This document shows, in pieces, positions 1 through 37,630 of a stretch of DNA of 37,630 bases. Both the position numbers and the translations under genes were made by a program. Each line of letters opens with the position of its first letter. Within the stretch, counting starts at the first letter, position 1. The stretch lies in NCBI GenBank assembly GCA_943704425.1, contig CALSCP010002497.1, positions 201,735 to 239,364 of the forward strand. Reading direction: 5' to 3'. Below the pieces are notes generated by a model that made no database searches, was not told where the DNA came from, and saw only the letters and a program-made list of their open reading frames with translations. The stretch is from Ministeria vibrans ATCC 50519. Taxonomy: Eukaryota; Protista; Filasterea.

Positions 1-119
1 AAAAAAAAAAAAAAAAAAAAAAAAGATAAAAATTAATCATGTGTTATGAGTATTATAAGACGTATTAATCCATGGGTGGGTGTAATAATTATTAATATTT
101 ATTATTATTAATTATTTTG

Positions 120-1889
120 TTAAAACAACGTACCAACGATGATCCAGAGCGTCGGATTATTTTCACTTTGAGTGGACAACGACGGTGTCACAAGCACCGT
201 CACAAGTGACGGGAGAGTAGCGGGTGTGATTGACGAAACGGTGGTGTTTACGCCAGGTGTGACAAAAGGCGGCTGAGCGCCTACCGTCACAACGGTGGTG
301 TTTGCCGACGAGACCCACGGTGACGAGCTGTAGTACACACCGCCACCGCCGCTCACGTCAATGTCCCCAAGTGGAAACTCAAAATACACCGTGGCACTCA
401 CGAGAAGCGCCACCCCAACGGGCTCTAATCTGTACACGTGAGCGCCTAACGCTCGTCCGACCGGCAGCGAGTCAAAAGGCGTCGAAAGATCACTGGTACC
501 AACGCTCACATCACACTCGGTAATGGTAATATTGGTGGAAGTGACGAATGCTCCGGCGGGAAAGACAATGTGAAAGTCTGATGCGGGTGTGAGGGAAAGC
601 ACCAGTCCGGTGGGAGGAACCAGCGCTTGCACGCTTGCTCCCTGACACACATCATCGAGTGTTTGCGCGCGCGTTACGTTGACCGACACAGACACAATGC
701 CAACATGCTGCGCAGGATCGCTTGCAATAATGGTCAGTCCAACGACACCCTCGCTGAGTGGGATAAACGTGAGGCGGTACTCATTTGCCGCGCCCGTTTC
801 CGTCGCGTTGATGGCGGTCGTCTCGACAATGGCATCGTCGTTACCAAACGCATTCAGCACCACACCGTTCAGAACCGTCTCCGGCGCCTCCACGAGAACC
901 ACCAAGAACACAACGCTGTAGGGCACGTTGACAACCGCCTCGATTTCAAGAGGTAGCTGTTCGAAGCGAAGCGTGTCACTTGTCTGCAGCGCTGCAGTGG
1001 TCGACGCAGTCGCGGCAGCAAATGAGGAGGCCGCATCGGCGGCAGTGGGGGTGGCAACCAAACTTGATTCTTGCAGTAGGGCCACTCCCGTTGTCTCCAT
1101 TGGAGCAGACACCGTCGAAAAGATATTTTCGTCAGGCACGGCAGTGGTCGCCGTCTCGGCTGCCTGAGTTGAAAAGAGGTTTTCCCCGCTTGTTGCAGTC
1201 GAGCTCGCAGGTAGCGATGTCGCCTCCTCCGCCATTTGGGTCGAGAAGATGTTCTCCTCAGGGAAGGCTGTCACAGTTGCTCCCAGTGCGGCAGTCGATA
1301 ACTCCATCAGCGGCACAGCGGTCGTCTCCGCAAAAGCCGCCGTCGTTGTCGCCTCTGCAATGCAAAACAATAATAATTATGATGTTACTTCTCACGAAAA
1401 AAAAAGAAAGCCCAAACTGTTTGTCCACCGCACATTCACAACCACTTTTGTGGGTGTGCATACAGCAACACCAAAAAGAACCTTTTTTTTTCATACGCTC
1501 TGAAAAATGAACTTACCGAGACAGCATGTCGTAAAGTAGCCCTGAGTCGTTGTCGAGCCCCCCTGGTCGTCGCTCACGGTGAAATTGAACACTCCCACGC
1601 CAGGCTTGACGGGAGTCAGTACGACGTGACGCACGAAGCTGCCGACAACAAAGAGCCTTTCTTGAGGAAGCACATCGGGCGTCAGAGTGACCGCGGTCGA
1701 GACGAGGTCAAATATAGGCGTCACATCGCTGTCGATGAAGACGCGGAACGAACGCTGAAGACCAATGGCCATGCCAACCTCGTTGATGACAGGAGACGGT
1801 AGGATTACGGGCGGAGCCGCTTCGCTCATACTGAACAGCAGCGTCAATGTCGCAAAAGCGAGCTGAAGCTTGGCAAGCCGTCTCCTCAT
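120..1889 (-). CDS. Type I cell-surface protein: signal peptide, two Ig/cadherin-like beta repeats, Ser/Thr/Ala-rich stalk and ZU5-like domain; 3' end lies outside the window
   Basis: Hydrophobic N-terminus MRRRLAKLQLAFATLTLLFSMSEA. Intron ~1356-1516 (gtaagt...tgcag) joins ORFs 1491-1907 and 120-1370. ZU5-like segment IVFPAGAF..NITITE..VYRLEPVG. A TM helix starts at LWIIV, followed by a gtacgt donor at ~133. Confidence 0.6.
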
Positions 1890-2789
1890 CTCAATGATGT
1901 TACACACAGAAAACGAAGGAAAAAAAAACGCGTCCCCTCCCCTTCACACTCGCGCACAACCTCGTCGATTACGCTTCAGAAAGAGACCAAAGGGAGAGCG
2001 CGTGAAGAACGTTCAAAGTACGAATAACAAAAAGTTTGTCTTTGAATCTTAAGTGTTTTTGTGCAAACAATTAGTCTCGTCGTCACGAAAAAAAAATCTT
2101 GCAGAGCACTCAAAACTCATCCTTTGCTCAAACGACCAAAATAACCAAATTCCCACTTACCATTTTTTGTATTCATCGCGAGTTTACCCAGGCTCTTACA
2201 TCGACTTCTGCGTCCAAGTGACAAAGTATCATTCTCTGGTACGTGTCGCGGTCGGTTTTCGCGAAACAGCAAATACCAAAAAGAAAAAAAAAAAAAAAAT
2301 CCGAGAGAAACCGAAACGCTGGTTTAAAGGGGGAATCGGCATTGAAATGGGTACAGGGGGTGTTCTGTACTGTGTAAAAGCAGCAAGTGCTCTCAAACGA
2401 GCTCTGTGGCCGTTTCGTTCGTTTCCGAATGGTCTTCTTTTTTGACATTCTCATCTTCTCATACTGAAAACGACAAGAGCAGCGGGACAATGCTCATTCC
2501 ACCTCAACAGTCACACCCAATAGTGGCTCTGTAACTCACTTCCAACACACCGCCGTCTATCAGTTCCCGCACAATCCCCAGACAGTTTTTTTTTTAAAAA
2601 AAACGATAAAAAACGATAAAAAAGAACGACCTCTCAAGGGCAAAATTGCCAGCAAGACTTGGCTGGGACGAACGCACGGCGTCACTTGGTTGCTTGTCTA
2701 ACGTGCCTTCCGTCTATTTGGTGCAGGAGTATTTCGTTGGACGAAACTCGACAAGAAACGTATATTTGTGCAGAGCACTTTGCCAAACG

Positions 2790-5700
2790 ATGAGCAACAA
2801 AGGGAGAAAGCACAGCACAGACCGGCCCATTTCGGTACGGATACATGACACACAAGGGGCGTTGCTGCGAGGGGATTGACAAGGCGCTGGTGGCTGTGCG
2901 TTGGGACGGGCGACGGCTTGTTAATGTGTTTTTGTCATAGGTGCTTGACCGGACGACCCTGTCGACGTCAGTGGGACGCCCAACGCCTCTGTCGCCCACG
3001 ACAGGTCTGCGCAAGGCAGCGGGGCCCAGTGGACGGCCCAAGTCGATGATGACGAGCGCTCATGGTGAGTCGGTGACTGCAGCGGATGTCGTTGTCGACA
3101 AGATGACTGGCGAGATCAACATTGCACCTTCGGATCTGGACAACCCCGAGCGTGTGGGGTTTCTTCATGTCAACACGCCCGCTCTCAAGAGTGGAGACAG
3201 ACGGTCGAGAATTACCACAGCCTTTGCCATTGAGTGGAAAACTCGCTACTGCGTCCTCAAGGCCAACCTTTTGTACATGTTTGCCAGTCCCAAGGTAATT
3301 AATTACCTGAAGCGATGATGATACTTGAACATTCATTGTCCACGGAAAAGTTTTTTAATGTGTCTTCGTCCTCACTGGTCTTCAGTAATAGTAATAATTT
3401 TCAATTTATCTAATCTTTTTTTCTTCGTCATGTTAGGAAACGTCGGCGATTGCTGTGTTCAACTTGAGCGGCTACAACATTATCGAAGAGACCAAGACGG
3501 ACGCGGAGGGCAGCAAGAGGGTGAAGCGATGGAAGTTTCACATGCGACACGACACGGAGCTTAATTGCGAGCTGGCCGTTGACTCACGCGATGAGTTGAA
3601 GCAGTGGGTGGAGAAACTCAGCGAGGCAACCTTACACACGCCTATCCCTTCGGGAATCACTGACCCATCAGGTAGAAAAGCGAAGCAGAAGTAAGGGCAA
3701 AAACGCTAATCTCTTGTTTTTGTTTGTGTGTTGTTTCAGTGGAGGCTGTGCGAAGCACGGTGGCGAAGAAGAGCACCATCAAGTCAGGTCGTCGTGCAAA
3801 CCCGGTGCACTTTAGTCGACCCAAGAGCGCCATCATTTATGCGCTGTCCGAGGATGAGGTCAAGAAGGCGTACACTGACAAGGTGCAATCGTCGGGTGTG
3901 AAAAAGGACGAACGACTCGGTCTCATCAACCTGCTCGACAAGAAAGTTCTGCGCACGACCATCACAGTAAGCATTAAGAATTGTTTTTCATTTATATTAT
4001 GTTTTTACTTTCACTTCGAAAAAAAAAGATAAAGAAAAAAACAAATCATTCACACAATATTTTAGAGTAAAACAACATGTCGCAATCTGTTGGACAACAT
4101 GTGCAAGCATGTGGGCACCGACGAAATGTTCTACTTTGGACTGGAGTACCAGGACTCGAAGGAAGAGTGGGCCTTTATGGAGCTTGACGACCGAGTCATG
4201 TCGCTCAAGCACCACAGCCAGACGCCCATTGTCATCAATCTGACCGTGCGTCTTGTGCCTATCAACCTTGACACAGTGATTCAGTTTGCGACGATCCACC
4301 AACTCTACTTGTACAGCAAGCGGCAGTTTATGAGTGGTGACCTGCTCTTTCCTGCCGAGACGGCTATTCTCCTGGCCTCCTTTATGCTGCAGGCGGAGCT
4401 TGGCCAGTACAACGAGGTACGCCACACGATGCGTCGTCTGCGGGACTATCAGCTGCTACCCGACGAGGTGGTGGAGCAGTACGAACTGCCGCCCAACGTT
4501 AACCGTACCAACTTCTGGACGGAGCGCATCATTCACCTTTTCAGCAAGCACGGCCCGCTCAGCAAGCCCAAGGCCCAGATGGCCTACCTCAAAATTATGG
4601 CAGAACATTCCCAGTTTGGCATTGTCTACTTCGACATTCAGGTAAAAAGAAAACCCTAACCCCTATTTTGTTTCGTCCATTGGAGTGTAGTGTGGAAACC
4701 CGAACTCGAAATTTTTATTTGAATGACAATCATGTTTGTTTTGTGTAGAACAAGCGCGGGACACCGCTGCTGCTGGGAATGCATCCGTTGTATGTGAATG
4801 TGTACCGACCAGACAACAAGGAGGAGCCACTGGTGAACTTCCAGTGGTCCGAGGTGCGCACGATGAGCGTCGACATGGACAAGTTTATCATCAAGCTCAA
4901 GGACCCCAAGGTGGCCGACTTTACGGCGTACACGAACCGCAACACGTCGTCGCAGCGCATCATTGCGCAGGCGATGCTTTGCCACAAGGGCTATCTTATC
5001 AGCAAGCACAACCCCATGCTGGTGGACAAGACAATGGGCAGTCAGATCAAGGCAGCGGCGCAAAAGGCCAAGGAAGAACGTGTGGTTGTGAAGCAGGCGA
5101 TTGTTGAGGAGAAGAAGCGCTTTGACGTGCAAATCCAGTCAGACCGCAAGGAACACGCTGTCGTGCTTGCCAAGCAGATTGAGCAGGAGCGGGCGGTGCA
5201 ACAGGAGCTTGCGAAAGAGCAGGAGGTGCTTGATCAGGAGGCGGCGTCGCGTCGTCAAAAGGCCGAGGACCGTGTCAAGGCAGTGCGCATCGCGCAGGAG
5301 CGTGCCGAAGCCGAGGCGCAGGCCGCCGTGGTGGCTGCCCAAGAGGAGTCGGCGCGTGCCAAAGAACTGGCGGCCGCGTCGGAGCGCACCGCTATTGAAG
5401 AGGCAGCCGCCGCCAAGGCCATGGCCGAGGAACTGACAGCAACTCGCCAGGAGCTCGAGGCAGCCGAGGAGCGACGTCTGGCGGCGGAGGCGGCCGCTGC
5501 GAGCGCTGCTGCAGAAGCTGCTACTGCGGCGGCAGCCGTTGCCGCGGCCGAGGCCGAGAAAAAGCGTCAGGAGCAAGAGATGGCGGCAGCCGAAGAGGCG
5601 GAGAAGCAGCGTCTTGCTGACGAGGCGCTGCTGCTCGAGGAGGAAAAGCGACTGGCGCAAGAGCGCAGCGAGGAGCAGGCAGCGCGCGTGCAAGAGTTGG

Positions 5701-6193
5701 AAGAAAAGCACGAAGCCGTAGAAGAACACCTGCAAGTGGCAGCACTCGAAGAACAGGCAGTCGAGCGCAGCGGCAGTGGCGAAGGTTCTACTGGCGAAGG
5801 CTCTACTGGCGGTGGCTCTACTGGCGGTGGCTACGTGCCTGTGACACGCGTGTATCATCGCGAACAGGAGTCAACGGCGAGACGCGGCTCGGATGCTTAC
5901 AAGTACGACGTGGACAAGCTGCGCGACCAGATGAAGGTTATGGAGAAGGAGAAGAAGGAGCGTTTTAAGAAGGGCTCTCAGCGTTGGTACCAGCAGGTAA
6001 GATGATTGTGGCGTTTTTTTTTTGTTGTTGTCCTTGCTGACACTCTGCTCTGTTTGTCTTGTCTTTGTCTGGATAGGCGTCTGTCTCCGAGCGCATCAAG
6101 TACTACGAAGAGTTGGCGCATGAGCGCAGGCCCTCCGATTGGGAGAAGGACACGAACCTCAAGGGTGACATGGCACACTACCCCAAGATTTAA
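2790..6193 (+). CDS. PH-domain + FERM-domain + coiled-coil protein with ERM/merlin-like tail (multi-exon)
   Basis: MSNKGRK exon spliced to 2941. PH motifs WKTRYCVLKANLLYMF and ELAVDSRDELKQWVEKL. FERM motifs FYFGLEYQD, LYLYSKRQFMSGDLLFPAETAILLASFMLQAELGQY and AQMAYLKIMAEHSQFGIVYF. Long E/A/K coiled coil. Last exon ASVSERIKYYEEL...YPKI*. Confidence 0.85.
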
Positions 6194-6334
6194 TTAGAAA
6201 AAATGCGAAACACACAGACTGTGAGAGGGAGAGGGAGAGAGGTTTTATTTTTTATTTTCTGTTCAAAGATATGAACGTGTGAACGAGTGAAATGCATTGA
6301 CTACAATCCTATTCTATTAGTGAAAAAAAATGGT

Positions 6335-8263
6335 TTATTTTTTCTTGAAGAAGGACATGAACGAGGCGGCTTCCTTCTTGGTGGCCGTGCCGGATACTTT
6401 CTTGGAGATGGGTTTCTTGGGGACGGGATCCTTTGGCTTAGAAGCAGCAGTAGCAGTGGTAGTGGTGGACAACGGTGGTGCGCGCGTGGCGGCAGGGGGA
6501 GCAGTTGCAGCAATGTCGTCGTTGTCCGACTCCGACTCCCACACAATCTCAGTGACCATGTACCCTTCGTCGTTGGTGTAAGTCTTCTTGACTCGTCTAC
6601 GTTTGCGTGCGTGCACTGCCGGACGTGGCTGTGCAGCAGGAGGCATGTCTACGTACAAATTGCAACAACAACAAAAAATAAAATCAGAAAAGTCAGTCAC
6701 ATCATCAGAGAGATCAAAAAGATCGTCATTCATCAGAGCATCATCATCATCATAATAAAAATAAAATAATATCATAATAATACCGTCGTCCTCGTCGCTG
6801 ATGTGATTGTTATTGAGCACACCCGCCTCCAGTGCTGCGGTGTTGTCCTCCTCTTCGCTTGAAAAAATTCCACGCTCCTCTTCGTCTTCGTCGACGCGAC
6901 TTCTACAGAGAAAAAAGTGCGCTTTAGAGATGAGACTGAAAAAAAATGAAAAAAAAATGCGCGCGTACCGCTTGACGGCCTTTTTCTTGTCTTTGCCGTC
7001 GCTCTTCTTCTTCTTCTTCTTTGATTCCTTTTGCTTCTTTGCCGATGTTTCAACCACAGGCACGGCCTTTGGCTTGGAAACCGCCGCGACGGACGACGCT
7101 GGGGTCTCGACACGGACCTTCTTGGTTGGTGACCGGCCCTCTTCAAAGATGCCCGGGTCGCCATCGTTGTCCGAGTCTGAGTCCACCACTCGCTTCGTCT
7201 TCTTCTTTACTGCCGTCTCTCGCTCTGAATCTTCCTCCTTCTCCGCCTGTGCCGCTTCCTTGACTGCTGCTACTGCTGCGGCCTTCTCAGCACTCTTTTG
7301 AAACATACCCTCCAGTTTCCCTGCACCCCCTTTGCTGCTCTTGGGGGTCACATTTGCCTTGAGCGTGGTCGTGGCGGGACCCTTGCCTTTGCTGGACGGA
7401 TTAGTGGTGGCAGCCGCTCCAAAGAAGGATCCTTCAGGCTTCTTTTTCGCTGCTGTAGTGGATGCGGCTGATGCTGAGGCTGATACTGCGGCTGCCTTGG
7501 AAGAAGTGGTCTTGATTGTCTTGGCGGCTGTCGCAGCGAAATTGGCCGGCTCTGCGCCGGCGTTGGATAGCGCTCTCTTGGGTGCCGACTTCGCCTCGTC
7601 GCATCGAACCATCCACTGTGATAATTTGTCCAAACCCGCTGACGTTGCCTCCACATCCGCCGAAAAGACACTTGTCACAAGTCCCTAATCAAACGAAAAA
7701 CAAAACATTGGAATTGGTCGCAGGACATTCGTCGATACCTTGGGCGATGCGGCTTGAGACAAGACCTCTGGTGCTGCTTGAACGCTGTACACATGTACAG
7801 CAGAGAGCTTATCGAAGGCAGCAAGCGTGTCTACAGAGGAGGAGGAGGAGAGCGTGAGAAGAGTGCGATCACTGCGACACGACGCAAACACGCACCGTCG
7901 AGCCTATCGCCGGGCACAAGCGCCATTGTCGACTTGCGCGTTGCCTTGTGGAGCCCTGAGACAAAGTACGTCACGGTGACGGGCGTGCCGCCACCGGCTC
8001 TTCTCTCCTCCACGAACTGAAACAGAATCCTGAAGACAAAACGAAGACAAAAAAAAACGTCAGTCGAAAAGACATTCGCGAGCGCTAGCGAGACACGGCA
8101 CTGCCTCAGATAGTGGGCAGTAGCAGAAGCATTTTGTTGGGGTGGCGTACTCCTTGGCTTGGGCGCAGGACACGCCGTGGTCGACACACACTCGCTTGTA
8201 CGTGAGAACTTGGTGATCGTCGTCAACGGCCGACGCCAGCTGCGACTGAATTGCGGTCACCAT
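6335..8263 (-). CDS. POLD3: DNA polymerase delta subunit 3 (p66/Cdc27/Pol32)
   Basis: N-terminal winged-helix motifs VLTYKRVC..AKEILFQF and VTYFVSG; VHVYSVQ; KKTYTNDEGYMVTE; C-terminal PIP-like SFMSFFKKK*. Multi-exon. Confidence 0.85.
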
Positions 8264-8371
8264 TGCGCACCACACGTCTGGGGGGAGGGGGGGTGGGGGC
8301 TCGCCTCAAGATAAAAGGGCCACGCGGCGAGAGAAAGAAACGTGTGAACACAGAAACGATTTTTTGATTGA

Positions 8372-8444
8372 CGCGCCAAAACAACAACTTACTCTCGAGA
8401 TCAAATGAATAAAACATACTTTCACTAGTTCACTTTTTTTCGCG
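8372..8444. promoter_or_regulatory. E2F/SCB-like sites in the POLD3-TPP1-like divergent region
   Basis: CGCGCCAAAA at 8372-8381 (reverse complement TTTTGGCGCG) and TTTTCGCG at 8437-8444, within the ~290 nt separating the two head-to-head ATGs. Confidence 0.4.
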
Positions 8445-8552
8445 AGTGCATCCAGCTCCGATCGCTGACTCCGCTGTCGATTCGTGGGCTGACTGTGTCG
8501 AGGCATCTTTTTCCGCACACATACATTGAGTCGTTGACGTAGAGAACCGATC

Positions 8553-8872
8553 ATGGCTGCGATCTATGCCAAAGGGACTCCGTGGCTGTACGACTTGGCA
8601 TCCGTCAAACGAACGCAGCCACGCACAGGCTATGTTCAGATCAGACAGGTAGGGCCCCATATCCATGTGTGTGGCGTGAAGCCAACCCCCCTCCCTCCCC
8701 CGTTTGATGAGTAGCCAGTCGAAGAGGACAATCCGAACCGTCTTGCCTTCCCGGACTGTGTTCTCGTCGACATTGCCGATCCCATCCATCACGTCCGTGC
8801 TGCACTCTCTAGGGACGCTGTTCAATCCATCTTGAATGCCAGGTACGACTTTTGCGGGCCTTTCTTTTCTCA

Positions 8873-8910
<38 letters not shown>

Positions 8911-8991
8911 TGAACTGTCTCTCTCTCTCTTGAACTCTCTCTCTCTCTCTTGAACTCTTGAACTCTTGAACTCTTGAACTCTTGAACTCTT

Positions 8992-9083
<92 letters not shown>

Positions 9084-10879
9084 AACTCTCTCTCTCTCTC
9101 TCTCTCTTGAACTCTCTCTCTCTCTCTCTTGAACTCTCTGTCATTCACTACTCTCTGAGTGCAGCAATCACCGCACCATTGCCGGAGCGCTCGTGGTCGT
9201 GACAGTTTGCTCGCTGTGGATCACCAAGGACGGCGCCATGTATGTCCTTGTCGACAAACTGAAGCCGATTGCGACAGAGAAGGTGGCTGACTATCGCGAG
9301 ACCAAGGCACTCCTCGAAGACCCCAGTGTGAGTCGCTGGGTGGCAGAGCAATCCAAGCTGCTTGAAGAGGCTAACAAGACCATGGAGAAGTATCGTGAAG
9401 CAACGTGTGCCGACGAAGACAGCCTCATCGACGACTTGGTCAGCATGAGCGACAAGCCTGGCTCGTCACGGACCAGCTCCTCGTCGGCACCCATCGTGCG
9501 TTCTCATCGCTCTCCCACCAAGACAGGCGTCACAAACAACAGTAACGGCATCAACACCAAGCAGGGTGACGACATGGGCGACGACAGCAAGCTGACCAAG
9601 AGCGCAGTCGATGATGATTTTGTGGTGCGTCGATTAGCGGGCGCTCGCAAGCTCGACCTGAGTTTGAGCGTCCAAGCGTGTTCGAGCTCCAAGAGAGCGA
9701 TTCATCAACTGATGACTGCACAAGATGCGACACCGTCAGTGGGTGGACAAGGTGCGTCGGGAGGAGGAGCGTCGGAATTTGCCAGTGGCGAGTTTGAGCT
9801 ACGATCGGACGACGATGATGATGACGACCACGAAGGCATGTGGTGCCAGCCTGTGCCCAAGAGCACGGAACACCAGTCAGACTTGGAGAGCAGCGAGGAG
9901 AGCGACGATGAGGATGACGACGATGAGGATGCAGACGACTACGCTGCACAATCGCGTCTCTCCATTGTGACCTTCAATAAGTCAAGCAGATCCATCGCCA
10001 GCCCCAAGAAACCACCGCAGCCCGCGTCACCAACACGCACCACCGCTACCGTTCCTCGTATTATCCGCCCTCTGTTCCCGTCATCCAGTGCTCTCCTCAA
10101 ACCCCCCACTTTGTCCAAGTCACCCACCGCCGAACGACCGACCCAGCAACCCCTCCCGACGTCGCGCTCACCGCCAAAGTCGCCCCAAAAGTCAAAGTCG
10201 CCGTTAAAGCCACAGTCACAGTTACAGTCACAGTCACAGTCACCTGACAAGTCCTTTGTTGGGTTATCTCCCAAGACTGCAGTGGCGTCACTGGCCAAGA
10301 CACGTAAGGGGCGCAAGGCGGTTCCAGAGATCGAGTCGGACGTTCTCTTTCCGTCCATTGAGTGCGAAGAGGCCAAGGAGTTGGTAGCGCCGGAGGACAA
10401 GCGGAAGAAAAGGAGGGAGAAGGAGGGAGAAGAGGAGGAGAAGAAGCAGAGAAAGGAGAGGGAGGCGGAGGAGGAGGAAATTGAGAGCAAGGCGAATATT
10501 GTGCGTGAGAAATCACCGTCACAAGCACCGCCCTCACTGCGGCGCCAACAGCTGCTCAACATCGACAACGTTTCCACTGACTCGGACAGCGACAGTGTTG
10601 ATGACGCCGCGAGTGAGCCCAGCCTTAGGGGCGACATGTCCCCCTCTCAGAACACTCCAAGCTTCGACGAGCACGACCTGGCTGCCTCAAAGTCTCCTGC
10701 TGCCTCTAGTGCCTTCGCCTTCCCCGAGACCCAAATGGACTTCAGTGACTCGCAAGACGATTCTGTGCTAACACCCTCTGTTATGTCGCAGTCTCTGCTT
10801 GAGACTCCAGCCCCATTTCAGAAACGGACCTCTGCTCGCAACGGTAAACAATGATATAATTATAACGACTCATAATCGT

Positions 10880-10910
<31 letters not shown>

Positions 10911-10952
10911 CTTATTATTATTATTATTATTATTATTTTATTATTTTATTCC

Positions 10953-11010
<58 letters not shown>

Positions 11011-11978
11011 TTATTCCTATTATTATTAATATATTCTTATTATAATAATAATTATGTTTCTTTTGTTATCATTATTTTTATTTTTTCTAATGTGTAGCAC
11101 ACATATTGGATGCAGATCCGTTGTCGGATGCCCTCCAGTTGAGTCCAACACAAGGGAGGACTCTATTTAAGCAGGGTTTGTACGAGTGGAAGCCTAACAA
11201 GGAGGAGGGGGAAAGCGGGGATATGGCAAGTGCAAGTGAGACGAGTGATGTTGTGCATCATGTGTCGTTGAGTGGCGCAAGTGGCAGTGTGTCATCGCCA
11301 GGTAGCCCAGTGTCACGTGGGAAGCATGGCAATGTGGCGGCTGTGACGGGAACGACGTCAGCAAGCAAGGCAAGCGGAGTAGTGGTGGCGAAATCACCCA
11401 AGAAATCGAGTGGACGCAAGCGCAATGAGAGTGAAGATGCTGACGAGGCGGTGATGGAGGAGGTGGTGCAACATCGATCGAAAAGGAGCAAGACTGAAGG
11501 AGAGGGAGAAAATCTTGAAGCTAAGAAGGCTCAGAAGAAGAAACTGATGATGGAAGTGGAGAAGAAGCTGAAGATGGAGATGGAAAGGAAGAAGATGGAG
11601 AAGGAGAAGAAAAAGATGAAGGAGAAGGCGACTGCGCCTGAGACGCAAATGATGTTGATGGATTGGAGTGAGGAGGAGAAAGAAGAAGAGGAGATTGAGG
11701 GGGAGGAGGAGAGTGTTGTTATTGGGGGCGGCAAAATCAGCATAGCAAGTCCTGTGTCGTCAGCTCCCTCCTCGGCACCCTCTGATACGCGTCAGCAGCG
11801 TCTGCGCAAGGCGGCAGAACTCACACGTGCCCTTTCGTCGGCCAGTCAAGAGAAGCGACGACAGGAGAACCTTGTGTCGCTGTTGGCCTTCTTTCGCGAA
11901 TCGCCTCGCTTACCTCACACCGACGCGACGCGTGTCCAGTTGGCCCGGCATATTCGCGAATTTTGGTCTCGTCGCTGA
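8553..11978 (+). CDS. TPP1/ACD/Est3-like OB-fold protein with a long disordered S/P/E-rich C-terminal region
   Basis: Spliced N-terminus MAAIYAKGTPWLYDL..GYVQIRQ|PVEEDNPNRLAFPDCVLVDIADPIHHVRAALSRDAV..|..AGALVVVTVCSL..MYVLVDKLK..LLEDPSV. This follows the TPP1/Est3 OB pattern (PWI..VQ..ISDG.H.I.A.LS.EA..G.LI..FYL.VD.F). Joins ORFs 9193-10854 and 11106-11978 across an AT-rich intron. Confidence 0.6.
8870..9140 (+). repeat. (CT)n microsatellite interspersed with TTGAACTC 8-mers (intronic)
   Basis: Directly visible in the sequence. Confidence 0.95.
10875..11085 (+). repeat. (TTA)n/(AAT)n microsatellite intron
   Basis: Directly visible; similar tracts at 23385-23530, 32760-32815 and 37525-37630. 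Confidence 0.95.
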
Positions 11979-12173
11979 ACAAGTGTCGCTGTATCCACCA
12001 TAATATTTGTATTACTCATTGTTAGAAAGTATAATTATAATAATTTTATAATAATTTTATAATAATAATAATAATAATAATTGTAATTGTAATAGAGAAT
12101 CGATAGCTGTGCTCAATGTCAAAACAAGACTAAAAGAATAATAATAATAATAATAGTCTACTAATTATCTTGG

Positions 12174-13927
12174 TCAGTTGAATTCATTGAAACGAGAAAT
12201 TTCTTCAGCAGAGACAGTCTAGAGGAACAGAGCGCGCGAGTCGTTAAAATATGTGATGCACTTCGACAAGACGCGGTCTTACAGGATGGATGCTGGCAAG
12301 GCTTGCATAGAAATCTTCGCTGCAGAGTGAGCGCGGAAACACTGAGCGAGGATTCATTTGCGAGAGAGAGCACGTCTGCACATAAAAATAATAAGAAAAA
12401 GACGAAGAATACAACCCATACATATAATAAGACAACAACAACAACGTTAAATTTCGTGGTTATCGTATATTTATGTTGTACGAGAGCAACATTTGAAGCA
12501 GTAGGGTCGCATGGGATGTAGCAGATGTGTGAAGCGGAGCTGTGTGAGGCACGATGCCATGCAGTGGCGCGCTGCAATTCGCGCACCGGTTGGAAGAGGG
12601 CGTCGTTGAAGGCGTTTCCAAGGTCGCTGCCTGAGAGACCCTCAGTCGACTCGGCAATCGCGTTGAGATTTTCTTCGCTTAGTACCTCCGCTTGATCGGC
12701 CTGATCTGCAGATTGAGTAAATTTAATAACAGTCATTGACGTTCAAAAATGCTCCGTTTTTTGTTTTTACAGAGCGCGCGTTTCAGAAGTTGCTTTCGTG
12801 CGGCAAAGTCGGGAAGGGGTACGTAAAGTCGCTTTTGGAAGCGACGAAGAAACGCCGAGTCCAAGTCCCATGGGCAGTTGGTGGCACACAGCAGAAAAAC
12901 GCCTCCACCCTGGCACTCACCCTTTGCCGTGTCTGTAGTTCCCTCCATCTATGATAATAATTTATTATTATTATATTTTTTCTTGTTCTTGATGGAATTC
13001 CCTAACTTGTCGTAGTAGCTCAGTCTTAAAGCGACGGATGTGTTCGTCTTCTTGTGAGTTTCGCTTTCGAGCCATGCTGTCAACTTCGTCTAAAAAATAA
13101 TAAAAATCAAAAAATTTGAGAATGAACTTATATTTATTTTGTGTCTTCGCGTGGTGACTGTATCATTAATAAATGGGTTGTATCGTCCTTCCTCTTCTTA
13201 TTATTATTATTGTTCTCTCATACCAATGAATATGATCTAAAACCAACGATATTAAGACGTCATAATATAAAAAGTTAATCATTGATATAACATTAGGTTA
13301 AAAATGTTGGCTAATGAAGATGGAATACAGATTTGGTGGACTGCGAACGAGCGTGCTGAAATAAATCTCGTATCATTCTAAATAAAAGAAATAAAAAAAT
13401 TAGTATTATCAATGAAAGATTATAATATGACTTTTCTGTTTCGCCGAGCCAGCTGGAGAGGAGTGAAGAGGCTGAAATGCTGTAAAAAGGTGCGGCTGAT
13501 TCATTGGCGAGAGCCTGTGCAAGTTTGGTCTTTCCGGTGCCTTGTTTGATAAAATATAGTAATAATAATAATAATTATTATGACGTTACAAAAAGACGTT
13601 ATTTTAATAGTTTTTCTGTTTTTAAGCTGACCTGGGGGACCAAAGAGTAGGATGCTATTCCAAGCCTTTCGGGTGCCCTTGAACAAGTGGGGGAACATGA
13701 ATGGCATCAAAAATACCTCCCGCAATGTTTCCTTCACACTGTCTAGACCTATTCTTAAGAACGCAAATGCTTATCACTATGAAATCACTATATAGGGTGG
13801 CAATCCCACAACAGAGCATGGCCAAAGGGAAGTGCACATCATGCTTAATTTGATTTGCCTTTTCGTTCTTTCTGTATCACTTTGTTTCTTTCTTTGTTTC
13901 TTTCTTCTATCAATTGTTTCTTTCTCC

Positions 13928-14021
<94 letters not shown>

Positions 14022-14703
14022 CTGCAATAGTTTGAAAGGTGACTTGGCGGTCGACCTTTTGCAACGTATCTTCAATGTCGCGCTTTCTTGCTCTACAAAA
14101 GACTCTTGTGACTGTTTCGTTCGCGTTTCGTTTTCGTTTTTGTACTCTGCTCTGTCGTCGACATTTTCAGCGCTTCTTCGCCGTTTCAGAGCGCCTCCTT
14201 TTGAGCATTCAATTGCTTCGTAGTGTCGCTGTCGGACAAGATCAAGGATGTGCAATACAGTCCACTACAAGAGGCGTCAAGCAGGTGGAAAAAGCCGTAT
14301 ATTGTTCGTATATTGTTCTTGAATGTTTTTCTCTCTGACGTGCCTTTCGCTGTGCGTCTTGGTCACGCTCTAGAATAGACTCGAGTACGCCGGTGAGACT
14401 ATTTAGAAGATGCTGACGTGTGTTAAAAGGAACACCGTTTGTCGCTTCAGACTTCTACATGAAAAAAAAAAAAAAAACGAGAAATAGAGCGCGCAAGCGA
14501 CGAGTTTTTTTTTCGTCAAAACGCACCGTCGACGATACGACAGCAGCACTGGCACCACCACCACCACCACTGCTGCTGGAAGGAGTATTTGATGGTAGCG
14601 AGGACGTCGTTTTGAAGCCCGCCACTTTTCCAGACGAGAGCGGAACGAGTGATTCCAAACTGTGTTGTGTGAACTCCTTTTTATTTTTTTTGGCTTTTAT
14701 CAT
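12174..14703 (-). CDS. VPS4-like meiotic-clade AAA ATPase (multi-exon)
   Basis: [22 protein letters not shown]|TGKT (Walker A); IIFI|DEVD (Walker B); [19 protein letters not shown] (SRH); TEGLSGSDL; Vps4_C-like end [29 protein letters not shown]. The start codon is uncertain. Confidence 0.8.
13928..14017 (+). repeat. (CT)n microsatellite in an intron
   Basis: Directly visible. Confidence 0.95.
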
Positions 14704-15178
14704 TACATTTCGGTTCCATCACGGTAGAGCTGTAATAGGAGCTTAGTGAGTTCAAGGTTCATTCTTTCTGGGGTTTCAGGGCAGTAAAAAAAAGAAAAGA
14801 AATGATCATAAAGAGACAAGAGATATTGGATTCGGTAAAATACAATATAATAGGAATATAATAGTGGTTGTTGTTGCTTGTCTTGCTTTTGTGCTTACGT
14901 CTTGCAATGATCATGACTCACTGGTTTACTTTGTACTATAATATTGGTATACTAAAGTATGTAGGAACGCTACTCGACTAACTTCGAAGTCTGACATGAT
15001 TAGACTGCTGCTGTAGAATGTAAGCAAGTAGGAACGACTCCTCTCAAATAAATGAGTCAAATTTCGAATATACTCGTTTACATTCGAACACACAAGGTTG
15101 CGCATGAAAGCGTCTACTACCCCCTTTTCGGTTCGATCGCACAAATTTGATAGTGGGACACAGGTCACAGGCACACAG

Positions 15179-15283
15179 CTACGTTTGGAGGTCTCGAACG
15201 AGCGCCATTTCAAGAATGAACTTGCCCTCCTTGTACTTTTGAGTTTCCTCATAAGCCTTTTCCTGGATAAATTATGGTACGCA

Positions 15284-15318
<35 letters not shown>

Positions 15319-16088
15319 CGAGAGTGAGAGACAATACGACACGATCAACCTTACGTATTTCCAGCCAAGGACATGATTGCAATTCCTACAGTGCACATCA
15401 ACAACAGTATGCAGTCCGGTAGTCTGCATCGAATAATTCGCGTTTAGTTGAGAACACAGTCTGAAAGTGAAAAATATTACCATTTGGCGGTCCTCTGCGA
15501 CGCCCGTTTCAACATTGACACTGCAAGCGGACAAAACAAGGGGTCAAGGAGGCATGTCGCACTTGAGGGACTTGGCTTACACGTCATTGAACAGATAGGC
15601 GATGCCATGGCTGCCATAGAAGGTCTAGGGAGTGGAAACAAATCAAAATAAAATTCGCAAGTTCGAACTTGTCGCGGCTTTTTTTTTTTTTTCTCGTGTT
15701 CATTTTGTCGTTTTCCTGCGCGGATGACACTTGGTTGCGACACGCCGGTGCCGCCAGCATTGCAAAGCGTAGATTTGGGGGAAGACAATGCAAACAGCGT
15801 GCGGGAAAGTCGCGCGGTGGGCGAGCAAGAGAGACGCGTCAATGCCATTGGTCACAAAATTGCCCATGTCGCCACGGAGACGACAATGCGACCGCCTACC
15901 TTGGAGATTATCTCTTCATGCGACGTTAAATGAACCGCACAGACACTGCACGCGTAGACGTGAGTCGAACTCTGCTCAAAACAAAAAGTTTCATGAGAGG
16001 TGAAACACTTCTTCTTTTTTTTTTTTTTCGTGTCACAAGTTCACACAAGACATAGACTTACCAGGTTCTCAAGGAACAGTTTGCCCAT
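15179..16088 (-). CDS. Yippee-like zinc-binding protein (YPEL family), 6 exons
   Basis: Spliced product MGKLFLENL|SSTHVYACSVCAVHLTSHEEIISK|TFYGSHGIAYLFNDV|VNVETGVAEDRQM|TTGLHTVVDVHCRNCNHVLGWKY|EKAYEETQKYKEGKFILE...*. Confidence 0.95.
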
Positions 16089-16252
16089 GGTAGATGACGA
16101 AGGAGCGGTAACGGAGTCTTCTCGTGAACGGACAGCCGCAAATGAAACGAGACAAATTAATGGGAATCTGAATAATTATTATTGATTCATTTTTACAAAA
16201 ATATTTTAATGATTTGAATCGCAACGCACACACGTAGAACGAAGAAAGAGCC

Positions 16253-17738
16253 TCAGCGAAACTGCTGAGGCGGCTCGCATTCGGGAACACTGCCAATGGT
16301 AAATTGATCGGCCGCAAAAGCTTGAAGATCGGCTTGAGAGAGGCCCTGATCAGACGATCCAGGAGGCACTTGGGGGGCGGTGGGTGTGCCTGTCACAGAG
16401 ACGGTCACAGGTGCTGGGGCAGCAGGTGCAGGCATTGGTGTGTGTGTGGGAAGGGTCGCAGAGGGAAACCCGGTGGGAACGGAGGCGGGACCTGCGGCCT
16501 GGAAGAGGGGCGCAGTGGCAAGGGTCGTGGGTTGCGCTGAGATGGGCATGGGAGCAGGACCACCGGGCGTTGCAGGAGGAGGATACGCCGTGGGGAAGAG
16601 CGAGGGAGCCAAAGTGATGCCGGCGGGGGCAGCAGTCGGGAACAGAGGGGTTGCTTCACCGCCCTGTGGAAATGGCGTTGCACCTGTGTCCATTGTGTTG
16701 AAAGAGGAGCCCGACGCGCGCTACAAAAAACACCGTCATTTCACCTGTTTTGTTTTGTTTGTTTGTTTGTTTGTTTGTTTGTTTTCTTTTGCGCAAGCAT
16801 ACTGCGTGGCGAAGGGCGCCTTGGGGATCAGCGGCAACAGCCTGTCGACTAGCAAGCATCTCGGCAGTGAGCTGCTCGACGCGTGCTGAGCTCTGCGCGA
16901 CACCACCTGTCGCCGCCATCTCCTGGTACGCCTCGTAGCGCAGTTCCTCGGGCGACACGTCACAACTGAGAATCTGCACTCCTTGCTCTAGGCCGTAGCA
17001 CGAAAACGGCCATTCGGGCCACTTTTCCATGTCCGTGCGTATCTTGGCCCTAAAGAAGTATTTTTCTTAGTACCTATCTCATTTGTTTCTTCTTTGTTTC
17101 TTTCTTCTTCTTCCTCCTCCTCCTCTATCACTTTGTTTTTGTTTCTTTCTCTCTTCACTCTGTTTCTTTCCCTCTCTCTATCACTCTATCACATTGTTTC
17201 TTTCTCTTTCTCTCTATCATTTCTTTCTTCCCCCCCCCCCACTTTGTTTCTTTCTCCCTCCTTTCTCTCTCTATCACTTTGTTTCTTTCTCCCTCCTCTC
17301 TCTATCGCTTTGTTTCTTTCTCCCTCCTCTTTCTCTCTATCACTTTGTTTCTTTCTCCCTCCTCTCTCTATCGCTTTGTTTCTTTCTCCCTCCTCTTTCT
17401 CTCTATCACTTTGTTTCTTTCTCCCTCCTCTCTCTATCGCTTTGTTTCTTTCTCCCTCCTCTTTCTCTCTATCACTTTGTTTCTTTCTCCCTCCTCTCTC
17501 CCTCCTTTCTCAATCACTTTGTTTTCTTTCTCCCTCCTCTCTCTCTCCTTTCTTTCTTTCTTTCTCTCTCTCATTTGTACTTACGCATATTCTTGGTCAT
17601 TGTACGAGGTTTTCGAAGACGACCCGCCTGTTCGAGGCTCATGAGAGAAATTACAATTGGCCCCTTTGCGACAAGTGCCTTCAGCAAAGAACTTGCAAGC
17701 TTTCTTGCTTTTGGTCGACGACGGTTGCTGCCAACCGC

Positions 17739-17772
<34 letters not shown>

Positions 17773-18174
17773 TTGTTGTGGCCATCCAGCGCCAGACTGG
17801 CGTCCTTGTTGTTGATATTGAGAATGGGGCTGCGACGACCCGAACGGCTGTTGGCGTTGCGTGGAGTGCGTTTGCCAAGCGCCGCCGCCTCCTCCGCGTG
17901 CATTTCCACCGCCACCCCACGACCCTGCGCCTCCTCCTCCTCCTCCTGCCCCACCCCAAGACACCCCGCCACCGCCTCCACGGTTACTGCTCCCCCCTCG
18001 CCCGCCCCCGCCCCGTCCACCGCCGCCCCCGCCAGCCGGATGCACAAAGTTGCACTGTGCCCCTTTGTTGCACGTCCCCGCTTGAAAGTATCGACAGATC
18101 GTGCCACTTCCACCTCCCCGTCCTCCACCACGACCTCCTCCGCCACGACCTCCGCGCCCTCCTCCACGATACAT
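16253..18174 (-). CDS. NUP42: Nucleoporin NUP42/NUPL2 (hCG1/Amo1)-like CCCH zinc-finger protein
   Basis: Two CCCH fingers (CRYFQAGTCNKGAQCNFVH, CKFFAEGTCRKGANCNFSH), RGG tracts, WPFSCYG..DVSPEELRYEAY, and a C-terminal Gle1-binding-type motif FTIGSVPECEPP. Confidence 0.8.
17085..17570 (+). repeat. Pyrimidine-rich minisatellite (core CTCTATCACTTTGTTTCTTTCTCCCTC, ~66-nt higher-order unit) in the NUP42 intron
   Basis: Tandem copies are visible, and the spurious ORFs over it repeat every 22 aa. Confidence 0.9.
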
Positions 18175-18373
18175 TGGAGGACGAAGAACGATTAAAAAAC
18201 TGAATGAGTATTCGGAATCTTCAATCTCGAGTGTATACTACTCTGAGTCGAACACAATCATCGGCGATTAACTGATTGAACACCCACTACACGCTTGGGA
18301 GCTGTGACTTCACCCACTTGATACTTATGCTACACTTCGATGTGTTACACACTAAGTAATGTAAATCGTTACG

Positions 18374-18778
18374 TTACAATATTTTCGGCATTTCGGTGAA
18401 CTTGAGCAGTTTCAGGAGGTGTCGGCGGTCTTTCTTTGCAGAGGCAAGTGCAAGGCCCGACACAAACTCTTGGACGTTGCGGTGAACAGCGTCCAGCGGC
18501 TTGGTGGGCGTTGCGACGGCGACAGAGAAGACGCCGTCCGATCGAACCATTGCAACCCACGGCGCCGTGCTCTGCGCCTGCTGCGCGTCCATGTCGCTGC
18601 CAAACGCGATGGTGGTGAGCGCATCGCCCTCCAGGTGCGTCGCAAGATGCGCAAAAGCCGCCCAGAGGTTGGCCGTTGCGTCGCGCCGCCCATCCGTCAC
18701 CAGACTCCATTGCGTGTCTGTTGCGCCACGCGCATACGCCACCAGCACCTGGCTGGTGCGACTATCGATGATTTCCAC
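18374..18778 (-). CDS. Small putative longin-fold protein; start codon unresolved
   Basis: GC-rich open frame between NUP42 and TRM61. The secondary-structure pattern looks like beta-beta-alpha-beta-beta-beta-alpha-alpha. There is no in-frame ATG before the GTG at 18778. Confidence 0.4.
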   Translation of the reverse strand: MEIIDSRTSQVLVAYARGATDTQWSLVTDGRRDATANLWAAFAHLATHLEGDALTTIAFGSDMDAQQAQSTAPWVAMVRSDGVFSVAVATPTKPLDAVHRNVQEFVSGLALASAKKDRRHLLKLLKFTEMPKIL

Positions 18779-18914
18779 AAGGTAGTTGATAGTGGAGAAG
18801 GATGTTTGTCAAAATGTTTGATTAATCAATCACACAGTCTCAAGTCACACTGATGACTGAGTGTCTGAGTCACATTTTTATTTAATAGTAACACGTGCTG
18901 GTTGTTATTGTACC

Positions 18915-20682
<1,768 letters not shown>

Positions 20683-20849
20683 CCAACCGCTCGCAAAAAA
20701 AAATACACACCCCCCAAAAAAAATTGTATCCCACACACGCACACGAGAAATAAGCAGTCAAGAAGAGGCCTTTCGGAAAGATGAATACACAACTGAAGAA
20801 CGACACACGAAGAAAAGTTTCTTTGGACAGGAAAGAGAATAGTGTGCAT

Positions 20850-21856
20850 TTAGTCGCGGTCCTTGTCGCCACCGCGAAGACGGCCAGTGCGGCGAGCAGC
20901 AATGAGACCGACCTTGCGACCGGCGGGGGTGCCACGGGCGACCGTGGAAGGCTTGCCCAAATGCTGATGGTTGCCACCACCGTGGGGATGGTCGACGGGG
21001 TTCATGGCGACGCCACTGACCTTGGGCCACTCGTTGCGCTTGACGCGGTACTTGTGGAACGACGCACCGGCCTTGAGCATCGGCTTGTCGATACGGCCAC
21101 CGCCTGCAACAACACCAATGGTGGCACGGCACAGCGAGGAGATGATCTTCTTGCTGCCGCTAGGCAACTTGATGCGCGTCTTCTTCTCGTCAGCGTTGTG
21201 CGTCACAATGGTGGCGTAGTTGCCGGAAGCACGTGCGAGCGTGCCGCGGTTGCCGACCTTCTCCTCAACGTTGCAGATGATGGTACCCTCGGGCAGATCA
21301 CCGACCGGGAGGACGTTGCCAACAGCGAGGTTAGCTGAAAAATTGTACAAAAAAAAACGCTTGTGTGAACACAACACCCCAATCATTTTCTCTCCTCTCT
21401 TACCCTTCTTGCCGCAGTACACAAACTGACCGGTGTGCATGCCCTCGGCAGCGATGAAAAGCTCCTTCTTGATCTTGAAGCGGTAGGGGTCATGGAAGTG
21501 GACCTGAAAGAGACAGAAACGTTCAGCGCGACGTTAAAAACGATGTCTTAAGTTCATCGACACACAGCGCGCACACACACACGCGCGTATATGATAGACG
21601 AGCACAGCCACATTCAGACACACATACACACACACTCTCTCTCTATCTCTGTCTTAAAATTGTCTCATATGCTTACGGTGGCAAGAGGTGCACCACGGCC
21701 GGGGTCGTGGATGATGGACTTGACGACACCCTTGATGTAGCCACGCTTCTCGGCGTAATCGAGCGAGCGAAGCTTGGCGGCGCCCTTGCGGTGGGTGGTG
21801 TGCGATCGGAAGACCGAACCAGCACCCTTCCTCTGACAACGAATGACGCGACCCAT
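20850..21856 (-). CDS. RPL8: 60S ribosomal protein L8 (uL2), 3 coding exons
   Basis: [54 protein letters not shown]. Confidence 0.98.
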
Positions 21857-22827
21857 CTGAAAAAGGCAAGAGGAAGAGACATGATAATGTGTAAGAAGAA
21901 AAAAACCCCAAAGTCATAGAAACAAAGACTCTGTTCGCCGCAAAAATTAAAGACAAAAGAGCAGATAGAGAGAACAACAAGAAGCAGGCAGGGATGACAG
22001 CCACGAAAAGAGGAAAGAGCATTCTCACATCCCGCACTACCACGCCCAGGAGGTAATTNNNNNNNNNNAAAAAAAAAAAAAAAAAAAAAAAAGAAACGTC
22101 GGATTGGAAGGTGAAGACTCGGTTGAGAGCAAGGCCCCTGGTGACGATAGGCATATAGGACCATGCAGATGATCGAGGGCAGGCGACAGCGTTGGGTGAG
22201 TCGACACATTGGTTCAAAGGGGAAATGTGTGCAGTGCGCTCTGACACACTCACGTTTTTCACGCTGCGTAGGATTCGACGCAAACGGGGCGTAGGGGCAC
22301 CGGGAGGAATGAAAAACAAGTAGAAGAGTGCGCAAGAGACGGACAGCAACGAATAGAGGAAAGAGCGGAGACAGGAAAAAGAAGACACGAAAAAAAAAAA
22401 AAAAGAATTCACGAGGAGGACACAAAAACGCAGAAGATGACGGGAAGGCACCACACACGCACATGGGGGGGTGCTTGAAACCCCAGCGGCTGAGGAGAGG
22501 CCCAGGAAAGTCGGGCTGTGGAACTGGCCGCACAGCACAAAGGCCAAAGGTCGTTCTTGACGCGACGCAACGCCATCAAAAAAAAAAAAAAAAAAAAAAA
22601 AGGAGAGACGCGCGGAGGCTGCAGAGTCGATGGACAGCATTGGACAGACACGCCAATGGTACGCTGGCCCAGTGGCACGCGAGCAATGGTAGTTCAAGGC
22701 ACATTGCAACGCAGCAGCAGCACAAAGTCATTTCTGGCGACAACCACATCATGCAGTGTCACACACACGCACTGGCACAGACACACACACACACAGAATC
22801 ACATATCTACATGATGCGAACCCTTAC
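21857..22827 (-). other. ~970-nt structured 5'-UTR intron of RPL8
   Basis: gtaagg donor at 22827 after a short pyrimidine-rich leader; tttttcag acceptor directly before the ATG; many nested inverted repeats. Contains a 10-N gap. Confidence 0.7.
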
Positions 22828-22835
22828 AGTGTCTA

Positions 22836-22857
22836 GAGCAGAGAAAAAAAAGAGGCA
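22836..22857 (-). promoter_or_regulatory. 5'-terminal oligopyrimidine (TOP)-like leader of RPL8
   Basis: CCTCTTTTTTTTCTCTGCTC lies just upstream of the intron donor, typical of RP mRNA starts. Confidence 0.55.
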
Positions 22858-23189
22858 GATTGAATTTTCGTTTTGATCGTTCACCTTTCGCCCCTGGTTT
22901 CATCCTTCTTCGGCAAAAAAAAGAGGAGAGTATTACGAGAAGACCCCAAGTCCCCAACCAACCCACTGCCTGGACCTTTGAGTCAGCGCATAGAGTACGA
23001 ATACTTAATTTCATAGTAATCCAAAAGCCGCTCTCCACAAATCGCCAAATTCCCCATGTTTATTAGCATCACACTCCTTATTCTCCACTTCATACTAATT
23101 ATCCGGTGTGTTGTCGGTGTTTCAGAGAATATGCTGAAGAAGACTAGAAAATATATTCAAATAGCACTTTTTCGACAATTTTGGCTCTT

Positions 23190-23332
23190 GGCGAATTGCT
23201 CCGAGATCTGTTTGGGGCGATCCAAGTTTTTTTCAACGCGGATAGTTGTTGCACCCAAGACCACGTTAAGGGGAGAGACTTAAGTTCTCTTGGAATTTAG
23301 TTTCCTCGAGGGTTCGAACCCCTCATTCGCCA
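23190..23332 (+). tRNA. tRNA-Leu(UAA) with a ~54-nt insertion (putative intron 23211-23264) in the D-loop
   Basis: Acceptor stem GGCGAAT/ATTCGCC+A; anticodon arm AGAGA-CTTAAGT-TCTCT; long variable arm GGAA/TTCC; T arm GAGGG-TTCGAAC-CCCTC; T-run terminator at 23337-23345. Confidence 0.8.
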
Positions 23333-23336
23333 ATGC

Positions 23337-23345
23337 TTTTTTTTT
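23337..23345 (+). terminator. Pol III oligo-T terminator
   Basis: T run 4 nt after the tRNA discriminator base. Confidence 0.7.
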
Positions 23346-23458
23346 GATAGTCGTGTCGCGAAAGACTATTTTTTGAGTATAATTGTGATAATAATAATAA
23401 TAAATAATAATAATAATTATTATTATTATTATTTTTATTATTATTATTATTATTATTA

Positions 23459-23532
<74 letters not shown>

Positions 23533-23597
23533 GTGCTGCTCTTTTTATTTGGTCACGATGCGCTATTTTTTTGATAATAATATTTTTACGTCGTTCT

Positions 23598-25496
23598 TTA
23601 TACATCACTCTCGTTTCTCTTTTTCCTCCGTGCTTTCGTACTGTCCTCGGCATCACTCGCATCATCCATTTCCAACGCGTCCTTTGACTTGCTCGACAAT
23701 GATTTCTTTCCCTTCTTCTTCTTCCTACGACTCGCTGCGCCCCCCTCCTCCTCATGATCACTCTCGCTCTCCCCCCAACCCTTTCGCACTCGCTTCTTCT
23801 CATCTTGAGCCTCATCACCTGTTGCCGGTCCCACTTTGCGATGCTTCCGTCCGCTTTTTCCTTCCGCGCGCCTTGTTTCCTCCGCATCCATGACTTTGCT
23901 CTCCGCATTCTTCTTCTCCAGTTCAGCTATAAAACAAAAAAGAAAGCAATTACAGTATTAGTACTATGAATCGTTACAACAGTATAATATTAATATAATA
24001 TTACCAGCCTTTTCCTTCGCGCGTCTTCTCTTCTCTTCCGCCGATACATAAAAAGTCCCGCCCGACTTGGTTTCAAACCCCGTTTTCCCCGCAACACCAG
24101 CTCCAGACGTCTTCCCCTCGCCTTCTCCCTCAATTTTCTTTCCACCGTCCTTCTCCTCCTCCTCCTCCTCCTCCTCCTCTTCTTCTTCTTCTTCTTCTTC
24201 GCGCTCCCTCTCCGCCGCTCTCTCGGCCGCTCGTGCCCGTCGCGCCTTCTTCTCCTGCGCCTCTCGCTTTGCCTGTCGCTTCATATCGCTCTGCACCTTC
24301 TCATCAATTTCAGTGTATGCCGCATGCAGTGTGTGCAGCAACCAATCAATTCCTGTCAATAAATCCGACAGCATCAATACACATTCGACACAATCTCATT
24401 CATTTTGTACCTCTTGAAACTTCTTTGTCAACCTTTCGCTTTTTCCGCTTCGCCGGCGCATCTGCCGCAGCGTTCGCTTCGCCGCTATCTTCATCTTCAT
24501 CTTCATCGTCCGAATCCGAGTCCGTTTCTGACTCTGACTCTGAATCACTCTCATCATCGCTCGTCTTCCTCTTTTTCTTCTTCTGCTTCTTTTCCTCGAC
24601 CGGTTCGAGACACGCCGAGCAACCACTCACTTGAACTTGTGCGTGCGCTTTGCGTCGAATTCGTTTCACCTTGAGTTTCTTCTCAATCTTCTCGGCCGTT
24701 GCCGGTTTCGCGCCATTCTGTTTGTTCGCCAGCCTACAAACATAAAAAGACATTAAATGGGAACCTTCCGCACACACACACACACACCACAAAGACACAC
24801 ACTCACGCACACGCACACACACACCACAATGACACATATACACACACATACACCACACACACACACACACACACCACAAAGACACACACACACACACACA
24901 CAAAATCCCACACACACTATGTCTCTCTCACTCTTTGAAACTTACACCAACAGTGGTTTTCCTTTCATGCGCTTGTCAAGTGCAACGTTGAGGAGCGCGT
25001 CGCGTGCCTCGTCAAATTTGTCCTTGTCCGTCGCATCCACCACAAACACATATGCATGTGCCTATTACAGTCAAACCCAAACACGAAAATACGAGAGCAT
25101 CATCATGACGCTTCCTACCGCTCACACTCACACAACCATCGTTACCTCAGCTAGGTAGTTGGTCCAGATGGCGCGGATGCCGGCGCCGCCACCAACGTCA
25201 ATGAGTGTCAATGCGAACTTGCCACGCTTCACCTCGTCCTTGTCATATCCCACCGTCGCCGCCATATCATCGTCATGTTCTACACACAGTCAGTGAGGTG
25301 ATGATGCGTGAGGACAGGGGAGGGGCAAACGAAGCAGCGGTGCGCGTGTGTCATGGCATGGCAACGAGAACAACATCCCTTGTTTACCTCCCGTTAAACA
25401 GTGCAACAGCGTTGTCTTCCCCGCATTTCCCAGTCCCAACAGAAGAATCGTCGCAGGAGATCGTTTCCTTGCCAATGCAGATGCCCCAGCGCCCAT
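23598..25496 (-). CDS. ARL13: ARL13-like ciliary small GTPase with coiled-coil tail
   Basis: LLLGLGNAGKTT, ATVGY, DVGGGAGIRAIWTNY (ARL13-type DxGGG lacking the catalytic Gln), LLxLANKQ, GIDWLL..IDEKVQSD..Q, followed by a charged coiled coil. Confidence 0.85.
24770..24920 (+). repeat. (CA)n-based compound microsatellite in an ARL13 intron
   Basis: Directly visible; similar tracts at 27340-27520 and 30170-30225. Confidence 0.9.
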
Positions 25497-25574
25497 GACA
25501 ACAACCAACACACGCACAAAATGTGAATATTGAATAATAAAATTATTATTATTATTAGTATTATTATTTGATCA

Positions 25575-27861
25575 ATGCGACCCCTGTTTTGTCGCCCCCC
25601 TTTAGTAGATGCCTTAAGAAGGCGCTGCTCTTTCTCTTTGTTATCCTCTTCCTCGCTCTCTTCGTCGTCTTTTTCCTGCGCCAAGCCACATCCGGAAACG
25701 ATCGTTGATGTAAATATTTTCAACAGCGCGAGTTGCGTTGCTGACATCGTCTTTGCGTGCTAGGCGGCGCAAGCTCTCGTCGACGGATCCACCTCAAGTG
25801 TTGATCTGATCAAGCGTAGCGTACAGCGAATAGAGCACCAAGCACACCTCAATGCGTTTATTTCGGTCAAACCAACGGAGACGCTGCTGGTCGAGGCGCA
25901 CGCGTCGGATCTCCGCCGCCACTCCGGTTAGAAGCCACAAACGCGTCTCTTCAACAGCCTTTGATCAACACCACACACACCCCCCCTCTATTCTTGAACC
26001 CCAAGGCAAGGCGCTGAGTCGCTACGACGGCATTCCCATTTCGATCAAGGACAACTTTTGCACGACCGACTTGCCAACGACCTGTGCCAGTCGAATGCTG
26101 CAGGACTACACCTCCCCCTTTGATGCGACACTCGTGGCCAAACTCCGTGCTCACGGCTTCATTGTAGTGGGCAAAACGAACATGGATGAGTTTGGCATGG
26201 GGTAAGTAAGGGAGAGGCACTGCAGAGCATCCCGTGCTGACTCATTCCATTGTGTGTTCCCAGCTCGTGTAACATCCACAGTTACTTTGGACCGTGCCTC
26301 AACCCTCATTCGCTTCCGACAGATACCGAGCCACGTGTCAGTGGTGGAAGGTACAGTTGTATCGCAAACGCTAGGACATACTGATGGGTATAATGCAACA
26401 GCTCGGGCGGATCCGCCGTGTCGGTGAGTGCTGGAATGTGCTTTGCTAGCATTGGGAGTGATACGGGAGGGAGCGTGCGTCTGCCTGCCAGCTACACGGG
26501 CTGTGTGGGTGTTAAACCCACTTACGGCACAGTGTAAGTGGAAATTCACCGACAGCGTTAGCCTATCTTTTCACATTTCTCTCGCTCTCTGTCTCTCGAA
26601 CAGGTCTCGGTATGGCCTTGTGGCCTACGCAAGCTCGCTGGACACGCCGGGTGTGCTCGCACGCACAGTCGATGATGCACAGATAGTGCTCGAGTGCATC
26701 TCCGGACCCGATCCGCATGACGAGACGTCTCTCAGCGCCACTGAGCGCCCGATCGCCTCTCTACCCGACGACCGCACACTCCGCTTTGCTGTGCCTCAGG
26801 ATCTCCTGGACACCGTCGAATGCAATACAGTGCGCACCTGCCTTGCCACCCTGGCCCGTCGCCTGTGCCCTGAGACCCACCAGTGCGCCCCACTCCTTTC
26901 CGATGAACTTCTCTCACGCGCCCTCTCGGCCTACTACGCCATTGTGTCCGCCGAAGCAATGAGTAACCTTGCACGCTTTTCAGGTTTCCACTATGGTAAC
27001 TGAGTAAAGAGCTCCTTCTCTCGTCCCATCTCTCATATTATTTTTCCAATAGGGTTTCACAGTGGCAGTGACGGACGCGCGACAGCCCAAGCAGAGTATG
27101 CGCAGTACACTCGCACGCGCGACATGGCCTTTGGCGCCACTGTCAAGCAGCGTATTCGTACGGGCGAGACTGTCCTCGCTCAAAGGTACCCCGAAAGCAG
27201 TAGACTCTTGTGTGTTTATGTTATTGCTTTGCAGCACTTATGATGAGCTGTATGTGCGTGCGTTGGAAACACGTCAAGAAGTGTGCGATGCACTAGAGAG
27301 TTACTTTGACACGCACAACATTGACTGTCTCGTTGGTAATGCCACACACACACACATACAAATCATGCGCAGAGACACTCTCAAAGACAAACACACGCAC
27401 ACTGATTCACTCATTCATCACACTTTCACATACACACACGCACACTCACTCACTTACTCACTTACTTACTCTCTCACTCGCTCATTCACTCACTCACTCA
27501 TTTGCACACACACACACACAGACAGAGGGAGAAGACTCACGTTTTGCACTCAATCTATGTAGTTCCGACGTCCCCCACAAGCGCCCCGTTGTTATCAGAG
27601 GCTATGCACAGCAGCACTGCCACTAGCGCCACAACGCCCTCTACTGCGGATTCCGCTGACACTGTGCGTTTGTCACTCTCGCGTGAATCCCGAGCGGATC
27701 TTCTCACGGTGCCTTTTTCCCTTGCACGTTTACCCGCACTGGCACTCCCCATTCCCTCGCCCCCATCGCTCCCGTGTGCTCTCCAGCTTGTTACACGCCG
27801 TCACTGTGAACCCACTCTTTTCCGCGCCGCTCACACTATCCAGAGAGCTCTCTCGCAATGA
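25575..27861 (+). CDS. QRSL1: Mitochondrial glutamyl-tRNA(Gln) amidotransferase subunit A
   Basis: R/S-rich transit-like N-terminus; [24 protein letters not shown]|[52 protein letters not shown]. Confidence 0.92.
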
Positions 27862-27907
27862 ACAACGTCAATCATTCAATTGTGTACACTGATTATGTTA
27901 TTATGTT

Positions 27908-29041
27908 TCATTGTTGCGCTCCTTTCCCTTGGCTCTGATCCTTCTTTTGCTGCTGCTGTTCCCGTCGAGCCTCCGTTTCGTATTGAAATTGCTTCTGAAA
28001 AGCAATGAGGAGGCGCAGAGGCGCAAGCACGGCATCGACGAGGCGCACGCGACGCATGTCGGCGTCGAGGGCAACCAGGGCGTGAGCCACGGCCTCGGCT
28101 GTGCTCAGGCACTTGCGTTCCGGCTCGCGCATCAGCGAGTGAAATTCGCCGTAATCGTCGCCCGGTAGGTCGATTTGAACGAGCGGTATGTGCGCAATCA
28201 GACGCGGGTTCCACTTGATGGTGCGCTGGGCGGTCGCCCAGGTCGCATCGATTGCAATGAGGGTCAGCGGATCGTCCGCACTGGCGGGTCTTGTGTCGAG
28301 CGAGAGCGACGGAAGAGACGCAGCCACTTCGCTGTCGCTTAACGTGTTGACCGTTACCGAACGACTGTGAGGAAAGAGAAAGACGGAGCGGCCGCTTGAG
28401 AGAGCCGCGTCTAGCACGGGATAGCGACCGGCGCGGAAGTCCGAGTCGACAATGACGGTGGCGTGTTGCAAGAGCAACAGAGCAATGCGGGCGGTGCCGT
28501 TGCCCAAGTGAGTCGTGGGATGGACCAAAAGAATGAGGCGTACATTGCGGTTGTTAAAGGGAACGTCGGGTAACGAGGAGCACAAACAGGTTCGCGAGGG
28601 GCGATGGCATCGCTCGCACATTCGTCTTTTGGACGCGCCATTGGTGACTGTGTCGAGCGTGACGGGGCTCGACTCGCCAATCGACTCGCCTGATGTGTCG
28701 GCCACCGCCTCGACGGCGGCGGCACACGCCAAGAGCGCACGCACCTGCGTACGCGGACGTTGAGGCTCCGCTTTGTGCAGTCGCCCCCGTCGGCTGCTCT
28801 GTCGCGCAAATACTCTCCACTCAATGTCGAATCCCGTGGCAAGCAAGTCTCTGACCCGTTCGTGGTCGTGTCGAAACATGTGGTGGACCACCAGGTGTCG
28901 CCACACGCGATTCTCAAAGCCAATGCGTCGACAGCGCTTGTTCACTGCTGCAAAGCTGTTGACGTCCATCGGCGTGTCCAGCCACATTACAATGCATCTC
29001 AAGCACTGGTCCGGTAACGACTCCCAAGTTGACACCGACAT
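27908..29041 (-). CDS. F-box domain fused to a DTW-domain tRNA-uridine aminocarboxypropyltransferase (DTWD2/TapT-like); single exon
   Basis: N-terminal WESLPDQCLRCIVMWL..DVNSFAAVNKRCRRI..VWRHL (F-box); RRMCERCHRPSRTCLC, LILLVHP, GTARI, IDATW, LSTAEAV (DTW). Confidence 0.85.
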   Translation of the reverse strand: MSVSTWESLPDQCLRCIVMWLDTPMDVNSFAAVNKRCRRIGFENRVWRHLVVHHMFRHDHERVRDLLATGFDIEWRVFARQSSRRGRLHKAEPQRPRTQVRALLACAAAVEAVADTSGESIGESSPVTLDTVTNGASKRRMCERCHRPSRTCLCSSLPDVPFNNRNVRLILLVHPTTHLGNGTARIALLLLQHATVIVDSDFRAGRYPVLDAALSSGRSVFLFPHSRSVTVNTLSDSEVAASLPSLSLDTRPASADDPLTLIAIDATWATAQRTIKWNPRLIAHIPLVQIDLPGDDYGEFHSLMREPERKCLSTAEAVAHALVALDADMRRVRLVDAVLAPLRLLIAFQKQFQYETEARREQQQQKKDQSQGKGAQQ

Positions 29042-29143
29042 TGACGTGTGAATGAACGAAAAGAATTAAAATAGTCCGAGAAAGTTTCTTTTTTTTTTTT
29101 TTTTTAAAAGGGGGGGGTTCAATTTTTGACAAGTGAAAAGAGA

Positions 29144-30166
29144 TCAGTTCATGGTGCGGATCAAGCCGTTGATCTTGTCCTCGCGGTTGCCGTAGTCGCC
29201 ACCCTCGGTGAAGTGGTTTCCGAGCTTGGAAAGACCACCCAGCGAGCTAGAGAAGAAGATGGAACACGAGAGAGTGAGTTGAGTTTCGTCGCCAATCGAA
29301 GTCACCAGGTTGGGCAAGCATGTTCTCTGTTCTCTTACCTGGAGAGCTTGAAGGGCCAGAGGAAGTTGGAGACCTGCTTGAAGTTGGCGCCGCAGGTGGC
29401 GAGCTCGTGGACAATGTCTTCGAGGCAGATGATGCCGAACTTGCCGAGAGCCTCCTCGACAATGGAGTTGTCGGTGAGGGCGGTGCGGCGGCCACCGACC
29501 TTGCCGTATCCGCGCTTGTAGACGAGCTCGCGGATCGACTTAAGGTTGGGGTAACCGTATGTAATGTAGGGCTCGACAACGCGCAGCATGTTGATGGTGG
29601 CAGCGTTGAGCTTGATGAACACACCGTTGTTGATCTGGAGCAGACGCAGGAGCTGGAGCACCTTGCGCACCTTGGGGTGGATGCCGTTGATACCACGGAT
29701 GCGGATGACAAAGGCGATCTTGGGCTCCGGCTGCACGTAGTAGCCTCCCTGCTGCTTGGCCTGACGGCGAAGTCGCACCGCGTCCTTCTCGATGGTGCGG
29801 TACTCACGGACGTACTTCTCGGCGCGCTTGAAGATCTCCTGGCGGGTCTGCTTGCGGTGCTGTAAGGGCGCAGAAGCAACCATAAAAAAGGGAGACAAAG
29901 AGTAAAAAGTTAAAAACGAAAACTGGAAGAAAAAAATGTACCTTGCGAGCAGTGACCTTGGCAGCGATGGCAGCCTGCTTGTTCTTCTCAGCTGTCTTAC
30001 GCTTCTTCAGCACAGTCTCCGGTACTCCGCTGTAAGTCAAAAAAAAAAAGAGAGAGAGAATAAGTGAAGTGACAAGACAAAAGGCAAAAGATGGCATGGG
30101 CCACATAAGAAGCACACGCAAAAGGAAGAGACGCTCACTCACGACGGGAACACGTGGCAGATGAAG

Positions 30167-30226
<60 letters not shown>

Positions 30227-30286
30227 GAAGGGACAGTAGAGTAAAAAAAAAACGAAGACTTACGCTGCGGTTGCCTTGTCGGACAT
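29144..30286 (-). CDS. RPL7: 60S ribosomal protein L7 (uL30), 4 coding exons
   Basis: [74 protein letters not shown]. Confidence 0.98.
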
Positions 30287-30302
30287 TTCGGATAAAAATG
30301 CT

Positions 30303-30396
30303 CTAGAAGGGAGGGGGAGAGTCAAGGCGGAGGGTAAGAGGCGAGCGAGAGACCAGCACAAGGCGTGTTTTTTGCGCAGCGAGTGAGGAAACGAGG

Positions 30397-30429
<33 letters not shown>

Positions 30430-30871
30430 GGNNNNNNNNNNAAAAAAAAAAAAAAAAAAGTGGCTCGTTGTGCACACGGGGCGCAAGCCAGGAGGGCATT
30501 TGAGGGCTGCACGGCGGGGTTGCGCATCCACAGCACGGGCGGCTTGGCACTGTGTATGCCGCAGAAGCCTGGCGACGTGTCTGCGTTCCTCCTGGAGAGC
30601 TTTTTTTTTCAATGAAAATGAACGAGCTGAAAATCCGAGCAGTGACTTAGGAGAGCGTGGAGGGCGAGAAAACACGCGGATGGGTCGACACGGGCACGTC
30701 GGCCACGCACACTCCAGTGCTACCCGGAGAGCGGCACGATTCCACGCGGATTGCCCAGTCGCTTTTTTTTTTTTTTTCTTTTTCAACGCGACTGAAAGAG
30801 CCATGCGAACACGCAAACGCAGCAAGCAGATGCCCGTTCAGAGAGAACGCAGACAAAATGGCAACACGTAC
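30303..30871 (-). other. ~570-nt structured 5'-UTR intron of RPL7, preceded by a TOP-like leader (~30872-30897)
   Basis: Leader TCCTTTTTTTTTGCCTTC, gtacgt donor, ccttctag acceptor 16 nt before the ATG; multiple 7-8 bp inverted repeats. Contains a 10-N gap. Confidence 0.7.
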
Positions 30872-31122
30872 CTGTTTGAAGGCAAAAAAAAAGGACGAAT
30901 GAAGTCAAATCTCAAGTCAGACTGTCCAAAGAAGTCACAACTCAAATCGCATCTCCACCCCATCCCCCTCATCGATTCCCTTCTGCGCCATGCCGACTTA
31001 GGTCTTAGAGGCGTGGATGCGACCATGGGGGGAATGATAAAGGCTGTTGGCTTGAAAGGCGATACAAATCCACCATCATAAACAATCAAATAGATCATAC
31101 TCTATTCAGAGTATTTTATTCG

Positions 31123-32758
31123 ATGCGACGCGCTGTTTTGCTGGCACTTGTTGCATTTGGTGCGCTGGTGTGCGGCGACAGCGGCGTCGCTTCGCCCTCT
31201 CGCTATGCGTATGTGACATTGATCTACGACAAGTCCTTTCTGTCGGCCGTGCGCGTCCTGGCGGCGTCGGTGCGCGCGACAGGAACTCAATATCCCTTCG
31301 AGGTCAACACACCACACCAAAAAAAAAATACATCTCTTTCCTCTTTCTTCACTCATCCGCTGCTCTGTCGCCCTTCTCACGGCGACTGTAGGTCCTTGTC
31401 ACGTCTGACATTGAGAATGACTTTCGTGAGCCGCTGGAGGCGGACGGTGCTCGCGTGCGCGTCGTCGAGAAGATCAAGAATCCCCATGTTCACCATCCGA
31501 GCTTTCAGAAGCGTCTCCTCTACGTCTTCACCAAACTCAACCTCTTTCGTATGATCGACTACGACCGCATTGTCTACCTCGACGCCGACACGCTTGTCGT
31601 GAAGCCCATTGACGAGATGTTCGAGTGTGGCGACGTGTGCGCCTCACCACGCGATGCCTTTTTCAACGCCGGCGTCCTTGTCCTGTCGCCGCGCGCCGAA
31701 CTCTTTGACGACCTTGTGAGCAAACGCACCCAGCTCACGTCGTACAACGGCGGCGAACAGGGCTTTCTCAACAACTACTTCAATCGCTACGGCGACTCGG
31801 TCCAATTCACTCCCAAGGCGACTGCGCCACTCGCCGACACCGGCGACTGTCGCGGAAAGTACGCCTCTGGCAAACCGGTACTTGTTTCTTTGTTTGTTTT
31901 GTTTCTTTGTTTTTCTGTGCGTACATGCATAGCTTGACTAACTACGGTATATTGTGTGTTGCAGGTACGATGCCAGAAAATGTCACCTTCGTACAACGGC
32001 GACATTGGGATGTATTACATCCGCAACCGAGTGTGGTGGCTGAGCAAGGACACATCGGCGGCACAAGAGGGCCACCAGTCGCCCCACGTCATCCACTACA
32101 CACTGGGCCCTACCAAGCCCTGGCTCTGGTGGACCTACCCTCTCTTTGAACTCAACTTCCTCTGGTACTCTGTCTTCACCAGTCTGCCTCGCTCCTCCTA
32201 CTTCCGTAACCAAGTCTACATTCTCTGTATGTGTATTGTGCTGACTATTTTGTGTTTTTTATCCCAGACGGTGCCTTTTTTGTACATGCTCTGTGTCTTG
32301 CGGTCCCCCTTGCACTGCTCTACGCCCTTCTCCACATGCTTGCTCCCTTCCGCTCCACCGCCAACTTCCTCTCCACTCGCACTCCCTTTATCAAACCACT
32401 CTCAAGGTCAGTAACACACACACACATATATATCTATAATATATATAATTATGTTACATATATTATACCTCTATCACGTTGTTTGTCTCTTTCTCTCTTT
32501 CTCTCTTTCTCTCTTTCTTTCTTTCTGTCTCTCGATCAGTTTGTTTCTCTCTCTACTCTCACACTCACTATTCTCTCTATACAGTCGTGTTCCGTCTGTT
32601 CCTGCTCGTGTCAATCAGGTTGCGTTGGCTCTTCTCAGCTGCTTTTGTGTCTTTGTCTCTGGTCAGATTGCCTACTCCATCACAAACTCTCTCTGTGGCT
32701 CCCTCGTACGCAAAAAAAAAAAAAACAAAAAAAGCATTATAGTGCACTAAGAATAAAA

Positions 32759-32813
<55 letters not shown>

Positions 32814-33260
32814 TAATGCTGTTTTTGTGAATCTAGATTTATGCTCCACTTGTGACCTACCTGGTGCTAATGTTGTTCACGCTGCTTTGTGATGTTCTTT
32901 TCCATCTAACCCTGTTCGCGACAATCCGACGTGTCTCTCGGTATCCTCCCATCTTTGTTACTGTCCGTGTGTGTTGTATGGGCCACTCAATTTTGTTTGT
33001 GTAGTCAAAAGACTTCCTCTGGAAGCGACATTGAGTCGCGTCGTCGCCTCATTATGGAGAGTTCCCTTCAGTATGCACTTTTGTATGTGACTCTGCTGGC
33101 CGTGTCCTACCTCGAGATGTGTCAGCCGCTCAAGATCAAGGTGGGTCTGCTAGTGGTCGTTATGCTGCTCCTGCTTGTATGGCGCACCCTCTTTGTCGAC
33201 CGCATGAGGAAGCTGTGGGTCGCCGAAGCGCCTACCGCTGCCCAATCTGATATGCTGTAA
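31123..33260 (+). CDS. GT8 glycosyltransferase, IPUT1/PGSIP6-like (inositol-phosphoceramide glucuronosyltransferase), with signal peptide and C-terminal TM helices
   Basis: AYVTLIYD..VRVLAASVRATG, VFTKLNLF, IVYLDADT (DxD), FNAGVLVLSP, SYNGGEQGFLN, VIHYTLGPTKPWLWWT, then several hydrophobic exons. Confidence 0.8.
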
Positions 33261-33356
33261 ACTTATTTACATTGAACTCTTAAAAAATTAATATTTTATT
33301 CTACTTCCCGTGTACCCCAAAGATAATCAGTGGTCCGTCAGCAGCAATCGAGCAAG

Positions 33357-33650
33357 ATGGGCCGTGTCGATCCTTCTGCAAGTGGCAAGCCTCGGGCGCA
33401 GGCTAAGCTGCGCGCTCCTCGCGCCGTCCCCACCCTCCGCTACCGCGCCGAACGAGGCGAAAACGAGAAGCACACGGCCGCCGCAACCCGTAAACAAGAA
33501 CAGAAGGCCCGGAGCGCGGCAGGCAAGCCCGCGTCGCAGCATGACGGCGCTTCTCTCATCCGTCGCATCTTTGAGGTCGTCGTTGTTGTTGGCATTGCTG
33601 TGGCTCTCATCGGTCTCTATCTATCGCTCCAGAACGCCAAAGCCAAGTAG
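33357..33650 (+). CDS. Small basic tail-anchored membrane protein, function unknown
   Basis: 97-aa ORF with a single C-terminal hydrophobic helix (IFEVVVVVGIAVALIGLYLSL); GC-rich between AT-rich spacers. Confidence 0.55.
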   Translation: MGRVDPSASGKPRAQAKLRAPRAVPTLRYRAERGENEKHTAAATRKQEQKARSAAGKPASQHDGASLIRRIFEVVVVVGIAVALIGLYLSLQNAKAK

Positions 33651-33843
33651 AGGCTGGCGATAGACCCTGGCAGGCTGGTTTTCAGGCAATTTTGTAACCG
33701 TGTGAGTGAAGATGAAGATTTGAAAAAGACACTGCAAACGAACTTGAAAACTTCTCAAAAGACTCAACTCCTAAGAATAAAATTAGTACTCATTTATTTT
33801 TTGTCCGATTCTGTTACTTCGCTCTCCATCATAGGGTCGCTGC

Positions 33844-34947
33844 ATGATTCGCGTATTTCTACTGGTCGTGTGTGCGAGTCTTGCCGCTGCGAATTCGATC
33901 TACTTCGTGCAGTATTTCAACCTGCAAGGCACATCAATGGCCTGCCCGGCTCCCCTCAACATCACAGACTCTAGCATTGCCGCCAATGTCTTCAAATTAA
34001 AAGTGTCTACCGACGCCTCTATGGTGAACGATCTCATCAAAGGTATTCTATAATATAATTTTTTTTCCTCTTTTTTTTTCCCCTTCTTGTTGTCATCACG
34101 CCGTCAAGAAGAACACAGACAGGCGCGCAGTCTAACGATAGACACGCAATGTGTGTGTTACACGCACAGTCGCGACAAAAGAGGAACGCGCTGGACTCAT
34201 TTTCGTGCTGTAGACGGTCTTGGGTCCTACCGAGCAACGCAAACGACGCCCGGCGGTCCAGTGACGCTCCAGTGGCACTGTGTGTGCCCCCCGCCGCTGT
34301 TTGGAACCCCGCCGTGTGCCAATATGACATGTACATATACAGGCGTGCTGCCGACGGCCGGTGCGTGTGTCGCGACGCAGGCAGGCAACACGACGGGCTC
34401 GGTGCTGCTGCAGTACTTCGAGACGAGCCAGTGTGCCATGGCGACCGCAGCCGCAGCCATGCCCTCGCTCGCCCCCAACATGTATGCGCGCATTGCAAAT
34501 CCAGCCGAGCCCCAAGATCGCTGTGGATTCGACCCGGCGGACGGCACGCCCTGGTACGAGGTCAACTTTGTCGAGAGCACCGGTCCCACCACATGCGTCA
34601 ACTCAACGCGACCCAGCACCGCAGGCGGCTCGGAAACCTTTGACGTGAGTGACAACACCTACAACTGGCACCAATGGGTGACGCCCGGCTGCCAGGCCGC
34701 CCCCTACCTCGTCCTCTCCAGCACCCTTGGCGCCTGCACCCACGCCTCCAACAACATCTTCTACCTGTTCGCAAACTCGCTTCCCTGCGCTCCCTTTAGT
34801 GCTTTCCCCGCGCCCAAGCCGCACGATGCAACGGGCGCCATTGTCGGCTCCGTCATTGGCGGCATCCTCCTTGCCGCCATCATCATCTCCATCATGGTTG
34901 TCACCGTCAAGCGACAGTCGCAGGGCTCCTACGAGACTGTCCAATAA
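33844..34947 (+). CDS. Cys/Thr-rich type I membrane glycoprotein with a short cytosolic tail
   Basis: Signal peptide MIRVFLLVVCASLAAA; intron ~34043-34212; TM GAIVGSVIGGILLAAIIISIMVVTV; tail KRQSQGSYETVQ*. Confidence 0.75.
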
Positions 34948-35118
34948 TAAAATAATTAATTTCGTACCACTCCTGCACAATTCTCTGTTCAGTCTACTCT
35001 TGAGCACATCTCGCGCAAGAGGATCACATGTACAGACGGAATATTATGTTTGCATGAGTAGGAATAGAAAAGTTAATTGATAATCACCATAATAATATTA
35101 TTTCACTTGCATTTCTCC

Positions 35119-36007
35119 ATGAAACCACTTCCCCTCAATGAGAGGATTGCGCGCGCACAAGAGCTGTACACGCTTGGAGTGCGCGTGTGGGTCCCGGACG
35201 ACGAAGGCGAAGTCTGGCAGGAGGCTACGGTCGTCGATGTCAATGAGAACGTTCTTACCGCACAGGTCTGGCCAAAGCGTGCCGCGCTCTCTCTCTCCCT
35301 TCCTCCCCAACTCCCCTATTCACCATTCCCTCCCGCCCCTCCCATCTTTCCCTCTTCCTCTCTGTGTGTCATTGAGCCACAGCGTCTTCTCTGCCGACCA
35401 CACTCGACAGCGAAAGCGGTTCAGCTTTCAGAGTCACCATCACATTCGCATATTGTCTTCCGTCCGTGTGTCTCCCCGCATCGCAGCTCATCATACTCAC
35501 TCCCCCCTCTCCCCCCTTCCCTTGCTCCCTCTCCCTCTAGGATGAACGGTCCACCGCGCACGCGTATGCATTCGCCAAGGTGGACTCGCTGCCACCACTG
35601 CGCAATCCAGACATTCTTGAGTGTGCCAACGATCTCACAACACTCAGCTATCTCCACGAGCCCGCCGTGCTCCACAACCTTCGCGAACGATACAGCCAAA
35701 TGCAGGTAGGCAACAAGCGCTGATTATCGACGGCCAATCGCCAGTGGACGTGTCTCATCATTTCTCCTTTCCTTGACTTGCAGATTTACACCTACTGCGG
35801 CATCATTCTCGTCGCCATCAACCCTTACCAACAACTGCATATTTACGAGCCGGATCTCATGAATGCGTACTCGGGCAAGACCCTCGGCGAGCTTGATCCG
35901 CACATCTTTGCTGTCGCCGAGTCTGCGTTTCGCAACATGACTCTACGAGTACGTTCCCTCTCTCTCTCTATCGCTTTCTTTCTCTCTCACTTTCTCTCTA
36001 TCACTTC

Positions 36008-36055
<48 letters not shown>

Positions 36056-37490
36056 NNNNNNNNNNNNNNNNNNNNNNNNNNNNNNNNNNNNNNNNNNNNN
36101 NNNNNNNNNNNNNNNNNNNNNNNNNNNNNNNNNNNNNNNNNNNNNNNNNNNNNNNNNNNNNNNNNNNNNNNNNNNNNNNNNNNNNNNNNNNNNNNNNNNN
36201 NNNNNNNNNNNNNNNNNNNNNNNNNNNNNNNNNNNNNNNNNNNNNNNNNNNNNNNNNNNNNNNNNNNNNNNNNNNNNNNNNNNNNNNNNNNNNNNNNNNN
36301 NNNNNNNNNNNNNNNNNNNNNNNNNNNNNNNNNNNNNNNNNNNNNNNNNNNNNNNNNNNNNNNNNNNNNNNNNNNNNNNNNNNNNNNNNNNNNNNNNNNN
36401 NNNNNNNNNNNNNNNNNNNNNNNNNNNNNNNNNNNNNNNNNNNNNNNNNNNNNNNNNNNNNNNNNNNNNNNNNNNNNNNNNNNNNNNNNNNNNNNNNNNN
36501 NNNNNNNNNNNNNNNNNNNNNNNNNNNNNNNNNNNNNNNNNNNNNNNNNNNNNNNNNNNNNNNNNNNNNNNNNNNNNNNNNNNNNNNNNNNNNNNNNNNN
36601 NNNNNNNNNNNNNNNNNNNNNNNNNNNNNNNNNNNNNNNNNNNNNNNNNNNNNNNNNNNNNNNNNNNNNNNNNNNNNNNNNNNNNNNNNNNNNNNNNNNN
36701 NNGAAAAGAAAAAAAAAAAAAAAAAAAAAAACGCAAACAATTATTATTACATTACAAAAGACTTACCATTAACAACGCGAAATATATGTTAACACTGTAG
36801 TACATGGAAATTCAATTCAACAGCCAGCGGCACATCGTGGGGGCGACCATGCGCACGTACCTTCTCGAGCGCTCCCGCGTTGTCTTCCAGGTCCAACTCC
36901 CCACAGAACCACAAAACACACCTGCACCTGCACCATTTATAACTCTATATTTTGCTACTCTATAGGCGGCGAACGAGCGAAACTATCACATCTTCTACCA
37001 ACTGTGTGCGGCAGCTCACGCGCGGTCTTCGACCGATCTGCTCTCACTCGCGCTCACAGACCACATCCATGGGCCGCAGGAGAGCAGCAGTGCCCTGGGC
37101 TCGACCGTTTTTGCGTACACTGCCCAGGGTGGCTCCCCCTGTGTTGACGGTGTTGACGATGCCAAAATGTTCGAGGTCACTCGCAAGAGCATGTCCTATG
37201 TCGGTATTGGCTCAAAGGACCAGCACAAGTAACACTAATACAAAGAAGCAAAATCAATGGCATGTCTAAAACATCGTTGTATTCCTACGATTTTAGCATC
37301 TTCCGAATGCTCTCTGCGATTCTGCATTTGGGTGCGATTGAAATCACGTGCTCCAGTCGACGCGACGACAAGGTAAGAGAGAATGACAAAGAGGGGAGTT
37401 TTGTGACTTACCTGATCATTGTTTACACTGTTATAGGCGATCATTCTTGACGACGACGCGCACTTGAACATTGTCGGGACCCTTTTAGAG
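35119..37490 (+). CDS. Class V-like myosin heavy chain, 5' part (interrupted by an N gap, continues beyond the window)
   Basis: [14 protein letters not shown]; [35 protein letters not shown]; [15 protein letters not shown]; [12 protein letters not shown]; [17 protein letters not shown]; [12 protein letters not shown]. Confidence 0.92.
36056..36702. other. Assembly gap (N run)
   Basis: Run of Ns flanked by (CT)n and poly-A. Confidence 1.
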
Positions 37491-37524
37491 GTATCGCACA
37501 CAATGAATAATCATAATAAATTTA

Positions 37525-37630
<106 letters not shown>

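Follow-up and report, generated by a model that had tools for sequence, protein, structure and literature searches.

The tRNA splicing endonucleases of eukaryotes are thought to use the body of the mature tRNA as a ruler for finding their cut sites, which is why nuclear tRNA introns lie at position 37/38. In this study we focus on a locus that does not fit this arrangement, and ask whether a nuclear tRNA gene interrupted in its D-loop can be a working gene, and where its exons would be joined. The locus lies at positions 23190-23332 (+) of a 37,630-nt stretch of Ministeria vibrans DNA, hereafter the window, which belongs to a 29.7-Mb draft genome of 2860 contigs, examined in part. A sequence-only reading had described it as a tRNA-Leu(UAA) with perfect acceptor, anticodon, variable and T arms and D-arm halves about 54 nt apart, and had proposed an archaeal-style bulge-helix-bulge (BHB) intron.

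A tRNA-Leu(UAA) gene with a divided D arm

Read directly, the interval encodes a class II tRNA-Leu(UAA), and re-reading of the coordinates bears out the arms and the spacing first described. All features are on the forward strand of the window:

23190..23210 (+), exon 1: acceptor 5' strand, U8, G9, CTCC and the 5' part of the D-loop, ending in the presumed G18; its 3' end is a proposed one
23211..23264 (+), intron of 54 nt in the D-loop; 3' boundary well supported, 5' boundary proposed solely from BHB-like geometry
23265..23332 (+), exon 2: G19, the remaining D-loop, D-stem 3' strand, anticodon, variable and T arms, acceptor 3' strand and A73
23190-96 / 23325-31 (+), acceptor stem GGCGAAT / ATTCGCC, 7/7 paired
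23197-98 (+), U8 (T23197) and G9, by sequence reading
23199-202 / 23270-73 (+), D-stem, 5' strand CTCC and 3' strand GGGG
23274-78 / 23286-90 (+), anticodon stem AGAGA / TCTCT, 5/5 paired
23281-83 (+), anticodon TAA in a 7-nt loop, C-T-TAA-G-T, with U33 and a purine at 37 (G37)
23291-307 (+), variable arm, 17 nt, with a 4-bp stem GGAA / TTCC
23308-12 / 23320-24 (+), T arm GAGGG / CCCTC with loop TTCGAAC; G53, T54, T55, C56, a purine at 57, A58 and C61 are present
23332 (+), discriminator A23332 (A73), by sequence reading

The 21 stem pairs outside the D arm contain no mismatch, while the two strands of the D-stem, CTCC and GGGG, are separated by 67 nt instead of the usual 9-11 nt or so. The anticodon assignment was checked against the alternative registers AAG and CUU, each of which loses either U33 or the anticodon stem. 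For some deletions ARAGORN proposes a tRNA-Lys(CUU), a reading that was dropped because it would place an A at position 33.

On the window as it stands ARAGORN reports no tRNA gene and Rfam at gathering thresholds gives no match, as expected for an interrupted gene, and this agrees with the earlier claim that standard tRNA scans miss genes of this kind. In a permissive Rfam run the alignment is limited to 23253-23324 (19.3 bits) and puts G23265 at the position of G19. Furthermore, a contig from an independent DNA run (X2) is identical to the window over 22616-23375, that is across the insert, which is therefore real DNA and not an assembly error. The insert and its 3' boundary are solid.

The proposed exon junction

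The junction put forward by the sequence-only reading joins 23210 to 23265 through the following elements, and the helices, bulges and outer pairs that it described match the sequence exactly:

23203-04 / 23266-67 (+), outer pairs G23203.T23267 and A23204-T23266, followed by the D-stem CTCC / GGGG
23205-08 / 23259-62 (+), proposed central helix of 4 bp, GATC / GACC, with one A.C mismatch (3/4 pairs)
23209-11 and 23263-65 (+), bulges of 3 nt each, TG^T and AC^G
23212-16 / 23254-58 (+), inner helix TTGGG / CCCAA, 5/5 pairs

We scored all junction pairs for a BHB, taking on each strand a 4-nt central helix strand followed by a 3-nt bulge cut after its second base. The junction 23210|23265 shares the top score among 1530 pairs, and it is the sole BHB-like arrangement among the junctions that restore a tRNA. 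When the exons were kept fixed, the intron was dinucleotide-shuffled and any of 70 junctions around the D-loop was allowed, an equal motif appeared in 137 of 5000 trials (p of about 0.027). Thermodynamics is less favourable to the central helix, whose ensemble pairing probability is about 0 in ViennaRNA as against 0.75-1.0 for the inner helix, and the BHB conformer lies 6-7 kcal/mol above the local minimum-energy fold. Set against a strict 'archaeal-style' BHB, the geometry can be drawn, but the motif is a relaxed one whose central helix is mismatched and does not belong to the favoured fold.

A deletion scan with ARAGORN fixes one side of the intron. All the best tRNA-Leu products have a deletion that ends at 23264, whereas the 5' cut is spread over 23203-23210. 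The exact product of deleting 23211-23264 is rejected because its D-loop is one base over the limit of the program's model; deletion of 23210-23264 is accepted, and that of 23206-23264 is preferred. After the proposed splice, which creates G18-G19, the D region is 21 nt long, compared with 18 nt in the Leu(CAG) of the same genome; the over-long D-arm already noted as a caveat is thus a real property of the product. Because the central helix is relaxed and thermodynamically unfavoured, the exact junction 23210|23265 is a proposal drawn from geometry, and one that we hold tentatively, at a little short of an even chance.

Each end of the intron looks like the half of the D arm that its neighbouring exon lacks. 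Its 5' end (TTTGGGGCG) can pair with the D strand of exon 1 and its 3' end (CACCCAAGAC) with that of exon 2, so that the unconstrained fold shows two D-arm-like hairpins. An alignment of 23196-23222 with 23249-23276 has 19 matching columns out of 28 (shuffle p = 0.08), which is a hint, and a hint only, that the intron may derive from a local duplication of the D-arm. Were this so, the 'central helix' might simply be the self-complementary GATC of one copy and its diverged twin GACC in the other, and the intron may record how such introns originate, namely from a hairpin with a self-complementary GATC in its loop that was duplicated locally.

Copy number, transcription signals and other disrupted tRNA genes

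Exon 1 and exon 2, searched separately, each occur once in the 29.7-Mb assembly. Searches for a standard T-loop preceded, at class II or canonical-intron spacing, by an anticodon loop with UAA gave no other nuclear Leu(UAA) that withstood inspection, and a search with the usual Leu D-loop returned only Leu(CAG), Leu(CAA), two Leu(AAG) genes and a permuted Ser(UGA). Several candidates for a second gene were discarded: C386:38165 is without stem, acceptor and terminator, C335:20052 belongs to a permuted gene whose anticodon region reads CCG, and the matches on C738, C2364, C2461 and C2820 are the 5' half of permuted Ser(UGA) or non-tRNA sequence. In the roughly 259 kb examined with ARAGORN, the sole intact Leu(UAA) is on contig C1523, which has a GC content of 20-28%; with UGA read as Trp, long ORFs on this contig show the conserved N-terminal motifs of COX1, COB and NAD1, and we take it to be the mitochondrial genome. 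The proposed check for an intact gene elsewhere therefore yielded none in the nucleus and a single one that appears to be mitochondrial. In six long ORFs of the window, 16 of 177 Leu codons are UUA. Very probably the interval 23190-23332 is the sole nuclear gene that this organism has for a UUA-reading tRNA-Leu. Two metagenome scans with exon words, meant to find relatives for covariation, gave 0 matches, and a protein homology search with the DTW-domain ORF gave no match besides that protein.

The gene is flanked by two transcribed protein genes, one ending at about 22846 and the next starting at about 23544-23580 according to RNA-type contigs. Contigs from three RNA-type runs cover these flanking genes and nothing between 22847 and 23543, the runs being of poly(A) type, in which missing coverage does not amount to silence of a gene. 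One RNA-type contig of run X9 leads from 22827 back to 21893, a single extra C standing between the two positions; a circular intron RNA and an assembly artefact are both possible sources.

Three signals bear on transcription of the locus:

23161..23171 (+), promoter-like element ATAGCACTTTT, starting 29 nt before tRNA position 1 (about -28), with its AGCAC core starting at -27
23227..23233 (+), T7 run in the intron, which may stop RNA polymerase III prematurely
23337..23345 (+), terminator T9, 4 nt past the discriminator, typical for the tRNA genes of this genome

The upstream element recurs. The motif ATAGCACWTTT has 25 matches in the 29.7-Mb genome versus 8 for the reversed control, and inspection of all 25 placed 16 of them 20-70 nt upstream of tRNA genes in the correct orientation, most of these genes being interrupted or permuted. 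The AGCAC core is found 26-68 nt upstream of many nuclear tRNA genes. From these occurrences, ATAGCAC(A/T)TTT is probably the external polymerase III promoter of Ministeria vibrans. The other nine copies are without a recognisable tRNA downstream; structured sequence and a T run come after two of them (C2431:133684 and C1564:24639), which are possible markers of other small RNA genes.

The A-box region (positions 8-19) is split by the insert, and 54 nt are added before the intact B box GGTTCGAACCC, so that the gene lacks the intact A box at normal distance from the B box that marks a standard polymerase III type 2 gene. A six-frame search of this draft genome, run without a eukaryotic positive control, gave no match for the TFIIIC domains B-block_TFIIIC and Tau95. 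If real, the absence of TFIIIC would parallel Cyanidioschyzon and would explain the tolerance of split A boxes.

In the 27 tRNA genes in which terminators were measured, these are mostly of at least T8 and lie within a few bases of the gene, with a median of about 9, a typical range of T8-T11 and a maximum of T34, which suggests that polymerase III here requires long T runs to stop. The T7 run at 23227-33 is the longest internal T run in the 27 genes, all the others being of 5 or fewer, and its length is close to that of the T8-T10 runs that serve as terminators in this genome; the sequence-only reading leaves it out of account. Either polymerase III would read through it, as the uniformly long terminators hint, or the output of the Leu(UAA) gene may be attenuated.

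The sequence-only reading had supposed a lineage with ectopic tRNA introns and had asked for other interrupted genes; four genes with inserts in the D region were found, along with permuted arrangements. Of the three findings named as able to refute that reading, two have thus turned out to favour it. In tRNA-Gln(UUG) on C1142, which has a 42-nt D-loop insert, the top ARAGORN score (118.6) falls at a junction that coincides with a BHB predicted by RNAfold, and this BHB is thermodynamically clear, with probabilities of 0.3-0.9 for the central helix and about 0.98 for the inner helix. In tRNA-Gln(CUG) on C1507 about 29 extra nt precede the 3' strand of the D-stem, and the Rfam tRNA model spans this gene end to end with a 31-nt D-arm insertion (46.9 bits). 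In tRNA-Leu(CAA) on C1255, a 22-nt D-arm insert is accompanied by a canonical intron. The fourth gene, tRNA-Pro(AGG) on C2085 (L090, about 47700-47840, minus strand), is interrupted by about 47 nt at ...TAGTG|GTATG..., between the Gs of the D-loop, which is the G18|G19 place proposed for Leu(UAA); its motif is equally relaxed, with 3/4 central pairs. Splicing there would presumably restore the conserved animal-type tRNA-Pro sequence. An attempt to place the Pro junction by homology to the Pro(AGG) genes of tRNA arrays failed, those genes being too divergent.

Genes in permuted order, whose 3' half precedes the 5' half, occur on C277 (two), C2431, C2647, C1769 (two), C2085, C2350, C738 and C335; the permuted loci are labelled L058, L080, L087/L088, L091, L093, L103, L128 and L047/L048, and several have an extra insert in the T-loop. 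Rotation of the halves on C277 gives a clean tRNA-Lys(CUU) with an ARAGORN score of 115, the sole permuted case confirmed in this way. Canonical introns are also present in the genome, in Leu(CAG), Leu(AAG), Ser(GCU), Arg(CCU) and Thr(CGU).

Two further observations concern unusual tRNA-like sequences. On C1049 (L065, about 8400-8560, minus strand), about 70 extra nt, probably two or more introns, lie in a tRNA-like gene whose acceptor and T arms are perfect and which has both the upstream motif and a T8 terminator. Dense arrays of short tRNA genes are found at C585:36035-36563, C2083:7140-8069 and 38151-38538, and C2093:9024-9400; in these arrays Leu(CAA) and Leu(UAG) measure 74 nt and have no long variable arm, some anticodons begin with G34, and the T-loops are divergent.

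Proposed splicing of the precursor and comparison with known systems

We consider it probable that the locus is a functional single-copy nuclear gene for the cytosolic tRNA-Leu(UAA) and the sole decoder of UUA. That it is instead a pseudogene, made by a chance insertion or a local duplication in the D-loop while the working gene sits elsewhere, in an assembly gap or in an unseen permuted form, seems unlikely. Such a reading would account for the terminator-like T7 run in the insert, unique among the 27 genes, for the mismatched and unfavoured central helix, for the over-long D-loop of the product and for the lack of RNA-type contigs over the locus, and a partial duplication would produce intron ends that look like D-arm halves, as these do (the same 19 of 28 columns, shuffle p = 0.08). 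Against it stand 21 stem pairs outside the D arm without one mismatch and an intact promoter-like motif and terminator; UUA is used, yet the pattern searches found no other nuclear Leu(UAA) gene, and interrupted tRNA genes are the norm in this genome.

A functional gene might also have another exon structure, either with exon 1 running to about 23198 and a D arm formed by CCC-AAGACCACGTTAA-GGG at 23254-23272, or with the 5' cut at 23203-23206. Rfam indeed aligns 23253-23273 as a D arm, and the top ARAGORN Leu scores (113.4) belong to deletions of 23206-23264 and 23204-23264, that of 23199-23253 being accepted at 109.5. Nevertheless the alternative D arm is without a GG to pair with the canonical T-loop, and the BHB scores for central, inner and outer helices are 0/1/0, 3/0/0 and 3/0/0 for these structures versus 3/5/2 for 23210|23265, which makes another exon structure improbable in our view. 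Finally, the T7 run sits between two complementary intron arms, as it would in a split gene of the Nanoarchaeum kind: there T7 would terminate a 5' transcript, the 3' part would have a transcript of its own, and trans-splicing via the inner and central helices would unite them. Yet neither a copy of the upstream motif nor an AGCAC core is present between T7 and exon 2, the gap between them is only 31 nt, and no trans-spliced nuclear tRNA is known from a eukaryote; we give this arrangement very little credence.

The genome contains homologs of the enzymes that splicing would need. A six-frame search found Sen2-like, Sen34-like and Sen54-type genes at C1078:28511, C1244:64007 and C1258:16177, as the check for SEN homologs had called for. 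Among solved structures, the best match of the Sen2-like gene is human TSEN2 (2.7e-28) and that of the Sen34-like gene is human TSEN34 (4e-15 to 2e-14). A gene for the RNA ligase RtcB, with several exons, is located at C2497:39180-41473, on the window's own contig and about 160 kb upstream. In the pathway that we propose, RNA polymerase III would transcribe the gene from the upstream ATAGCAC-T element to the T9 run, giving a precursor with an insert of about 54 nt in the D-loop. Pairing between intron and exons, by the 5-bp inner helix, the weak 4-bp central helix and the D-stem as outer helix, would bring the splice sites together in a fold that would amount to a relaxed BHB. The Sen2/Sen34/Sen54-type endonuclease would then cut after G23210 and C23264, and RtcB would ligate the exons, forming G18-G19 and a mature Leu(UAA) tRNA of 89 nt before addition of CCA. 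Transcription and cleavage of Leu(UAA), like its exact junction, are what we infer from the DNA, and we likewise infer that the endonuclease relies on the BHB motif.

The closest known parallel is the alga Cyanidioschyzon merolae, in which 27 of 43 nuclear tRNA genes have introns and 14 of 42 introns are in the D-loop, the commonest place outside 37/38, with lengths of 11-69 bp and junction motifs that are strict, relaxed or of a 'no central helix' type (PMC3728597). That genome also contains permuted genes and has Sen2, Sen34 and Sen54; its tRNA genes come with a promoter-like element upstream and a T-stretch, and no TFIIIC was found (PMC3728597). In both organisms a nuclear tRNA is interrupted outside 37/38, in the D-loop, next to permuted genes and homologs of Sen2, Sen34 and Sen54, and an upstream element with a T-stretch replaces a usable pair of A and B boxes. 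The two differ in the element itself, ATAGCAC-T here and TATA-like there. In C. merolae no termination signal is reported between exon segments, and expression was established by Northern blot and RT-PCR (PMC3728597); the intron of Leu(UAA), by contrast, contains the T7 run, and the gene is known from its DNA sequence. Judged by its features, Leu(UAA) is a further member of the Cyanidioschyzon-type disrupted tRNA genes.

Archaeal introns of the hBHBh' type, known from Crenarchaeota and Nanoarchaeota, occur in the D-loop and elsewhere, have two 3-nt bulges around a 4-bp helix and are cut after the second base of each bulge. Applied to Leu(UAA), that geometry regenerates G18-G19, and the flanking helices are present; unlike in the archaeal introns, the central helix here is mismatched and not favoured, and Sen2 and Sen34 are eukaryotic. 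Canonical eukaryotic introns at 37/38 presumably share the enzyme family and the ligase with Leu(UAA), whose insert is in the D-loop and not in the anticodon loop. In the 'ruler' mode of Sen54, recognition measures from the mature domain (PMC10539383). A mode of that kind is unable to place cuts in a D-loop.

Other eukaryotic exceptions are atypical introns in Chondrus crispus and the Guillardia theta nucleomorph, and permuted genes in Ostreococcus, Micromonas and the Bigelowiella nucleomorph (PMC13578239). Like them, Leu(UAA) departs from 37/38 with a BHB-like junction. All those cases are algae or nucleomorphs derived from algae, and a 2026 review lists such genes solely for a few algae and nucleomorphs (PMC13578239), whereas the host of Leu(UAA) appears to be non-photosynthetic; light-harvesting protein genes were not detected in this genome. 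For three holozoan protists, 104-114 ordinary tRNA genes have been reported (PMC6188563).

If the sole UUA-decoding gene needs excision from its D-loop, the endonuclease would be forced into a structure-guided, position-independent mode, which is documented so far in archaea and a few algae only. Should the organism be a close relative of animals, an animal-like Sen complex would show archaeal-like behaviour. Because the T7 run lies inside an essential transcript, Leu(UAA) would moreover be a clean test of RNA polymerase III termination. The gene also shows that tRNA counts made by standard finders can be badly wrong in protist genomes. A wider picture, possible though we lean against it, is that Leu(UAA) is an essential part of a genome-wide system in an animal-related, non-photosynthetic marine protist, in which most nuclear tRNA genes would carry ectopic introns or be permuted and would be driven by ATAGCAC without TFIIIC, polymerase III would read through T7, and an animal-like Sen2/Sen34/Sen54 would accept a relaxed BHB anywhere in the tRNA. 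If true, it would have no precedent outside algae and archaea. The kind of gene is already known; the lineage, if confirmed, would be the notable part.
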